NCBI RefSeq assembly: GCF_037139295.1 | Contig: NZ_JBAXGR010000008.1 | Coordinates: forward strand, 6,890 to 70,889 | Direction: 5' to 3' | Length of the DNA: 64,000 bases | DNA from: Aestuariivirga sp. | Lineage (GTDB): Bacteria; Pseudomonadota; Alphaproteobacteria; Rhizobiales; Aestuariivirgaceae | Shown: in pieces, positions 1 through 64,000 of the stretch | Numbering within the stretch: the stretch's first letter is position 1 | How the letters are laid out: each line of letters starts with the position of its first letter | Position numbers and translations under genes: made by a program | Notes under the pieces: generated by a model | Told to the model about the DNA's origin: nothing | Database searches by the model: none | The model's input: only the letters and a program-made list of their open reading frames with translations

Positions 1-1
1 C

Positions 2-1036
2 CAGCAGCAGCGAATGATAGACGGCGCTGAGGTAGGTGGTGGACAGCGCATCACCCATCCGGGGTGCCGCGAAGTTCAGCAGCACGAGGGCCGGCAGCAC
101 GAAGCCGATGAGGATGGGAAGGCCGCAGGCGACGACGGCGAGCGCGCGCTGCCAGCCGTTGAGCCTTATGCGGTCCGGCTGGCGCGGGCGCTGGGCGGGC
201 AGCACGAAGGACTGGCGCCGCCGCGCCTGCCGCTCGATCCACAGCAGCACGAAGATGAAGAGCAGCATGACGGCGGAGATCTGCGCCGCACCGCCGAGGT
301 TTCCCTGTGACAGCCACGTCGTGTAGACGCCGAGCGTCAGCGTGCGCACGCCGAAGAAGCCCGCCGCACCAATGTCGTTGAGGCATTCCATGAGGGCGAG
401 CGACACGCCCACCGCGATGCCGGGGCGCGCGAGCGGCAGCGCCACGGCGCGGAAGGCGCCCCACGGCGTGCGGCCCAAGGCACGCGCCACTTCGAGTTGC
501 GTTGCCGGCTGGCGGATGAAGCTCGCCCGCGCGGTGAGGAACACATAAGGATAGAGCACCATCGACAGCACGAAGATGGCGCCGCCCAGCGAGCGGATCT
601 CGGGGAACCAGTAATCGGACTTGGTCGTCCAGCCCATGACTTCGCGCAGCAGCGTCTGCACCGGGCCTGCGTAGCTCAGGAAATCGACATAGGCATAGGC
701 GACGATGTAGCCCGGCATGGCCATGGGCAGCAGCGAGGCCCAGACGAACAGCGGCCGCAAGGGAAAGCGGCACATTGTGACGAGCCACGCCGTGCCGGTG
801 CCGACCACGAAGGTGATGAGGCCCACGCCCGCCATCAGCGCGACAGTGCGCATCACATAGCCCGGCAGCACGGTGGAGAGCAGGTGCGGCCAGACATTTT
901 CAGTGGGCGCCAGCGCCAGCACGATGATGGTGACGACCGGCAGCACCAGCGCCAGTCCGATGACGAGAGCTGCCGCGGCGAACAGCCTTTCGCTTGCCGG
1001 GCGGGGCGGGCCCTTGGGCATCGCGGCGGCGGTCAT
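2..1036 (-). CDS. Fe3+ ABC transporter permease (FbpB/SfuB type), 3' end truncated by the window edge
   Basis: Read manually; absent from the ORF track because there is no stop in the window. MTAAAMPKG...VWPHLLSTVLPGYVMRTVALM...LLPMAMPGYIVAYAY...EIRSLGGAIFVLSMVLYPYVF...ARALGRTPWGAFRAVALPLARPGIAVG (EAA-loop region). Alternative ATG at 1021. Confidence 0.85.
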   Translation of the reverse strand, partial: MTAAAMPKGPPRPASERLFAAAALVIGLALVLPVVTIIVLALAPTENVWPHLLSTVLPGYVMRTVALMAGVGLITFVVGTGTAWLVTMCRFPLRPLFVWASLLPMAMPGYIVAYAYVDFLSYAGPVQTLLREVMGWTTKSDYWFPEIRSLGGAIFVLSMVLYPYVFLTARASFIRQPATQLEVARALGRTPWGAFRAVALPLARPGIAVGVSLALMECLNDIGAAGFFGVRTLTLGVYTTWLSQGNLGGAAQISAVMLLFIFVLLWIERQARRRQSFVLPAQRPRQPDRIRLNGWQRALAVVACGLPILIGFVLPALVLLNFAAPRMGDALSTTYLSAVYHSLLL

Positions 1037-1043
1037 GATTGGG

Positions 1044-3587
1044 TTATTCCGCCAGCACGCGGGTGGTGGGGAACGTGACTTCGGCCAGCGTGCCCTTGCG
1101 CGGCTCGCTGGAGAGGCTGAGCCGCGCGCGGTTGGCCTCGACCAGCGCTTTGGTGAGCGGCAGGCCAAGCCCGGTGCCCTGCACGTCGCGACCTTCGGTA
1201 ATGACGCGGCCGAAGGGTTCGAGCGCGCCCCTCAGCTGGTCCTCATCCATGCCGATGCCGGTGTCCTTGACGCGCAGCTTCAATTCGCCGTTGTTCATCA
1301 CCTGGGCGGAGACCACCACCTGGCCGCCCGCATCGGTGAACTTGATGGCGTTGGACACGAGGTTGAGCAGCGCCTGGCGCATGGAGCGCAGGTCGGCCAC
1401 CACGTTGGGAAGATCGGGCGGCATCGACTTGCGCATCACCACCCGCGCCGCCGTGGCCTGCTCCTGCAGCAGCTTCAGCACGTAGTCGGTGACGTCGGCC
1501 AGCGACACGGCGGTGAAATTGAGATCGAGCTTACCCGCCTCGACCTTCGAAAGATCGAGCAGGTCGTTGATGAGCGACAGCAGATGCGCGCCGCTGGCGT
1601 GGATGTCCTGCACGTAGCCGCGGTATTTCTCGTTTTCGATTTCGCCGAAGCGCCCGAGCCGCATCACTTCCGAGAAACCCATGATGGCGTTGAGGGGTGT
1701 ACGCAGCTCATGGCTGACGCTGGCGAGGAACTCGGACTTCTGGCGGCTGGTCGCCTCCGCCTTCTCCTTTGCCTCGCGCAGTTCCTGCTCGGTCTTCTTC
1801 CACTGCGTGATGTCGCGCACCACGGCACAGAAGGCGGCCTGCGAGCGCGTGGCCTGCAGGCGGCCGATGGTGAGGAACAGCGGAACCGTTCCGCCCTGCC
1901 TGACCAGTGCGGTGACTTCGCGGCCATCGTTGAAGACGGATGCGAGGCCGGGGCCCTGCAGTGCTGCCAGATAGTCGCGCACCACCTTGCGGCAGTCGGG
2001 CGACAGCAGGTCGAACAGCGGCTTTCCGGTAACCTCGGCGATGCGGTAGCCGAAGATCGCTTCGGCTCCGGCGCTGAAGGTGTGGATCTTCGCGTCCTGG
2101 TCCAGCGTGATGATGCCGTCGGCCGCGGTGTCGAGAATGGCGCGCAACTCCTGGTCGGCGTCCGCGCCCGGGTTGCGCGTTGGAAGCTGGATCACCTCGG
2201 CGCTGGTGCGTGGGGCTTCCGGCGGCGCGACGGTCTCGACGACGGTCTCGACGACGGTCTGGGCCTCGGCAGTCGTCGACATGGGGGACGACGGTACGGT
2301 GGGAGTGAGAGCGAGGCGAAGTTCGGGGCGTGCCGCCTCGGCAGGATGGAGCAGGAACTGCCGGGCCGGGCCGCCCAGCCAGGGGATCACCACCATCTGC
2401 ACGCTGGCCTCGATCTCGCTGCCCTGGTCGGTGAGGATGCTGGCGCGCGGCAGGGCCTGGCCAAGCTGGCCGAAGCGGTTGGAGAGCGCCTGGTCGTTGA
2501 TTACGTCCTCGCCGGTTTCGTAGCCGAAGAGCCGCGCCGCGGCAGGGTTGGCGAAGAGCAGCTGGCCGTCCTTGGCCACCAGCACGGCCTCGGGCCGGTT
2601 CTCCAGCGGCAGGCGCACCTGGTCGGGTATGCGCTGCAGCTTGCGACGCGGGGCGGGCGGCGGCGCTTCCGGCGCGGCGGCTTGCGGCGCGCGCGGCACA
2701 GCCGGCTTCGGCTGGCGGAGTTCATCCTGCAGCACCTTGCCCAGCTTTTCGAAGGCGGCGGCATCAGCTTCTGACAGTGCGGCGGCGTTCTTCGCTGCGG
2801 CGGCTGCTGACGTTGGGGAAGCCGCCGGCGCGGCTGGCGCGGGTGCGGCCGCAGGAGCTGCGGGTTCGGTGCCTGACAGCTTCAGCTCCAGCGCGCGGCG
2901 CTCCGTCACGTCATCGAGCAGCAGCATGGCGAAGGCGGCGCCTTCGGCCTCGCGATTGAGGCGGCGCGCCGTGAGGCGGATGTCGCGGGTGCCGATGCGC
3001 ACGGCGAGCGCGCGGTGCTGCACCACGGTGCCTGCCGCCGCGATGCGCGCCAGCAGCGCATCGGCCTGGGGCTGGTCGCCCATCAGTTCGGCAAGGCTGC
3101 CGCGCTGGTTGGCGCCCAGCAGCATGAGCGCTGCGGCATTGAGGTGGTGGAAGCTGCCGTCACGCCCGACAAGAATGGCGGCAGAGGGCAGGAGGTCGAA
3201 GGCGGCGGCCATGTCGGCATCCGCACGGGCCACCTCGGCGCTGCCAGACGCACGGGCGACGACCAGAACGCCCGGGCGGCCATCTGCCAGCGCATGGATC
3301 ATGCAGCGGCAGGTGATGGCGCCTTCGGTGGCGGCAGACGGGAAGGTGAGATCGACGGTTTCAACCTGGCCGCGATGCAGGGTGCGCGACAGGCCCATCA
3401 TCGCCTCGACGCCCGGTTCCTGCTCGTCGAAGGGGCGGTCGATCAGGTCGAACAGCGAGGCGCCGCCGAAAAAGGCGATGCCGGCCGGATTGGCCCAGAC
3501 GATGCGTGCCCGCCCGGCGTCCCACAGCCAGGCGGCTTCTGGCACGTCCCTCAGGTCTTCCAGCGTCGGTGTGGCGACGTCGGCCAA
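1044..3587 (-). CDS. PAS-domain sensor histidine kinase, PleC/DivJ family (PdhS/CbrA-like)
   Basis: H-box SHELRTPLNAIMGFSE; N/G boxes NLVSNAIKFT, DTGIGM, GTGLGL; several PAS-like segments; Pro/Ala linkers; no TM segment. TTG start with AGGGG RBS. Confidence 0.85.
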   Translation of the reverse strand: MADVATPTLEDLRDVPEAAWLWDAGRARIVWANPAGIAFFGGASLFDLIDRPFDEQEPGVEAMMGLSRTLHRGQVETVDLTFPSAATEGAITCRCMIHALADGRPGVLVVARASGSAEVARADADMAAAFDLLPSAAILVGRDGSFHHLNAAALMLLGANQRGSLAELMGDQPQADALLARIAAAGTVVQHRALAVRIGTRDIRLTARRLNREAEGAAFAMLLLDDVTERRALELKLSGTEPAAPAAAPAPAAPAASPTSAAAAAKNAAALSEADAAAFEKLGKVLQDELRQPKPAVPRAPQAAAPEAPPPAPRRKLQRIPDQVRLPLENRPEAVLVAKDGQLLFANPAAARLFGYETGEDVINDQALSNRFGQLGQALPRASILTDQGSEIEASVQMVVIPWLGGPARQFLLHPAEAARPELRLALTPTVPSSPMSTTAEAQTVVETVVETVAPPEAPRTSAEVIQLPTRNPGADADQELRAILDTAADGIITLDQDAKIHTFSAGAEAIFGYRIAEVTGKPLFDLLSPDCRKVVRDYLAALQGPGLASVFNDGREVTALVRQGGTVPLFLTIGRLQATRSQAAFCAVVRDITQWKKTEQELREAKEKAEATSRQKSEFLASVSHELRTPLNAIMGFSEVMRLGRFGEIENEKYRGYVQDIHASGAHLLSLINDLLDLSKVEAGKLDLNFTAVSLADVTDYVLKLLQEQATAARVVMRKSMPPDLPNVVADLRSMRQALLNLVSNAIKFTDAGGQVVVSAQVMNNGELKLRVKDTGIGMDEDQLRGALEPFGRVITEGRDVQGTGLGLPLTKALVEANRARLSLSSEPRKGTLAEVTFPTTRVLAE
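2229..2260. repeat. 12-nt tandem repeat (about 2.7 copies) inside the kinase linker
   Basis: gacggtctcgac x2 + gacggtct, encoding TVVE-TVVE-TVA on the minus strand. Confidence 0.8.
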
Positions 3588-3627
3588 CAGTTCACCCCTA
3601 CAACCAGCCCAAACTCAGCCCAATCTG

Positions 3628-3644
3628 TTTACGATGCCTTAACC
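3628..3644 (+). promoter_or_regulatory. CtrA-like binding site upstream of the PdhS-like kinase
   Basis: TTTA-cgatgcc-TTAACC vs consensus TTAA-N7-TTAA(C), one mismatch; extra half-site ggttaa at 3673-3678. Confidence 0.55.
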
Positions 3645-3805
3645 CAAAAAATAAAGGAATTCGGCAACATCCGGTTAATTTTCAGGGGTACGGGGGGCAT
3701 CGGAGAGGTCGCAGTGCAATATTTATATTGCATCGCACCATTTGTGGGCCTATATTCTGTTCATCAGGCAGGCAGAGCCAAGCCTGGCCAACAGGAGAAA
3801 CACCC

Positions 3806-4264
3806 ATGTCGACCAAGACGGCCAAGCCCGAAATGACCAATGAAACCGTGACCAAGGCCACCGAGCAGGTTGCCGAGCAGGTTGCAAGCTTCGCCCAGAA
3901 GACCCTCGACCAGGCGCAGGGCGCCTTCGAGAAGGTCTCGGAAGTGGCCCACGGCAACGTCCAGCTGATGGACGCCGCCGCCAATGCCTACAAGAACCGC
4001 GTGACCGACATCCAGCTGAAGTCGATGGAATTCGTGCAGCTGAACATCAATTCCGGCTTCGCCTTTGCGCGCAAGTTCTTCTCGGTTCGTGACCCGTCCG
4101 AGGTCATGAACCTGCAGCAGAGCTTCCTCAAGGAGCAGGCCGAGACGCTGCAGCGCCAGGCCAGCGAGCTCTCCGAGCTCTCCGTCGCTCTCGCCAAGGA
4201 ATCGCTGAAGCCGGTGCAGGACCAGATGTCCAAGTCCTTCGCCACCCTTTCCAAGGTTGCCTAA
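3806..4264 (+). CDS. phaP: Phasin (PHA granule-associated protein)
   Basis: AGGAGA RBS then ATG at 3806 (the track's 3506 start is too long). 152 aa, helical, typical MEFVQLNINSGFAFARKFFSVRDPSEVMNLQQSFLKEQ segment. Confidence 0.8.
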   Translation: MSTKTAKPEMTNETVTKATEQVAEQVASFAQKTLDQAQGAFEKVSEVAHGNVQLMDAAANAYKNRVTDIQLKSMEFVQLNINSGFAFARKFFSVRDPSEVMNLQQSFLKEQAETLQRQASELSELSVALAKESLKPVQDQMSKSFATLSKVA

Positions 4265-4317
4265 GCCAAACAGCTGATGCCCGGCCGGGGCCTCCCCGGC
4301 CGATGCATTAACCCTCC

Positions 4318-4349
4318 AAGGCCCGCTCGGTTTCGATGCGGGCCTTTTT
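4318..4349 (+). terminator. Intrinsic terminator of the phasin gene
   Basis: Stem aaggcccgc/gcgggcctt followed by a T run; a second perfect 9-bp hairpin lies at 4282-4302. Confidence 0.75.
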
Positions 4350-4355
4350 GTTGGC

Positions 4356-4384
4356 TTGAAATCGCCAGCGACTGGGGCTAGGAA
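4356..4384 (+). promoter_or_regulatory. sigma70-type promoter of tRNA-His
   Basis: TTGAAA-N17-TAGGAA. Confidence 0.55.
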
Positions 4385-4424
4385 CGCCCCGTGCGAAAGG
4401 CTTTTGGCCTTTCAGCCCAGTGAT

Positions 4425-4501
4425 GCCGCCTTAGCTCAGTTGGTTAGAGCACTAGATTGTGGATCTAGGGGTCGCCCGTTCGAACCGGGCAGGCGGTACC
4501 A
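4425..4501 (+). tRNA. tRNA-His (GTG)
   Basis: Cloverleaf; anticodon arm ctaga-TTGTGGA-tctag; T-arm GTTCGAA; encoded CCA; G1:U72 and A73; base at -1 is T. Confidence 0.95.
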
Positions 4502-4504
4502 CTC

Positions 4505-4708
4505 TCAGCGCCTCAAGAATTCAGCTGCTTGCGCGAGATCGTCATTGATCGCGTCGAGCGAGGACATGATGGCACGGATGTCGCGCTCATCCTCCATGCC
4601 CGACATTGCAAGGCGCACCACATGGGTCTGCGCCTTCACCCGCGCCAGGGCATCATGGAGTTCCTTGAGCGCGGTATCGTCGTCGGCGTTCGTGATGTCC
4701 GTCGTCAC
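4505..4708 (-). CDS. Small hypothetical helical protein (67 aa)
   Basis: GGGGGA RBS before GTG at 4708; TTDITNADDDTALKELHDALARVKAQTHVVRLAMSGMEDERDIRAIMSSLDAINDDLAQAAEFLRR. Confidence 0.55.
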   Translation of the reverse strand: MTTDITNADDDTALKELHDALARVKAQTHVVRLAMSGMEDERDIRAIMSSLDAINDDLAQAAEFLRR

Positions 4709-4896
4709 GGAATTCCCCCGCAGCCCTGATTTGCAATCGCAGACTTCGAAATAATTTGAAGCCGCGTGAATGTACAAGCAAAGAAATTCACCAAAGATAA
4801 GTATTCATACATGTGACGTAAGGGAATCTGACTACTTCAACGACGGCTGAATGGTCTTCCTGCGCCCGGGCAATCCAGACCAAGGTTCACTTGCCG

Positions 4897-5514
4897 TCAC
4901 GCCAATCCGCCGGCTCGCTCGATGAAGGTGACAACCTCGGCAAGGCCTTTCTGCCGCAGCAGGTCGGTGAACACATAGGGCCTGTCACCGCGCACCTTGC
5001 GCGTATCCTGTTCCATGATGCCGAGGTCGGCCATCACATGCGGCGCAAGGTCAGCCTTGTTGATGACCAACAGGTCGGACCGCGTGATGGCGGGGCCGCC
5101 CTTGCGCGGGATCTTCTCGCCCTGGCAGACCGAGATCACATAGAGCGAGATGTCAGCGAGGTCCGGCGAGAAGGTGGCGGCGAGGTTGTCGCCGCCGGAT
5201 TCGATGAAGATCACGTCAAGGTCCGGATGGCGCCACACCATCTCGTCCACCGCGGCAAGGTTGATCGATGCATCTTCGCGGATCGCGGTGTGCGGGCAGC
5301 CGCCGGTTTCCACCCCCATGATCCGATCTTCCGGCAGCGCCTGCAGCCGGTTGAGGATGAGCGCGTCTTCCTTGGTGTAGATGTCGTTGGTGATGGCGGC
5401 GACGGAGTATTTCTCGCGCATTGCCTTGCACAGCTTTTCGGTGAGCGTCGTCTTGCCGGAGCCGACCGGCCCGCCGATGCCGACGCGCAACGGGCCGTGG
5501 GAGGATTTCGTCAT
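4897..5514 (-). CDS. ureG: Urease accessory GTPase UreG
   Basis: [10 protein letters not shown]-loop, ETGGCPH, ESGGDNL, NKAD. Confidence 0.97.
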
Positions 5515-6161
5515 GTGCGGAACACCCGGCTGTACTGCGTCTCGTGTTTCATCGCGGCAATGTCTGCGCCAAGCGTGATGGCGCCGAGGTCATCGAGCGT
5601 GGCTATACTTGCTCGCTCCGCCGTGCGGGCGATGACGGGGGCAAGGTCGCGCAGCACCTCGAGCCCCGCCGTCTGGCCGATGGGCACGAGGCGCACCGCG
5701 ACGGAGGTGAGGGTTGCCGCGAAGCCCTGCAACCAGGCCAGCAGCGCGTGATCCTTGTCGATGCCCATCGCGACGCAGGCGGTGCCGGCTGCGATGGGAT
5801 AGGCGATCTCCTCGTCATCGAGCGAGGGCGCCGCGAAAATGCCTGCCGCGATGCGGAAGGCGCGGCCGATCTGCGTGGTTTCAAGGTGGCGCTCGCGCGA
5901 GGTTGCTAGCGCGAGGGCGAGTTCGTTCAACTCTCCGGCATCATCGTCCCAGCACCGCGCGAAGAGCACGGCATCGTTCCATCCGGAGCCGCGCGTCAGC
6001 AGGTCCGAGATCCAGTCCTTCAGCTCCGCGCCCGTGGTGACAGCGCGCTGATCGATGGCCCATTCGAGCCCGTGCGAATAGGCGAAGGCGCCGGCGGGGA
6101 AGGCGGGTGACATCCAGGTGAGCAGCAGCAGAAGCTGCGCGGCCTCAGTGTTCGTGCGCAT
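5511..6161 (-). CDS. ureF: Urease accessory protein UreF
   Basis: [16 protein letters not shown]; C-terminal [11 protein letters not shown]. Confidence 0.95.
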
Positions 6162-6588
6162 GATAGGCGCCGTGGACAGGAGTGAAGGGCTCCGTCACAT
6201 CCGACACTTTGGCGCCAAGCTGCTCCAGCATCACGCGGATGATGCGGTCACGGCGCAGCAGGATGCGATTGGCATCGATCTGTGCGGAGAGGTGCCGGTT
6301 GCCGATGTGCCAGGCCAGCGTGACGAGGTGCTGCGCGTCACGTGCGCGAACCTCCATCAGCTCTTCCGGCGCCGCGACGATCTTCGCCGTGCGGCCATCC
6401 TCCAGCACCAGCCGGTCGCCCTGTTCGAGGTGAACCGGCTTCTCGAAATCGACGAGAATGTCCTCGCCATTGGCCAGCGTGATGCGCTTGCGCCGGATGT
6501 GGCGCTCATCCGCATCCAGCACCACGATGCCGAAGGGCTCGTCACCCAGTGGCTCTGCCCGGCGGAAGGATGTGGCGCGCAGGGCCAT
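6145..6588 (-). CDS. ureE: Urease Ni-chaperone UreE
   Basis: LAWHIGNRH motif; His-rich tail HGAYHAHEH. Confidence 0.93.
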   Translation of the reverse strand: MALRATSFRRAEPLGDEPFGIVVLDADERHIRRKRITLANGEDILVDFEKPVHLEQGDRLVLEDGRTAKIVAAPEELMEVRARDAQHLVTLAWHIGNRHLSAQIDANRILLRRDRIIRVMLEQLGAKVSDVTEPFTPVHGAYHAHEH

Positions 6589-8291
6589 CAGTAGAGGAAG
6601 TAGCGCTGCGCCATCGGCAGCACGTGGGCGGGTTCGCAGGTCAGCAACTGGCCATCGGCGTGCACTTCATAAGTCTCGGGGTTCACCTCGATCACCGGCG
6701 TCGCGTCATTGTGGATCATCGAGGCCTTGGACAGGCCGCCGCGTGTGTTATCGACCGCCACCATCTTCTTCTGCGTCCCAAGCTTGGCCTGCAGACCGTC
6801 CTGCAGGGCCGCCTTGGAAACGAAGGTGACGGCGGAATTGGTCATCAGCTTGCCGAAACTCGCGAACATCGGGCGGTAGTGTACCGGCTGCGGCGTGGGG
6901 ATGGACGCATTGGGATCGCCCATGGGTGCCGCCGCGATGGAGCCGCCCAGCAGCACCATCTCCGGCTTCACGCCGAAGAAGGCCGGGTTCCACATGACGA
7001 GGTCGGCGCGCTTTCCAACTTCGATCGAGCCCACCTCATGCGCGATGCCCTGCGCGATGGCCGGGTTGATCGTGTATTTCGCCACGTAGCGCTTGACGCG
7101 ATTGTTGTCGGCAGCGCCGTCACCGGGCAGGCTGCCGCGCTGCACCTTCATCTTGTGGGCCGTCTGCCAGCAGCGGATGATGACCTCGCCCACCCGGCCC
7201 ATGGCCTGGCTGTCCGACGAGATCATCGAGATGGCGCCGAGATCGTGGAGAATGTCCTCCGCCGCGATGGTCTCCTTGCGGATGCGGCTTTCGGCGAAGG
7301 CAATGTCCTCCGGAATGCGTGGGCTGAGGTGGTGGCACACCATCAGCATGTCGAGGTGTTCGGCCACCGTGTTGATCGTATAGGGCCGTGTGGGATTGGT
7401 GGAGGAGGGCAGCACGTTGGAAAGCCCTGCCACCTTGATGATGTCCGGCGCATGGCCGCCGCCAGCACCTTCGGTGTGGAAGGTGTGGATGGTGCGGCCC
7501 TTGAAGGCGGCGATGGTGTCGTCGACGAAGCCCGATTCGTTCAGCGTGTCGGTGTGGATCGCTACCTGCACGTCGAAACGGTCGCCGACGGCGAGGCAGT
7601 TGTCGATGGCCGCAGGCGTGGTGCCCCAGTCCTCATGCAGCTTGAGGCCGCAGGCGCCGGCGAGGATCATCTCCTCGAGTGCTGCAGGCAGCGAGCTGTT
7701 GCCCTTGCCCATGAATCCTAAGTTCATCGGGAAGGAATCTGCCGCCTCGATCATCCGCATGGTGTGCCACGCGCCGGTGCAGGTGGTGGCGAGCGTGCCA
7801 TGCGCCGGGCCCGTGCCGCCGCCCAGCATGGTGGTGATGCCGGAGTACAGCGCCTCCTCGATCTGCTGGGGCGCGATGAAATGGATGTGGCAGTCGATGC
7901 CGCCGGCGGTGAGGATGCGGCCCTCACAGGCGATAATCTCCGTCGACGGCCCGATGACGATGCTGACGCCGGATTGCGTATCCGGGTTGCCTGCCTTGCC
8001 GACGCCTGCGATGCGGCCGTCGCGCAGGCCCACGTCGGCCTTGTAGATGCCGGTGTGGTCGAGGATCAGCGCATTGGTGATGACGGTGTCGAGTGCGCCC
8101 TCGGCGCGCGTCGTCTGGGATTGGCCCATGCCGTCGCGGATGACCTTGCCGCCGCCGAACTTCACCTCTTCGCCATGCACCGTCAGGTCCTTCTCGACGG
8201 CGATGAAGAGTTCGGTGTCGGCCAGGCGCACGCGGTCGCCCACCGTGGGGCCATACATGGCGGCATAGGTGGCGCGGGAAATGCGGGCCAT
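6588..8291 (-). CDS. ureC: Urease subunit alpha
   Basis: [53 protein letters not shown]. Confidence 0.99.
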
Positions 8292-8292
8292 G

Positions 8293-8598
8293 TCAGAGCG
8301 CTCCCATGATCTTCTGCCGGAACCCGTAAACCTTGCGTTCGCCGCCGAGCGGCACCAGCGTCACCTCGCGGCGCTGGCCCGGCTCGAAGCGCACGGCGGT
8401 GCCCGCCGCGATGTCGAGGCGAAACCCGCGCGCCTTGTCACGGTCGAAGCGCAGCGCGGCGTTGGTCTCGAAGAAGTGGTAGTGCGAGCCCACCTGGATC
8501 GGCCGGTCGCCGGTGTTGGCGACCTCGAGCGTCACGGTGGGTGCGCCGACGTTCAGGTCGATGTCGCCCGCAAGCGTGATGATTTCACCGGGGATCAT
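8293..8598 (-). CDS. ureB: Urease subunit beta
   Basis: MIPGEI...[19 protein letters not shown]...GTAVRFEPG. Confidence 0.98.
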
Positions 8599-8607
8599 GA
8601 GGTGCTC

Positions 8608-8910
8608 CTAGCGGATCGGCTGGTGGACGGTGACGAGCTTGGTGCCATCCGGGAAGGTGGCCTCCGCCTGCACCTCGTGGATCATCTCGGCCACCCCTTC
8701 CATCACCTGGCCGCGGGTGACGACATGGGCTGCGGCCTCCATCAGGTCGGCGACGGAACGGCCGTCGCGGGCGCCCTCCACCACATAGTCGGTTATGAGG
8801 GCGATGGCCTCGGGGTGGTTCAGCTTCACGCCGCGCTCAAGCCTTCGGCGCGCCACCATGGCGGCCATGCTGACGAGCAGCTTGTCCTTCTCGCGCGGCG
8901 TCAGTTGCAT
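8608..8910 (-). CDS. ureA: Urease subunit gamma
   Basis: [11 protein letters not shown]...KLNHPEA...[15 protein letters not shown]. Confidence 0.98.
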
Positions 8911-8919
8911 AATTATTCC

Positions 8920-9702
8920 TCAGAACGACCAGGTTTTAGGCAGGCCGCCCCCTCCCGCCAGCACCGTGAGGGCCGGAATCAGGGATTTGCGAAGGTCGAA
9001 CCCGTCTGTTGCGACGAGCCTTGCAACGAGCTTGCCAGACCAGGCGCTGGCCGCGCCTTTCTCGCCGATTGCAGCGCGAACGCGGTCGAGCAGGTCTTCG
9101 GCCTCCGGTGCCACCAGCACCACGGTGGCGAAGGCGCGCTTCGTGCCCAGCGTTGCCGGTGTGGCGGGAGGCGCGCCAGCGAAAGCGATGTCATCGGCGA
9201 AGATGAGCCTTCCCCCCTGCCGGATGCGCCAGCGGTCGGTGAGCCGCGCCTCCTGCACGCTTTCTCCCATCGCCTCGCGCCCGAGGATCACCGATTCGAC
9301 CGCAAGGAAGCGCGCCGAGGCGGCCAGATCGGCGGTGATCGTGCGGGAGAGTGCAGCGCCGTCGAACAGGATCGTCTCCTGCGGCAGCCACATCAGGCGG
9401 GCGCCGTCGCGGGCGCTGAGCGTGACGTCGACCTGCGCGGAGGGCCCCAGCGACCGGTAGACGCGCTCTGCGGTCTGCGAGGTGACGGTGAGGGTGGTGT
9501 CCGCCTCTGTCGTGATGTCGAAGCTGAAGCGGTCGCCCCCTGCCAGGCCTCCGCCCGTGTTGATGAGAATGGCCTCGGGCACGCCGAAAGGAATGCGCAC
9601 CTTCGCTGCATGTGCCTCGCGCAATCTTACGATGCCGTTCGGCCCCATGCTCAGGTGGATCGACCCCTCGGAGCGCTGGTGGCGGACGGGCGCCGCCGTC
9701 AT
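8920..9702 (-). CDS. ureD: Urease accessory protein UreD
   Basis: LINTGGGLAGGD, TSQTAERVYRS, WLPQETILFDG. The ATG at 9702 overlaps the glcF stop (ATGA); the track's 9924 start is too long. Confidence 0.92.
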   Translation of the reverse strand: MTAAPVRHQRSEGSIHLSMGPNGIVRLREAHAAKVRIPFGVPEAILINTGGGLAGGDRFSFDITTEADTTLTVTSQTAERVYRSLGPSAQVDVTLSARDGARLMWLPQETILFDGAALSRTITADLAASARFLAVESVILGREAMGESVQEARLTDRWRIRQGGRLIFADDIAFAGAPPATPATLGTKRAFATVVLVAPEAEDLLDRVRAAIGEKGAASAWSGKLVARLVATDGFDLRKSLIPALTVLAGGGGLPKTWSF

Positions 9703-10979
9703 GGCAGGGCTTCGGGCTTCGGCCCGCCATAGGCCCAGTCGAGCAGTTCCACCGTGTGGACGATGGGGATCCTTGTGCCGAGGCCGATCTGGGTGATGCA
9801 GCCGATGTTGCCGGTGGCGACGGCCTGGGGGCTGAGAGACTCGATGTTCGCCACCTTGCGCTCGCGCAGCCTGGTGGCCAGTTCCGGCTGCAGGATGTTG
9901 TAGGTGCCGGCCGAGCCGCAGCACAGGTGGCCCTCGGGCACCTCCATCACCGTGAAGCCGGCACGTCGCAGCAGCCTCTGTGGTTCAGTCTTGATCTTCT
10001 GGCCATGCTGCATCGAGCAGGCGGAGTGATAGGCAAGGCGCAGGCCGCCCGTCGCCTCCGGCAGTTCCTGCGCGATGAGGTATTCGGTGACGTCCCTCGC
10101 CTTGGCGCTGATGGCCTTGGCCTTCTCCGCATAAGCCGGGTCGAGGCGCAGCATGTGGCCATAGTCCTTGATGGTGGTGCCGCAGCCCGATGCCGTGACG
10201 ATCACCGCATCGACGTCGGCCTTGGTCCACTGGTCCACCGAGCGCCGGACGCGGGCCAGCGCATCCTCTTCCTTGCCCATGTGGTGGGTGAGCGAGCCGC
10301 AGCAGGCCTCCTCGCCCGAGACGACGACCTCGAAGCCCAGCCGGTTCAGCAGCCGGATGGTGGCGGCGTTGATGCCGGGGTCGAGCACGCTCTGCACGCA
10401 GCCCATGAGCAGCGCCACGCGACCTTTTTTCTTACCGATTGCCGGATAGGTGCCGGGCTGGCCGATGCGCTCCGGCGTGGGCATGCGCTTCGGCACGAGG
10501 CCAAGCAGTGCCGCGATGCGCGTGGCACCGAAGGATTTTGCCACCGGTGCCAGCGGCGAGGCGAGCTTCGCGCCGATCAGCGACAGGCGGAACAGCTTCG
10601 GGCGCGGCATGGTGTAGGCCAGCACGTCCCTCAACAGCCGCTCGAACAAGGGCCTGTTATAGGTTTCCTCAACATGGGCGCGCGCCTCGTCCACGAGGTG
10701 CATGTAGTTGACGCCCGAGGGGCAGGTGGTCATGCAGGACAGGCACGAGAGGCAGCGGTCGAGGTGCTTCACCGTCTCGGCCGTCGCGGGCTCGCCGGAC
10801 TCCAGCATGTTCTTGATGAGGTAGATGCGGCCCCTGGGTGAGTCGAGCTCATCGCCCAGGAGCACATAGGTGGGGCAGGTGGCCGTGCAGAAGCCACAAT
10901 GCACGCACTTGCGCAGGATGTTGTTGGCCGCGTCGATGCGCGGGGTGGTCAATTGTTCAGGCGTGAAACTGGTCTGCAT
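9699..10979 (-). CDS. glcF: Glycolate oxidase Fe-S subunit
   Basis: CVHCGFCTATCP, DSPRGRI, CLSCLSCMTTCPSGV, two CCG domains. Confidence 0.95.
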   Translation of the reverse strand: MQTSFTPEQLTTPRIDAANNILRKCVHCGFCTATCPTYVLLGDELDSPRGRIYLIKNMLESGEPATAETVKHLDRCLSCLSCMTTCPSGVNYMHLVDEARAHVEETYNRPLFERLLRDVLAYTMPRPKLFRLSLIGAKLASPLAPVAKSFGATRIAALLGLVPKRMPTPERIGQPGTYPAIGKKKGRVALLMGCVQSVLDPGINAATIRLLNRLGFEVVVSGEEACCGSLTHHMGKEEDALARVRRSVDQWTKADVDAVIVTASGCGTTIKDYGHMLRLDPAYAEKAKAISAKARDVTEYLIAQELPEATGGLRLAYHSACSMQHGQKIKTEPQRLLRRAGFTVMEVPEGHLCCGSAGTYNILQPELATRLRERKVANIESLSPQAVATGNIGCITQIGLGTRIPIVHTVELLDWAYGGPKPEALP

Positions 10980-12130
10980 CAGATGCCCCGATACATGCGG
11001 CCGGGATTGAGGACGTGGCGCGGGTCGAAGGCATCCTTCACCCGGCCTGAGAGGGCTGCAAGCGCTGGCGCCTGCGGCTGGAACACGTCGACCGCCGCGC
11101 GGGTTGCTTCCGGCGCACGGATCAGCGTTGCATGGCCCGAAGCGAAGCTTGAGCGCACCAGCACCGCCGCGGCATCATGCGACGGTGGCACCTCCAGCCA
11201 GACGAGGCCGCCCGCCCAGTCGAAGAGATAGCGAATGTCGAGCTTGTCCTTCAGTACACGAATCATGCCCGGCGCGGCGGAGGGCGCCACCGAGATGCGC
11301 CACAGCGGGTGGCGCGGGTTCTCGGCGAACATCGCACCGTCGCGGATCGCCTGCCACTTGGCGATGGAACTCTTCGCCGCCATCACCTCGATGCCGCGCT
11401 TCAGCACCTTGCCCAGCTGGTCGCGGCGATAGGCCACCGAAGGCGCGATTCCTTCAAGGCGCAGATAGACGGCCTCGCCCGGAATGTAGGCCGCAGCGGA
11501 GACCTCGCAGGCCGACTGCATGGCAAGGCTCATCGCCTCCACCGCCTGCGCGTCGTCGAGGCCGGTCAGCACCACCGTCTCTTCCGTCTCGGGCGCGGGC
11601 AACACCTTGAGGATCACCGAGGTGAGTGCGGCGAGCGTGCCGTAAGAGCCGGTCAGCAGCTTCGGCATGTCATAGCCCGTCACGTTCTTCACCACGCGCG
11701 CGCCCGCCTTGAACACATTGCCCGCACCGGTGACGCCATGAATGCCGAGGATATGGTCGCGCACGGCACCGGCCTTGAGGCGGCGCGGGCCGGACAGGTT
11801 GCAGGCCACGAGGCCACCCACTGTGCCGTTGCCATGAGACCCCAGCAACGCCGACCAGTCGGGGGGCTCGAAGGCCAGCTGCTGGCCGCGCTGGCCAAGC
11901 ATGCGCTCGATCTCGGCCAGCGGCGTTGCGGCGCCAACGTCGAGGATCAGCTCTTCCGGTTCATAGGCGATGACGCCGGAGAAGGCAGACATGTCCAGCG
12001 TCGCCGCCGCCTGCACCGGGTGGCCCAGGTGGCGCTTGGTGCCGCTGCCGATGATCTCCAGCGGCGCCTTTGCCGCGGCGATCATGTCCGACAATTCGGT
12101 TTCGGTGGCAGGCTTCAGCACGGCGATCAT
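10979..12130 (-). CDS. glcE: Glycolate oxidase FAD-binding subunit
   Basis: YEPEEL, GPRRLKAGAVRD, GARVVKNVTGYD, FDPRHVLNPGRM. Confidence 0.93.
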   Translation of the reverse strand: MIAVLKPATETELSDMIAAAKAPLEIIGSGTKRHLGHPVQAAATLDMSAFSGVIAYEPEELILDVGAATPLAEIERMLGQRGQQLAFEPPDWSALLGSHGNGTVGGLVACNLSGPRRLKAGAVRDHILGIHGVTGAGNVFKAGARVVKNVTGYDMPKLLTGSYGTLAALTSVILKVLPAPETEETVVLTGLDDAQAVEAMSLAMQSACEVSAAAYIPGEAVYLRLEGIAPSVAYRRDQLGKVLKRGIEVMAAKSSIAKWQAIRDGAMFAENPRHPLWRISVAPSAAPGMIRVLKDKLDIRYLFDWAGGLVWLEVPPSHDAAAVLVRSSFASGHATLIRAPEATRAAVDVFQPQAPALAALSGRVKDAFDPRHVLNPGRMYRGI

Positions 12131-13620
12131 CAGAATCTTGGGATCTCCGGGAAGGGAAGCGCCCCGCCCTTCACATGCATGCGGCCCAGCTCCGCACAGC
12201 GGTGAAGCGTGGGGAACACCTTGCCGGGGTTCAGCAGGCCCTTGTCGTCAAAGGCGCACTTCACGCGCATCTGCTGGGCGAGATCGCCTTCCGTGAACAT
12301 CTCCGGCATCAGGTCGCGCTTTTCGATGCCCACGCCATGCTCGCCCGTCAGCACGCCGCCCACCTTCACGCAGAGGCGCAGGATGTCGGCGCCGAATTTT
12401 TCCGCGCGGTCGAGTTCGTCCGCATTGTTGGCATCATAGAGGATCAGCGGATGTAGGTTGCCGTCGCCTGCGTGGAAGACATTGGCCACACGCAGCCGGT
12501 GCAGCTTCGAAAGCTCTGCCATGCCCTGCAGCACTTCCGGCAGGCGCTTCCTCGGAATGGTGCCGTCCATGCAGAGATAGTCCGGCGAGATGCGCCCCAC
12601 GGCCGGGAAGGCCGCCTTGCGGCCTGCCCAGAACAGCATGCGCTCTTCCTCGGACGTCGAGATGCGCAGCGTCGTGGCCTTGTTGGCGCGCGCAATCTCG
12701 GAGACGCGCTCGATCAGATGGTCGACCTCGACTTGCGGCCCGTCGAGCTCGACGATCAGCAGCGCCTCGACGTCGAGCGGGTAGTCGGCATGGACGAAGT
12801 CTTCCGCCGCGTGGATCGCCGGGCGGTCCATCATCTCCATGCCGCCCGGAATGATGCCGGCCGAAATGACATCAGCCACGCATTGCCCGGCATCCTCGCT
12901 CGAGGGGAAGCCCACCAGCACGGCGCGCGCCGTCTCGGGCTTCTGCAGGATGCGCACGGTCACCTCGGTGACGACGCCGAGCAGGCCCTCGGAGCCCGTC
13001 ATGATGCCAAGGAGGTCATAGCCTTCCGAGTCGAGGTGCTTGCCACCCAGCCTGATCACCTCACCGGTCACCAGCACCATCTCGATTCCCAGCACGTTGT
13101 TGGCGGTGAGGCCGTATTTGAGGCAGTGCACGCCGCCCGAATTCTCCGCAACATTGCCGCCGATGGTGCAGGCGATCTGGGATGAGGGGTCCGGCGCGTA
13201 GTAAAAGCCCTTGTGCTCCACCGCCTTGGTGATGGCGAGGTTGGTGACGCCGGGCTGCACCACGGCGCAGCGGTTGGCGTAATCGATCTCCAACACCCGG
13301 TTGAACTTCGCCAGCCCCAGCAGGATGCCATCGGCCAGCGGCAGCGCACCGCCGGAGAGCGACGTGCCCGCGCCCCGCGGCACCACCTTGATCTCATTCT
13401 CATGGGCATATTTCAGCACGGCGGAGACCTGCGCCACCGTCTCCGGCAGGACCACCACGAGCGGCATCTGGCGATAGGCGGTGAGGCCATCGGTCTCGAA
13501 GGCCCGCATTTCGACGGGCAACTCGATCACGCCTTCGCCGGGAACGATGCGGCGCAGCGCCGCAGCGATGACCGAACGGCGCTCGATCGTGTCCTGGTCG
13601 GGGACGGGCATTGTGAGCAT
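12130..13620 (-). CDS. glcD: Glycolate oxidase subunit GlcD (FAD-linked oxidase)
   Basis: PRGAGTSLSGG, YAPDPSS, GGVHCLKYG, FHAGDGNLHP, GEHGVG. Start MLTMP at 13620; the track's 14268 start is a GC-driven extension. Confidence 0.95.
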   Translation of the reverse strand: MLTMPVPDQDTIERRSVIAAALRRIVPGEGVIELPVEMRAFETDGLTAYRQMPLVVVLPETVAQVSAVLKYAHENEIKVVPRGAGTSLSGGALPLADGILLGLAKFNRVLEIDYANRCAVVQPGVTNLAITKAVEHKGFYYAPDPSSQIACTIGGNVAENSGGVHCLKYGLTANNVLGIEMVLVTGEVIRLGGKHLDSEGYDLLGIMTGSEGLLGVVTEVTVRILQKPETARAVLVGFPSSEDAGQCVADVISAGIIPGGMEMMDRPAIHAAEDFVHADYPLDVEALLIVELDGPQVEVDHLIERVSEIARANKATTLRISTSEEERMLFWAGRKAAFPAVGRISPDYLCMDGTIPRKRLPEVLQGMAELSKLHRLRVANVFHAGDGNLHPLILYDANNADELDRAEKFGADILRLCVKVGGVLTGEHGVGIEKRDLMPEMFTEGDLAQQMRVKCAFDDKGLLNPGKVFPTLHRCAELGRMHVKGGALPFPEIPRF

Positions 13621-13660
13621 GGGTGATCTTTTCGCAGCCTGCAGCGTTAGAAGAAACGGA

Positions 13661-13689
13661 ATTAAACCTCGTCCGAACACCCATTGCAA
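13661..13689 (-). promoter_or_regulatory. Putative sigma70 promoter for glcD
   Basis: Minus strand TTGCAA-N17-TTTAAT. Confidence 0.5.
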
Positions 13690-13713
13690 CGAAAGATCAA
13701 CGGAGTGACCCAC

Positions 13714-14094
13714 ATGACCCGACTGACGATCACGCTGCTGTCCCTTCTGGCGCTTCCCGCCGCCGCATTCGCCCAGGATTCGGGCGACGCCGCCAAGGGC
13801 GAGAAGGTCTTCGCCCAGTGCAAGGCCTGCCACGAGGTCGACAAGGGCGTCAACAAGGTGGGACCCACGCTCAAGGGCGTGATCGGCCGCAACGTCGCCT
13901 CGGTGCCGGACTACAAGTATTCCACGGCCATGCAGGATTTCGCCAAGACCCATCCGGCTTGGACCGACGAACTCTTCCTCATCTATATCGAGAACCCCAA
14001 GAAAGAGGTTCCGGGCACCAAGATGGCCTTCGGCGGCGTGAAGAAACCTGACGACCGCGCCAACCTGCTCGCCTATCTCAAGACCAAGAACTGA
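13714..14094 (+). CDS. Periplasmic cytochrome c2/c550-type (class I cytochrome c)
   Basis: Signal peptide (LPAAAFA), GDAAKGEKVF, heme motif CKACH, VGPTL, PGTKMAF. Confidence 0.93.
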   Translation: MTRLTITLLSLLALPAAAFAQDSGDAAKGEKVFAQCKACHEVDKGVNKVGPTLKGVIGRNVASVPDYKYSTAMQDFAKTHPAWTDELFLIYIENPKKEVPGTKMAFGGVKKPDDRANLLAYLKTKN

Positions 14095-14158
14095 GGGAAG
14101 CCTTGCGGCCACCCGCGGGGGCTGGCAAAACCCTTCCCCCGTACACCCCCGAGGTTCC

Positions 14159-14923
14159 ATGCCTGACACTTCCCCGCGCATTGGCCTGTTCGTCACCTGC
14201 CTCGTCGACATGTTCCGGCCCTCCGTCGGCTTTGCCGCGGTGAAGCTGCTGGAGGATGCCGGCTGCACGGTGGAAGTGCCCGAGGCCCAGACCTGCTGCG
14301 GCCAGCCCGCCTACAACTCAGGCGACACGGCCAGCGCCCGCGCCATTGCCCGCAACGTCATCGCCGCCTTCAAGGGCTATGACTACGTGGTGGCGCCATC
14401 CGGCTCCTGCGGCGGCATGATGGTGAAGCATTACCCGGAACTCTTCGAGCCCGGCTCGACCGACCATGAAGAGGCGCTGGACCTGAGCCGCCGCACCCAT
14501 GAGCTCACGTCATTCCTCACCCGCGTGCTGAAGGTGGAGCGGGTCGAGGCGCAGTTCCCGGCGCGCGCCACCTACCATGACTCCTGCTCAGGGCTCCGCG
14601 AACTCGGCATCCGCAACGAGCCGCGCAAGCTGCTGGCCTCGGTTGAAGGCGTGTCGCTCCGCGAAATGACGGATGCGGAAGTGTGCTGCGGCTTCGGCGG
14701 CACCTTCTGCGTGAAGTATCCCGGCATCTCCGACAAGATGCTGGAGAAGAAGCTGCGCCACATCGAGGCGACGGGGGCCGACACGCTGATTGCAGGTGAC
14801 CTTGGCTGCCTGATGAACATGGCCGGCAAGCTGAAGCGCGTCGGCTCCGCCATCAAGGTGCGCCACGTGGCGGAAGTGCTGGCGGGCGACTATGGAACGC
14901 CCCCCATTGCGGAGGCCGAGTGA
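14159..14923 (+). CDS. lutA: Lactate utilization protein A (CCG-domain; LutA/LldE)
   Basis: FVTCLVD, QTCCGQPAYNSG, YHDSCSGLRE, CCGFGGTF, DLGCLMNM. Confidence 0.9.
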   Translation: MPDTSPRIGLFVTCLVDMFRPSVGFAAVKLLEDAGCTVEVPEAQTCCGQPAYNSGDTASARAIARNVIAAFKGYDYVVAPSGSCGGMMVKHYPELFEPGSTDHEEALDLSRRTHELTSFLTRVLKVERVEAQFPARATYHDSCSGLRELGIRNEPRKLLASVEGVSLREMTDAEVCCGFGGTFCVKYPGISDKMLEKKLRHIEATGADTLIAGDLGCLMNMAGKLKRVGSAIKVRHVAEVLAGDYGTPPIAEAE

Positions 14924-16338
14924 TGGATCTGGGTGCCGCCAACTTCAAGGACAATGTCGGCAAGGCGCTGGCTGACGACAAGCTCCAGAATGCCATGACC
15001 GAAACGGGCCCACGCTTCATCTACAAGCGCACCAAGGCCCGCGATGCACTGCCGGAGTTCGACGCGCTGCGCGACCAGGCGCGCGACATCAAGGACCACG
15101 TGCTCGACCACCTCGACATCTACCTCGAGACATACGAGGCGAAGGTGAAGGCAACGGGCGGCCACGTGCACTGGGCGGAAACGCCGGATGATGCCCGCGC
15201 CGCCGTGCTGGAAATCTGCCGCAAGGCCAACGCGAAGATGGTCACCAAGGGCAAGTCGATGATCTCGGAAGAGATCGACCTGAACCAGCATCTCGAAGCC
15301 AATGGCATCACGCCGGTCGAGACCGACCTCGGCGAATATATCATCCAGCTCCGCAACGAGCGGCCCAGCCACATCATCGCCCCCGCCGTGCACCTGACGC
15401 GCGACCAGGTAGAAGCTGATTTCCGCCGCGTCCACACCCACCTCGATCCGAAGCGCGACCTGACCGAGATCCCGGCGCTGGTTGAGGAGGCGCGCGCCGT
15501 TCTGCGGCAGAAATATCTCACAGCTGATGTCGGTATCACCGGTGCCAACTTCCTCATCGCCGAGACCGGCACCTCGATCATCGTCACCAATGAGGGCAAC
15601 GGCGACCTCACACAGACTTTGCCGAAGGTCCACATCGTGCTGGCCTCGATCGAGAAGCTGGTGCCGACGCTGGAGGATGCGACCACCATCCTGCGCGTGC
15701 TGGCGCGCTCCGCCACGGGGCAGGATTTCTCGAACTATACGACCTTCTCCACCGGCGGCCGCCGCCCGGGCGACCCGGATGGTCCGGTCGAATATCACGT
15801 CATCCTGCTCGACAATGGCCGCTCGGCCGTGCTCGGCACCGAGTTCCAGGACATGCTGCGCTGCATCCGCTGCGGCGCCTGCCTCAACCATTGCCCTGTC
15901 TACAATGCAGTGGGCGGCCACGCCTATGGCTGGGTCTATCCCGGCCCCATCGGCTCGGTGGTGACACCGGCACTGATCGGCATTGAAAATGCAAAGCACC
16001 TTCCCAACGCATCGACCTTCTGCGGCCGCTGCGAGGAAGTCTGCCCGATGCGCATCCCCATCCCCAAGATGCTGCGCCACTGGCGCGAGAAGGAGTTCGA
16101 GCGCCACCTGCAGCCCACTTCGATGCGCTGGGGCCTCGGGCTCTGGGCCTGGATGGCGAAGCATCCGAAGCTTTATCGCAAGGCCACGGCCCTTGCGGCG
16201 CGTATTCTCGCCAACCAGGCATTCGGCAAGGGGCGCCTGAAGAAAGTACCGCTCGCCTCGGGCTGGACGGAGTTCCGTGACATGCCCGCACCGCAGGGCA
16301 AGACCTTCCACCAGCTGTGGAAGGAGCGCCGCTCATGA
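14923..16338 (+). CDS. lutB: Lactate utilization protein B (Fe-S; LutB/LldF)
   Basis: KGKSMISEEI, VETDLGEYI, PSHIIAPAVH, CIRCGACLNHCPVY, STFCGRCEEVCP; TGATG overlap with lutA. Confidence 0.93.
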   Translation: MDLGAANFKDNVGKALADDKLQNAMTETGPRFIYKRTKARDALPEFDALRDQARDIKDHVLDHLDIYLETYEAKVKATGGHVHWAETPDDARAAVLEICRKANAKMVTKGKSMISEEIDLNQHLEANGITPVETDLGEYIIQLRNERPSHIIAPAVHLTRDQVEADFRRVHTHLDPKRDLTEIPALVEEARAVLRQKYLTADVGITGANFLIAETGTSIIVTNEGNGDLTQTLPKVHIVLASIEKLVPTLEDATTILRVLARSATGQDFSNYTTFSTGGRRPGDPDGPVEYHVILLDNGRSAVLGTEFQDMLRCIRCGACLNHCPVYNAVGGHAYGWVYPGPIGSVVTPALIGIENAKHLPNASTFCGRCEEVCPMRIPIPKMLRHWREKEFERHLQPTSMRWGLGLWAWMAKHPKLYRKATALAARILANQAFGKGRLKKVPLASGWTEFRDMPAPQGKTFHQLWKERRS

Positions 16339-17003
16339 GCGCGCGTGAAACCATCATGGCCCGCGTGCGCGCCAAGCTGCCGAAGGGACCGGAAGGCGCG
16401 CGCCGCGAGGCGGTGGAACTGCACATGGCACAGCACCCGCGCAACCTCATTCCGGCGCGCGGCGAGGGCGACATCGACCACCGCATCCGCGTCTTCACCG
16501 AGATGATGGTGGCGGTGGGCGGCACGGTGGAGATCATCGATGACGTGAACGAGGTGCCACACCACGTGGCCGTCTATCTGCGTGACGGCAACCTGCCCGC
16601 CGTGGTGCGGCGCGGAAGCGATCCACTGCTGGCGAAGCTGCCCTGGCATCGCGGCGGCACGCTGGAGGTGACGGAAGGCCCGGCGGTCGACGCTGACCGC
16701 GCCTCGATTTCCCATGCCTTTGCGGGTGTGGCCGAGTCTGGCACCATCGTGCAGATTTCAGGGCCGGAAAACCCAACAACGCTCAACTTCCTGCCCGAAG
16801 CGCATATCGTGGTGCTCGAATCCGCCGCCCTTTTTGGCAGCTATGAAGAGGCGTGGAGCAAGTTGCGCAGCCAGATGGGAGAGGGCAACATGCCGCGCAC
16901 CGTGAACATGATCTCGGGCCCGTCCCGCACCGCCGACATCGAGCAAACCATCGTGAGGCCCGCCCATGGCCCGAAGAACATGCACGTCATCATCGTCCGC
17001 TAG
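16335..17003 (+). CDS. lutC: Lactate utilization protein C (LutC/LldG)
   Basis: ATGA overlap with lutB; AGVAESGTIV, TLNFLPEAH, ISGPSRTADIEQ. Confidence 0.9.
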   Translation: MSARETIMARVRAKLPKGPEGARREAVELHMAQHPRNLIPARGEGDIDHRIRVFTEMMVAVGGTVEIIDDVNEVPHHVAVYLRDGNLPAVVRRGSDPLLAKLPWHRGGTLEVTEGPAVDADRASISHAFAGVAESGTIVQISGPENPTTLNFLPEAHIVVLESAALFGSYEEAWSKLRSQMGEGNMPRTVNMISGPSRTADIEQTIVRPAHGPKNMHVIIVR

Positions 17004-17484
17004 CCTGCTCGTGCTTCTGCTCTCGTCCGGCGCGGCACTGGCCTGTGCCGACGATGAGGCGACGCTGTTTTCCTGCCTCGCCAAGGACCAGTCCCACACC
17101 ATCGAGCTTTGCGCGGTGAGGGACGATGCGGCGGGCGGCTTCCAGTCGCTGCAATACCGCTATGGCACGGCGGAGAGGGCAGAGCTCACCTTCCCCGAGA
17201 ACCGCGACGAGGGCAGGGGGGCCATGTCGTTCGCCCATGCCTTCGATGGCAACGCTTATGTCTGGTCGCTGCGCTTCGCCAATGAGGGCTACACCTACCG
17301 GCTGTTCGGCATGGGCGATGATGCCGGGGTGGAGGTCTGGCGCAAGAAGAAGCGGCTGGCGCAGGTGATGTGCGGCGAACGCCCCTATGCCATGACGGCG
17401 GATATCCGGAAGGCGGCGGGCTGCGACCTCAACAACCCCTTTGGCGCGGCCGGCTGCGGCGAGGTTCCCCCGCAACGCAAGTGA
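16966..17484 (+). CDS. Hypothetical secreted protein
   Basis: Hydrophobic signal-like segment (SLLVLLLSSGAALA); several Cys (FSC, ELC, VMC, AGC x2); QYRYG motif. Start uncertain; overlaps the lutC end. Confidence 0.6.
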   Translation: MARRTCTSSSSASLLVLLLSSGAALACADDEATLFSCLAKDQSHTIELCAVRDDAAGGFQSLQYRYGTAERAELTFPENRDEGRGAMSFAHAFDGNAYVWSLRFANEGYTYRLFGMGDDAGVEVWRKKKRLAQVMCGERPYAMTADIRKAAGCDLNNPFGAAGCGEVPPQRK

Positions 17485-17552
17485 TCTTTTGACTTAGTGC
17501 CAATTCATCGGCATTTTGCGCCCATCGTCATACAAATGGGATGGAACGTCAG

Positions 17553-18398
17553 ATGAAGCTGGTGCGTTACGGTGCGATAGGCAAGGAAAAGCCGGGCATT
17601 CTCGACAAGGACGGGAAGCTGCGCGATCTCTCTGCGGTGATCCCGGACATTTCGGGCGAGACGATCTCGCCGAAGAGCCTCTCCCGCCTCAAGAAGATCA
17701 AGCCGGAATCGCTGCCCCTCGTGCGCGGCAAGCCACGCATCGGCGCCTGCATCGCCAATCCGCAGAAGTTCATCGCCATCGGCCTCAACTATTCCGATCA
17801 CGCCGCCGAGTCGGGCTTGGCTGTGCCGAAGGAGCCCGTCGTTTTCACCAAGCAGGTGAGCTGTGTGTCGGGTCCCTTCGACGACGTGACCATTCCGCCC
17901 AAGTCCAAGAAGTCGGACTGGGAGGTGGAGCTGGGCGTCATCATCGGAACCAAGGCCAAGAACATCAAGAAGGCCGACGCGCTGAAACATGTCGCCGGCT
18001 ACTGCACCATCAACGACCTCTCGGAGCGCGAGTTCCAGGCGGAGCGCTCCGGCCAGTGGACCAAGGGCAAGTCCTACGACACCTTCGGGCCCGTGGGCCC
18101 GTGGCTCGTCACGGCGGATGAGGTCAAGGACCCGCAGAAGCTGCATATGTGGCTCGATCTCAACGGCAAGCGCGTGCAGGACGGTTCGACCTCCACCATG
18201 GTGTTCGGCGTCGCCCACATCGTGGCCTATCTCTCGCAGTTCTTCACGCTCATGCCGGGCGACATCATCACCACCGGCACGCCGCCGGGCGTCGGCATGG
18301 GCATGAAGCCGCAGCGCTTCCTGAAGCCCGGCGACACCATGCGCCTTGGCATCGAGGGCCTGGGCGAGCAGGGCCAGAAGGTGGTTCGCGATAAGTGA
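17553..18398 (+). CDS. Fumarylacetoacetate hydrolase family protein
   Basis: MKLVRYG..EKPG, IGLNY.DHAAE, DWEVELG, NDLSER, KGKSYDTFGP, GDIITTGTPPGVG. Confidence 0.92.
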   Translation: MKLVRYGAIGKEKPGILDKDGKLRDLSAVIPDISGETISPKSLSRLKKIKPESLPLVRGKPRIGACIANPQKFIAIGLNYSDHAAESGLAVPKEPVVFTKQVSCVSGPFDDVTIPPKSKKSDWEVELGVIIGTKAKNIKKADALKHVAGYCTINDLSEREFQAERSGQWTKGKSYDTFGPVGPWLVTADEVKDPQKLHMWLDLNGKRVQDGSTSTMVFGVAHIVAYLSQFFTLMPGDIITTGTPPGVGMGMKPQRFLKPGDTMRLGIEGLGEQGQKVVRDK

Positions 18399-18432
18399 CG
18401 GCTCAAAGGGAGCCGTCTCGCTCTACTTAATT

Positions 18433-18510
18433 CCGTCATCCCGGCGAAAGCCGGGACCCAGCTACCTTTGGGTCAGCAAAGCTGGGCCCCGGCTTTCGCC
18501 GGGGTGACGG
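18433..18510. repeat. REP-like palindromic dimer (CGTC type)
   Basis: ccgtcatcccggcgaaagccgggacccagc ... gctgggccccggctttcgccggggtgacgg; inverted arms, each with an internal hairpin. Confidence 0.8.
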
Positions 18511-18521
18511 CTTTTGCAAGG

Positions 18522-18550
18522 TTGCCCCCCGGCCCCCGTTCCTCTAGATA
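18522..18550 (+). promoter_or_regulatory. Putative sigma70 promoter of hisS
   Basis: TTGCCC-N17-TAGATA. Confidence 0.5.
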
Positions 18551-18577
18551 ACCCGCCAATCAAGCCGGGTTGCCCAG

Positions 18578-20014
18578 ATGAATAAAGACCTCCGCCCCAA
18601 GGCGCGCGTTGCCAAGGGATTTCGTGACATTTCCGCCGACGAGATCCGCGGCACCCGCCGCATGCTGGCCACCATCCAGCAGGTCTACGAGGCCTATGGC
18701 TTCGAGCCGGTGGAGCAGCCCTTCATCGAATACACCGACGCGCTGGGCAAGTTCCTGCCCGACCAGGACCGTCCCAATGCCGGCGTCTTCTCCTTCCAGG
18801 ACGATGACGAACAGTGGCTGAGCCTGCGCTATGACCTGACGGCGCCTCTCGCGCGCTTTGTGGCCGAGAACAGCCAGAAGATCCCCACCCCCTATCGCAG
18901 CTATCGCCAGGGCTGGGTGTTCAGGAACGAGAAGCCGGGCCCCGGCCGTTTCCGCCAGTTCATGCAGTTCGACGCCGACACGGTGGGCTCGGCCTCGCCG
19001 GTGGCCGACGCCGAAGTCTGCATGATGGCGGCGGACACGATGGAGGCGCTGGGCCTCAAGCGCGGTCAGTATGTGATGAAGTTCAACAGCCGCAAGCTGC
19101 TCGACGGCTTCACCGAAACCTTCGCCATCGGCGAGGAGGTGAAGCTCACTTGGCTCCGCGCGCTCGACAAGCTGGACCGGCTGGGCAGGGAAGGTGTCGC
19201 TCTTCTGCTCGGCGCGGGCCGCAAGGATGAATCGGGCGACTTCACCAAGGGTGCGGGCCTCAGTGACAAGCAGATCGAGGCGAGCCTGAACTTCGCCACC
19301 GCGACCACGCTCGATGCCGCCTTCGTCAGCGGCAGCAAGAACGGCGAGGAAGGGCTTCGCGACCTCGAGGCCATGCAGGCGCTGTTCACCGCCGCCGGCT
19401 GCGGCGCGGACCGCATTCGCTATGACTCATCGATTGTGCGCGGCCTCGAATATTACACCGGCCCCGTCTTCGAATGCGAATTGCTGATGGAGACGAAGGA
19501 CGAGGACGGCCGCACCGTGCGTTTCGGTTCGGTGGGCGGCGGTGGCCGTTATGATGATCTCGTGGCGCGCTTCACCGGCCAGCAGGTGCCCGCGACGGGC
19601 TTCTCGATTGGCGTGTCGCGCCTCTATTCGGCTCTGAAGCTGGCGGGACTGGCGCAGGAGTCGTCCACGCTCGCCCCCGTCGTCGTGCTCGTCATGGACA
19701 AGGACCGGCAGGGCGATTACTGGCGCATGGTGCAGCAGCTGCGTGTCGGTGGCGTGCGCGCCGAAATGTATGCGGGCACGGCGGGCATGAAGGCGCAGAT
19801 GAAATATGCCGACAAGCGTGGGAGCCCGCTCGTCGTGATTCAAGGCGGTGATGAGAAGGCCAGTGGCCAGGTCCAGATCAAGGACCTGCGTTTGGGTTCA
19901 GAACTCGCCAGCAATATCGCATCGCGTGAAGAATATGCCTCGCAGCGTCTTGCACAGTTCTCGGTGCCCGAGGCCGAACTCGTCGCTGCGGTGAAGAAGG
20001 CACTGGCGGAGTAA
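18578..20014 (+). CDS. hisS: Histidine--tRNA ligase
   Basis: [45 protein letters not shown], anticodon-binding domain. Confidence 0.96.
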
Positions 20015-21153
20015 TGGCCGGAAAGTCGAGCGCTGAACGCGAAGCGCTGGAGCGCCAGAACGTGGCGCTGATGGCGGTGTTCGAGCGTAGCGGTTTTGAC
20101 CACATCGCACCCGACATCATCCAGCCCGCCGACATCTTCCTCGAGCGCTCCGGCGAAGACATCCGTGCACGGACCTTCGTGTTCACCGATCCTTCTGGTG
20201 CGGAGATGTGCCTGAGGCCGGACCTTACCGTGCCCGCCTGCCGCTATCATCTGAGCCACGCGGAAAACCCCGCCGCCGAGCGCCGCTACTGCTATCTGGG
20301 CCCCGCCTTCCGCTTTCCCGACGAATTTTTGAGCCCGCAGGAATTCACGCAGGCGGGCCTCGAATGGTTCGGCGCACCTGAAGCCATCGCGGCAGAAGCG
20401 CGCGTGTTGAAGCTCACCATTTCCGCACTCGAAGCTGCTGGCCTGTCGCGCTACCGCGTCAGCTTCGGTGATCTGGGGCTCTTCTCCGCGCTGCTCGAAG
20501 ACACCGAGATGCCGGAGCGCTGGCGCCAGCGTCTGCGCCATCATTTCTGGCGCCCGCATGCCTTCCGTGAGCTGCTTGATTCTTTCTGCGCCGGACGCGG
20601 CGCGAAGCGCACCTCCGTCTCGCCGCTCGTCGATCGCGCGGCGGCGGGCGATACGCTGGCCATCGTCGAAGCCGAGATCGAAAGCCGCAAGCTGCCACTC
20701 GTCGGTGGCCGCGATCTGCCGGAGATCGCCGCGCGCCTCGCCAACAAAGCAGCCGACCGGCAGGAGAGGCCGCTCGCGCTGCCCAAGGCCAACACGCTCA
20801 ACGCCTATCTCGCCATCTCGGGCGAGGCGTCCTCCATCGATGCACAGTTCGCCGCGATCAACGGCGGCGCCCGCTTCACCACTGCGCGCGAGACTTACGC
20901 CAAGCGCCTCTATGAAATGGAGGAGCTGGGTCTCAACCCGCGCCGCTTCCACTTCGCCGCGGGCTTCGGCCGCGAGCTTGAATACTACACGGGCTTCACC
21001 TTCCAGATCGAGGCGGACACGCCGCATGGGCCTGTCGCCGTGGCGGGTGGTGGTCGCTATGACAACCTGCTCTCCGACATGGGCGCGCCTGTCACCGTTC
21101 CCGCCGTTGGCTGCGCCATCCACACCGATCGCCTGAAGGCGGTGCTGGCATGA
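20014..21153 (+). CDS. hisZ: ATP phosphoribosyltransferase regulatory subunit
   Basis: HisRS-like fold ([32 protein letters not shown]), located between hisS and a short hisG. Confidence 0.92.
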
Positions 21154-21839
21154 GCGTCGTCACCCTCGCCATTCCCTCCAAGGGCCGCCTGATGGAGGCG
21201 ACTGCCGAATTGCTGGCCAAGGCCGGCTTCACCATCGACAGGCTGGGCGCCGACCGTGGCTATCGTGGCCTGCTGCACGGGCTCGATGGCGTGGAAATCG
21301 CCTTTCTTTCCGCCTCCGAGATCGCCCAGAACCTGCGCGACGGGAAGGTGGACTTAGGAGTCACCGGTCAGGACCTGCTCACCGAAAAGATCCCGCTCGA
21401 TGACAAGGCCGTCCAGCTGCTGGTGCGCCTTGGCTTCGGCCCGGCGGATGTGGTGGTGGCCGTGCCGGAAATCTGGCTCGACGTTGCCACGATGGCGGAC
21501 CTGGACGAGATCGCCGAGAGCTTCTACGAGCGCCACGGACGGCGTCTGCGGGTGGCCACCAAGTACCACAACCTCACCCGCCGCTTCTTCGCGGAAAAGG
21601 GTGTGACCGGCTACCGCATCGTCGAAAGCCTGGGCGCCACCGAGGGTGCGCCCGCCGCAGGCATCGCCGAGATCATTGTCGACATCACCACCACCGGCTC
21701 GACACTTAGCGCCAACAGCTTGAAAATCCTCGACGATGGAGTCATCCTCAAGTCCTGCGCCGTGCTGGCGGGTCGCAACGAGACGCTGTCGGACCCCCGT
21801 GTCCGCCGGCTGATCGAGGTCCTTTCCGCCATCACCTGA
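21150..21839 (+). CDS. hisG: ATP phosphoribosyltransferase, short form
   Basis: [41 protein letters not shown]. Confidence 0.96.
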
Positions 21840-21905
21840 ATGTGTTGAGCGTTTTTTTGCGTCCGGCGTTATCCTGCGGATGACGGTTGAACAGGGAGAA
21901 AGCTG

Positions 21906-22178
21906 ATGAAGTCCATCCTGACGGTTGCAGCCCTTCTGGCTGGCCTTGCCACTCCCGCCTTGGCGGAGGAAGCCACCACCACCACAACAAACCAACCACC
22001 GCCCCAGACCCAGGCCGCGCTTGCGCCGTCACAGGATGGTGCTGCACCCGCCGTCCTGCCGCAGTCCGAGGCAGTCAAGGTGGTTCCCATGTCCGTGCCG
22101 CTCGAATCGAACGGCGCCCCCCCGGCCCGCGGTGGCGGCTGCAGCCATTCCAAGACCACGGTTTATCTGACGAACTGA
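21906..22178 (+). CDS. Small secreted protein, low complexity (90 aa)
   Basis: AGGGAG RBS; Sec signal MKSILTVAALLAGLATPALA; Thr/Pro/Ala-rich body; followed by a terminator. Confidence 0.75.
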   Translation: MKSILTVAALLAGLATPALAEEATTTTTNQPPPQTQAALAPSQDGAAPAVLPQSEAVKVVPMSVPLESNGAPPARGGGCSHSKTTVYLTN

Positions 22179-22206
22179 GAGTTCCCCCAAAGCCGGCCGG
22201 TTCCCC

Positions 22207-22240
22207 AACCCCTCCTGCATGTCCCTGCCGGAGGGGTTTT
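22207..22240 (+). terminator. Intrinsic terminator
   Basis: Stem aacccctcc/ggaggggtt followed by TT. Confidence 0.6.
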
Positions 22241-22328
22241 CGCTTGAGGCGCGCCGGCCTTGAATTTGACCAAGAGGCGACTTAGCGCCAAAGGTCAGGA
22301 TCAACGGCAGACGAATCGGGAGACAGGA

Positions 22329-23537
22329 ATGCGGAATTTCAAACTGGCGGCGGCGGCATTTGCGGCCCTCATGGTGGCGAGCGGCATGGCCCATGCGGGC
22401 GCCACCTGCGGCGACTCGGCTGCGGGCTTCGATGGCTTCATCAAGCAGTTCAGGAAGGAAGCAGCCGCCGCCGGCGTCAACGCCAAGGGCCTCTCCGCGC
22501 TGGACGGCGTGCAGTACCAGCCGGGCATCATCAAGAAGGACCGGGCGCAGGGCGTGTTCTCGCTGTCCTTCATCGATTTTACCAAGCGCATGGTGTCGAA
22601 CTACCGCATCACCGAAGGGGCCAACATCCTCGCCAAGAACAAGCAGTTGTTCGATGCGATCCAGAAGCAGTATGGCGTGCCGGGCGAAGTGCTCATCGCC
22701 TTCTGGGCCTTCGAGACCGACTTCGGCAAGAACATGGGCGACTTCGACACCATCTCGTCCCTCGCCACCCTGTCGTGGGATTGCCGCCGGCCTGACAAGT
22801 TCCGCGAGCAGCTGATCGGCGCGCTGATGCTCTATCAGAACGGCGACCTCGAGCGCGCGGACATGAAGGGCGCCTGGGCCGGCGAAATCGGCCACACCCA
22901 GTTCCTGCCGAAGGAATATTTCGAGACTGCCGTCGACTTCGACGGCGACGGCCACCGCAATTTGCGCAAGTCGATCCCCGATGCCATGGCCTCGGGCGCG
23001 GCCCTCCTCGTGAAGCATGGCTGGCAGGCCAACCAGCCGTGGCTCGATGAGGTGAAGCTCACCAAGGACCTGCCCTGGGACCAGGCCGACATCGCCATCC
23101 AGCTGCCGCGCAGCCAGTGGGTGAAGTGGGGTGTGGTGGGTGTTGACCGCAAGCTCAAGTCTGACAAGTTCCCCGCCTCGCTGCTGCTGCCCATGGGCAA
23201 GGACGGCCCGGCCTTCCTCGCCTACGAGAACTTCACCACGGCTTACCTGAAGTGGAACGAGTCCCTCGTCTATTCGCTGACGGCTGGCTATCTTGCCAAC
23301 CGCATCGCCGGCGACGGGCCCTTCAACCCCGGCCGTGCGCCGGTGCAGGCCCTGTCCTACGACCAGATCAAGCAGCTGCAGACGATTCTCGAGGGCAAGG
23401 GCTATGACGTTGGCACGGTCGACGGCAAGCTTGGCAAGTCCACGCGCGATGCAGTGAAGCAGGAGCAGCTCAAGATGGGCTGGCCAGCGGATTCCTATCC
23501 CACCGTGCCCTTCCTCGACAAACTGCAGAACGGCTGA
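22329..23537 (+). CDS. Lytic murein transglycosylase (MltB/SLT_2 family) with C-terminal peptidoglycan-binding domain
   Basis: Signal peptide; AFWAFETDFG, GAWAGEIGHTQFLP, AVDFDGDG, WNESLVY; C-terminal QLQTILEGKGYDVGTVDGKLG. Confidence 0.92.
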   Translation: MRNFKLAAAAFAALMVASGMAHAGATCGDSAAGFDGFIKQFRKEAAAAGVNAKGLSALDGVQYQPGIIKKDRAQGVFSLSFIDFTKRMVSNYRITEGANILAKNKQLFDAIQKQYGVPGEVLIAFWAFETDFGKNMGDFDTISSLATLSWDCRRPDKFREQLIGALMLYQNGDLERADMKGAWAGEIGHTQFLPKEYFETAVDFDGDGHRNLRKSIPDAMASGAALLVKHGWQANQPWLDEVKLTKDLPWDQADIAIQLPRSQWVKWGVVGVDRKLKSDKFPASLLLPMGKDGPAFLAYENFTTAYLKWNESLVYSLTAGYLANRIAGDGPFNPGRAPVQALSYDQIKQLQTILEGKGYDVGTVDGKLGKSTRDAVKQEQLKMGWPADSYPTVPFLDKLQNG

Positions 23538-23563
23538 GAACGCGGCCGAGACCTTTCCAAGAC

Positions 23564-23642
23564 TCATCGTGCCCGGGTTTGGACCCGGGCATCCTTTTTG
23601 CGGGGTGCAAGAAGATCGCCGGGTCAAGCCCGGCGAAGATGA
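23564..23642. repeat. REP-like palindromic dimer
   Basis: tcatcgtgcccgggtttggacccgggcatcc ... gatcgccgggtcaagcccggcgaagatga, between convergent genes. Confidence 0.75.
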
Positions 23643-23689
23643 AGAGTTGGGAGCAGTAAGACGGTCGAGGTGGTGCGACGCACAGGACG

Positions 23690-24898
23690 CTACTCTCTTC
23701 TCAGCGCTTCGATCGGATCGAGGCGCGCCGCGCGGCGCGCCGGAAAGAAGCCGAAGATCACGCCGATCAGGGCTGACACGGCGAAGGCCAGCGCGATGAC
23801 GCGCAGGTCGGCGTTGAAGGGCACGTCCATCACGGCTGCCCCCGCTGCCGCAAGCCCCAGCCCGATGGCAATGCCCAGCACGCCGCCGAACAGGGCGAGC
23901 ACCACGGCTTCCACCAGGAACTGCGTCAGCACTTGTCGCTCCAGCGCGCCGATGGCGAGCCTGATGCCGATCTCGCGCGTGCGCTCGGTCACCGAGACGA
24001 GCATGATGTTCATGATGCCGATGCCGCCCACGAGAAGTGACACGGCGGCGACTGCGCCGAGAAGCCCCGTCAGGATCGTCGTCGTCGAGGCCATGGTGGC
24101 GAGAATCTGCGTCAGGTCGCGGATGGTGAAGTCGTCTTCCTCGCCCGGCGCGATACGGCGGCGCTCGCGCAGCACGTCCTCGGCGTCGCGCTGCACGCGC
24201 GGAATGTCGGCAGCCTCCGTCACCGAGATGGAGATCGTGCCGATGCGCGTGTTCCCGGCGATGCGTCGGTGATAGGTGCGCAGCGGCAGCACCACGATCG
24301 AATCCTGGTCGGTGCCGAAGGCCGACTGGCCCTTGGGCGCCATGCTCGCGATCACCTCGCAGGAGAAGTTGCCGATGCGAAGCCGCTCGCCGATCGGGTC
24401 TTGCCCCGCGAAGAGTTCGCGGCGGATGGTGGCCCCGATCACGCAGACGGAAGCCCCGGCGCGCATCTCGCTGTCGGAGAACACGCGGCCATCCTCCAGC
24501 GTCCAGTCCTGCACGGTGAACCAGTCGACGTTGGTGCCCGTCACCGTCGCGTCGTAATTCAGCGCGCCCGAAACCACCTTCATCTGCTTCTGCGCCGTGG
24601 GGGCCACGCCCTTGATACCGGCGAGGTTGTTCTTCAGCGCCGTCACGTCACGCTCGTCGAAGGCGCGCGCGTCGGTGGCGCCGCCCGGCCCGAAGTTGAT
24701 CTGCCCCGGCCTGACGATCAGCATGTTGGAGCCGAGCTTCGAGAGGTTCTCGGTCACCTTGCTCGAAGCGCCATTGCCCAGCGTCACCATGGCGATCACC
24801 GCGCCGACGCCGATGACGATGCCGAGAAGCGTCAGGATCGAGCGCAGCACGTTGCGCCGGATCGACGACATGGCGAGCTTGACCGTCTCCCACAGCAT
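23690..24898 (-). CDS. MacB-like ABC exporter permease (FtsX family)
   Basis: RSILTLLGIVIGVGAVIAM, GGIGIMNIMLVSVTERTREIGIR, ARLDPIEALR. Confidence 0.93.
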   Translation of the reverse strand: MLWETVKLAMSSIRRNVLRSILTLLGIVIGVGAVIAMVTLGNGASSKVTENLSKLGSNMLIVRPGQINFGPGGATDARAFDERDVTALKNNLAGIKGVAPTAQKQMKVVSGALNYDATVTGTNVDWFTVQDWTLEDGRVFSDSEMRAGASVCVIGATIRRELFAGQDPIGERLRIGNFSCEVIASMAPKGQSAFGTDQDSIVVLPLRTYHRRIAGNTRIGTISISVTEAADIPRVQRDAEDVLRERRRIAPGEEDDFTIRDLTQILATMASTTTILTGLLGAVAAVSLLVGGIGIMNIMLVSVTERTREIGIRLAIGALERQVLTQFLVEAVVLALFGGVLGIAIGLGLAAAGAAVMDVPFNADLRVIALAFAVSALIGVIFGFFPARRAARLDPIEALRRE

Positions 24899-25602
24899 CA
24901 GGCGGCCACCTTCTGCTCGTCACTTGCAATGTGCCCGTCGACGAAGCGGATGATACGATGCGCGAAAGCCGCCATGTCGGGCTCATGCGTGACCATGACG
25001 ACAGTGATGCCGCGCTCTTCGTTCAATCGCGCGATCAGTTCCATGATCTCGAGGCTGCGCTGGCTGTCGAGGTTTCCGGTGGGTTCATCGGCGAGCAGGA
25101 GCAGCGGGTCGGTGACGATGGCGCGCGCAATCGCCACGCGCTGCTGCTGGCCGCCGGAAAGCTCGCCCGGCGTATGGTGCTCGCGGCCCTGAAGGCCCAC
25201 GAGGTGCAGCGCCTCCATGGCGCGTTCGCGCCGCTCATGGCGCGCCATGCCGCGGTAGATCAGCGGCAGCTCGACGTTCTCGATTGCGGTGGTGCGGTTC
25301 AGCAGGTTGAAGCCCTGGAACACGAAGCCGATGAAGTTGCGGCGCAGCAGCGCGCGCTGGTCCTGGCCCAAATGGTTCACCTCGACGCCGAGGAACCTGA
25401 AGCTGCCGCCGGTCGGCCGGTCGAGGCAGCCGATGATGTTCATGGCGGTCGACTTGCCGGAGCCAGATGGGCCCATGATGGCGATGAACTCGCCCCTGTT
25501 GATGGTCAGGTCGACGCCCGCCAGTGCCCGCACCAGCCCACCGCCCTCGCCGTAGGTGCGGGTGACGCCGGTGAAGGAGACGAGAGGGTTGTTACCCGTC
25601 AC
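24898..25602 (-). CDS. ABC exporter ATP-binding subunit (MacB/LolD type)
   Basis: [32 protein letters not shown]. Confidence 0.94.
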   Translation of the reverse strand: MTGNNPLVSFTGVTRTYGEGGGLVRALAGVDLTINRGEFIAIMGPSGSGKSTAMNIIGCLDRPTGGSFRFLGVEVNHLGQDQRALLRRNFIGFVFQGFNLLNRTTAIENVELPLIYRGMARHERRERAMEALHLVGLQGREHHTPGELSGGQQQRVAIARAIVTDPLLLLADEPTGNLDSQRSLEIMELIARLNEERGITVVMVTHEPDMAAFAHRIIRFVDGHIASDEQKVAA

Positions 25603-26873
25603 GAGCCGGCGGCCTTGGACGAGATGATGACCTGGTCGCCCGCCTTCACCTCGCCTGACAGGATCTCGGTGTCCTTGCCGTCGGACACGCCGGCATGCAC
25701 GGTGATGGGCTTGGGTGCGCCATTGTCCAGCACATAGAGCGTACGCATGCCGTCTGCCCCGGGTGCGGAGTTCTTGGTGGCGGGCGGCATGCGCGGGATG
25801 AACAGGTTCATCACGCTGAAGCTTTGGGCTTTCTGCTCCTTGGGTGGCGCGTAGCGCAGTGCTGCATTGGGCACGGCCAGCGCATCGGGCACTTCCTGCA
25901 CCACGATCTGTGCTGTCGCCGTCATGCCCGGCCGCAGCAGCAGCGCGTTGTTGTCCACCGTCAGCACCGCCTTGTAGGTGACGACATTGTCCGTCACCTT
26001 CGGTGAATACTCGATGGTGTCGATCACCGCAGGAAAGCTCTTGCCCGGATAGGCATCGACACGGAAGGTGGCTTTCTGGCCTTCCTTCACCGCGCCAATG
26101 TCGGCCTCGTCGACATCGGCCTCGAGCTGCATGTGCATCAGGTCCTCGGCGAGAATGAACAGCACCGGCGCCTGGAAGGATGAGGCAACCGTCTGCCCGG
26201 GCTCCGCATCGCGCTTCAGCACGATGCCGTCGACGGGCGACAGGATGCGCGATTTGGTGATGTCCGTCTGGGTCATCGCCAGGTCGGCCTTGGCCACCTC
26301 GATATCGGCCTGTGCTGCCACCACGCCTGCTTCGGCGCGTGACTGCGCTGCGCGCGCGGTGTCGACGTCCTGCGTTGAGGACACGCCGCGGGCGCTCAGC
26401 TTTTCGGCGCGGTTGAAAAGGAGCTGCTTCTCGAGCAGCGTGGCCTTGGCATCGGCAAGCCGCGCCTCCGCCGCCGCGATCGCCGCCTTGCCGCGAGTCA
26501 ATTCCGCCTGCAGCCGCTCGGTGTCAAGCTCCGCCAGCACGTCGCCCTTCTTCACCTCGCTGTTGGCCTTGACGTTGACGGTGCGAATGACGCCGGAACG
26601 CTCGCTCGACACTTCCACCTCGGTGGTGGGCTGGATGTTGCCGGTGGCCTGAACCTCAACCACGATGGTCTTGGTCTCCAGCGGCGCCGTCTCATAGGTG
26701 ACGGCCTTGCCGGCGGACTGGCCGTGCAGCATCCACCAGGCGATACCCGCCAACGCCAGCGCCAGAAGGGCCAGCCAGAACAGTCGCCGGTTCCGCGTCT
26801 TGGCGCGGCTCTTGGCGTCGAGGCCCAGCATGGCCTCGATCTCGGTGGGGCCGGGGGGGGTCTGAATGTTCAT
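25599..26873 (-). CDS. MacA-like periplasmic adaptor (membrane fusion protein)
   Basis: N-terminal TM segment, VQATGNIQP, ILSPVDGIVL, DVDEADIG, LRPGMTATAQI. Start at 26873 (ATG) or 26882 (TTG). Confidence 0.92.
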   Translation of the reverse strand: MNIQTPPGPTEIEAMLGLDAKSRAKTRNRRLFWLALLALALAGIAWWMLHGQSAGKAVTYETAPLETKTIVVEVQATGNIQPTTEVEVSSERSGVIRTVNVKANSEVKKGDVLAELDTERLQAELTRGKAAIAAAEARLADAKATLLEKQLLFNRAEKLSARGVSSTQDVDTARAAQSRAEAGVVAAQADIEVAKADLAMTQTDITKSRILSPVDGIVLKRDAEPGQTVASSFQAPVLFILAEDLMHMQLEADVDEADIGAVKEGQKATFRVDAYPGKSFPAVIDTIEYSPKVTDNVVTYKAVLTVDNNALLLRPGMTATAQIVVQEVPDALAVPNAALRYAPPKEQKAQSFSVMNLFIPRMPPATKNSAPGADGMRTLYVLDNGAPKPITVHAGVSDGKDTEILSGEVKAGDQVIISSKAAGS

Positions 26874-26976
26874 CTGGTTCAATGCTTTATCCGGGCCCTA
26901 GGGCGAGATGTGAATGACGGCGCAAATCCGGCGCGCCCGGATTTTAAATCTCTGCACCGCCTGATATGACCCTGCC

Positions 26977-27771
26977 ATGACAGATATCAAGTTCGAAAAG
27001 GCCCCGGACGGCACGCCCATCGCTTTCCGCACCGACGGGCGGGACGATCTGGGCCGCTGCGGCTTCGTCTGGCTGGGCGGCTACAAGTCCGACATGGAGG
27101 GCTCCAAGGCGGAGGCTCTGGCGGCCCTGGCGCGCGAAACCCGCCGCCCCTGCCTGCGCTTCGACTATTCGGGCCACGGGGCCTCGGGGGGCCTGTTCGT
27201 CGACGGCACCATCTCCAAATGGCTGGAACAGTCGGTCCACATGGTCCTCACCCATGGCAGAGGCCCGCGCATTCTCGTCGGCTCCTCGATGGGCGGCTGG
27301 CTCACCCTGCTGCTCTACCGCCACCTGCAGCGCGCCAGCCCGCAGGCCGCCCCGTTCATCAAAGGTCTGGTGTTGCTTGCCCCCGCCGCCGACATGACGT
27401 CGGAGCTGATGTGGGACGCCTTCCCCGACGCGGTGCGCGAGGAATTGAACCAGAAAGGCGTGTGGATGCGCCCCTCGGCCTATGGCGAGCCCTATGCCAT
27501 CACGAAGCGGCTGATCGAGGATGGCCGCAAGCACCTGATGCTGCACGACAGTCTCGATGTTTCCTGCCCCGTCCGCATCCTGCAGGGCGATGAAGACCCG
27601 GACGTGCCCGCCACCCATGCCGTGAAGGTGTTCGGCGCCCTGAGCGGCCCCGACGTGACGCTCACCCTCATCAAGGGCGGCGACCACCGCCTGTCGACGC
27701 CCGGCAACCTCGCCCTGCTGCGCGAGACGGTACTGCGCCTGGCGGAGCGTTCGGAGGGTGTCAGCGTCTGA
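26977..27771 (+). CDS. Alpha/beta hydrolase
   Basis: RFDYSGHGAS, nucleophile GSSMGG, QGDEDPDVP, GGDHRLS. Confidence 0.9.
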   Translation: MTDIKFEKAPDGTPIAFRTDGRDDLGRCGFVWLGGYKSDMEGSKAEALAALARETRRPCLRFDYSGHGASGGLFVDGTISKWLEQSVHMVLTHGRGPRILVGSSMGGWLTLLLYRHLQRASPQAAPFIKGLVLLAPAADMTSELMWDAFPDAVREELNQKGVWMRPSAYGEPYAITKRLIEDGRKHLMLHDSLDVSCPVRILQGDEDPDVPATHAVKVFGALSGPDVTLTLIKGGDHRLSTPGNLALLRETVLRLAERSEGVSV

Positions 27772-28630
27772 GGTCGTTGGCGAGCGCCGCGAGGCCCTCG
27801 CGGTAGCTCGGGTAACTGAGCTTGACGCCCAGCTCCTTCAAGATACGCTCATTCGAGACGCGCTTTGAATCGGCATAGAAGCTCTTCGCCATGGGTGACA
27901 GGCTGGCCTCCTCGAAGGGCACGTCGGGCGGCACCGGAAGCCCCAGCAGCTTCGCGCCATATTCAACCACGTCCTGCGGCGGGCAGGCTTCGTCGTCACA
28001 GACATTGTAGGCGCGCCCCGGGTCGGGATGCGCGATCGAGGCTTCCAGCGTGTTGGCGATGTCTGCCACATGGATGCGGCTGAAGATCTGGCGTGGCTTG
28101 ATCACCCGCTTCGCCGAGCCATCGAGCAGTGACAGCAGCTGGTTGCGCCCCGGTCCATAGATGCCGGCCAGCCGGAAGATCATCACCGGCAGCCCATGCG
28201 CGCGCCACAGGTCGAGCCACTGCGTCTCAGCCAGCAGTCGCTTGTGACCGCGCTCGGTGTTGGGGGTGAGTGGCGTCTCTTCGGTGACGAGCCCGCCTGC
28301 GTGGTCGCCATAGACCCCGGTGGTGGAGAGATAGGCAACCCACTGGAACTGACCCGCGCGGGCCGCGAAGTCTGCCGCGTGCTGGCGCAGCACCGGGTCG
28401 CCGTCGTCTCCCGGCGGCGCTGAGTCCACGACATGCGTGACGCCGTCAAGAGCCCCGGCGGGCAGCGGCTGCGAACCATCGAACACCAGCCCGCGATAGC
28501 CCATGTCGTTGATCGCCGCCGCACCTTGCGCGCTGCGGCTGGTGGCGCTCACCGTCCAGCCCTTGGCCGCCAGCCGCTCCGCCAGCGCCTTTGCCGAAAA
28601 GCCCAGCCCGAAAAAGAGAATGTGGTTCAT
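27761..28630 (-). CDS. Atypical SDR/NAD-dependent epimerase (YeeZ-like)
   Basis: FGLGFSA, YLSTTGVYGD, FRLAGIYGPGR, FSRIHVADIA. Confidence 0.88.
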   Translation of the reverse strand: MNHILFFGLGFSAKALAERLAAKGWTVSATSRSAQGAAAINDMGYRGLVFDGSQPLPAGALDGVTHVVDSAPPGDDGDPVLRQHAADFAARAGQFQWVAYLSTTGVYGDHAGGLVTEETPLTPNTERGHKRLLAETQWLDLWRAHGLPVMIFRLAGIYGPGRNQLLSLLDGSAKRVIKPRQIFSRIHVADIANTLEASIAHPDPGRAYNVCDDEACPPQDVVEYGAKLLGLPVPPDVPFEEASLSPMAKSFYADSKRVSNERILKELGVKLSYPSYREGLAALANDLRR

Positions 28631-29760
28631 GCCGTCTCCCACTCGCGGCGGACGCCATCGTCCGTCTCGCCATTCATGCGCTCGTTACGCAACTGCGCGA
28701 AGTCCGGTTCGCCGATAAGGCGCGACAGCGCCCACACCGCCATGGCCCGCACGACGGGTGCCGGGTCGCCAAGCAGCGCCATCACCCTCGGCACCAGTCC
28801 GGCATCGCCGCTGTTGCCCGCCGCGATCAGCGCATTGCGGATGAAGCGGTCACGACCGATGCGCTTGATGGCCGAGGCGGTGAACAGGGCCCGGAATCCC
28901 ACATCATCGAGCGCCAGCAGGTCGGCCAGCCGCGGCGCCTTCAGCTCCTCGCGCGCCATCAGCTTCACCTCATGTGAGGCCTGCGCGAACTTGTTCCACG
29001 GGCAGGCGGCAAGGCAGTCGTCGCAGCCATAGATGCGGTTGCCCATCGCCTGCCGGAATGCACTGTCGATGTGGCCTTCGTGCTCGATGGTGAGATAGGA
29101 AATACAGCGCCGCGCATCGAGCTGGTAGGGGGCAGGAAAGGCATTGGTCGGGCAGATGTCGAGGCAGGCGCGGCAACTGCCGCAACGGTCTTCCTCGGCC
29201 GCATCGGGTTCGATTTCTGCCTCGGTGAAGATCGTGCCGATGAAGAACCAAGAGCCGATGTCGCGTGAGACGAGGTTGGTGTGCTTGCCCTGCCAGCCAA
29301 GGCCTGCCTTCTGCGCCAACGGCTTTTCCATCAGTGGTGCCGTGTCGATGAACACCTTGATCTCCTTCTTGGTGCGGTGCTTCAGCCACTGCGCAATGCG
29401 CTTCAGCTTGCCCTTCACGAGATCATGGTAGTCGCGGTTCAGCGCATAGAGCGAGATGACGCCGGAGCCCTTGTCCTTCAGGCGTTCGAAGGGGTCGAGG
29501 TCCTGCCCGTAGTTCTGCGCCAGCACGATCGCGGTGCGCGCTTCCGGCCAGAGAACCAGCGGGCTGGCACGGCGGGCTTCCGTCTCGGCCATCCACGCCA
29601 TGCTGCCGTTGTGGCCTTGCGCGATGAACTGGCGCAGTCGTTCGGCCTGCAGCGGGTCGGCAGAGAGCTTGACGATGCGCACCGCGCTGAAGCCTTCGCC
29701 CGAGGCTCTCTCGCCGATTGCCTGGCGGAGCGTGTTCACGTCAGAAATCGAGGTCCGCAT
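28627..29760 (-). CDS. queG: Epoxyqueuosine reductase
   Basis: DTAPLMEK, GWQGKHTNL, CGSCRACLDICPT, IYGCDDCLAACPWN. Start MRTS at 29760. Confidence 0.95.
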   Translation of the reverse strand: MRTSISDVNTLRQAIGERASGEGFSAVRIVKLSADPLQAERLRQFIAQGHNGSMAWMAETEARRASPLVLWPEARTAIVLAQNYGQDLDPFERLKDKGSGVISLYALNRDYHDLVKGKLKRIAQWLKHRTKKEIKVFIDTAPLMEKPLAQKAGLGWQGKHTNLVSRDIGSWFFIGTIFTEAEIEPDAAEEDRCGSCRACLDICPTNAFPAPYQLDARRCISYLTIEHEGHIDSAFRQAMGNRIYGCDDCLAACPWNKFAQASHEVKLMAREELKAPRLADLLALDDVGFRALFTASAIKRIGRDRFIRNALIAAGNSGDAGLVPRVMALLGDPAPVVRAMAVWALSRLIGEPDFAQLRNERMNGETDDGVRREWETA

Positions 29761-30424
29761 AGTGCGGGCCTGGCGCCATGCCGCGGATCGTGTCGGCCAG
29801 CAGCGGCCGGAAGGAGGGGCGCGACTTGACACGCTGGTACCACCCCTTCGCGATCGGGTAATCCGCCCACGGAACATCGCCAAAATAGTCCACCGCCGAG
29901 ATGTGCCCCGCCGCCGCGAGGTCGGCAATGGAAAGTTCCTCTCCCGCCAGCCACACGCGGTGGTCCACCAGATGCGAGATGTAGTCGAGGTGGTCGCGCA
30001 GCCGCACCATCGCCTGGCGCACGCGGCCCGTGTCCGGCCCGCCACCGCCCCTGTCGCGCTTGAGAAAGCGGCGGATCAGCTTTTCGGTCAGCACCGGTTC
30101 GGAGACCTCGGCATAGAACTTGCCGTCGAACCAGCCCGCAAGCCTCCGCACCTCGGCGCGCTCGAAGGCGTCACCGGGAATGAGGGAGATGCGCGTTGCC
30201 TTGGTCTCTTCGAGATATTCGGTGATCGACTCGATGCCGGAGAGCGCCGTTGAGGCATCCTCGAGATAGACCGGCAGCGTGCCCGCGGGGTTCAATTCGA
30301 AAATGTCTGGCATCGGCGCCCAGGGTTCCTCGTCGATCAGTTCCACCGGCACGCCATATTCCGCAAGGGCAAGCCGCAACCTGCGGCTGAAGGGATCGAG
30401 CGTGAAGTGGATGAGTGACGGCAT
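29741..30424 (-). CDS. fzlA: GST-family protein, FzlA-like (FtsZ-binding)
   Basis: LDPFSRRLRLAL, LNPAG, DYFGDVPW, KSRPSFRPLLAD and C-terminal HYADLDF, recalled as characteristic of Caulobacter FzlA. Confidence 0.8.
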   Translation of the reverse strand: MPSLIHFTLDPFSRRLRLALAEYGVPVELIDEEPWAPMPDIFELNPAGTLPVYLEDASTALSGIESITEYLEETKATRISLIPGDAFERAEVRRLAGWFDGKFYAEVSEPVLTEKLIRRFLKRDRGGGGPDTGRVRQAMVRLRDHLDYISHLVDHRVWLAGEELSIADLAAAGHISAVDYFGDVPWADYPIAKGWYQRVKSRPSFRPLLADTIRGMAPGPHYADLDF

Positions 30425-30425
30425 G

Positions 30426-30442
30426 TTAGGACGAATTTAACC
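30426..30442 (+). promoter_or_regulatory. CtrA-like binding site at the fzlA start
   Basis: TTAG-gacgaat-TTAACC, one mismatch to TTAA-N7-TTAA. Confidence 0.55.
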
Positions 30443-30582
30443 CTGTCATTGGCAACTATGGGCAGACAGCGAAACAAAAGCCGCATTTGCCCGGGATGTT
30501 GCGCGCGTATAAAACGCACGCGACCCCCGCGGCAAGAAAATCCGATTCAACTGCCCACGCCCCAAGCCCAGAGTTGCCATAC

Positions 30583-31407
30583 ATGCTTATCCTCCAGATC
30601 GTCGTGCTGGCGCTCATTCAGGGCATCACCGAATTCCTGCCCATTTCATCCTCGGGCCACCTGCTGCTGGTGCCGGTGCTCACCGGCTGGCCGGACCAGG
30701 GCGTGCTGACCGACGTGATGGTGCACATGGGGTCCTTCCTCGCTGTCATCGTGTATTTCTGGAAGGACTGCGTGAAACTGCTCATGGGCCTCATCGACAT
30801 GGCGCGGGGCCAAAAGAATGCCTGGGGCCGGCTGGCACTGCTGATCATCCTCGGCACCATCCCGGCGGTTGTCCTGGGTGTCATCCTCGACAAGCTGGGC
30901 TTCATGGATCTCGTTCGCCAGATGCCGATCATCGTGGCGTGGAACGCCATCATCTTCGGCATCCTGCTCTATGTGTGCGACCGCTTCGGCATGATCCAGC
31001 GGCGCATGGCTGACATGACAGCGATGCCAGCCCTCATCATCGGCATGGCGCAGGCCGTGGCGCTCATCCCCGGCGTCAGCCGCTCCGGCATCTCGATGAC
31101 GGCGGCGCGCGCGCTGGGCTTCGAGCGGCCTGATTCGGCGCGCTTCGCCTTCCTGCTCGGCATCCCGGCCATTGCCGGGGCGGGCGTGCTGAAACTGGGC
31201 GAGGCGTTGCATACCGGCGCCACCATCAGCACCTCGATGATCCTGACGGCGGTCCTCACCTTCTTCGTGGCGCTCGGCACCATCACCGTGCTGATGAAGC
31301 TCATCCGCCACATGAGCTTACTGCCCTTCGCCATCTATCGCGTGGGGCTGGGCGTCATCCTGCTGGCGCTGATTTACTCGGGAATGCCCTTGGGCGCGGT
31401 GAACTGA
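30583..31407 (+). CDS. uppP: Undecaprenyl-diphosphatase
   Basis: QGITEFLPISSSGH, AQAVALIPGVSRSG, FAFLLGIP. Confidence 0.96.
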   Translation: MLILQIVVLALIQGITEFLPISSSGHLLLVPVLTGWPDQGVLTDVMVHMGSFLAVIVYFWKDCVKLLMGLIDMARGQKNAWGRLALLIILGTIPAVVLGVILDKLGFMDLVRQMPIIVAWNAIIFGILLYVCDRFGMIQRRMADMTAMPALIIGMAQAVALIPGVSRSGISMTAARALGFERPDSARFAFLLGIPAIAGAGVLKLGEALHTGATISTSMILTAVLTFFVALGTITVLMKLIRHMSLLPFAIYRVGLGVILLALIYSGMPLGAVN

Positions 31408-32363
31408 CCGGCCTTTCGGTAGCGGTAGAGATAGCCCGGAACGATCCCCTCGATCCCCTGCGGTACCACGCCGAGGCCCTCCAGCGTGCGCTGCTCGCGG
31501 CGTGCTTCCTCGCTCACCACGTTGTCGTGGCGCAGCATTTCCACCTGGTCCACCGTCAGCATCGGGTTGGGCAAAAGGCCCATGATCGCGGCCTGCACCT
31601 TGGCGATGCCCCACGGCAGCGGCAGCAGCGCGCGGCTGCGGCCGATGGTGTCCAGGGTGAACTGCATCAGCTGCTTGAAGCTGAAGGCTTCCGGCCCGCC
31701 CAGCTCATAGGTCTTGCCGTCAGCCTCGCCGGCATCGATGAGGCGAACCACGGCCTCGCCCACGTCACCGGCGAAAACGGGCTGGAACTGCGTTTCGCCG
31801 CCGCCGATCAGCGGCAGGAAGGGCGAGAAGCGCGCCATCTCGGCAAAGCGGTTGAAGAAGCTGTCCTCCGGCCCGAACACGATCGACGGCCTAAGCACGA
31901 TGGCGCCGGGGAAATTGGCCCGCGCCAGCTTTTCGCCCTCGGCCTTGCTGCGCGCATAGGCGGCAGTTGAGCCGGCATCCGCCCCGATCGCCGACATCTG
32001 TATGAACACGCGCGCGCGCGCCGCCTTGGCGGCCTTGGCGGAAGCCTCGGCGCCAAACACATGCACCGCGTCGAAGCTCTGGGCGCCAGCGGAGTGGAGC
32101 ACGCCCGTCAGGTTGATCACCGCATAGGCGCCCTCGCAGGCCGCAGCGAGCGAGGCGGGGTAGCGCACATTGGCCTGCACCGCCATGATCTGCCCGGTGT
32201 TGCCAAGAGGCTGCAGGTAGCCAGCGAGGTCGGGCCTGCGGCAGGCCACGCGAATGCGGTAGCCGCGCCGGGCCAGCGCCCTGACGATGTGCCGTCCCAC
32301 GAAGCCCGAACCGCCGATGATGGTGATGAGTTTGTCGGATGGCTGAACGAGCACGGAGGTCAC
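31374..32363 (-). CDS. Complex I NDUFA9-family NAD(P)-binding protein
   Basis: GGSGFVGRH, LQPLGNTGQI, LRPSIVFGPED, FQPVFAGDV. Confidence 0.9.
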   Translation of the reverse strand: MTSVLVQPSDKLITIIGGSGFVGRHIVRALARRGYRIRVACRRPDLAGYLQPLGNTGQIMAVQANVRYPASLAAACEGAYAVINLTGVLHSAGAQSFDAVHVFGAEASAKAAKAARARVFIQMSAIGADAGSTAAYARSKAEGEKLARANFPGAIVLRPSIVFGPEDSFFNRFAEMARFSPFLPLIGGGETQFQPVFAGDVGEAVVRLIDAGEADGKTYELGGPEAFSFKQLMQFTLDTIGRSRALLPLPWGIAKVQAAIMGLLPNPMLTVDQVEMLRHDNVVSEEARREQRTLEGLGVVPQGIEGIVPGYLYRYRKAGQFTAPKGIPE

Positions 32364-32447
32364 CCCTGATTTTCGGTTGTGCGTGAGCTTTTAGCGCTGC
32401 TTTCCAAAGTATGCAAAGGCCAAGAAAACCCGTCCGCAGGACTGCGG

Positions 32448-32476
32448 TTGACAGCCGCGCCGGGCCTCTCTAAGAG
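32448..32476 (+). promoter_or_regulatory. sigma70 promoter of tRNA-Leu
   Basis: TTGACA-N17-TAAGAG. Confidence 0.7.
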
Positions 32477-32487
32477 ACGCCTCGCCT

Positions 32488-32572
<85 letters not shown>

Positions 32573-32604
32573 TTTTTATAGTCTACTTACGGCGGGACCC
32601 TTCG

Positions 32605-33216
32605 ATGGCGATCAAGCTTTACAAGGGCGACCTGCCTCCGGGCATCGATTTCGGAAGCTCCGTCGCCGTTGACACCGAAACGCTGGGCCTCGTTCCCCGC
32701 CGTGACAAGCTCTGCCTCGTCCAGCTTTCCTCGGGCGATGGCAATGCCCATCTCGTGCAGCTCGACCGCACGACTTATGACGCGCCGAACCTCAAGGCGC
32801 TGTTCGCCAATCCGGAAGTCACCAAGATCTTCCACTATGCGCGCTTCGACGTGGCGGTGATCAAGCAATACCTCGGTGTCGATACGGCGCCCCTCTACTG
32901 CACCAAGATCGCCTCCAAGCTCACCCGCACCTACACCGACCGTCATGGCCTGAAGGACCTGGTGAAGGAGCTTTTGGGCATCGAGCTCAACAAGCAGCAG
33001 CAGAGCTCGGACTGGGGTGCTCACATGCTCTCCGACCCGCAGAAGCAATATGCCGCGCAGGATGTGCTCTATCTGCATGAGCTGAAGTCCCGCCTCGACC
33101 AGATGCTCTCCCGCGAGGGCCGCGAGTCGGTGGCCAGGGCCTGCTTCGACTTCATCCCCACGCGCGCCGCGCTCGATCTTTCGGGCTGGACCGAGGAAGA
33201 TGTCTTCGCCCACTGA
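32605..33216 (+). CDS. rnd: Ribonuclease D-like 3'-5' exonuclease (short alphaproteobacterial form)
   Basis: VAVDTETLGL, KIFHYARFD, CTKIASKL, KQQQSSDWG, YAAQDV (DEDDy). ATG at 32605. Confidence 0.9.
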   Translation: MAIKLYKGDLPPGIDFGSSVAVDTETLGLVPRRDKLCLVQLSSGDGNAHLVQLDRTTYDAPNLKALFANPEVTKIFHYARFDVAVIKQYLGVDTAPLYCTKIASKLTRTYTDRHGLKDLVKELLGIELNKQQQSSDWGAHMLSDPQKQYAAQDVLYLHELKSRLDQMLSREGRESVARACFDFIPTRAALDLSGWTEEDVFAH

Positions 33217-33832
33217 TCAAGCCAGGAAGGCCGTCAGGGCCGCAGCGCTGTCCCGCCTGCTCAGCTGGCTGGCGGCTGCGGTTGGCATCGGCTTCGTCAT
33301 CACCTTCCTCGCCCAGGCGGGATTGTTCCACGCGCTGTTGCCGCAGCCGGCCACGGCGCCGCTGCCCGACGTCGAGCCAGACCGCATCACCGCAGGTTCC
33401 TCCACCGTCACCGGCATCGACGACGAGAAGCAACCCTATGAAGTCACCGCCAGGCGCGGCTGGCAGGATGGCACCACCCCCAACCTCGTCCATCTCGAGG
33501 ATCCGGTCGGCCTGTTCCGGCGCGCCAGCGGCACCAAATATTCGATCACCGGCGCCAGCGGCCTTTACAACACCGACACCAAGTCGCTTCAATTGGAGGG
33601 CAAAGTGGTGCTGGAACAAAAGGGCCGCTTCACCGCCCGCATGGAAAAGGCCCAGATCGCCGTGAAGGAGAAGAAGCTCACCTCCGACACGGCCGTGACG
33701 GCGGATTTCGCCTCCGGCACGGTGAATGCCAACGGCATGCAAATAACCGATGACGGTGCCCGAATTCTGTTCTTGAATGGTGTCAAGGCGCGGTTCACCG
33801 CGTCAGAGGGCAAGGGAGACACGAATCCATGA
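33200..33832 (+). CDS. lptC: LPS export protein LptC family
   Basis: Single N-terminal TM segment followed by a beta-jellyroll-like region; upstream of lptA/lptB. Confidence 0.78.
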   Translation: MSSPTDQARKAVRAAALSRLLSWLAAAVGIGFVITFLAQAGLFHALLPQPATAPLPDVEPDRITAGSSTVTGIDDEKQPYEVTARRGWQDGTTPNLVHLEDPVGLFRRASGTKYSITGASGLYNTDTKSLQLEGKVVLEQKGRFTARMEKAQIAVKEKKLTSDTAVTADFASGTVNANGMQITDDGARILFLNGVKARFTASEGKGDTNP

Positions 33833-34371
33833 CTTTGAGGCTCACCGCCTGCGCTGCGGCACTGTTCCTGTTCGCTGCCGCGCCGGCCCTCGCCCAGGAG
33901 GCGACGAAGACTGACGCCCCCACGGCCACCAAGACCGTTGGCAAGAAGGACGCCAAACCGGCGAAGCCCGCCACGCCCGTCGATATCGTGTCGAACGAAA
34001 TGGAAATCCTCGACGCCGAGAAGAAGGCCATCTTCCGCGGCGCGGTGGATGCCACGCGCGGCGACACCAATATCAAGTCTGATACGCTGACCGTCACCTA
34101 TGCCGACGTTAAGCAGCCGGACGGCACCACCAAGACCGATGCCACCGACCTTGATGCCAAGGGCAACGTGACCATCACCACACCCAAGGAGACGATCACC
34201 GGCGACTGGGCGAAATACGATCCGCAGACCGAGAAGCTCACGGTCGGCGGCAATGTGAAGCTCGTGCAGGAAACCACCGTGCTGCAGGGCAACCTGCTCG
34301 AAACCGACATGAAGACCAACCGCACCCAGATGAAGGGTGGCCGCGTCAAGGGCAGCTTCCTTCCGAAGTGA
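33829..34371 (+). CDS. lptA: LPS export periplasmic protein LptA/OstA
   Basis: Signal peptide; PVDIVSNEMEI, AIFRGAVDATRG, GGRVKGSFLP. Confidence 0.85.
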   Translation: MTLRLTACAAALFLFAAAPALAQEATKTDAPTATKTVGKKDAKPAKPATPVDIVSNEMEILDAEKKAIFRGAVDATRGDTNIKSDTLTVTYADVKQPDGTTKTDATDLDAKGNVTITTPKETITGDWAKYDPQTEKLTVGGNVKLVQETTVLQGNLLETDMKTNRTQMKGGRVKGSFLPK

Positions 34372-34456
34372 GGCGCCTTATCTAAAATTAACCTATTGGG
34401 TGGACACTCATTTGGCGCGTGACGAAGACGTAGTGGCAGACAGGCAGGCAAAGGCA

Positions 34457-35239
34457 ATGGCGCCCCGGCGGGCACAGATTCCGCAGACGAGCGCGAGCGC
34501 CTCTACCTTCCGCGAGCGTCCGGGCCTCGTCGTCGAGGGACTGCGGAAGTCCTACAAGCGGCGGCCCGTGGTGCGGGATGTCTCGCTCTCCGTCAGGCGT
34601 GGTGAAGCTGTGGGACTTCTGGGACCCAATGGCGCCGGCAAGACCACGGTGTTCTACATGATCACCGGGCTCATTGCCGCCGACAGCGGCCGGATCAGCC
34701 TCGATGGCGCCGATATCACCCATTTGCCCATGTACCGCCGCGCGCGGCTGGGCATTGGCTATTTGGCGCAGGAAAGCTCGATCTTCCGCGGCCTCACGGT
34801 GGAGGAAAACATTCGCGCCGTGCTGGAGCTGACCGAGGGCTCGAAGCAGAAGCGCGAAGCCAAGTTGCGTGAGTTGCTCGATGAGTTCTCCATCACCCAC
34901 ATCCGGAATTCGCCGGCTGTTGCGCTCTCTGGCGGCGAGCGTCGCCGCGTGGAAATCGCCCGAGCGCTTGCAGCCGATCCCGAATTCATGCTCCTCGACG
35001 AACCCTTCGCCGGAATTGATCCGATTGCGATCGGTGATATTCGCCGCCTGGTGCGACAGCTCACCTCTCGGGGAATCGGGGTGCTTGTTACGGATCACAA
35101 CGTCCGCGAAACACTCGAACTCATCGACAAGGCCCTCATCATCCATGAGGGCCAGGTCCTGACCGAGGGCACGCCACAGGAAATCGTCTCCCATCCGGAT
35201 GTCCGGCGCTATTATCTTGGCGCCGATTTCACCCTGTAA
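34457..35239 (+). CDS. lptB: LPS export ABC ATPase
   Basis: GPNGAGKTT, GYLAQESSIFRGL, LSGGERRRVEIARAL, LDEPFAGIDP, TDHNVRETL. Exact start uncertain. Confidence 0.95.
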   Translation: MAPRRAQIPQTSASASTFRERPGLVVEGLRKSYKRRPVVRDVSLSVRRGEAVGLLGPNGAGKTTVFYMITGLIAADSGRISLDGADITHLPMYRRARLGIGYLAQESSIFRGLTVEENIRAVLELTEGSKQKREAKLRELLDEFSITHIRNSPAVALSGGERRRVEIARALAADPEFMLLDEPFAGIDPIAIGDIRRLVRQLTSRGIGVLVTDHNVRETLELIDKALIIHEGQVLTEGTPQEIVSHPDVRRYYLGADFTL

Positions 35240-35255
35240 GGGGGAGCGCTAGCCC

Positions 35256-36773
35256 ATGGCGCTGAACCAGCGGCTCGACCTCCGCCAGGGCCAGTCCCTG
35301 GTGATGACGCCGCAATTGCAGCAGGCCATCAAGCTGCTGCAGATGTCCAACATGGAACTTCAGGCCTTCGTCGACCAGGAGCTCGAGCGCAATCCGCTGC
35401 TGGAGCGTGACGAGCGCCCGGAAGTCCAGAAGCAGGCGACGGACGCCCCCGAAGGGCAGACGGACATGGTCTCCGCACTCGCCTCCAACACCGGCGCCGA
35501 AGAGCGCCTGCGCACACTCGATACCGAACTCGAGAATGTCTACACCCACGAGTCCCGTGCCGATGCGGCCAACCGTGAGTCGATGGGCCCTCCGCCCGAT
35601 TCCGGCTGGGCCTCGCTCCGCCCGCAGGGGGCTCTCTCGCTCGATGCCGAGGGTACTGATTTCGACGCGACACTCACTCGCCAGCCGACGCTCGCCGAAC
35701 ACCTCACCGACCAGATGCACCTCGTTCTCGGCGAACCCGCCGAACAGCTGATCGGCCAGCACCTGATCGGCAGCCTCAACGAGGCGGGCTATCTCATCGG
35801 AGACGTGGCCTCGATGGCCGAAACGCTCGGCACCTCGGTGGATCATGTCGAGGCGGTGCTGACGAGGCTCCAGGCCTGCGACCCGCCCGGCGTCTTCGCC
35901 CGCGACCTCAAGGAATGCCTGGCCCTGCAGCTGAAGGAGCGTGACCGCTTCGACCCTGCAATGGCCACCCTCGTCGCCCACCTCGACCTGGTGGCACGGC
36001 GTGACTACGTGGCGCTGAAGAGCCTCTGTCGCGTTGACGTCGAGGACCTGAAGGACATGCTGGCCGAGCTCCGCGCGCTCGACCCCAAGCCCGGCCACGC
36101 CTTTGGCGCCGAGCCGGTGCAGCCGGTGATCCCGGACGTCATCGTGCGCCCCTCGCCCGAGGGTGCCTGGATCGTCGAACTCAACACTGAGACGCTGCCG
36201 CGCGTGCTCATCAACAACCAGTACCTCGCCCGCGTCTCCGCCAATGCCCAGAGGAGCGAGGACAAGGTCTACCTGTCGGAATGCCAGGCCAACGCCACCT
36301 GGCTGGTGAAAAGCCTCGACCAGCGCGCCAAGACCATCCTCAAGGTGGCGCGCGAGATCGTCCGCCAGCAGGACGCCTTCCTGATGCTGGGTGTCCAGCA
36401 CCTGCGTCCCCTCAACCTGCGCACCGTGGCGGATGCAATCGAGATGCACGAGTCGACCGTCAGCCGCGTTACCTCCAACAAATACATGTCCACGCCGCGC
36501 GGCATCTTCGAGCTGAAGTATTTCTTCACCACCGCCATCGCCTCCTCCGATTCGGATGGTGACGCCCATTCCGCCGAGGCCGTCCGCCACCGCATCCGTG
36601 AGTTGATCGCGGAGGAGGGCGAGAACGTGCTTTCAGACGACACTATCGTCGACAGGTTGAAGGCATCGGGCATTGAAATCGCCCGCCGCACCGTCGCCAA
36701 GTACAGGGAAACTCTTGGTATTCCGTCCTCCGTGCAGCGCCGCCGCGAGGCCCGGGTCCAGTCGGCCCGATAG
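35256..36773 (+). CDS. rpoN: RNA polymerase sigma-54 factor
   Basis: MTPQLQQAIKLLQ, HESTVSR, RpoN box ARRTVAKYRE. Confidence 0.98.
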   Translation: MALNQRLDLRQGQSLVMTPQLQQAIKLLQMSNMELQAFVDQELERNPLLERDERPEVQKQATDAPEGQTDMVSALASNTGAEERLRTLDTELENVYTHESRADAANRESMGPPPDSGWASLRPQGALSLDAEGTDFDATLTRQPTLAEHLTDQMHLVLGEPAEQLIGQHLIGSLNEAGYLIGDVASMAETLGTSVDHVEAVLTRLQACDPPGVFARDLKECLALQLKERDRFDPAMATLVAHLDLVARRDYVALKSLCRVDVEDLKDMLAELRALDPKPGHAFGAEPVQPVIPDVIVRPSPEGAWIVELNTETLPRVLINNQYLARVSANAQRSEDKVYLSECQANATWLVKSLDQRAKTILKVAREIVRQQDAFLMLGVQHLRPLNLRTVADAIEMHESTVSRVTSNKYMSTPRGIFELKYFFTTAIASSDSDGDAHSAEAVRHRIRELIAEEGENVLSDDTIVDRLKASGIEIARRTVAKYRETLGIPSSVQRRREARVQSAR

Positions 36774-36776
36774 GGT

Positions 36777-36805
36777 TTGACGGGGCACCCGCCCTCGACT
36801 AGGTT
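36777..36805 (+). promoter_or_regulatory. sigma70 promoter upstream of hpf
   Basis: TTGACG-N17-TAGGTT; a second, RpoH-like GTTGAC-N16-CCCATGT lies at 36904-36932. Confidence 0.55.
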
Positions 36806-36969
36806 CCGCCCGCTTCGTAACGGCAGGCCTCGACCAAGGGGCTTGGCCCAGGGAAGTCAGCGAAGCAGCGCAACCGCGTTTCTCGGGCCAGCGAGACAGG
36901 CCAGTTGACGTGTCAGGCAAACGCGCCCATGTGTAGAGACAGGGCGAAGCAGGGATATTTGCGACGACC

Positions 36970-37539
36970 ATGCAGATCAAAGTCACCGGTAAGAACCTCG
37001 ATGTCGGCGGCGCCTTGCGTGAGCACATCCAGACCCGCCTGAGCCTCCTCCAGCAGAAGTATTTCGATGCCACCGTGCACGCCAACGTGACGGTCGAGAA
37101 GCAGCGTGGCTTCTTCCTCACTGACTGCGCGCTGCATCTGGCCACCGGCCTCGTGCTGCAGGCCGAGGGCAAGGGCGCGGAAGCCCATCCGAGCTTCGAT
37201 GAGGCTGCAACCCACCTCGAAAAGCAGCTCCGCCGCTACAAGCAGCGCCTCAAGGACCACCACCGCAAGCGCAATGAGCCGGTGCGCCAGTTCGAGGCCC
37301 AGAGCTACGTCATCGAGCCCGCCTCGGACGAGCACGACACGCAGGGCGACAATCCGGTCATCATCGCCGAAACCGGCCTCAAGCTGCCGGAACTCTCGGT
37401 GGGCGAGGCGGTCATGCAGCTCGACATTTCCACCCAGCCCTTCCTGCTGTTCCGCAATGGCGGCCACGGCGGCCTCAACCTGGTCTACAGGCGTCCTGAC
37501 GGCAACATCGGCTGGGTCGATCCCAAGCCGGCGGCCTGA
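36970..37539 (+). CDS. hpf: Ribosome hibernation promoting factor (long HPF)
   Basis: MQIKVTGKNLDVG, EKQLRRYKQRLKDH, EAVMQLD, LVYRRPDGNIGWVDP. Confidence 0.94.
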   Translation: MQIKVTGKNLDVGGALREHIQTRLSLLQQKYFDATVHANVTVEKQRGFFLTDCALHLATGLVLQAEGKGAEAHPSFDEAATHLEKQLRRYKQRLKDHHRKRNEPVRQFEAQSYVIEPASDEHDTQGDNPVIIAETGLKLPELSVGEAVMQLDISTQPFLLFRNGGHGGLNLVYRRPDGNIGWVDPKPAA

Positions 37540-37569
37540 CGCGCGACCTTCACGGGGACCTGACCCGAC

Positions 37570-38046
37570 ATGACCCTCGATGCCCTGATCGACAAGCAGT
37601 CCGTTCTCGCCAACCTCAAGGCGCCGAACAAGAAGCAGCTGCTGCAGGAACTCTCCCAGGCGCTCGCCACCCAGGTGGCGATCGACCACCGGGTGATTTT
37701 CGAAGTCCTCCTGAAGCGTGAGAAGCTGGGCTCAACCGGGCTCGGCCAGGGCATCGCCATCCCGCATGGCAAGCTGCCGTCGATCAACCGCGTCTATGGC
37801 CTCTTCGCCAGACTCGCCCAGCCCGTCGATTTCGACTCGGTTGATGGCCAGCCGGTTGACCTGGTCTTCGTGCTGCTCGCCCCCGAGGATGCCGGTGCCG
37901 ACCACCTCAAGGCGCTCGCCAAGATCTCCCGCCTGCTGCGCGACCCTGCCGTGGTCGCCAAGCTGCGCGGCACGGACGATGCCCAGGGCCTCTACGCCAT
38001 CCTCACCGAGCCCGCAGCCAACCCGAAGTCCGCCTCGGCGGCCTGA
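37570..38046 (+). CDS. ptsN: PTS IIA-like nitrogen regulatory protein
   Basis: REKLGSTGLGQGIAIPHGK, PVDLVFVLLAP, HLKALAKISR. Confidence 0.95.
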   Translation: MTLDALIDKQSVLANLKAPNKKQLLQELSQALATQVAIDHRVIFEVLLKREKLGSTGLGQGIAIPHGKLPSINRVYGLFARLAQPVDFDSVDGQPVDLVFVLLAPEDAGADHLKALAKISRLLRDPAVVAKLRGTDDAQGLYAILTEPAANPKSASAA

Positions 38047-38070
38047 CCAGGCGCCGAGCCGCCCTCAACC

Positions 38071-38149
38071 CATCATGCCCGGGCTCGACCCGGGCATCCT
38101 CTTTCGTGGTCGCCAAAGAAGACCGCCGGGTCAGGCCCGGGGATGATGA
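38071..38149. repeat. REP-like palindromic dimer (same family as 23564)
   Basis: catcatgcccgggctcgacccgggcatcc ... gaccgccgggtcaggcccggggatgatga. Confidence 0.75.
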
Positions 38150-38153
38150 CCAT

Positions 38154-38310
38154 GGACGGCGAAAGACGGTGGACCCACTCCTCCCTCCTCGCCGGAAGGG
38201 GGTCTCCCCGCACGCACTCCGGCCTTGGCCGGGGGGAGGGAGCATCCGGGATGGGCTTTGGCGCGCCGTCCCGGGAAATTATTCACAATGTCAATCAGCA
38301 GCAATTACTG
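38154..38310 (-). ncRNA. Candidate small RNA (long irregular hairpin)
   Basis: Lies downstream of an orphan sigma70 promoter, with no credible ORF. Nested stems 38154-61/38264-71, 38162-65/38256-59, 38174-78/38251-55, 38181-88/38235-42. Confidence 0.4.
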
Positions 38311-38315
38311 ACTGA

Positions 38316-38344
38316 CATCTAGCACATTTTAGGACTAAAGTCAA
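38316..38344 (-). promoter_or_regulatory. Orphan sigma70 promoter with overlapping inverted repeat
   Basis: Minus strand TTGACT-N17-TAGATG; 11-bp inverted repeat 38288-38298/38308-38318 (one mismatch) across the -10/start region. Confidence 0.6.
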
Positions 38345-38356
38345 GAAATAAGAATA

Positions 38357-38384
38357 CCGTCACCCCGAGCTTGCGGGGTGACGG
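38357..38384 (-). terminator. Intrinsic terminator of the hsp20-DUF1150 unit
   Basis: Perfect 11-bp stem ccgtcaccccg/cggggtgacgg, followed on the minus strand by tattcttatttctt. Confidence 0.75.
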
Positions 38385-38391
38385 CCTGTGT

Positions 38392-38646
38392 TCAGTGAAC
38401 GCTCATCGCCATCAGCTCATGCTCGAAGGCGCTGCCCATGGCCGCTTCCTTCGAACCCGAGATCGACACTGGCGTGCCGTCGGCGTTGTACAGGCAGAAC
38501 AGCTTCGACTCGGCCGCGACGCTCGCCTCGTTACCCAGAAGCCGCTTGGCCTCGTCGATCTCGATTTCGCGAATGTAACCGAGGGCGCCTTCGCCCAGCA
38601 GTGCCAGGTCCTGCGACGTGAGTTCGGTCGATTTCTTCAATTCCAT
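38392..38646 (-). CDS. DUF1150 family protein
   Basis: LALLGEGALGYIREI...LFCLYNADGTPVSISGS...HELMAMSVH; downstream of hsp20; GGAGG RBS. Confidence 0.82.
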   Translation of the reverse strand: MELKKSTELTSQDLALLGEGALGYIREIEIDEAKRLLGNEASVAAESKLFCLYNADGTPVSISGSKEAAMGSAFEHELMAMSVH

Positions 38647-38650
38647 GTGA

Positions 38651-39073
38651 TCACCCTCCAATCTGAATACGGCGGACAACCCGCCGCGGTTCGGGCCTCT
38701 CGAGGTGCAGTTCCAGCAGGCCGTTCTCCAGCCGGGCCCCGGTCACCTCCATGCCGTCCGCCAGCACGAAGGCCCGCTGGAACTGGCGGGCCGCGATGCC
38801 GCGGTGCAGGTAGGCCTTGCCGTCCTCTTCCTTCTGGCGGCCGCGGATCACCAGCTGGTTTTCCTCGACCGTCACGTCGATCTCGTCGCGTGCAAAGCCG
38901 GCGACGGCCAGCGTGATGCGAAGCCGTTCGGCCTCGCCCTCGGCCTTGTGCAGCCGTTCGATGTTGTAGGGTGGGTAGCCGTCGCCCGCGGTCTTGGAGG
39001 CTCGGTCGAGCATCCGCTCCAGCTCGTCGAAGCCGAGCAGGAGGGGCGATGAGAAAACAGACAGACGTGTCAT
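38651..39073 (-). CDS. Small heat shock protein (Hsp20/IbpA family)
   Basis: SPLLLGFD, GYPPYNIE, LAVAGF, YLHRGIAARQFQRAF, ARLENGLL. Confidence 0.95.
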   Translation of the reverse strand: MTRLSVFSSPLLLGFDELERMLDRASKTAGDGYPPYNIERLHKAEGEAERLRITLAVAGFARDEIDVTVEENQLVIRGRQKEEDGKAYLHRGIAARQFQRAFVLADGMEVTGARLENGLLELHLERPEPRRVVRRIQIGG

Positions 39074-39133
39074 TCGGTTTGCCCTCGTGAAGCAGCAATC
39101 AGCCCGGACCCGTAAGTGGCATCCGCAACTTTG
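39074..39133 (-). promoter_or_regulatory. ROSE-like RNA thermometer in the hsp20 5' UTR
   Basis: UUGCU (39098-39094) is positioned to pair with the AGGG Shine-Dalgarno (39085-39082); an upstream hairpin cggat/gtccg is also present. Confidence 0.45.
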
Positions 39134-39139
39134 ACCTTC

Positions 39140-39168
39140 ATATGTGAAACCTGATCCCGGCTTTCAAG
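39140..39168 (-). promoter_or_regulatory. RpoH (sigma32) promoter of hsp20
   Basis: Minus strand CTTGAA-N16-CACATAT vs rhizobial consensus CTTGAA-N15/16-CCTATAT. Confidence 0.7.
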
Positions 39169-39283
39169 GCGCCGACTTGACCAAGCGGCAGCCACGGTGA
39201 TTTGATCGCCCGAACAAGATTGGAATCGCACCCCCGACGGGGTTGTGATTAGATCGGCGAAACACAACAAAAGGGAGACGAAG

Positions 39284-40282
39284 ATGCTCAGACGAACACT
39301 TCTGGCCGCCGCCGCGGCCCTCGCCATCACCTCCGGCGCCGCGCTGGCCGATGACTCGAAGCCCGCCATCGTCTTCGATGTCGGCGGCAAGTTCGACAAG
39401 TCGTTCAACGAGAGCATGTTCAACGGCGCCGAGAAGTTCAAGGCAGAGACCGGCACCGCCTATGGCGAGTTCGAAATCGCCCAGGAGGCCCAGCGCGAGC
39501 AGGCCATCCGCAACTTCGCCGACCAGGGCTATTCGCCCATCATCGCGGCGGGCTTCGCCCAGGCCGCAGCGGTCGAGAAGGTCGCCAAGGAATATCCGGA
39601 CCTCAAGTTCGCCATTGTCGACATGGTGGTGGACCTGCCCAACGTCCAGTCCATCGTGTTCAAGGAAAACGAAGGTTCCTACCTCGCCGGTCTGCTGGCC
39701 GGCATGGCGTCGAAGTCCGGCAAGGTCGGCTTCGTGGGCGGCATGGACATTCCCCTCATCCGCAAATTCGGCTGCGGCTATGCGCAAGGGGTGAAGGCGG
39801 CGAAGCCTGACGCCGTGATCTTCCAGAACATGACGGGCGACACCGGCGCTGCCTGGAACGATCCCGTCAAGGGCGGCGAGATCACCAAGGGCCAGATGGC
39901 CCAGGGTGCGGACGTCGTCTATGCAGCAGCCGGCGCCACTGGCCTCGGCGTGCTGCAGGCCGCCGCCGATGGCGGTGCGCTGTCGATTGGCGTCGACGCC
40001 AACCAGAACTACCTCCACCCCGGCAAGGTGCTCACCTCCATGCTGAAGCGCGTGGACGTCGCGGTCTACAACGTGATGAAGGGCGGCAATGCCGGCTTCA
40101 AGCCCGGCATCCAGGCGCTCGGTCTCGCCGAAGACGGCGTGGGCGTGGCGATGGACGACAACAACAAGCCGCTGATCACGCCCGAAATGATGGCCGCCGT
40201 GGACAAGGCCAAGGCCGACATCATCGCCGGCACGATCAAGGTTCACGACTACACCGCAGACAACACCTGCCCCGTGCAGTAA
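39284..40282 (+). CDS. BMP-family nucleoside ABC transporter substrate-binding protein
   Basis: GGKFDKSFNE, FKENEGSYLAG, GKVGFVGGMDIP, AAGATGLGV, IGVDANQ, TSMLKRVDVAVY. Confidence 0.93.
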   Translation: MLRRTLLAAAAALAITSGAALADDSKPAIVFDVGGKFDKSFNESMFNGAEKFKAETGTAYGEFEIAQEAQREQAIRNFADQGYSPIIAAGFAQAAAVEKVAKEYPDLKFAIVDMVVDLPNVQSIVFKENEGSYLAGLLAGMASKSGKVGFVGGMDIPLIRKFGCGYAQGVKAAKPDAVIFQNMTGDTGAAWNDPVKGGEITKGQMAQGADVVYAAAGATGLGVLQAAADGGALSIGVDANQNYLHPGKVLTSMLKRVDVAVYNVMKGGNAGFKPGIQALGLAEDGVGVAMDDNNKPLITPEMMAAVDKAKADIIAGTIKVHDYTADNTCPVQ

Positions 40283-40290
40283 GTAAGCAT

Positions 40291-40327
40291 GAGCCGCCTC
40301 TCCGAGAGGGGAGGCGGCTCTTTCTCT
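40291..40327 (+). terminator. Intra-operon hairpin/terminator after the binding-protein gene
   Basis: Stem gagccgcctctcc/ggggaggcggctc followed by tttctct. Confidence 0.65.
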
Positions 40328-40348
40328 GCCTGCTGAAACGGGAACGGC

Positions 40349-41866
40349 ATGACTCCCGCCATCGAACTCATCGGCATCGACAAGCGCTTCGGCTCCGTCC
40401 ACGCCAACAAGGACGTGACGTTGGCCATCGCGCCCGGCTCAATCCACGGCATCATCGGCGAGAACGGCGCGGGGAAATCGACCCTCATGTCGATCCTCTT
40501 CGGATTCTACCAGGCTGACTCGGGCGAGATCCGCGTCAAGGGCAAGCCGGTCAAGATCCGCTCATCGTCGGACGCCATCGCGCTCGGCATCGGCATGGTC
40601 CACCAGCACTTCATGCTGGTCGAGCCTTTCACCGCGCTGGAAAACGTGGTGCTCGGCGCCGAGGGTGGCCGCCTCATCGGCCCCGCGCTCACCAAGGCGC
40701 GTGCCGAACTCGTGCGCCTCGCCAAGGACTATGAGCTCGAGGTCGACCCCGATGCCATCGTCGGCGAACTGCCCGTCGGTCTGCAGCAGCGCGTCGAAAT
40801 CCTCAAAGCGCTGTTCCGCGGCGCCGAGACGCTGATCCTCGACGAGCCCACCGGCGTCCTCACGCCGGACGAGGCCGACCACCTGTTCCGTATCCTCCGT
40901 ATACTGAAGGACCAGGGCAAGACGGTGATTCTTATCACCCACAAGCTGCGCGAGATCATGGCCATCACCGACCGCGTCTCGGTCATGCGCCGCGGCGAGC
41001 TGGTGGCCACGCGCGAGACGAAGGCCACCACGGTGGAGGAACTGGCCGAGCTGATGGTCGGCCGCCATGTGCTGCTGCGCGTCGAGAAGGGGCCTTCGAA
41101 CCCGGGCGAGACCGTGCTCGAGGTGAAGAACCTCACCTGGAAGGACCGCAAGGGCATCGCCCGGGTGGACAATGTCTCGTTCTCCGTCAGGAAGGGCGAG
41201 ATCCTCGGCATCGCCGGGGTCTCCGGCAATGGCCAGTCGGAACTCCTGGACGTGATCGCCGGGATTGCCCGCCCCACGTCGGGTCAGGTGATCTTCGAGG
41301 GCAAGGACATCGGCATACTGGGCGACCCGCGCCACGTGCGCGCCGAGGGCCTCGCTCACGTGCCGGAGGACCGCCAGCACCGCGGCCTTATCGGCAGCTT
41401 CGACGCCGCCGAAAGCGCCATCCTCGGCTGGCATCACCTCGAGTCGCTGGGCAAGGGCTTCCGCCTCGACCGTGACAAGGTCGTGGCCCGCGCCAGGGCC
41501 GAGATGGAGGAGTTCGACGTCCGACCGCCGGACCCGCTGCTCAAGTCCGCCAAATTCTCCGGCGGCAACCAGCAGAAGCTGATCATCGCGCGCGAGATCA
41601 AGTCCAACCCCGACCTGCTCATCGTCGGCCAGCCGACGCGCGGGGTCGACATCGGGGCCATCGAATACATCCACAAGCGCATCATCCAGCTGCGCGATGA
41701 GGGGAAAGCCGTTCTGCTCGTCTCCGTCGAGCTCGATGAAATCCGCTCGCTGTCAGACCGCATCCTCGTCATGTTCGCCGGGCGCGTGATGGGCGAGCGC
41801 GGACCGCGCGCGACAGAGCGCGAGCTTGGCCTGCTCATGGCTGGCGTCGGGCAGGACGCAGCCTGA
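40349..41866 (+). CDS. Nucleoside ABC transporter ATP-binding protein (double ABC domain)
   Basis: GENGAGKST, HQHFMLV, LILDEPT, SGGNQQK, QPTRGVDIGA. Confidence 0.94.
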   Translation: MTPAIELIGIDKRFGSVHANKDVTLAIAPGSIHGIIGENGAGKSTLMSILFGFYQADSGEIRVKGKPVKIRSSSDAIALGIGMVHQHFMLVEPFTALENVVLGAEGGRLIGPALTKARAELVRLAKDYELEVDPDAIVGELPVGLQQRVEILKALFRGAETLILDEPTGVLTPDEADHLFRILRILKDQGKTVILITHKLREIMAITDRVSVMRRGELVATRETKATTVEELAELMVGRHVLLRVEKGPSNPGETVLEVKNLTWKDRKGIARVDNVSFSVRKGEILGIAGVSGNGQSELLDVIAGIARPTSGQVIFEGKDIGILGDPRHVRAEGLAHVPEDRQHRGLIGSFDAAESAILGWHHLESLGKGFRLDRDKVVARARAEMEEFDVRPPDPLLKSAKFSGGNQQKLIIAREIKSNPDLLIVGQPTRGVDIGAIEYIHKRIIQLRDEGKAVLLVSVELDEIRSLSDRILVMFAGRVMGERGPRATERELGLLMAGVGQDAA

Positions 41867-42975
41867 TGATGCAATCGAGGGGAGAGCTTCCGCACTGGGT
41901 CGATGTCGGCCTCATCCCGGTCATCAATCTTGCCGTGGCGCTCATCGCCTCTGGCCTTGTCGTGCTCATCATTGGGGAAAATCCCTTCGAAGCAATGTGG
42001 ATCATGGTCCAGGGCTCGCTCGGCTCACTCAAGGGCTGGGGCTACATGCTCTACTACGCGACGAACTTCGTGTTCACCGGCCTCGCCGTGGCGGTGGCCT
42101 TCCACGCCGGCCTCTTCAATATTGGCGGCGAGGGCCAAGCCTACATGGCGGGCGTGGGTGCGGCCACCGTCGGCCTTGGGCTCGACTTTCTGCCATGGCC
42201 CATCCTGCTGCCCCTCGCCATCCTGGCCGCCATGGCCATGGGCGCCTTCTGGGCCTGGATCCCCGGCGTGCTGCAGGCAAAGCGCGGCAGCCATATCGTG
42301 ATCACCACGATCATGTTCAATTTCATCGCGGCGAGCCTCGTCGGCTACCTCATCAACTACTGGTTCCGCCCGGTGGGCAAGATGGCGGTTGAAAGCCGCG
42401 AGATCACCGGCGCCTATATCCTCAGTGCCCGCGAGGTGGCGCGTGAATATTTCGGCGTGAAGCTTGCCTCCTCACCGCTGAACTTCTCGGTCTTCCTCGC
42501 ACTCATCGCGGCCTGGGCCGTGTGGTACCTGCTGTGGCGCACCAAGCTCGGCTATGAAATCCGCGCGCTTGGCGCCAACCCTTCAGCCGCGATCTATGCC
42601 GGCATCAGGCCGGACCGCATCATCATCATCGCCATGGCGATCTCGGGCGCCCTCGCGGGGCTGATGGCGGTGAACGAGATCCTCGGGGTGCAGCACCGGC
42701 TGCTCTTGGGTTATGTGGGTGGTGCGGGCTTCGTCGGCATCGCCGTGGCGCTCATGGGCCGCTCGCACCCCATCGGCATCCTGCTTGCCGCCATGCTGTT
42801 CGGCCTCCTGTACCAGGGCGGCTCGGAGCTCTCCTTCGCCAAGCCTGAGATCAACCGTGACATGGTGGTGGTCATCCAGGGCCTCGTCATCCTGTTCATG
42901 GGCGCCTTCGAATATGCCTTCAGGCCGGCACTCTCGGCGCTGTTCTATCCATTGGGCGGGGAGGGCAACCAGTGA
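41866..42975 (+). CDS. Nucleoside ABC transporter permease 1
   Basis: GLFNIGGEGQ, HIVITTIMFNFIA, GFVGIAVALMGR. Confidence 0.92.
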   Translation: MMQSRGELPHWVDVGLIPVINLAVALIASGLVVLIIGENPFEAMWIMVQGSLGSLKGWGYMLYYATNFVFTGLAVAVAFHAGLFNIGGEGQAYMAGVGAATVGLGLDFLPWPILLPLAILAAMAMGAFWAWIPGVLQAKRGSHIVITTIMFNFIAASLVGYLINYWFRPVGKMAVESREITGAYILSAREVAREYFGVKLASSPLNFSVFLALIAAWAVWYLLWRTKLGYEIRALGANPSAAIYAGIRPDRIIIIAMAISGALAGLMAVNEILGVQHRLLLGYVGGAGFVGIAVALMGRSHPIGILLAAMLFGLLYQGGSELSFAKPEINRDMVVVIQGLVILFMGAFEYAFRPALSALFYPLGGEGNQ

Positions 42976-43919
42976 ACCTCTATATCGAGCTCCTCGCCTC
43001 CACGATCCGCATGAGCGTGCCGCTGATCCTCGCCTGCATCGCAGGGCTGTGGTCGGAGCGGGCGGGCATCGTCGACATCGGGCTCGAGGGCAAGATGCTG
43101 ATTGCCGCCTTCGTCGCGGCCTCGGCCTCCGCCGTCTTCGGCTCGGCCTGGATCGGGCTGTTCTGCGCCATCCTCGCCTCGCTCGCCTTCGCACTGGTGC
43201 ATGGCTATGCCTCGATCAACCAACGCGGCAACCAGGTGGTCTCAGGCGTTGCCATCAACATGCTCGCCGCAGGTCTCGCCGTGGTGCTTGGCAACGAGTG
43301 GTTCAGGGAGGGTGGCCGCACGCCAGCGCTTCCGCCGGAGGGCCGCTTCCTGCCCTTCGAATTCCCGATGCTCTATGACATCCCGGTGGTCGGACCCTTC
43401 GCTAAGATTTTCCTCACCCACTCGATCCTCGCCTATTTCGCCTTCGCCATCGTGCCGATCAGCGCCTGGGCGCTGGCCCGCACCCGCTTCGGGCTTCGCC
43501 TGCGGGCCGTGGGTGAAAACCCGCAGGCGGTGGACACCGCGGGCATCTCGGTGGCGGCACTGCGCTACCGCGCGGTGATCATTGCGGGCGTGCTGTGTGG
43601 CGTGGCGGGCGCCTTCATCTCCACCTCGCTATCGTCCAGCTTCGTGCGGGACATGACGGCGGGCTCCGGCTTCATGGCACTTGCCGCGCTCATCTTCGCC
43701 AACTGGCGCGCCTTTCCCGCACTGGGCGCCTGCCTGCTCTTCGGCTTCCTGCAGGCGGTGGGCAACTTCACGCAGGGCGCCTCCATCGGCGGCTTCCAGA
43801 TTCCGGTTCAGTTCATCAACATGCTGCCCTATGTGCTCACCGTGGTGCTGCTCGCCGGCTTCATCGGCAAGTCGGTGCCGCCCAAGGCCTCCGGCATTCC
43901 CTATGTGAAGGACCGCTGA
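42972..43919 (+). CDS. Nucleoside ABC transporter permease 2
   Basis: SERAGIVDIGLEGKML, RAVGENPQAVDTAGISV, GFMALAALIFANW, MLPYVLT. Confidence 0.92.
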   Translation: MNLYIELLASTIRMSVPLILACIAGLWSERAGIVDIGLEGKMLIAAFVAASASAVFGSAWIGLFCAILASLAFALVHGYASINQRGNQVVSGVAINMLAAGLAVVLGNEWFREGGRTPALPPEGRFLPFEFPMLYDIPVVGPFAKIFLTHSILAYFAFAIVPISAWALARTRFGLRLRAVGENPQAVDTAGISVAALRYRAVIIAGVLCGVAGAFISTSLSSSFVRDMTAGSGFMALAALIFANWRAFPALGACLLFGFLQAVGNFTQGASIGGFQIPVQFINMLPYVLTVVLLAGFIGKSVPPKASGIPYVKDR

Positions 43920-43920
43920 C

Positions 43921-44313
43921 ATGCATGACTTGATTGAGGAGGCGAAGGCAGCGCGCCTGCGTGCCCACGCACCCTATTCGAAGTTCCTCGTCGGAGCCGC
44001 GATGCGCGATGAATATGGCCGCGTGCACGGCGGCTGCAACATCGAGAACGCCGCCTACCCGCAGGGCTGGTGCGCCGAGCCTTCCGCCATCTCCGCCCTC
44101 ATCATGGCGGGCGGCCGCAAGATCACGGAGATCGCCGTGATGGGCAATGGTTCGACGCTCTGCACCCCCTGCGGCGGCTGCCGCCAGAAGATCCGCGAGT
44201 TCGCCGCTCCTGACGTGAAGATCCACTGCTGCACCGAAGCAGGCAAGATGATCCAGACCTTCACGCTAGCGGAGCTGCTGCCCTTCTCCTTCGGCCCGGA
44301 GAATCTCGCGTGA
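43921..44313 (+). CDS. cdd: Cytidine deaminase (homotetrameric type)
   Basis: APYSKFLVGAA, GCNIENAAYP, CAE, PCGGCRQ, LLPFSF. Confidence 0.95.
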   Translation: MHDLIEEAKAARLRAHAPYSKFLVGAAMRDEYGRVHGGCNIENAAYPQGWCAEPSAISALIMAGGRKITEIAVMGNGSTLCTPCGGCRQKIREFAAPDVKIHCCTEAGKMIQTFTLAELLPFSFGPENLA

Positions 44314-45092
44314 ACGCGCTCGCAGGGAAACTGCAGGGCCGCACGCCGAAGACCGCCATCATCCTCGGCTCCAGCCTTGGTGCGCTGGCCGATGCGGTGG
44401 AGGATGCGCTGGTCATTCCTTACGCCGAGCTTCCCGGTTTCCCCGTTCCGAAGATTTCCGGCCACGCGGGCAAGCTCTTCGTCGGCCAGCTCGGCGGAAG
44501 GGAAGTGGCCGTGCTGGCCGGTCGCGCCCACCCTTACGAATCCGGCAACGCCGCCGTCATGCGCCCGGCTATCGAAACCCTGAAGGGCGCTGGCATCGAA
44601 ACGCTGATCCTCACCAATGCCGCCGGAAGCCTGAAGCCGGAGATGCGCCCCGGCTCCATCATGCTGATCGCGGATCACATCAACTATTCCGGCATGAACC
44701 CTCTCATCGGCCAGCACGGCGACGAGAACTTCGTGCCGATGACGGATGCTTATGACCCCGCGCTTCGCAAGCGCTTCCACGCCGCCGCCAAAGCCGAGGG
44801 CATCGCCCTGCATGAAGGCGTCTATTGCTGGTACTCTGGCCCTTCCTTTGAGACGCCCGCCGAAATCCGCATGTTCCAGATCATCGGAGGCTCGGCCGTT
44901 GGCATGTCGACGGCACCCGAGACGATCCTTGCCCGCCGCTTCGGCCTCAAGGTTGCTGGGCTCTCCGTCATCACCAATCTCGCCGCGGGCATCGAGGGCG
45001 CCTCGCCCAGCCACGAGGAAACCAAGCGCGAGGGCGCGAAGGCTGCCTTGAACATGAAGGCGCTCGTCACCCGCTTCCTGGAGGACACTTGA
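44310..45092 (+). CDS. Purine-nucleoside phosphorylase (trimeric PunA/XapA family)
   Basis: IILGSSLG, GRAHPYE, LTNAAG, GPSFETPAE, VGMSTAPE, HEE. Confidence 0.93.
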   Translation: MNALAGKLQGRTPKTAIILGSSLGALADAVEDALVIPYAELPGFPVPKISGHAGKLFVGQLGGREVAVLAGRAHPYESGNAAVMRPAIETLKGAGIETLILTNAAGSLKPEMRPGSIMLIADHINYSGMNPLIGQHGDENFVPMTDAYDPALRKRFHAAAKAEGIALHEGVYCWYSGPSFETPAEIRMFQIIGGSAVGMSTAPETILARRFGLKVAGLSVITNLAAGIEGASPSHEETKREGAKAALNMKALVTRFLEDT

Positions 45093-45093
45093 G

Positions 45094-46401
45094 GTGCTGC
45101 CGCAGGAGCTGATCCGCCGGAAGCGTGACGGCGCCTCGCTCAAGCGCGAGGACGTGAAGGACTTCATCGCAGGCCTCACGTCCGGTGCCGTGTCGGAAGG
45201 ACAGGTCGCCGCCTTCGCCATGGCGGTGTTCTTCCGCGGCATGAGCCGCGAGGAGGCGGTGGGGCTCACGCTCGCCATGCGCGACTCCGGCGCCGTGCTC
45301 GAATGGGACCTGCCCGGCCCCGTGGTCGACAAGCATTCATCCGGCGGCATCGGCGACAATCTCTCGCTCATGCTGGCCCCCATGCTCGCCGCCTGCGGCT
45401 GCTACGTGCCGATGATTTCGGGCAGGGGGCTCGGCCACACCGGCGGCACGCTGGACAAGCTCGATTCCATTCCGGGCTATGCCACCCAGCCGGGCCTCGA
45501 TTTCTTCCGCCAGGCCACGCGCGCGGCGGGCTGCGCCATCATCGGGCAGACGGCGGATTTGGCCCCTGCCGACAAGCGCCTCTATGGCATCCGCGACGTG
45601 ACGGCGACGGTCGAATCCGTGCCACTCATCACCGCATCGATTCTCTCGAAGAAGCTCGCCGCCGGCCTTGGGCATCTCGTGCTCGACGTGAAGATGGGGT
45701 CGGGCGCCTTCATGACGCGCATGGCCGATGCAGAAGAGCTGGCAGAAAGCCTCGTCGACGTCGCCAATGGCGCGGGGCTTCCCACCACGGCGCTCATCAC
45801 CGACATGAGCGAGCCGCTCGCCCCCTGCGCTGGCAATACGCTGGAAGTGGCGCACGCTTGCGAATTTCTGCTTGGCCGCCGCAGCGACCCGCGCGTCATG
45901 GACATCACGCTGGCCCTGGGTGCGGAGCTGGTGATGAGTGCGGGCATTGAGCAGGACGCCGCGACAGCGCGTGAGCGTCTTGCGGCCACGCTCAGCTCCG
46001 GCAAGGCAGCCGAACATTTCGAGCGCATGGTGCAGGCGCTGGGCGGGCCGAAGGGTTTTCTGTCGAATTACACAACGCAGCTTGCCACCGCGCCCATCAT
46101 CCGCCCTGTCCATGCCGACGAAGAAGCCTTCATCGCGTCCATCCGCACCCGTGAACTCGGTCTTGCCGTCATCGAACTTGGCGGTGGGCGGCGGGTGGCC
46201 TCGGACGCCATCGACCACCGTGTCGGCCTCTCGCAGCTTCTCGGCAAAGGTGCGCGGGCAGACCGGGCAACGCCGCTCTGCCTCATCCACGCCGCGGACG
46301 AGGCCTCCTTCGAAAGGGCTGCAGCCTTGATAAAAAGTGCTTACATTCCGGGTGAGCGCCCGGGTGAGTCGGCAACGGTGCTGGCGCGCATCACGGGGTA
46401 A
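45094..46401 (+). CDS. deoA: Thymidine phosphorylase
   Basis: DKHSSGGIGD, PMISGRGLGHTGGTLDKL, ADKRLYGIRDVT, SILSKK, LDVKMGSGAFM. Confidence 0.95.
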   Translation: MLPQELIRRKRDGASLKREDVKDFIAGLTSGAVSEGQVAAFAMAVFFRGMSREEAVGLTLAMRDSGAVLEWDLPGPVVDKHSSGGIGDNLSLMLAPMLAACGCYVPMISGRGLGHTGGTLDKLDSIPGYATQPGLDFFRQATRAAGCAIIGQTADLAPADKRLYGIRDVTATVESVPLITASILSKKLAAGLGHLVLDVKMGSGAFMTRMADAEELAESLVDVANGAGLPTTALITDMSEPLAPCAGNTLEVAHACEFLLGRRSDPRVMDITLALGAELVMSAGIEQDAATARERLAATLSSGKAAEHFERMVQALGGPKGFLSNYTTQLATAPIIRPVHADEEAFIASIRTRELGLAVIELGGGRRVASDAIDHRVGLSQLLGKGARADRATPLCLIHAADEASFERAAALIKSAYIPGERPGESATVLARITG

Positions 46402-46413
46402 CGCGGAGACGCA

Positions 46414-47604
46414 ATGGCGCGGGCCTTTCTCCTGATACTCGATTCCTTCGGCATTGGCGGCGCGCCGGATGCCGCGAGCTTCGGTGACGAAGGATCCAAC
46501 ACGCTCGGCCATATCTGCGAGCACATGGCGCTCAATGTGCCGCACATGGCCTCGCTGGGGTTGGGCCGCGCGGCCGCGCTCTCGACGGGGCGCAACCCGC
46601 TGGCTGACGCAGAGCTCATCGGCCAGTATGGCGTGGCGCGCGAAGTCTCGCGCGGCAAGGACACGATCACCGGCCACTGGGAAATCGCCGGCGTGCCACT
46701 GGCCTTCGACTGGGGCTATTTCCCGCATGCGATCCCCGCCTTCCCGCCGGACCTGATCGAGGCCATCGTCACCCGCTGCAAGCTGCCCGGGCTGCTTGCC
46801 CTGTGCCATGCATCCGGCACTCAGGTGATCGAGGATTTCGGCGAAGAACACATCCGCACCGGCAAACCCATTGCATATACCAGTGCCGACAGCGTGTTGC
46901 AGATCGCGGCGCATGAGGAACATTTCGGGCTGGAGCGTCTCTACGAAGTCTGCCGCGTGGCGCGCGAACTGACCTATCCCATGAACATCGGCCGCATCAT
47001 CGCCAGGCCGTTCGTCGGAGAACGTCAGGGCGCGTTCAGGCGCACTGGCCACCGCAAGGATTTCGCCGTGACGCCACCCGCGCCGACGCTTCTTGAAATC
47101 CTGAGCAAGGCGGGGAGGGATGTCGTTTCGGTCGGCAAGATCGGCGATATCTATGCCCATGTCGGCACTGGGCGCGAGATCAAGGTATCAGGCAATCCGG
47201 CCTTCCTCGAAACGACTCTCGCCAACATGGATGGCTTGGGCGATGGCGGCTTTCTGATGGCCAACTTCGTCGACTTCGACACCGAGTTTGGCCATCGTCG
47301 CGATCCGATCGGCTACGGCAAATTGCTCGAGGCCTTTGACGCGGAACTGCCGCGCATCATGCAAAGGCTGATGCCGGGCGACCTGCTGATCCTGACAGCC
47401 GACCACGGCAATGATCCCACCTGGACGGGCACGGACCATACGCGCGAGCAAATTCCGGTGATGAGCTACATGCCCGGCATGCGGCCCGGCAGCCTCGGCC
47501 TGCGAAGGAGCTTCTCCGACATCGGCCAGACCATTGCGCAGCACTTGAGGGTCGGCCCGCTCGCGGCGGGCACCGCGTGGGACGTGACTAGTCCTGCCGC
47601 TTGA
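46414..47604 (+). CDS. deoB: Phosphopentomutase
   Basis: [54 protein letters not shown]. Confidence 0.95.
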
Positions 47605-48778
47605 GCACGGCCTGCAGAACGTGCCGGACGCCAATCGAGCCGAGGAACTTGTCGTTCTCGTCGAAGATCGCCACGGGCGAAACATCGGTGTTGTGAATGG
47701 CCAGCATCACCACCTTCAGTGACGTGCCGGGCCTTGCCCAGAACACCGGCCGGTGATTGGCATCGACCGGCGTTTCCACATGGTCGCAGGACACCCATGT
47801 TGCGGGGTGGCCGTCACGCTCGGCGGCGATGACCTTGCCATCGGCCCCAAGCTTGAAGCGCGTGGTGCGGCGCGTGTCGAGCCACACCCAGCCGTCATCA
47901 CCGTGTTCGAGTTCGGGAAGACCGCGCATCACGTTCCACGCGGTCAGCACCGAGAGCGGGTTCACGTTGGCGATGAAGTCGCGCACGTAGTCGTTGGCGG
48001 GTTTCAGCACGATGTCTTCGGGTGTCCCCGACTGCACGATGCGGCCACCTTCCATGATGGTGATGCGGTTGCCAATCTTGAGCGCTTCCTCGAGGTCGTG
48101 GCTGACGAAGAGGATGGTCTTCTTGATCTGCTTCTGCAGCTGCAGGAGCTCGTCCTGCAGCTTGGTGCGGATCAGGGGGTCGAGCGCCGAGAAGGGCTCG
48201 TCCATCAGCAGGATGGGCGCTTCGGTGGCAAAGGCGCGGGCGAGGCCGACGCGCTGCTGCATGCCGCCCGAGAGTTCGTGCACGTATTTGTTGGCCCATT
48301 GCTTGAGGCCGACGAGCTCAAGCTGCTTGTCGACCTTGGCGTTGCGCTCGGCTTCCGGAATGCCGGCGAGCTCGAGGCCGAAGCCCGCATTCTCGCGCAC
48401 CGTGCGCCAGGGCAGCAGGGCGAACTGCTGGAACACCATGGCCACCTGCTTCTGGCGGATGTGGCGCAGCGTTGCGGCATTGCAGGAGGCGACGTCGACC
48501 ATGCGGTCGCCGTCCTTCACCAGCACCTCGCCGCCCGTCACCTTGTTGAGGCCGTTGACGGCGCGCAGCAGCGTTGACTTGCCGGAGCCCGAAAGCCCCA
48601 TCAGCACGCTGATTTCGCCCTCGTTCACCGTCAGGTTGGCTTGCGTTGCGCCGAGCACGGCGCCGGTACGCTTGAGGATTTCGGATCGGTCGACACCGCC
48701 ATGGGCAAGCTTCAGCGCCTCCTCGGTCTTGTCGCCGAAGATGATGTCAACGTTCCTGAACTCGATGGAGGCGGTCAT
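47588..48778 (-). CDS. choV: Choline/betaine ABC transporter ATP-binding protein
   Basis: [39 protein letters not shown] at 48778 overlaps the choW stop. Confidence 0.88.
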
Positions 48779-49629
48779 TTCTTGGCCCCCGTCTTCACGG
48801 CAAGCATGCGGTCGAGGATGATGGCCAGCACCACGATGGCGAGGCCCGCCTCGATGCCCAGCGGGATGTTGCGGTTGGACAGCGCCTTGAACACCGGGTT
48901 GCCGAGGCTGGGGGCACCAATCAGCGTGGCGAAGACCACCATGGAGAGCGACAGCATGATGCACTGCGTGAGGCCCGCCATGATCGACGGCATGGCGGCC
49001 GGCAGCTCCACCTTCCACAGCAATTGCCGCTTGGTGGCGCCGAAGGCCTCGCCCGCCTCGATCATCGGTGTGGGAATGGAGGTGATGCCGAGATAGGTCA
49101 TCCGGACCGGCGCCGGCATGGCGAAGATGAAGGTGACGATGAGGGCGGGTGCCGCACCAAGGCCGAACAGGATGAGGATGGGGATCAGGTACACGAAGGT
49201 CGGCATGGTCTGCATCAGGTCAAGGACCGGCTGGGTGACACGCCAGACCTGCCGCTTGTGCGCAGCCCAGATGCCGAGCGGCACGCCGATCGCCATCGAC
49301 AGCGCGGTGGCGCCAACAACGAGCACCAGGGTCTGCACCGTTTCCTTCCACAGGCCCTGGTTGATGATGAACAGGAGACCGATGAACACACCGAGCGCCA
49401 GCTTCCAGGACTTCTGCAGCCAGTAGGCAAAGGCCGCGATCAGTACGGCGAGCAGCACCGCCGGGATTGCCAGCAGCGCCCATGTGGTGTTCTCGACGAC
49501 GAAGTTGAGTGAAATCTTGAGCCCATCGAAGAGCCACTGGAAATAGGTGACGATGAAGTCGATGGCGGTCTTGCCCCATGGGCCGACCGGCAATTTCCAT
49601 GACCGGATGAAAGTGGTGACGGGATCCAT
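48775..49629 (-). CDS. choW: Choline/betaine ABC transporter permease
   Basis: LDLMQTMPTFVYLIP, EAGEAFGAT, CIMLSLSMVV. Confidence 0.88.
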   Translation of the reverse strand: MDPVTTFIRSWKLPVGPWGKTAIDFIVTYFQWLFDGLKISLNFVVENTTWALLAIPAVLLAVLIAAFAYWLQKSWKLALGVFIGLLFIINQGLWKETVQTLVLVVGATALSMAIGVPLGIWAAHKRQVWRVTQPVLDLMQTMPTFVYLIPILILFGLGAAPALIVTFIFAMPAPVRMTYLGITSIPTPMIEAGEAFGATKRQLLWKVELPAAMPSIMAGLTQCIMLSLSMVVFATLIGAPSLGNPVFKALSNRNIPLGIEAGLAIVVLAIILDRMLAVKTGAKK

Positions 49630-49699
49630 CTGCCCCTCCCCCGAGAGCGACCTGCGCTGGCTATGCTGCCGCGTTCAGTCTGGCATGTCTTGGCCGAAA

Positions 49700-49736
49700 A
49701 GGAAAAGAAGAAGCCCGGGAGGTGTCTCCCGGGCTT
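49700..49736 (-). terminator. Hairpin/terminator after choX
   Basis: 11-bp stem aagcccgggag/ctcccgggctt, followed on the minus strand by cttcttttccttt. Confidence 0.65.
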
Positions 49737-49748
49737 GCTCGTCGTTTC

Positions 49749-50687
49749 TTAGCCCTTCAGCGCGGCGTCGACCGCGGCGGCTGCGTCACCGCCGTCGAAG
49801 GTCGTGACGCCCTGCAGCCAGGGCTTCACCACATCGGGGTTGGCCTTCAGCCATGCCTTGGCGGTTTCCTTCGGATCAGCACTGTTCTTCAGCACCGGGT
49901 CCATCATGGCGCCTTCCATGGCGAGGTCGAACTTGAGGTTCTTCAGGAGCGCGCCGACATTCGGGCACTCTGTGGTGTAGCCCGCGCGGGCAATGGTGTA
50001 GACCGTTGCGGCGCCGAAGCCCGAGTCACCCATGCCGTCGAGATAGGCGATTTTCATTTCGCCCATGACCGGATGCGGCGTCCAGCCGAGGAAGACGATC
50101 CACTGGTTGTCCTTCATGGCCTTCTCGGCCTCGGTCAACATGCCCGCCTCGGAGCTTTCGACCAGCGTGAAGCCCTTCAGATTGTTCTTCGGATCGTCGA
50201 TCATCGTCTGGATGATGCGGTTGCCGTCGTTGCCGGCTTCAATGCCGAAGATCTTGCCGCTGAACTTGTCGGCATTGGCGCCGAGGTCGCCAAGCGACTT
50301 CACGCCGGCGTCCGCCACATACTGCGGGACGACAAGGCCATAGCCCGCGCCCTCAAGGTTGGCGGCCACCTGCTCGATCGACTTGTCATCGAGGTAGGCC
50401 TTGATGTCGGCGGTCATGGACGGCATCCAGTTACCCAGGAACACGTCGATGTCCTTGTTCTTGAGCGAGGCCATGGTGACCGGCACAGAGAGTGTGGACA
50501 CCTGCGGCTCATAGCCCAGCGCCTCGAGGACCACCGAGGTGGCACCGGTGGTGACCTGGATGTCGGTCCAGCCCACATCGGCAAAGCGCACGGCCTTGCA
50601 GCTGGCCGGATCGGCGGCGAAGGCCGTGGAGGTCATGGCCACGCCAATGACGGCAGCCGCCGCCACACTCTTGATGAATGACTTCAT
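49749..50687 (-). CDS. choX: Choline ABC transporter substrate-binding protein
   Basis: ADPASCKAVRFADVGWTDI, FLGNWMP, GIEAGNDGN, FLGWTPHP. Confidence 0.9.
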   Translation of the reverse strand: MKSFIKSVAAAAVIGVAMTSTAFAADPASCKAVRFADVGWTDIQVTTGATSVVLEALGYEPQVSTLSVPVTMASLKNKDIDVFLGNWMPSMTADIKAYLDDKSIEQVAANLEGAGYGLVVPQYVADAGVKSLGDLGANADKFSGKIFGIEAGNDGNRIIQTMIDDPKNNLKGFTLVESSEAGMLTEAEKAMKDNQWIVFLGWTPHPVMGEMKIAYLDGMGDSGFGAATVYTIARAGYTTECPNVGALLKNLKFDLAMEGAMMDPVLKNSADPKETAKAWLKANPDVVKPWLQGVTTFDGGDAAAAVDAALKG

Positions 50688-50770
50688 AATTAGCTCCCTG
50701 TTCGCCCGGTCCTTGTCGGCAGACCGCGGCTTGGAGAGAAGAGTAATTCAGGTTCCACGCCCTCGGCAAG

Positions 50771-50798
50771 TTTTCATTGGACAGCTGACCAATAAAAA
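50771..50798. promoter_or_regulatory. Probable BetI operator
   Basis: 28-bp imperfect palindrome ttttcattggacagctgaccaataaaaa between divergent choX and betI. Confidence 0.65.
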
Positions 50799-50824
50799 AC
50801 GACAGTTTTCCCGCGGAGGGCGGG

Positions 50825-51442
50825 ATGCCGAAGCTCGGAATGGCGCCGATCAGGCGAAAGCAGCTGGTGGAGGCGGCGATTGCCGCCATCCATGAGCACG
50901 GCTTCGCCAATGCCACCGTAGCGCGCATTGCTGCCCAGGCCGGGATTTCGGCCGGCATGGTGCACCACTACTTCAAGGACAAGGACGAGCTGCTCTTCGC
51001 CACCATGCGCCACCTGCTGGCGGAACTGCGTGCCGATGCCGTGGCGCGGCTGTCGCGCACCACCGAGCCCACCGCGCGCATCCGCGCCATCATCGATGCC
51101 TGCTTCGGTGATGCGCAGTTCGACGAGCAGGTGTTCAGCGCCTGGCTGGCGCTTTATGGCAATGCCCGCCAATCGCCACGGCTGATGAACATCCTTTCGC
51201 TCTATCACCGCCGCCTCAGGAGCAGCCTGCTCCATGACCTGCGCCGCATCGTCAACGAGGCAGACGCGCTCCGCCTGGCGGAAGGCATCGCCGCGATGAT
51301 CGACGGTCTGTGGCTGCGCTATGCGCTGACCGGCAAGCCGGCCAACCCCGAGGCGCCACGCGCGCTGACGCGCGATTATCTTGCCGCAGCGCTCGCGCGC
51401 ACTTCCAACATGGATCGCGCCGGACTAAAGATGCTCGCCTGA
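50825..51442 (+). CDS. betI: TetR-family choline-responsive repressor BetI
   Basis: MPKLGMAPIRRKQL, HHYFKDKDELL, RRLRSSL, AAMIDGLWLR. Confidence 0.93.
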   Translation: MPKLGMAPIRRKQLVEAAIAAIHEHGFANATVARIAAQAGISAGMVHHYFKDKDELLFATMRHLLAELRADAVARLSRTTEPTARIRAIIDACFGDAQFDEQVFSAWLALYGNARQSPRLMNILSLYHRRLRSSLLHDLRRIVNEADALRLAEGIAAMIDGLWLRYALTGKPANPEAPRALTRDYLAAALARTSNMDRAGLKMLA

Positions 51443-51460
51443 ACAGGGAAGGGCTGACAC

Positions 51461-52447
51461 ATGAAACCCGTGAAGTGGGGCATCATCTCGACGGCGAACA
51501 TCGGCGTGGCCAAGGTCATTCCGGGCATGCTGAAGTCGAAGGACATCGACATCGTCGCGATCTCCTCGCGCAACAAGAAGACAGCACAGGAATGGGCTGG
51601 AAAACTGGGCATTCCCAAGGCCTATGGCTCCTACGAGGAGATGCTGGCCGACCCCGAGATCGAGGCCGTCTACAACCCGCTGCCGAACCATCTGCATGTA
51701 CCTCTCACGCTCGCCGCAGCGAAGGCCGGCAAGCACGTGCTGTGCGAGAAGCCCATCGCCATCACGGCGAAGGAGGCGATGCAGCTCAAGAAGATCAAGA
51801 ACGTCTTCGTGGCGGAAGCCTTCATGGTGCGCCACGCCACGCAGTGGCTCGCCGCGCGCGACCTGGTGAAGAAGAAGAAAATCGGTGACGTGCGCGCCAT
51901 CCAGGTGCTGTTCTCCTATTTCAACCGCGACCCGAAGAACGTGCGCAACAAGGCTGACATTGGCGGCGGCGGCCTCTTGGACATCGGCTGCTATCCGATC
52001 ACGGTCTCGCGCTTCATCTTCGATGGCGAACCGACGCGCGTTGTCGGCACCTTCGACCGCGACCCCAAGTTCGGCACCGACCGCATCGCCGGCGGCCTTG
52101 CCGACTTCGGCCAGGGCCGGCACCTGTCCTTCACCGTCTCCACCCAGCTGGCGCCCTATCAGCGCGTCAACATCATGGGCACCAAGGGCCGGATCGAGAT
52201 CGAGATTCCCTTCAACGCGCCGCCTGACCAGCCCAACCGCTATTTCGTGCAGGGCATGGAGATGAACGAGGGGGAATGGACGTCGCTTCCGGTCTCTGAC
52301 CAGTACCAGCTGCAGGCGGAGGCCTTCGGCCGCGTCATCCGCCAGAAGCAGAAGCCCTTCTGGGGCGTGGAGGACGCCATCCAGAACATGAAGATCCTCG
52401 ATGCCTTCTTCCGTTCGGAAAAGAGCAAAAAGTGGGAAAAACCCTGA
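51461..52447 (+). CDS. Gfo/Idh/MocA-family oxidoreductase
   Basis: KWGIISTANIG, AVYNPLPNHLH, GKHVLCEKP, GGGGLLDIGCY. Confidence 0.92.
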   Translation: MKPVKWGIISTANIGVAKVIPGMLKSKDIDIVAISSRNKKTAQEWAGKLGIPKAYGSYEEMLADPEIEAVYNPLPNHLHVPLTLAAAKAGKHVLCEKPIAITAKEAMQLKKIKNVFVAEAFMVRHATQWLAARDLVKKKKIGDVRAIQVLFSYFNRDPKNVRNKADIGGGGLLDIGCYPITVSRFIFDGEPTRVVGTFDRDPKFGTDRIAGGLADFGQGRHLSFTVSTQLAPYQRVNIMGTKGRIEIEIPFNAPPDQPNRYFVQGMEMNEGEWTSLPVSDQYQLQAEAFGRVIRQKQKPFWGVEDAIQNMKILDAFFRSEKSKKWEKP

Positions 52448-52471
52448 GGTTCCGGACACTTCTCGAAGCCA

Positions 52472-52500
52472 TTGACGGACGCGCGCGGCCTCTCTATAAG
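52472..52500 (+). promoter_or_regulatory. sigma70 promoter of rpsT
   Basis: TTGACG-N17-TATAAG. Confidence 0.75.
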
Positions 52501-52608
52501 CCCGCAATCCCGATGGGCCGGAAAGACGGGCCGTCTGCCAGTGGCATGACGGCGCGAAGTCTTGGAAAGCCGATCAAACGAATTTTCTGAAGCAGGATCT
52601 AAAGCCAA

Positions 52609-52875
52609 ATGGCCAATACGAAATCGGCGAAGAAGGCCACCCGCGTCTCCGCCCGTCGCACCGAGATCAACAAGAACCGCGTCAGCCGCATGCGCACCTT
52701 CGTGCGCAAGGTCGAGGAGGCAATCGCCTCCGGCAACCAGGCGGAAGCTGCCGCTGCCCTGCAGGCCGCCCAGCCCGAGCTGATGCGTGGCGCCCAGAAG
52801 GGCATCCTCCACAAGAACACCGCATCGCGCAAGGTGTCGCGCCTGGCCGCACGAGTGAAGTCGCTCAAGGCCTGA
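52609..52875 (+). CDS. rpsT: 30S ribosomal protein S20
   Basis: MANTKSAKK...[10 protein letters not shown]...[16 protein letters not shown]. Confidence 0.98.
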
Positions 52876-52916
52876 TAACGGTCGTTCTGCCTCCGCAGGA
52901 CTGCATATTTCGGTCG

Positions 52917-52951
52917 ACGCCGGACAGACTTTGTCCGGCGTTTTTTGTTTT
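52917..52951 (+). terminator. Intrinsic terminator of rpsT
   Basis: Stem acgccggaca/tgtccggcgt followed by a T run. Confidence 0.8.
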
Positions 52952-52969
52952 GCGTCCGGCATTTTAGGC

Positions 52970-52978
52970 TTTTCCACA
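52970..52978 (+). promoter_or_regulatory. DnaA box
   Basis: TTTTCCACA matches TTWTNCACA. Confidence 0.55.
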
Positions 52979-53424
52979 GTCACCGTATTTGTCCGGATAC
53001 GGAACGTCTCGCGCAGAATTCTTGACGCTGAATCAACGGTTTATCAACCAGCCTCGTGAAGGGTGCCATAAACCTCGCGCCATGCTGACGGCAGGCTCCC
53101 GACTCCGTGTCACTAATGATGCACGCCGTCGCGCGCTTGCCCACTCAAGTGCCTCCGCAAAAGTGGAAGAGTCTCAGGGTGTTAGGTTTGACTCACCGGA
53201 AAGCTTTGCAGCCGGAATGCCGTCAAGCCACTTCCGTGTACGGAGCGTTTCCTGAATCAGGTTGCTTGAGCGGCGAGCGCTTTTGTAAGTTCTCCTTCGT
53301 GGGCGGGCCAAATGGCCACTCGCCTGCAACACAACAGCAGAACCAGGGCCTGTTGCGCCCATCGGTTCTGACAGCGTTCAGTTCTGGCGTTTGCTGGGCG
53401 GTCTTCGTCCAAGCGGATGGATAT

Positions 53425-53433
53425 TGTGTATAA
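53425..53433 (-). promoter_or_regulatory. DnaA box
   Basis: tgtgtataa = TTATACACA on the minus strand. Confidence 0.55.
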
Positions 53434-53673
53434 GTGAGGGCTTGGTGAGTGAGCGCTTTGCAGGTGGGGCTTGGGGGCACATGACAAAGCGCAACGACTG
53501 CACCGGCTCAAATGAGTGCTACGGCAGGGGCATGTGATGAACACTTCGGAAATTTCGGCCTTCGTCCCGGCGTGCGCTGACTTCTAGTCGGCGGCGATCA
53601 CAGGGAATGAGAGACGGTTGGGCCATCGGCTCAGTCGCAATGATGATGCGCGCCGCAGAATGCGCGCGAAGGG

Positions 53674-55113
53674 ATGCGGAAGAGAATGACTGTTTTGACG
53701 GACGTGAAAACGAGGTGGGATCGTGTTGCGCTTCGGCTGCGTGCTGAACTTGGTGAAGATCTCTACACTTCGTGGTTCGCCCGCATGGAGCTCGAAGAGT
53801 TCGAGCAGGGCCGCCTGATCGTTTCCGTTCCCACCCGCTTCCTGAAATCCTGGATCGAGACCCATTACGTCTCCAAGCTGCACAAGATCAGCGAGGCCGA
53901 ACTCGGCCAATTTGATACCATTCATGTGCGCGTGCGTATGCGGGCCGGCGTTGCCCAGCGCGCCGCGTCGGATGAAAATGGCTCTCATGCGCCGCATTCC
54001 GCGGCCGCACCGCATCCGCAGCCCTCGGTGGTTGCCCAGGCTCAGGCCGTGGCCGCCGCCGAACGCGGGCCGCAACTTGATCCCAACCAGACCTTCGAGA
54101 CCTTCATGGTGGGTTCATCCAATCAGCTGGCCCATGCCGCGATGTGCCGCGTGGCGGATGCCGCCCCCGGCGCTGCCGTCACCTTCAACCCGCTGTTCGT
54201 TCATGCAGGCTCGGGGCTGGGCAAGACGCATCTGCTTTCCGCCGTCGCCCACCGCGTGAAGGAAAAGCGCCCGGACCGCCGCGTGATGGTCCTCACCGCC
54301 GAACGCTTCATGATCAATTTCGTGATGGCGCTCCGCCAGCGTGACACCCTGGCCTTCAAGGACCAGTTCGCCGCGGTGGATGTTCTCCTGATCGACGATT
54401 TCCAGTTCCTGCAGGGCAAGACCATGCAGCAGGAGTTCTGCAATGCCTTCAACGGCCTCGTGGACTCGCGCCGGCAGGTGATTGTGGCCGCCGACGTGCC
54501 GCCCTCGCAGCTTGACTCGATCGACCAGCGCATGCGCTCGCGCCTGATGGGAGGCCTCGTCGTTGACATCGAGATGCCAGATCTCGAAACCCGCCGCCGC
54601 ATTCTGCAGAGCCGCTACGAGACGATGCAGAAGCGCGACCCCTCGATCCTGATCCCTGACGAGGTGCTGGAATTCATCGCCAACCGGGTGACCGGCACGG
54701 GCCGCGAACTGGAAGGCGCCCTGAACCGCATCACCGCCTACCAGCAGTTCAACAATGCCGCCGTGACGCTTGATCTTGCCTCACTGGTGCTGCGCGACAT
54801 GCAGTCCAGCCCAGATGGTTCGCGCATCAAGATCGACGACATCCTGAAGATCGTCGGCCGCCACTTCAACGTGGGCCGCACCGACCTGCTGTCGCCCCGC
54901 CGGGCGCGGAGCGTGGTGGTTCCCCGCCAGATCGGCATGTATCTGGCCAAGAAGATGACCGCCCGGTCGCTGCCCGAGATCGGCCGCCGCTTCGGTGGCA
55001 GGGACCATTCGACGGTGCTGCACGCCGTGCGCAAGATCGAGGACCAGATCAAGACGGACGACAAGCTCGCCCGCGAGGTGGCCCTCCTCATCCGGCTCGT
55101 CGAACAGGGCTGA
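53674..55113 (+). CDS. dnaA: Chromosomal replication initiator
   Basis: NPLFVHAGSGLGKTHL, LLIDDFQFL, RELEGAL, SLPEIGRRFGGRDHSTVLHA. Alternative ATG at 53686. Confidence 0.98.
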   Translation: MRKRMTVLTDVKTRWDRVALRLRAELGEDLYTSWFARMELEEFEQGRLIVSVPTRFLKSWIETHYVSKLHKISEAELGQFDTIHVRVRMRAGVAQRAASDENGSHAPHSAAAPHPQPSVVAQAQAVAAAERGPQLDPNQTFETFMVGSSNQLAHAAMCRVADAAPGAAVTFNPLFVHAGSGLGKTHLLSAVAHRVKEKRPDRRVMVLTAERFMINFVMALRQRDTLAFKDQFAAVDVLLIDDFQFLQGKTMQQEFCNAFNGLVDSRRQVIVAADVPPSQLDSIDQRMRSRLMGGLVVDIEMPDLETRRRILQSRYETMQKRDPSILIPDEVLEFIANRVTGTGRELEGALNRITAYQQFNNAAVTLDLASLVLRDMQSSPDGSRIKIDDILKIVGRHFNVGRTDLLSPRRARSVVVPRQIGMYLAKKMTARSLPEIGRRFGGRDHSTVLHAVRKIEDQIKTDDKLAREVALLIRLVEQG

Positions 55114-55209
55114 AAAACCGCCGATAACCCTTGAATTGGCGCGGTTTCCGCGCCAAAGTTTCCGGCCCGGCGAATGGCCGGAAACCACAGGACGAGGGAT
55201 TACCGGCTC

Positions 55210-56322
55210 ATGCGTGTCACGATCGAAAGGTCAGCTTTCCTCAAGGCGCTCACCCATGTGCAGAGCGTCGTCGAACGCCGGAATACCATTCCCATCCTGT
55301 CCAACGTGTTGCTCCAGGCGGGCGACGGCCAGCTGAAGCTGACGGCCACCGACCTCGATATCGAGATCGTCGAAAGCGTGCCTGCGGAGGTTTCGAAGTC
55401 CGGGGCCACCACCGTGCCCGCGCACATGCTCTATGACATCGTGCGCAAGCTTCCCGACGGCGCCCAGCTCGAACTCGAGCAGGCGGGCGACGGCCAGAGG
55501 GTGTCGATCTTCGCCGGCCGTTCACGTTTCGCGCTGCAGGCGCTGCCACATGAGGATTTCCCCGATCTCGCGGCGGGCGACTTCCCCAACCACTTTGCCA
55601 TCGCCGCCACCGAGCTTCGGGGCCTCATCGAGAAGACGCGCTTTGCGATCTCGACCGAGGAAACACGCTACTATCTCAACGGCATCTATTTCCATGACGT
55701 CGCGGCGGGCGGCCTGCTGCGCGCAGTGGCGACCGACGGCCACCGCCTCGCCCAGGCGCAGATCCCGCGTCCTGACGGGGCCAAGAACATGCCGGGCGTC
55801 ATCATTCCCCGAAAGACGGTGCTGGAAGTCGTGAAGCTGTTCGAAGGCGTCGATGGTGCTGTCGAAGTCTCGCTCTCTGCCGCCAAGGTGCGCTTCGCGG
55901 CGGGCGACCTGGTGCTCACGTCGAAGCTCATCGACGGCACCTTCCCGGATTATGAGCGCGTCATCCCGCGCAACAACGACAAGAAGCTGGAGCTCGACAC
56001 CAAGACCTTCGCTCAGGCGGTGGACCGCGTGTCCACCATCTCGCAGGAAAAGGGCCGCGCGGTGAAGCTGGCCATTGGCGGCAACAAGGTGATCCTCACC
56101 GTCAACAACCCGGATTCGGGCTCCGCCGAGGAAGAGGTGGCTTGTTCCTATGACGCCGATCCGCTCGAGATCGGCTTCAACTCGCGCTACCTGATGGATG
56201 TGGCGGGCCAGATGAAGTCGGACGCCATGGAGCTGCAGCTGGCGGATGCCGGCTCGCCCACCATCGTGCGTGACCCGACGGATGAGCAGGCCCTCTATGT
56301 GCTCATGCCCATGCGGGTGTAA
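55210..56322 (+). CDS. dnaN: DNA polymerase III beta clamp
   Basis: RRNTIPILSN, ATDLDIE, TEETRYYLNG, ATDGHRLA, GTFPDY, LMPMRV. Confidence 0.98.
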   Translation: MRVTIERSAFLKALTHVQSVVERRNTIPILSNVLLQAGDGQLKLTATDLDIEIVESVPAEVSKSGATTVPAHMLYDIVRKLPDGAQLELEQAGDGQRVSIFAGRSRFALQALPHEDFPDLAAGDFPNHFAIAATELRGLIEKTRFAISTEETRYYLNGIYFHDVAAGGLLRAVATDGHRLAQAQIPRPDGAKNMPGVIIPRKTVLEVVKLFEGVDGAVEVSLSAAKVRFAAGDLVLTSKLIDGTFPDYERVIPRNNDKKLELDTKTFAQAVDRVSTISQEKGRAVKLAIGGNKVILTVNNPDSGSAEEEVACSYDADPLEIGFNSRYLMDVAGQMKSDAMELQLADAGSPTIVRDPTDEQALYVLMPMRV

Positions 56323-56331
56323 GCCTCGTTT

Positions 56332-59918
<3,587 letters not shown>

Positions 59919-59926
59919 GTTTCCGC

Positions 59927-59941
59927 TTAAGCCCTCGTTAG
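59927..59941. promoter_or_regulatory. CtrA-like binding site upstream of the repeat-protein gene
   Basis: TTAA-gccctcg-TTAG, one mismatch to TTAA-N7-TTAA. Confidence 0.45.
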
Positions 59942-60138
59942 GATTCCGTCGCTAACATCAACACTGCGGAAGGTGAGCTATCATGGCTCCCGGGCATGAT
60001 GCCGCCGCCACCCCCGTCCTGTCCCTGACCATTTGAGCACTGTGCAAGTCTCGCGCAGGGTTGCGGCGGCAATGTCTTCCATGCGGATCGTGAGGTTGAT
60101 TGGGGGTGCGAGCAGCTCCACCCAGCGGGAGCCCATCT

Positions 60139-63000
60139 ATGTCGATCGTTTCGTCGCTGACCACAAGGCAGATCGCCACCCTGAGCACCACGGCCATCAG
60201 GGCCCTGTCGACGACCGATGTGGCAGCACTCAGCACAACGCAGGTCTCGGCCCTCACTGCCTCGCAGATCAATGCGATGGAGACAACCGACCTCACCACG
60301 CTCGACACCAACCAGGTGCAGGCGATCTCCACCACCGCCATCAAGTCGCTGATCGCAGCGAGCATCACCAATCTCGCCGACACGCAGGCAGCGGCACTCA
60401 CCACCGGGCAGATCGGCCTCCTGCAGGCCTATGCGGTGGAAGCGCTTGAATCGACCGATGTCCAGGCATGGAACACCACGCAGCTGGGTGCCATCACCTC
60501 GCGTCAGCTGGCAGGCCTCACCACCACGGCGCTCGCCGACTTCTCAGATACGCAGCTGGGTCAGCTCACCTCCACCCAGGTGCGTGGCCTAACGACGAGC
60601 CAGCTCAACATCCTCGCCACCACCCAGCTCAACGCGCTCAACATCGCCGATCTCTCCGCCACCCAGGTTCGCGGCATGACATCGACAGCGGTCGATGCGC
60701 TGTCGACCACCCAGGCGCAGGCACTCACCGTCTCGCAGATCGCGGTTCTCTCCGCCCCGGGTGTTGAAGCCTTGAGCTCGACCGAAATCCAGGGCTGGTC
60801 CACCACGCAGCTCGGAGCCCTCACCTCGCAGCAACTGGGTGGGCTCACGACCACGGCACTCGCCGACTTCTCCGACACGCAGCTTGGCCAGATGACTTCG
60901 ACGCAGTTGCGCGGCCTGACCACGCTGCAACTCAACAACCTTGCCACGACCCAGCTCAACGCCATCGACGTCACAGCACTGTCGGCCACGCAGATCCGCG
61001 GCATGAGCTCCACCGCCATAGACGCGCTGACGGACACCCAGGCGCAGGCGCTGACCACCGCGCAGATCGCGGCCATGTCGGTCACCGGCATGGATGCGCT
61101 GACCTCCACCGACGTCCAGGGCTGGAGCACCACCCAGCTTGGCGCCATCACCTCGCAGCAGCTGGCGGGCCTCACCACCACCGCACTCGCCGACTTCTCG
61201 GATACCCAGCTCGGCCAGCTGAGCGCCACCCAGGTGAAGGGTCTCACCTCCACCCAGCTTAACGGCCTTGCCAGCACGCAGCTGAACGCGCTGAACGTCA
61301 CGGATCTCTCTGTGTCACAGATCCGCAACATGAGCTCCACGGCGATCGGCACGCTGTCCAGCACACAGGCCCAGGCCCTTGGTTCGCTGCAGATCGGGGT
61401 GCTCAGCGCCGGCGGCCTCGAGGCGCTCGCTTCGACCGATATACAGGCATGGTCGACGACGCAGCTTGGCGCCATCACATCCCAGCAGATGGCTGGCCTG
61501 ACAACCACTGGCATCGCTGATTTCTCGGACACGCAGCTGGGCCAGTTGACCTCCGCCCAGATCCGCGGCCTCACCTCGACCCAAATCAACAATCTCGGCA
61601 CCACCCAGCTCAACGCGTTGGACGTCGCCAGCCTCTCCGCCGCGCAGGTGACCGGCTTCACGACAACCGCCATCGGCAGCCTCACCTCCACTCAGGCGCA
61701 GGGCTTCACCGTCACGCAGATCGCCGCGCTGACGGCCACCGGTCTGGGCGGCGTCGCCAGCACCGATCTGCAGGCCTGGAGCACGACCCAGCTCGGCGCC
61801 ATCACCACGCGCCAGATGTCGCAGCTCACCACCACGGCACTTGCCAATTTCTCGGATACGCAGCTGGGTCAGCTGACCTCGACCCAGGTCCGTGGCCTCA
61901 CCTCAACCCAAATCAACAATCTCGGCACAACCCAGCTGAACGCGCTGAACGTTGCCGACCTGTCGACGGCGCAGGTCCGGGCGATGAACTCGACGGCGAT
62001 TGATGCGCTGACCACTACCCAGGCTCAGTCGCTCACCACCGCACAGATCGCCGTGCTCTCTGCCACCGGCCTCTCGGCGCTCAGCTCCACAGAACTGCAG
62101 GGCTGGTCGACAACGCAGCTTGGCGCGATCACCTCGCAGCAGTTCGTCGGCATCGCAGCCACGGAAGTCGAGGACTTCTCGACCACCCAGCTGTCGAGCC
62201 TCACCTCCACCCAGCTCCGCGGCCTCAGCGCAACCCAGCTGAGCGGCCTGTCCAGCACCTATCTGCAGGCGCTCGACGTTGCCTCTCTCTCCACACAGCA
62301 GGTGGCGGGCCTCGATACCACGGCGGCGGGCAACCTCTCCAGCACACAGGTGCAGTCGCTGTCGGCTGCACAGATCGGCGCCGTGACGGCGGGCTCGCTC
62401 TCCGCCTTCGGCTCGACCGATATCCAGGCCTGGAACACCACGCAGCTCGGCGCCGTGACGGCGACCCAGCTCGGGGGCCTGACCACGACCGAGATCACCG
62501 ACTTCTCGGATACGCAGCTGGGCCAGCTTGCGTCCACGCAGCTCCGTGGGTTCACCTCGACCCAGCTCAATGCGCTTGATACCGCACAGTTGACGGTGCT
62601 CACTGCGTCGTCCCTCTCGACGGCGCAGATCGGCGGCCTCACCTCGACGGCCCTCGACCGCTTCACCACCACGCAGATCGGCTCGCTCGATGCCAGCCAG
62701 TTCCGCGCCATCACGCCCGCCGCGCTGGACAGCCTCGACACCGCGATTTTCTCGGGCCTGAACGCCACGCAGGCGGGCGCCCTGACATCTGCCCAGGTCG
62801 CGGTCCTCAGCACCACCAACTTCGCGTCGCTGAACGAGACCACCGGCATCCCGTCGCTCGCCGTCTCGGCCATCGCCGGCATCACCACGGACCAGATCGC
62901 GGCACTGTCCAGCACCCAGGCCAATGCCTTCACCACCTCGCAGATCGGGCTGATGAGCTCCGACCAGCTCACCGCCCTCATCATCGCCTCCAACGCATAA
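60139..63000 (+). CDS. Ser/Thr-rich octapeptide-repeat protein (953 aa), uncharacterized
   Basis: GGGAG RBS then ATG at 60139; GC3-rich codon use; repeats of L-[S/T]-x-x-Q-[ILV]-x-x; no signal peptide; no Cys or His seen. Confidence 0.9.
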   Translation: MSIVSSLTTRQIATLSTTAIRALSTTDVAALSTTQVSALTASQINAMETTDLTTLDTNQVQAISTTAIKSLIAASITNLADTQAAALTTGQIGLLQAYAVEALESTDVQAWNTTQLGAITSRQLAGLTTTALADFSDTQLGQLTSTQVRGLTTSQLNILATTQLNALNIADLSATQVRGMTSTAVDALSTTQAQALTVSQIAVLSAPGVEALSSTEIQGWSTTQLGALTSQQLGGLTTTALADFSDTQLGQMTSTQLRGLTTLQLNNLATTQLNAIDVTALSATQIRGMSSTAIDALTDTQAQALTTAQIAAMSVTGMDALTSTDVQGWSTTQLGAITSQQLAGLTTTALADFSDTQLGQLSATQVKGLTSTQLNGLASTQLNALNVTDLSVSQIRNMSSTAIGTLSSTQAQALGSLQIGVLSAGGLEALASTDIQAWSTTQLGAITSQQMAGLTTTGIADFSDTQLGQLTSAQIRGLTSTQINNLGTTQLNALDVASLSAAQVTGFTTTAIGSLTSTQAQGFTVTQIAALTATGLGGVASTDLQAWSTTQLGAITTRQMSQLTTTALANFSDTQLGQLTSTQVRGLTSTQINNLGTTQLNALNVADLSTAQVRAMNSTAIDALTTTQAQSLTTAQIAVLSATGLSALSSTELQGWSTTQLGAITSQQFVGIAATEVEDFSTTQLSSLTSTQLRGLSATQLSGLSSTYLQALDVASLSTQQVAGLDTTAAGNLSSTQVQSLSAAQIGAVTAGSLSAFGSTDIQAWNTTQLGAVTATQLGGLTTTEITDFSDTQLGQLASTQLRGFTSTQLNALDTAQLTVLTASSLSTAQIGGLTSTALDRFTTTQIGSLDASQFRAITPAALDSLDTAIFSGLNATQAGALTSAQVAVLSTTNFASLNETTGIPSLAVSAIAGITTDQIAALSSTQANAFTTSQIGLMSSDQLTALIIASNA
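60469..62757 (+). repeat. Seven tandem 327-nt (109-aa) intragenic super-repeats
   Basis: Trp codons at 60469, 60796, 61123, 61450, 61777, 62104, 62431 (exact 327-nt spacing); each unit = 13 octads + one 5-mer. Confidence 0.95.
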
Positions 63001-63018
63001 GCCGGAGATCAACGCGCC

Positions 63019-64000
63019 TTGTCATCCTCCATCGCCACACTGTTCCGTGACGCTGACATCATCGAAAAGACCGAAGGAGCACTGGCGGCCGCCGAGCTCT
63101 ACAAGCGCTGGGTTGCCCTCAATCCGGACGACCAAAACCTTGCGGCGGCACATTTCAACATGGCGGTGGTGGCCCAGCGCGGCGGAGATGCCTATGCCGC
63201 CATCAATGCGCTGCGCGATGCGCTGAGGATAGATCCGGGCTTCCACCCCTCCTACATCAACCTCGGCCGCGCGCTGGAGGACATTGGTCAGACGGGCGAT
63301 GCGGTGAGCCAGTGGCTTGCCCTCGTGAACCGGCTTCCTGCGGTCAATGGCACAACGCTGCGCCACAAGGTGATGGCGCTGCACCAGCTGGGCCGCGTGC
63401 TCGAATTCAACCATGCCGATGCGCCCGCTGAGGATGCCCTGCGCCAGGCGATCGATCTCTCGCCTAGCCAGGCTCAGGCCATCCAGCACTGGATCGCGCT
63501 GCGCCAGAGGCAGTGCAAGTGGCCGGTGGTGCAAGGCTGGGATGGGGTGGAGGCACGGCAGCTTCTCGCCCACATCTCGCCGCTCTCCACCGCCGTGATG
63601 TTTGACGATCCGGTGTTCCAGCTGGCTCGCAATGCCGCCTATGCGCGCCAGTCAATCGCCCGGCCACCCCATGTGCATGACCATTCTGCACGGCCGTCGG
63701 AGCGTCCAGCGCGTCTCAAGATCGGCTACGTCTCCTCCGACCTGCGCGAGCATGCCGTGGGCTTCGGGCTCTGCGAGGTGATGGAGCTCCATGACCGCAG
63801 CCGCTTCGAGGTCCACGCCTATTACTGCGGCATCCCGCGCGAGGACGGCACGCGTGAGCGCATCCGCTCCGCAGTTGATCACTGGACGGATATTTCCAGC
63901 CTGTCGGACGATGCCGCTGCGGCGCGCATCGCAGCCGATGGCATCGATATCCTGGTTGATGTGAACGGCTACACGCGCGATGCCCGCACCGCTGTCTTCG
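63019..64000 (+). CDS. TPR + GT41 glycosyltransferase (OGT/SPINDLY-like), truncated by the window end
   Basis: Translated manually (not in the ORF track). GGAG RBS, TTG start; TPR-like helices (AAAHFNMAVVAQRGGDAYAAINALRDALRIDP; SYINLGRALEDIGQ); LKIGYVSSDLREHAVG; LHDRSRFEVHAY; DGIDILVDVNGYT. Confidence 0.88.
   Translation, partial: MSSSIATLFRDADIIEKTEGALAAAELYKRWVALNPDDQNLAAAHFNMAVVAQRGGDAYAAINALRDALRIDPGFHPSYINLGRALEDIGQTGDAVSQWLALVNRLPAVNGTTLRHKVMALHQLGRVLEFNHADAPAEDALRQAIDLSPSQAQAIQHWIALRQRQCKWPVVQGWDGVEARQLLAHISPLSTAVMFDDPVFQLARNAAYARQSIARPPHVHDHSARPSERPARLKIGYVSSDLREHAVGFGLCEVMELHDRSRFEVHAYYCGIPREDGTRERIRSAVDHWTDISSLSDDAAAARIAADGIDILVDVNGYTRDARTAVF

What the first reader, a model, noticed from the sequence alone, without database searches (positions are those of the whole stretch)
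60139..64000. Candidate dedicated protein O-glycosylation system: Ser/Thr octapeptide-repeat protein plus adjacent TPR-GT41 transferase
Seen: a 953-aa protein with about 28% Ser+Thr (31 of 109 residues in the first full unit) is followed 18 nt later by a TPR-containing ORF with IGYVSSDLREHAVG and DGIDILVDVNGYT. Established: these motifs match the GT41 catalytic lobe (human OGT GYVSSDFGNHP and DGIHILVNMNGYT; plant SPINDLY). GT41 enzymes glycosylate protein Ser/Thr (OGT, SPY) or Asn (HMW1C), and bacterial adhesin/glycosyltransferase pairs are typically co-encoded (HMW1A/HMW1C; streptococcal serine-rich repeat proteins with GtfA/B). Inference: the repeat protein is the cognate substrate, giving a densely and regularly glycosylated solenoid. 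I know of no characterised system with this substrate type. The lack of a Sec signal fits cytoplasmic glycosylation, with an unknown export route or an intracellular role. The module sits directly after the dnaA-dnaN-recF-gyrB core block.
Basis: partly seen in the sequence, partly recalled or inferred. Interest (0 to 1): 0.85.

Follow-up and report, generated by a model that had tools for sequence, protein, structure and literature searches.

The report
Threonine-rich repeat protein with OGT-like glycosyltransferase
A 953-residue protein built from Thr/Ser-rich eight-residue mini-helices is encoded just upstream of a complete enzyme related to human O-GlcNAc transferase; the two genes stay together across several bacterial phyla, so the repeat protein is the likeliest natural target of an enzyme class whose bacterial substrates are mostly unknown, though no experiment has tested this.

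Summary
Window 60139-63000 encodes a 953-aa protein with 30% Ser+Thr and seven 109-aa units made of octads L-[ST]-[ST]-T-Q-[LIV]-x-[AG]. It belongs to Pfam PF20080, the "ALTTAQ repeat" (E 1e-114). Eighteen nt downstream starts a TPR-GT41 gene. Read beyond the window, it is complete (659 aa), has both catalytic lobes, and keeps the OGT catalytic His, Lys and HTT-x-x-D. It is OGT/XcOGT-like, not HMW1C-like. This genome has only one ALTTAQ gene and one GT41 gene, and they are these two.

Among 76 informative loci encoding GT41 orthologues (39-82% identity; Alphaproteobacteria, Magnetococcales, Desulfovibrio/Geobacter relatives, Opitutaceae, Acidobacteria), 58 have an ALTTAQ giant directly upstream on the same strand and 6 more have one within 10 kb. 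Recurrent accessory genes are UDP-xylose synthase (16 loci), a type I secretion ABC/HlyD pair (16) and FkbM methyltransferases (19).

AlphaFold2 (pLDDT 93) gives one 5-6-residue helix per octad, with no close PDB counterpart.

Most likely this is a dedicated cytoplasmic O-glycosylation pair, but glycosylation itself is inferred. ALTTAQ repeats in general are not tied to GT41. I found nothing on it in the literature; earlier notes of this scan report the same module in other genomes.

The parts
60127..60131 (+). Shine-Dalgarno-like GGGAG, 7 nt before the ATG of the repeat-protein gene
   Evidence: Read directly from the sequence. The ATG at 60139 gives the N-terminus MSIVSSL, which orthologues share.
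60139..63000 (+). ALTTAQ-repeat protein gene (953 aa, stop included). All repeat, no other domain, no Cys or His, 30% Ser+Thr, 11% Gln.
   Evidence: Pfam PF20080 E 1.4e-114, 26 stretches. It is the only ALTTAQ gene in the genome.
60466..62754 (+). Seven tandem 109-aa super-repeats (aa 110-872). Each is about 13.6 octads of consensus L-[ST]-[ST]-T-Q-[LIV]-x-[AG].
   Evidence: Lag-109 self-identity is 53%, and the rows line up when the sequence is printed 109 per line. Each unit holds 31-35 S+T.
60139..61500 (+). Segment modelled by AlphaFold2 (aa 1-454): one 5-6-residue helix per octad, forming a continuous alpha-solenoid rod.
   Evidence: pLDDT 93.3 and pTM 0.79 with a 26-sequence alignment. 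There is no close PDB fold; the best normalised TM-scores are about 0.2-0.3.
63004..63007 (+). GGAG ribosome-binding site in the 18-nt spacer, 11 nt before the TTG start of the GT41 gene. This is an operon-type junction.
   Evidence: Read directly from the sequence. No terminator-like site lies between the genes.
63019..64000 (+). 5' part (327 of 659 codons) of the TPR-GT41 glycosyltransferase gene. The gene runs on to window-equivalent position 64998 (L002 3909-5888).
   Evidence: TPR models plus PF13844, 226.8 bits. One search shows both lobes, at C8:70553-70984 and 71087-71620. One search gives human OGT 6e-83 and XcOGT 5e-76. It is the only GT41 in the genome.

Best explanation
This is a two-gene operon for a dedicated protein O-glycosylation pair.

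Shown by sequence:
- The first gene encodes a 953-aa protein made only of ALTTAQ octads.
- The second gene encodes a soluble TPR + GT41 enzyme of the OGT/XcOGT type with intact catalytic residues.
- The pair is conserved as neighbours across several phyla.

Predicted: the repeat protein folds into a rod of 5-6-residue helices. Each helix starts at a Ser/Thr N-cap, followed by one or two exposed Thr.

Inferred mechanism:
- In the cytoplasm the short TPR superhelix of the GT41 holds the still-extended repeat polypeptide.
- The GT-B catalytic domain transfers a monosaccharide from a UDP-sugar onto Thr/Ser of successive octads. Positions 3-4 of L-S-T-T-Q are the most likely acceptors.
- The result is a regularly sugar-coated fibre.

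Inferred from relatives:
- The donor may be UDP-xylose. UDP-glucuronate decarboxylase (UXS) genes abut the GT41 gene in 16 related loci, and this genome has a ugd-uxs pair elsewhere.
- The product is exported, probably by type I secretion, and serves as a surface or extracellular fibre such as an adhesin or matrix component.

In this genome the module is minimal: it has no linked methyltransferase, UXS or T1SS genes.
For: - The enzyme is complete and looks active. PF13844 scores 226.8 bits and TPR models match. Both lobes are present. Human OGT scores 6e-83 and XcOGT 5e-76 over residues 55-565. SSDLREH, QKITP and HTTASD align with OGT His498, Lys842 and Thr921/922-Asp925 and are invariant in six ALTTAQ-linked orthologues.
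- The junction is operon-like: an 18-nt gap with GGAG.
- Both genes are single copies in the genome and lie side by side.
- Synteny is conserved. All 4 large ALTTAQ proteins in a 151-genome sample of the order have GT41 directly downstream, across three families. Of 76 informative GT41-orthologue loci, 58 have an ALTTAQ ORF directly upstream and 6 more within 10 kb. G419 was split by a contig break but also joins up as ALTTAQ followed by GT41.
- Accessory genes fit a glycoprotein-export pathway. UXS (human UXS1 E 2e-128) occurs in 16 of 85 loci, often abutting GT41; the binomial p against a random 22-kb window is 6e-21. HlyB-type ABC (TIGR01846, 4.6e-184) and HlyD (TIGR01843, 1e-99) occur in 16 loci, and FkbM methyltransferases in 19.
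- This genome has ugd+uxs at C19:46057-48423.
- Acceptor geometry fits. S/T occupy octad positions 2-4 at 75/58/57%. AF2 helices start at position 3.
- There is a precedent for a cytoplasmic TPR+GT-B enzyme whose TPR domain binds a secreted filament protein: FlmG (PMC7591256).
Against: - There is no biochemical or expression evidence.
- Ser/Thr at octad position 2 has a structural explanation as a helix N-cap. It is as frequent (about 80%) in ALTTAQ proteins that have no GT41 neighbour.
- ALTTAQ repeats in general are not GT41-linked. None of 8 more distant or multidomain ALTTAQ proteins examined has a GT41 neighbour, and 2 genomes with ALTTAQ segments have no GT41 at all.
- My own prediction, that high Thr at octad position 4 marks GT41 linkage, failed on 4 of 4 prospective cases.
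- The genome has flagellins, so another GT41 substrate cannot be excluded.
- This locus has no export genes. The only T1SS-like pair in the genome is distant, at 28-31% identity on contig C181.
- UXS is common in the order (56 of 151 genomes), so its mere presence in this genome says little.
Confidence: 0.6

Rival explanations
1. The GT41 glycosylates some other protein, such as flagellin (as FlmG does in Caulobacter), a pilin (as Ogt does in Synechococcus), or many cytoplasmic proteins. The ALTTAQ gene would then be only a co-regulated neighbour, for instance another surface component.
For: Known bacterial TPR-glycosyltransferases act on flagellin or pilin (PMC7591256; bioRxiv 10.1101/2021.07.06.449578, listed). 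This genome has flagellin genes. Many ALTTAQ proteins exist without a GT41 neighbour.
Against: Nothing flagellar or pilus-related lies within the 13 kb around the pair. The downstream genes are a SorC-type regulator, a hydrolase and an E1 dehydrogenase, and the flagellins are on other contigs. Tight same-strand adjacency in 58 of 76 loci across phyla, with neighbourhoods that otherwise vary, is hard to explain by co-regulation alone.
Confidence: 0.15
2. The TPR-GT41 protein works mainly as a chaperone, holdase or secretion adaptor. It would keep the repeat protein unfolded for export, and sugar transfer would be absent or incidental.
For: TPR domains are protein-binding modules. T1SS substrates must stay unfolded before export. 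No donor-sugar genes are linked in this locus.
Against: The catalytic His, Lys and HTT-x-x-D motif and the whole UDP-binding lobe are invariant among ALTTAQ-linked orthologues at only 33-49% overall identity. UXS and sugar O-methyltransferase (FkbM) genes recur next to the GT41.
Confidence: 0.07
3. The ALTTAQ protein stays in the cell as a cytoplasmic or periplasmic scaffold or filament, and the GT41 regulates it, in the manner of eukaryotic O-GlcNAc signalling. It would not be an exported, sugar-coated fibre.
For: There is no signal peptide, no RTX motif, and no export genes in this locus. The gene lies next to the dnaA-gyrB core block in four Aestuariivirga genomes.
Against: HlyB/HlyD type I secretion genes flank the pair in 16 related loci. 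Other ALTTAQ proteins carry RTX, Big, calpain and autotransporter-style extracellular domains. Sizes up to about 3,300 aa and rapid repeat-number variation (800-3,290 aa) are typical of surface fibres.
Confidence: 0.1

Closest known systems
XcOGT (Xanthomonas campestris XCC0866; PDB 2JLB, 2VSY, 2VSN) and human OGT (GT41 O-GlcNAc transferases)
   Same: The architecture is the same as XcOGT: a few TPRs fused to a GT-B GT41 domain, without the metazoan intervening domain. Scores are E 5e-76 over residues 55-565 for XcOGT and 6e-83 for human OGT. Catalytic His, Lys and HTT-x-x-D are conserved.
   Different: The natural substrate is not discussed in the XcOGT structural paper I searched (PMC2556091). 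Here a specific candidate substrate is encoded in the same operon. The donor may not be UDP-GlcNAc, given the UXS linkage in relatives. Activity is untested.
FlmG of Caulobacter crescentus (flagellin O-glycosyltransferase; PMC7591256)
   Same: FlmG is a soluble cytoplasmic enzyme with an N-terminal TPR domain that binds the substrate and a C-terminal GT-B domain. It modifies Ser/Thr of a filament protein before secretion. This is the closest working model.
   Different: The substrate there is flagellin and the donor is pseudaminic acid, with a flagellar gene context. Here the partner is an ALTTAQ giant, no nonulosonic-acid genes are present, and the enzyme is a clear OGT-type GT41. I did not test whether FlmG is a GT41 member.
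HMW1 adhesin / HMW1C (and ApNGT, AaNGT) of Haemophilus, Actinobacillus and Aggregatibacter
   Same: The logic is the same: a giant secreted repeat or adhesin protein is glycosylated at many sites in the cytoplasm by a co-encoded soluble GT41-family enzyme, using simple sugars (PMC3012730, PMC3983070).
   Different: HMW1C enzymes are N-glycosyltransferases without TPRs. This enzyme matches them only marginally (PDB 3q3e E 1.8e-7; NCBIfam NGTferase 29.8 bits against a cut-off of 1000). The substrate has almost no NxS/T logic, and export there is by two-partner secretion.
Serine-rich repeat glycoproteins with GtfA/GtfB (streptococci, staphylococci)
   Same: A very long Ser/Thr-rich repeat protein is O-glycosylated in the cytoplasm by a dedicated co-encoded transferase before export as a surface fibre.
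   Different: Those systems are Gram-positive, with GT4-type GtfA/B, an accessory Sec (SecA2/Y2) system, a special signal peptide, LPXTG anchoring and disordered SASESAS-type repeats. None of these is present here, and the repeat here is predicted to be a folded alpha-solenoid.
Pfam PF20080 'ALTTAQ repeat' proteins (uncharacterised)
   Same: The repeat protein is a full member: 373.9 bits, 26 stretches.
   Different: The family is heterogeneous, with fusions to calpain, RTX, SPM, Big and metalloprotease domains. Only the all-repeat giants with the conserved MSISSLS..QIAALS N-terminus are GT41-linked. A full-text search for 'ALTTAQ' found no paper.

Membership tests
GT41 glycosyltransferases (Pfam PF13844; OGT/SPY/XcOGT type) | Match to the family profile above the curated threshold, covering both Rossmann-like lobes of the GT-B catalytic domain | tested here: met
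   PF13844 scores 226.8 bits against a cut-off of 25. Profile positions 66-208 and 359-536 match in one 665-aa open frame.
GT41 glycosyltransferases (Pfam PF13844; OGT/SPY/XcOGT type) | N-terminal tetratricopeptide repeats fused to the catalytic domain | tested here: met
   TPR_17, TPR_12, TPR_2 and TPR_8 match within residues 30-96. Residues 16-105 align with human OGT TPRs.
GT41 glycosyltransferases (Pfam PF13844; OGT/SPY/XcOGT type) | Catalytic and UDP-binding residues equivalent to human OGT His498, Lys842, Thr921/Thr922 and Asp925 | tested here: met
   SSDLREH aligns with SSDFGNH, QKITP with YKIDP, and HTTASD with HTTGMD in the HMMER alignment. These residues are invariant in 6 ALTTAQ-linked orthologues. 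Residue numbering of human OGT is from my own knowledge.
GT41 glycosyltransferases (Pfam PF13844; OGT/SPY/XcOGT type) | Glycosyl transfer to protein Ser/Thr, and identity of the donor | not testable with these tools
   This needs an enzyme assay or mass spectrometry. The only hint at the donor is the UXS linkage in relatives.
HMW1C-like N-glycosyltransferases (NGT) | Match to the NGT equivalog model, or close similarity to solved NGTs; no TPR domain | tested here: not met
   NCBIfam NF049992 scores 29.8 bits against a cut-off of 1000. PDB 3q3e and 8j30 reach only E about 1e-7 over the C-lobe, and TPRs are present.
Pfam PF20080 ALTTAQ-repeat proteins | Multiple matches to the 38-position repeat profile above the gathering score | tested here: met
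   373.9 bits against 26.4, with 26 stretches. There are 25 matches in one 966-aa open frame.
Serine-rich repeat glycoproteins (SRRP/GtfAB/aSec) | Long N-terminal aSec signal peptide, SASESAS-type dipeptide repeats, LPXTG anchor, and linked gtfA/gtfB and secA2/secY2 | tested here: not met
   None of these appears in the sequence or among the neighbours. The repeat is an ordered octad, not dipeptides.
Type I secretion (RTX-type) substrates | Linked HlyB/HlyD genes, Gly-rich GGxGxD nonapeptides, and an uncleaved C-terminal signal | tested here: inconclusive
   There are no T1SS genes in this locus and no RTX match. HlyB (TIGR01846) and HlyD (TIGR01843) flank the orthologous pair in 16 of 85 loci. 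A conserved C-terminal ...[ST]xxQ[ILV]xA[LY]... end is shared by orthologues. The genome's own T1SS-like pair is distant.
FlmG-type flagellin glycosyltransferase systems | Genetic linkage to flagellin or flagellar genes and to nonulosonic-acid (pseudaminic acid) biosynthesis genes | tested here: not met
   No such genes lie within 13 kb. The flagellin genes are on other contigs, C259 and C230.

The most novel reading that the evidence does not exclude
The ALTTAQ-linked OGT-type GT41 enzymes are protein O-xylosyltransferases, or at least use a UXS-derived pentose rather than GlcNAc. They would decorate the exposed helix-start threonines of an 8-residue-repeat alpha-solenoid that has no solved counterpart. 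The product would be a bacterial mucin- or proteoglycan-like fibre, exported through type I secretion after cytoplasmic glycosylation. That would give bacterial OGT homologues their first defined natural substrate class and a new donor specificity for family GT41.
Probability: 0.2. Interest if true: 0.85.

Novelty: new variant of a known kind. Interest (0 to 1): 0.66.

Why it matters
Bacterial homologues of human OGT have served as structural stand-ins for the human enzyme since 2008, for example XcOGT. Their natural substrates and physiological roles remain largely unknown. A conserved operon that places such an enzyme next to one very regular, Thr-rich substrate candidate turns this into a direct experiment: co-express the two genes and weigh the product.

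If the inference holds, it would define four things:
- a new class of bacterial glycoprotein fibre;
- a repeat fold (one short helix per eight residues) with no solved relative;
- possibly a new donor sugar for GT41, with UDP-xylose suggested by gene linkage;
- a case of heavily glycosylated cargo passing through type I secretion.

The copy in this window is the smallest and simplest one seen here, with two genes and 953 aa. That makes it a convenient construct for such tests.

Tried and rejected
- Thr at octad position 4 as a marker of GT41 linkage. T at position 4 is 67% in 53 linked proteins but 19% in 6 unlinked ones. I then picked four database ALTTAQ proteins with high T at position 4 (P0006, P0073, P0037, P0045). 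None has a GT41 neighbour. The composition difference is real, but it is not a reliable predictor, so I dropped it as evidence.
- An HMW1C-type Asn-glycosyltransferase reading. Rejected.
- A leucine-rich-repeat or beta-solenoid fold, suggested by the weak Pfam LRR_EndoS hit and the 24-residue periodicity. AF2 gives all-helical octads instead. The DUF4351 hit has no significant stretch and is treated as compositional.
- A fold search against the PDB found no meaningful match. The best hits are mesothelin and designed repeat proteins, with normalised TM-scores of about 0.1-0.3.
- General linkage of ALTTAQ repeats to GT41. Rejected: none of 8 distant or multidomain homologues is linked, and in the class sample 2 of the 7 genomes with strong ALTTAQ matches lack GT41.
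- Genome-level UXS co-occurrence is only weak support. UXS is in 37% of genomes of the order, against 13 of 17 GT41 genomes (Fisher p 8e-4; not corrected for phylogeny or genome size).
- Sigma-70 promoter and intrinsic terminator scans of the locus found nothing.
- Literature searches for 'ALTTAQ', GT41 with type I secretion, and bacterial OGT homologues found no description of this pair.

Full report
**1. What is in the window**

The + strand carries rpsT, dnaA (53674-55113), dnaN, recF and gyrB (57486-59918). After a 220-nt gap comes a long ORF. From the ATG at 60139 it encodes 953 aa. A GGGAG lies 7 nt upstream, and orthologues begin with the same MSIVSSL.

The composition is extreme: T 178, A 137, L 131, S 110, Q 102, with no Cys or His, 3 Pro and 2 Lys. 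Ser+Thr is 30.2%.

Self-comparison gives 53% identity at lag 109, which marks seven tandem 109-aa units. Smaller peaks fall at lags 8, 16 and 24. Anchoring on the conserved Gln gives the octad L-[ST]-[ST]-T-Q-[LIV]-x-[AG]. Ser/Thr occupy positions 2, 3 and 4 at 75%, 58% and 57%.

The protein is a full member of the curated but unstudied Pfam family PF20080, the 'ALTTAQ repeat' (E 1.4e-114, 26 stretches). A full-text literature search for 'ALTTAQ' returned nothing.

**2. The second gene**

The stop codon TAA is at 62998-63000. GGAG follows at 63004-63007 and a TTG start at 63019, so the spacer is 18 nt. The window ends inside this ORF.

The window maps to contig C8:6890-70889 of its assembly, and I fetched the downstream DNA as L002. 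The ORF is complete at 659 aa (L002 3909-5888). It has TPR matches in residues 30-96 and Pfam Glyco_transf_41 at 226.8 bits, and both catalytic lobes are present.

Against solved structures, the best matches are:
- human OGT (E 6e-83);
- Xanthomonas XcOGT (E 5e-76, aligned over residues 55-565);
- Thermobaculum OGT;
- plant SPINDLY.

HMW1C-type N-glycosyltransferases score only about 1e-7. The NCBIfam NGT model scores 29.8 bits against a cut-off of 1000.

SSDLREH, QKITP and HTTASD align with the OGT motifs that carry the catalytic His, the UDP-binding Lys and the Thr-Thr-x-x-Asp. They are invariant in six orthologues that share only 33-49% identity with the window's GT41 overall. The metazoan intervening domain is absent, as in XcOGT.

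So the enzyme is an intact OGT/XcOGT-type O-glycosyltransferase. It is not an HMW1C-type enzyme.

Downstream lie unrelated genes: a SorC-type regulator, an alpha/beta hydrolase and a 2-oxoacid dehydrogenase E1 on the opposite strand, then a beta-lactamase-fold protein and a DMFA2_C protein. In this genome the module is therefore just two genes. The genome contains exactly one ALTTAQ gene and one GT41 gene, and they are these two.

**3. Is the pairing conserved?**

*Sampling genomes of the same order.* In an even sample of 151 genomes, GT41 occurs in 17 and large ALTTAQ proteins in 4. The four are this genome, a congener, and two genomes of other families with proteins of 2,936 and 3,290 aa. 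In all four the GT41 gene lies directly downstream on the same strand (Fisher p 1e-4).

*Sampling genomes of the class.* In a 401-genome sample, seven genomes have strong ALTTAQ hits.
- One more (G377) has two GT41 genes, a UXS gene and a T1SS pair beside its giant.
- In another (G419) a contig break splits the giant, but the pieces join up as ALTTAQ followed by GT41.
- One giant (G501) has the conserved N-terminus but no GT41 within the fetched flanks (about 9.5 kb upstream and 4.8 kb downstream of the gene). That genome has three GT41 genes elsewhere.
- A different ALTTAQ subfamily (G192, and a second gene in G377) is unlinked.
- Two small genomes have ALTTAQ segments but no GT41.

*Starting from the enzyme.* A scan of one genome per species returned 80 loci encoding GT41 orthologues at 39-82% identity. 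The closest are Aestuariivirga spp., which names the likely source genus. I scored all ORFs of these loci against the repeat protein.
- Of 76 loci with enough upstream sequence, 58 have an ALTTAQ ORF ending directly before the GT41 gene on the same strand.
- Six more have one within 10 kb.
- Twelve have none, including five betaproteobacterial GT41s at about 40% identity.

The taxa include Caulobacterales, Hyphomicrobiales, Acetobacterales, Rhodospirillales and Magnetococcales, Desulfovibrio and Geobacter relatives, an Opitutaceae and a Sulfotelmatobacter. Outside the pair the flanks differ from locus to locus. That points to a functional link rather than inherited gene order.

*The converse does not hold.* ALTTAQ repeats also occur fused to calpain, RTX, SPM, Big and metalloprotease domains. 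Eight such distant or multidomain proteins that I checked have no GT41 neighbour. The linked set consists of the all-repeat giants of 800-3,290 aa. These share the N-terminus M-x-I-S-x-L-[ST]-x-x-Q-I-A-x-L-S-T-T and a C-terminal ...[ST]-x-x-Q-[ILV]-x-A-[LY]... end.

**4. Accessory genes in relatives**

I clustered the neighbours across 85 loci and annotated the clusters. One search gives the gene orders.

- A UDP-glucuronate decarboxylase (UXS; E 2e-128 to human UXS1) occurs in 16 loci. It is often immediately before or after the GT41 gene on the same strand, and once has ugd beside it.
- A HlyB-type ABC exporter (TIGR01846, E 4.6e-184) with a HlyD adaptor (TIGR01843, E 1e-99) occurs in 16 loci.
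- An FkbM methyltransferase-TPR fusion occurs in 14 loci, and a small FkbM in 5.
- Several loci have tandem GT41 genes.

A UXS gene in 16 of 85 windows of 22 kb is far above chance (binomial p 6e-21). This holds even though UXS is common in the order, at 56 of 151 genomes.

This genome lacks a linked UXS, but it has a ugd-uxs pair at C19:46057-48423 with no glycosyltransferase beside it. It has no FkbM-TPR homologue. Its only T1SS-like pair is distant.

**5. Predicted fold**

I ran AlphaFold2 on aa 1-454 with a 26-orthologue alignment. The model has mean pLDDT 93.3 and pTM 0.79, with one 5-6-residue helix per octad along the whole length. Helices begin at octad position 3. Position 2 (S/T) is therefore the N-cap and the Gln at position 5 is the N3 residue, which is a capping-box arrangement (my inference from the DSSP string).

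Foldseek finds no real counterpart in the PDB. The best normalised TM-scores are about 0.2-0.3, to mesothelin and designed repeats.

The N-cap role explains why S/T at position 2 is about 80% in both GT41-linked and unlinked ALTTAQ proteins. Thr at positions 3 and 4 is higher in the linked giants: 42% and 67%, against 20% and 19% in six unlinked proteins. However, four database proteins with high Thr at position 4 lacked a GT41 neighbour. I therefore do not count this as evidence.

**6. Interpretation**

*Shown by sequence:* an intact OGT-type TPR-GT41 and an all-ALTTAQ protein form a conserved, operon-like pair across phyla.

*Inferred:* the GT41 O-glycosylates the repeat protein in the cytoplasm. 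Its TPRs hold the repetitive polypeptide, as the FlmG TPR domain holds flagellin (PMC7591256). The product is then exported, probably by type I secretion, as a sugar-coated fibre. UDP-xylose is a candidate donor. I put 0.6 on the substrate relationship and about 0.2-0.3 on the xylose donor.

*Rivals:*
- another substrate such as flagellin, which this genome has;
- a chaperone-only role for the GT41;
- an intracellular role for the repeat protein.

**7. Novelty**

Dedicated cytoplasmic glycosyltransferase-substrate pairs are known: HMW1C/HMW1, GtfAB/SRRP and FlmG/flagellin. The principle is therefore not new.

The enzyme type (OGT-like GT41), the substrate class and its predicted fold, and the accessory set (UXS, FkbM, T1SS) are not described in any paper I could find.

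Earlier AI notes of this scan report the same ALTTAQ+GT41 module in at least 11 other genomes. They agree with my reading but are not independent evidence. None mentions the UXS link. I reached my reading before consulting them.

This window adds the smallest, two-gene version of the module, its position beside the replication-origin gene block in Aestuariivirga, and the UXS-based hypothesis for the donor sugar.

Noticed in passing
L096 396-15672 (Ideonella paludis); similar gene order in L094, L095, L097, L098: The betaproteobacterial GT41 genes at about 40% identity have no ALTTAQ neighbour and are followed directly by HlyB-type ABC and HlyD genes. In L096 a 2,529-aa protein and a 569-aa protein lie just upstream; from the N-terminal sequence alone I read these as a possible two-partner-secretion pair (no domain search was run). 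This may be a different substrate for the same enzyme type.
   Followed up: partly
L035 4789-7080, with homologues in 13 other loci (e.g. L040, L044, L052, L093): A roughly 760-aa fusion of an FkbM-family methyltransferase, TPRs and about 500 unannotated residues lies directly after the GT41 gene. It may be a second, substrate-tethered modification enzyme, perhaps for sugar O-methylation. It is absent from the window's genome.
   Followed up: partly
L006 2856-6682, L038, L039, L047, L062, L064, L081, L088: Several loci carry two tandem GT41 paralogues (33-46% identical to the window's GT41 in L006) next to one ALTTAQ gene. This suggests two successive or site-specific transfers.
   Followed up: no
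L018 5346-14476 (JGI metagenome contig): A distant ALTTAQ protein (P0048, 1,491 aa) lies beside a 1,529-aa protein with a faint CBM_5_12 hit, in a run of small same-strand genes with DnaB helicase and family A DNA polymerase. The context looks phage-like, so ALTTAQ rods may also serve as phage fibres.
   Followed up: no
own genome C19:41676-49408: The genome's only ugd-uxs pair follows four ORFs that I read, from size and sequence only, as a sugar ABC importer. No glycosyltransferase lies beside the pair, so the consumer of its UDP-xylose is not identified by gene context.
   Followed up: partly
window 60561-61691 (-), 61903-63012 (-), 62259-62993 (-): Long antisense and off-frame ORFs of 244-376 aa lie inside the repeat gene. 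They are artefacts of the repetitive, GC-rich sequence. The same pattern appears in every orthologous locus and could mislead gene callers.
   Followed up: yes
window 60000-63000: GC skew drops to about -0.18 to -0.20 across the repeat gene, while G+C stays at the local level of 0.64-0.67. I read this as an effect of the gene's amino-acid and codon make-up rather than a sign of foreign DNA; this was not tested.
   Followed up: partly
L100 10001-24029 (ENA contig_2803): Two different multidomain ALTTAQ proteins (P0006 and P0091) lie 8 kb apart, with a 2OG-Fe(II) oxygenase and several genes without Pfam hits between them, and no GT41. This may be another kind of ALTTAQ-associated cassette.
   Followed up: no

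What the first reader, a model, noticed from the sequence alone, without database searches (positions are those of the whole stretch)
60139..63000. Two-level repeat architecture: 8-aa octads within an invariant 109-aa (13x8+5) super-repeat
Seen: 6 aa + 13 octads, then seven units each starting W-[NS]-T-T-Q-L-G-A, with F-S-[DT]-T-Q-L at octad 4 and one 5-residue 'stutter' (LNIAD, IDVTA, LNVTD, LDVAS...), then a 10-segment cap. Length is conserved to the nucleotide although synonymous sites have diverged. Established: phi-S/T-x-x-Q/E-phi is a helix N-capping box with hydrophobic staple. Inference: a rigid short-helix superhelix whose single Trp and stutter set a 109-aa pitch, presenting regular Thr/Ser stripes as a glycan scaffold or molecular ruler. 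An ice- or mineral-binding surface is a more speculative alternative, since it is not the AGYGST ice-nucleation repeat.
Basis: partly seen in the sequence, partly recalled or inferred. Interest (0 to 1): 0.65.

Follow-up and report, generated by a model that had tools for sequence, protein, structure and literature searches.

The report
ALTTAQ-repeat rod with exact 109-residue blocks
This gene encodes a 953-residue protein made only of 8-residue threonine-rich mini-helices (the catalogued but unstudied Pfam "ALTTAQ" repeat) arranged in exact 109-residue blocks; it is always inherited with an O-GlcNAc-transferase-like enzyme, so it is most likely a sugar-coated rod whose length changes only in whole blocks.

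Summary
Window 60139-63000 (+) encodes a 953-aa protein laid out as 110 aa (6 + 13 octads), six 109-aa units (7 octads, a 5-residue stutter, 6 octads, each headed by the only Trp) and a 189-aa tail. In 19 orthologues read here, from Aestuariivirga and unclassified MAGs, every Trp-Trp spacing is exactly 109. Lengths are 844, 953, 1280 or 1607 aa, that is 299 + 109n with n = 5, 6, 9, 12. Twelve species align without a gap although dS is 0.6-1.1.

The octad is not new: it is Pfam PF20080 "ALTTAQ repeat" (374 bits), a family with no paper in the library. AlphaFold2 predicts an unbroken array of 5-6-residue capped helices (pLDDT 91-92). The only solved relative is the designed "alpha-helical screw" HeliScrew4 (PDB 9ZEM, E = 3e-7, in register).

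A TPR-GT41 (OGT-type) gene starts 19 nt downstream. It co-occurs with and abuts the repeat gene in 23 of 23 carrier species of the genus (Fisher p = 1e-26), and also in other Alpha- and Betaproteobacteria. A UDP-xylose synthase is often a third partner.

Best reading: a glycosylated, probably exported helical-screw rod. The "ruler" role, and any role of the Trp and stutter in setting a pitch, remain untested.

The parts
60127..60131 (+). Shine-Dalgarno-like GGGAG, 7 nt before the ATG
   Evidence: Read directly. All orthologues start at the same MSIV... residue.
60139..63000 (+). CDS of the 953-aa ALTTAQ-repeat protein (stop at 62998-63000)
   Evidence: Pfam PF20080 E = 1.4e-114, 31 stretches. 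dN/dS against orthologues is 0.12-0.25.
60139..60468 (+). N-terminal 110 aa: MSIVSS plus 13 octads, with no Trp and no stutter
   Evidence: The same 110-aa length occurs in all 19 orthologues read.
60469..60795 (+). 109-aa unit 0 (aa 111-219; stutter LNIAD at aa 167-171)
   Evidence: In the model the stutter is a 3-residue mini-helix.
60796..61122 (+). 109-aa unit 1 (aa 220-328; stutter IDVTA)
61123..61449 (+). 109-aa unit 2 (aa 329-437; stutter LNVTD)
61450..61776 (+). 109-aa unit 3 (aa 438-546; stutter LDVAS)
61777..62103 (+). 109-aa unit 4 (aa 547-655; stutter LNVAD)
62104..62430 (+). 109-aa unit 5 (aa 656-764), a divergent unit with the motif S.YLQALDVA..QQVAGL
   Evidence: Only 45-59% identical to the other units of this gene. 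It is the best match of the penultimate unit in the n = 5 and n = 9 proteins, but not in the n = 12 protein.
62431..62997 (+). C-terminal 189 aa: a seventh Trp-headed half unit with stutter LTASS, further octads, one 9-residue irregular segment, and a 12-residue terminal helix (aa 941-952)
   Evidence: The 189-aa length is invariant. A similar tail motif...Q..AM...Q..A[LV]I.A..., occurs in distant GT41-paired relatives.
63019..64000 (+). Start of the TPR + GT41 (OGT-type) glycosyltransferase gene. It is 659 aa and runs 998 nt beyond the window end. TTG start, with GGAG at 63004-63007.
   Evidence: Read from the genome contig. Pfam PF13844 E = 5e-67 plus TPRs. Closest PDB chains are human OGT (6e-83) and XcOGT (5e-76).

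Best explanation
The gene encodes a member of the Pfam ALTTAQ-repeat family. Every octad (phi1-[ST]2-[ST]3-[ST]4-Q5-phi6-x-x) forms one very short capped helix, and the helices wind round a hydrophobic core into a long 'alpha-helical screw' rod. Inference: this leaves two of the three Ser/Thr of each octad exposed.

The array grew by tandem duplication of a 14-helix block (13 octads plus one truncated 5-residue helix, with a single Trp at a core position). The duplications are old. Because any indel would break the register of a continuous solenoid, only whole blocks are gained or lost, which gives the lengths 299 + 109n.

The protein forms a two-gene unit with a cytoplasmic TPR-GT41 (OGT-type) enzyme, which most likely O-glycosylates its Ser/Thr. 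A UDP-xylose synthase is a frequent third partner, so the glycan may contain xylose.

The protein has no signal peptide. It is probably exported, most plausibly by type I secretion, and would serve as a glycan-coated surface fibre or spacer.

Shown here: the repeat anatomy, family membership, purifying selection, length quantisation and the gene linkage. Predicted: the fold. Inferred: glycosylation, export and role.
For: Anatomy: exact 109-aa Trp spacing in this protein and in 19 orthologues of 844, 953, 1280 or 1607 aa. Twelve species align over 953 columns without a gap at 69-90% identity, with dS 0.57-1.09 and dN/dS 0.12-0.25. Across 95 units Trp1 is kept in 100% and Phe25 in 95%; Gln5 is 98-100% in 9 of the 13 octads; Ser/Thr at octad positions 2-4 is mostly 80-100%.

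Family: PF20080 at 373.9 bits against a cut-off of 26.4.

Fold: AlphaFold2 pLDDT 91.0 and 92.4, with helices of 5-6 residues every 8 residues. There is an in-register match to the crystallised HeliScrew4, PDB 9ZEM, E = 3.3e-7. The fold class is described in preprint 10.64898/2025.12.04.691947.

GT41 link: all 22 loci with a GT41 at least 46% identical carry an ALTTAQ-type ORF next door, in Aestuariivirga, Methylosinus, Sinorhizobium saheli, Rhizomicrobium, an Acetobacteraceae MAG and Variovorax. Among 156 species of the genus, 23 have the repeat gene and 24 the orthologous GT41. All 23 have both, adjacent (Fisher p = 1.2e-26). Two further families of the order have giants of 2466 and 2965 aa with a 50%-identical GT41 directly downstream. 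The pair sits in two different genomic contexts, so it moves as a unit. His498, Lys842 and the HTT motif of human OGT are conserved.

Xylose: a homologue of human UXS1 (E = 1e-127) follows the GT41 gene in Rhizomicrobium (two loci), the Acetobacteraceae MAG and four Aestuariivirga species. It is present in 22 of 23 module genomes against 44 of 133 others.

Export: a HlyB-type type I ABC transporter, followed by a partial ORF not tested further, lies in the Acetobacteraceae locus. Elsewhere ALTTAQ arrays are fused to RTX, serralysin-C, metalloprotease, calpain, Calx-beta and G8 domains.
Against: There is no experimental datum on any ALTTAQ protein or on this GT41. No paper in the library holds 'ALTTAQ'.

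AlphaFold2 can be over-confident on idealised repeats, and Foldseek finds no natural structural relative (TM at most 0.32).

In this genome there is no transporter gene beside the pair, and no HlyB with an N-terminal C39-like domain was found, so export is inferred only from relatives.

OGT-type enzymes bind extended peptides, so glycosylation would have to precede folding. The N-cap Ser/Thr is needed for the fold, so not all Ser/Thr can carry sugar.

Other repeat-only ALTTAQ proteins (P0003, P0006, P0021) have no GT41 neighbour. The co-occurrence statistics ignore phylogenetic non-independence.
Confidence: 0.6

Rival explanations
1. The 109-aa period has no function of its own. It is the footprint of an old block duplication, and its exact conservation follows only from the intolerance of a continuous solenoid to indels. 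The Trp and the stutter are frozen accidents of the founding block. This is compatible with the glycosylated-rod reading but denies any 'pitch' or 'ruler' role.
For: Other ALTTAQ proteins show quite different super-periods: 57, 75, 80 and 136 aa, 136 and 249, 192. GT41-paired relatives mostly lack periodic Trp. The 110-aa N-terminal part has neither Trp nor stutter yet is modelled as the same fold. Block number varies (5, 6, 9, 12) with no other visible change.
Against: Trp1 is kept in 95 of 95 units, and the stutter is kept in every unit, despite saturated synonymous divergence between units. A neutral accident would be expected to drift to Leu, as at the equivalent position of the other octads.
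Confidence: 0.3
2. The protein stays in the cytoplasm and acts as a scaffold or regulator partner of the GT41 (for example a TPR-binding platform or storage protein), not as an exported fibre.
For: It has no signal peptide or membrane segment (sequence). GT41 enzymes are cytoplasmic (established knowledge). No transporter gene lies beside the pair in Aestuariivirga.
Against: A type I secretion ABC transporter gene lies in the homologous Acetobacteraceae locus. The family is elsewhere fused to domains typical of secreted proteins. A composition of 30% Ser/Thr, no Cys or His and a net charge of about -33 resembles surface fibres more than cytoplasmic scaffolds.
Confidence: 0.15
3. An ice-binding or mineral-binding protein that uses regular unglycosylated Thr arrays.
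For: Very regular Thr arrays. Many carrier genomes are MAGs from water-monitoring and lake-type sample series, judging by their record names. Designed helical repeat proteins can bind ice (PMC12685108, listed).
Against: Strict coupling to a protein glycosyltransferase. There is no match to the ice-nucleation repeat or to any ice-binding family. In a screw the Thr stripe would spiral rather than form the flat face that known ice binders use (inference). The module is present in only 15% of species of the genus.
Confidence: 0.04

Closest known systems
Pfam PF20080, ALTTAQ repeat (ALTTAQ_rpt)
   Same: The octad itself. The protein scores 373.9 bits with 31 matched stretches. About 1,250 clusters at 50% identity in 1.84 billion proteins match this protein at E <= 0.001.
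   Different: The family has no assigned function and no paper in the library. This protein is repeat-only and is paired with a GT41. Its octads are grouped in exact 109-aa blocks with one Trp and one 5-residue stutter, which I saw only in this clade.
Designed alpha-helical screw HeliScrew4 (PDB 9ZEM; preprint 10.64898/2025.12.04.691947)
   Same: [quoted passage not shown] The sequence match is in register at E = 3.3e-7. The predicted secondary structure is the same kind.
   Different: HeliScrew4 is a 120-residue design with Pro and Glu at N1 and N2. Here Thr/Ser fill those positions, the array is 953 aa long, and it carries a periodic stutter. The preprint knew one natural example (7QLR) and asked why nature rarely uses the fold.
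OGT-type GT41 enzymes (human OGT; Xanthomonas campestris XcOGT, PDB 2JLB/2VSY)
   Same: The neighbouring gene has TPRs plus a GT41 catalytic domain, E = 6e-83 and 5e-76, with the catalytic His/Lys/HTT positions conserved.
   Different: Those enzymes are not described with a dedicated, co-inherited repeat-protein partner. From my own knowledge, no natural substrate is established for XcOGT. The donor sugar here is unknown, and UDP-xylose synthase linkage hints at xylose.
HMW1 adhesin with HMW1C (GT41 N-glycosyltransferase), and Gram-positive serine-rich repeat adhesins with GtfA/GtfB
   Same: The same logic: a large repetitive exported protein is glycosylated in the cytoplasm by a dedicated enzyme encoded beside it (established knowledge; PMC3983070 for HMW1C).
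   Different: The enzyme here is TPR/OGT-type, not HMW1C-type (NCBIfam NGTferase 29.8 bits against a cut-off of 1000; PDB NGT chains only 1e-7). Only one N-x-S/T sequon position recurs in more than 30% of units, at 35%. There is no two-partner secretion or accessory Sec machinery and no signal peptide. The fold is helical, not beta-helix or disordered.
Nebulin-type super-repeats and the ice-nucleation protein InaZ (two-level repeat architectures; own knowledge)
   Same: Short repeats are grouped into an exact higher-order period.
   Different: There is no sequence or fold relation. Nebulin's super-repeat matches a partner filament, and no such partner is known here. InaZ is a beta-solenoid of 16/48-residue repeats.

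Membership tests
Pfam PF20080 ALTTAQ repeat | Match to the family HMM above the gathering score | tested here: met
   373.9 bits against a cut-off of 26.4, E = 1.4e-114, 31 stretches. Also met by the GT41-paired relatives in S. saheli, Rhizomicrobium and the n = 12 orthologue.
Alpha-helical screw fold (preprint 10.64898/2025.12.04.691947) | Tandem 7-8-residue units, each a short N-capped helix | tested here: met
   By prediction only. DSSP of both AlphaFold2 models shows 5-6-residue helices every 8 residues. Octad position 2 is S/T and sits at the N-cap.
Alpha-helical screw fold (preprint 10.64898/2025.12.04.691947) | Sequence or structure similarity to the solved example | tested here: met
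   9ZEM_A HeliScrew4 is the best PDB sequence hit, E = 3.3e-7, aligned in octad register. Foldseek did not list it; that library ends in April 2026.
Alpha-helical screw fold (preprint 10.64898/2025.12.04.691947) | 2.5-4 units per superhelical turn round one axis | not testable with these tools
   Model coordinates are not readable. Sequence sub-periodicity was inconclusive.
GT41 O-GlcNAc-transferase type (the neighbouring gene) | TPR N-terminus plus GT41 catalytic domain with the catalytic His, Lys and HTT positions | tested here: met
   PF13844 E = 5e-67 plus TPR families. The alignment to human OGT keeps ..SSD..H....NGYT..AR....QK.. and ..HTT..D.
GT41 O-GlcNAc-transferase type (the neighbouring gene) | Transfers GlcNAc from UDP-GlcNAc to Ser/Thr of the repeat protein | not testable with these tools
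   Needs biochemistry. The donor may differ, given the UXS linkage.
HMW1C-like N-glycosyltransferase system | NGT-type GT41 without TPRs, with N-x-S/T sequons in the substrate | tested here: not met
   NCBIfam NGTferase 29.8 bits against a cut-off of 1000. Only one sequon position recurs in more than 30% of units, at 35%.
Leucine-rich repeat | LxxLxLxxN strand-turn units forming a beta-sheet on the concave face | tested here: not met
   The hits are weak and composition-driven (LRR_EndoS 38.8 bits; LGR5 E about 1e-3). Neither model contains a beta-strand.
Ice-nucleation protein (InaZ type) | AGYGSTxT-type 16-residue repeats forming a beta-solenoid | tested here: not met
   No such Pfam match. 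The motif is different and the prediction is all-helical.
Flagellar type III export substrate | Depends on the flagellar export gate (FlhA) | tested here: not met
   Eight of the 23 module genomes lack FlhA. Four of those are 98-100% complete (G041, G137, G165, G170).

The most novel reading that the evidence does not exclude
The 109-aa block acts as a structural vernier. One truncated helix and one core Trp per 14 helices would reset the phase of the helical screw, so that the exposed Thr/Ser (and their sugars) line up over tens of nanometres. The protein would then be a length-quantised, glycan-coated spacer or ruler on the cell surface, extended by whole blocks (by my rough geometric guess 4-5 nm each). 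The partner GT41 would use UDP-xylose, a donor not known for that enzyme family, which would make this a bacterial protein O-xylosylation system.
Probability: 0.1. Interest if true: 0.8.

Novelty: new variant of a known kind. Interest (0 to 1): 0.55.

Why it matters
Three points go beyond one odd gene.

1. Designers recently described the 8-residue alpha-helical screw as almost absent from nature. This family shows natural screws nearly 1,000 residues long and longer, under strong purifying selection. The exact 299 + 109n lengths give a natural series for measuring rod length per block.

2. Natural substrates of bacterial OGT-type GT41 enzymes are poorly known. Here enzyme and candidate substrate are co-inherited without exception, and one carrier, Aestuariivirga litoralis KCTC 52945, is cultured, so the question can be tested directly.

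3. The recurrent UDP-xylose synthase points to a possible new donor sugar for GT41 enzymes.

On its own, the two-level repeat is a lineage-specific variant of a catalogued repeat family.

Tried and rejected
- Foldseek of both models against the PDB gave only generic HEAT/ARM solenoids, mesothelin (TM at most 0.32) and an LRR. There was no usable relative.
- Literature searches for 'ALTTAQ' and 'PF20080' found nothing relevant. A search for bacterial GT41 substrates found no paper on such a pair.
- NCBIfam gave no family for the repeat protein.
- The Pfam hits to DUF4351, LRR_EndoS, CAAP1 and Sigma70_r4_2 are composition artefacts of the repeat. They shift between orthologues.
- The promoter and terminator scan of 59800-63200 found nothing.
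- Flagellar export is rejected as a requirement.
- An HMW1C-type N-glycosylation system is rejected.
- An attempt to infer helices per turn from octad-lag similarity was inconclusive.
- A local tblastn found only generic ABC exporters and no HlyB with a C39-like domain in this genome.
- The three other repeat-only ALTTAQ proteins I checked had no GT41 neighbour, so the pairing is a subfamily trait and not a family rule.
- The long opposite-strand ORFs (for example 60561-61691, minus strand) are shadows of a GC-rich repeat gene. Selection acts on the plus frame.
Full report
**Observation**

The ORF at window 60139-63000 (+) encodes 953 aa. Its ATG is preceded by GGGAG at 60127-60131. The seven Trp residues of the protein lie at aa 111, 220, 329, 438, 547, 656 and 765, exactly 109 apart.

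Each unit is 7 octads, a 5-residue segment and 6 octads. The unit begins W[NS]TTQLGA and has FS[DT]TQL as its fourth octad. The first 110 aa are MSIVSS plus 13 octads. Tandem Repeats Finder reports a 327-nt period with 70% matches.

Units within the gene are 45-77% identical in protein but only about 50% identical at third codon positions (dS 0.6-1.3).

**What the octad is**

Pfam assigns the whole protein to PF20080, the 'ALTTAQ repeat' (373.9 bits against a cut-off of 26.4, 31 stretches). So the first level of the repeat belongs to a catalogued family. That family has no assigned function, and no paper in the library mentions it.

About 1,250 clusters at 50% identity, out of 1.84 billion proteins, match this protein at E <= 0.001. 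In the wider family the arrays are fused to calpain-like and metallo-proteases, RTX, serralysin-C, Calx-beta, G8 and similar domains typical of secreted proteins.

Across 95 units from 15 of the orthologues the octad consensus is phi1-[ST]2-[ST]3-[ST]4-Q5-phi6-x-x. Trp1 is kept in 100% of units and Phe25 in 95%. Gln5 is kept in 98-100% of units in 9 of the 13 octads. Ser/Thr at positions 2-4 is mostly at 80-100%. The protein is 30% Ser+Thr and 11% Gln, has no Cys or His, and carries 51 acidic against 18 basic residues.

**Fold**

AlphaFold2 on residues 88-547 without an alignment gives pLDDT 91.0 and pTM 0.74. The full length with 12 orthologues gives pLDDT 92.4 and pTM 0.51. Both models are an unbroken series of 5-6-residue helices, one per octad.

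Octad position 1 (including the Trp) and position 2 are in coil, and positions 3-7 or 3-8 are helical. The stutter is a truncated 3-residue helix. The chain ends in a 12-residue helix.

Foldseek finds no natural relative (TM at most 0.32). By sequence, the best PDB chain is 9ZEM 'HeliScrew4' (E = 3.3e-7, aligned in octad register). This is the crystallised design from a 2025 preprint that defines the 'alpha-helical screw'. The preprint reports 2.5-4 eight-residue units per turn and S/T/D/N at the N-cap, and knew of one natural example.

The fold here is a prediction. AlphaFold2 can be over-confident on idealised repeats, and I could not read the coordinates. Units per turn and the geometric effect of the Trp and stutter therefore remain unknown. 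A sequence-based attempt was inconclusive.

**Is the 109-aa period kept?**

Yes, within the clade. The genome belongs to the GTDB genus that holds Aestuariivirga (Hyphomicrobiales; organism names). In 19 orthologues read here, every Trp-Trp spacing is 109, the N-terminal part is 110 aa and the tail is 189 aa. Total lengths are 844, 953, 1280 or 1607 aa, that is 299 + 109n with n = 5, 6, 9, 12.

Twelve 953-aa orthologues at 69-90% identity align without a single gap, with dS 0.57-1.09 and dN/dS 0.12-0.25. Unit k of one species is closest to unit k of another, so the duplications predate these species. Internal units were amplified in the longer proteins, and even the closest paralogous units are at most 84% identical. 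The divergent unit 5 is the best match of the penultimate unit in the n = 5 and n = 9 proteins, but not in the n = 12 protein.

Outside the clade the period is not kept. GT41-paired relatives have 136 aa (S. saheli, Variovorax), 249 aa (Rhizomicrobium) or 192 aa (giants in other families of the order). Other ALTTAQ proteins show 57, 75, 80 or 136 aa. Super-repeats are thus general in the family. The 13x8+5 block with one Trp is a lineage-specific form.

**Context**

Nineteen nucleotides after the stop begins a 659-aa gene that runs past the window end. It has TPRs plus a GT41 domain (PF13844, 5e-67). Its closest PDB chains are human OGT (6e-83) and XcOGT (5e-76). SPINDLY is further (8e-53) and HMW1C-type N-glycosyltransferases are far (1e-7). 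The catalytic His, Lys and HTT positions are conserved.

- All 22 loci in the species-representative genome collection that encode a GT41 at least 46% identical have an ALTTAQ-type ORF next to it. These come from Aestuariivirga, Methylosinus, Sinorhizobium saheli, Rhizomicrobium, an Acetobacteraceae MAG and Variovorax.
- In 156 species of the genus, 23 carry the repeat gene and 24 the orthologous GT41. All 23 carry both, adjacent. The single extra GT41 sits near a contig end (Fisher p = 1.2e-26).
- The pair occurs in two contexts. With n = 5 or 6 it lies directly after gyrB (dnaA-dnaN-recF-gyrB where read). With n = 9 or 12 it lies elsewhere. So it moves as a unit.
- Three other repeat-only ALTTAQ proteins have no GT41 neighbour. 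The pairing therefore marks a subfamily. That subfamily also shares an M[ST]I..S.L...QI N-terminus and a similar C-terminal tail, and it is richer in Ser/Thr (27-35% against a median of 21%).

**Further partners**

A close homologue of human UDP-glucuronate decarboxylase, that is UDP-xylose synthase (E = 1e-127), follows the GT41 gene in two Rhizomicrobium loci, in the Acetobacteraceae MAG and in four Aestuariivirga species of the second context. In this genome it is unlinked, on contig C19. Across the genus it is present in 22 of 23 module genomes against 44 of 133 others (p = 9e-9, not corrected for phylogeny).

The Acetobacteraceae locus also holds a HlyB-type type I secretion ABC transporter, followed by a partial ORF that I did not test. 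The S. saheli locus holds a UDP-galactopyranose mutase.

FlhA is absent from eight of the 23 module genomes, four of them 98-100% complete, so flagellar export is not required.

**Interpretation**

The best-supported reading is a Thr/Ser-coated helical-screw rod that is the dedicated substrate of the co-inherited OGT-type enzyme. It would be glycosylated in the cytoplasm and probably exported, most plausibly by type I secretion. That route is inferred from relatives and from the lack of a signal peptide.

The exact block length is most simply explained by old block duplication plus the intolerance of a continuous solenoid to indels. Length then changes only by whole blocks. Whether the invariant Trp and stutter do more, such as a phase reset or a ruler function, is open.

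Ice or mineral binding has no support beyond composition.

**Earlier notes of this scan**

Earlier notes independently report ALTTAQ-plus-OGT pairs in many phyla and led me to the helical-screw preprint. I re-derived the pairing, the fold prediction and the PDB match here. I treat the notes as leads only.

Noticed in passing
L034:8978-10000, L035:4824-5846, L033:6161-7156, L015:4696-5694; own genome contig C19:47488-48426: A UDP-xylose synthase (human UXS1 homologue, E = 1e-127) is a recurrent third gene after the GT41. It is present in 22 of 23 module genomes against 44 of 133 others in the genus. This hints that xylose is part of the glycan, or that it is the GT41 donor.
   Followed up: partly
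window 56332-63000 and beyond; L014, L015, L045-L048: The two-gene module sits directly after gyrB (dnaA-dnaN-recF-gyrB in L014) in the n = 5 and n = 6 species, but at an unrelated site (next to UXS) in the n = 9 and n = 12 species. It is present in only 23 of 156 species of the genus, so it looks like a mobile accessory module.
   Followed up: partly
L046:4313-9136 (-), the n = 12 orthologue: Unit-end types follow QG QT QG QA QA / QG QA QG QA QA / QG QA, and several closest paralogous units lie 5 units apart. This may be a third repeat level of five units (545 aa).
   Followed up: no
L030:6977-9035: In this long-read MAG the GT41 gene is split into 541-aa and 141-aa ORFs in different frames. 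This is either a frameshift or a sequencing error. A genus survey hit with an open frame of about 542 aa (G147) may be the same genome.
   Followed up: no
L033:799-4544: The Acetobacteraceae locus has two tandem GT41 genes (39% identical over the catalytic part to the window's enzyme), then UXS and a HlyB-type ABC transporter. The repeat gene is divergent from them.
   Followed up: partly
L032:8613-11487: In Sinorhizobium saheli the GT41 is followed by an ORF whose 434-aa core, scanned alone, had no NCBIfam match, and then by a UDP-galactopyranose mutase. The 1704-aa repeat gene is transcribed divergently.
   Followed up: no
window 60561-61691 (-), 61903-63012 (-), 62259-62993 (-): Long opposite-strand ORFs of 244-376 aa overlap the repeat gene. 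They are frame shadows of a GC-rich (GC3 0.86) repeat gene, not genes.
   Followed up: partly
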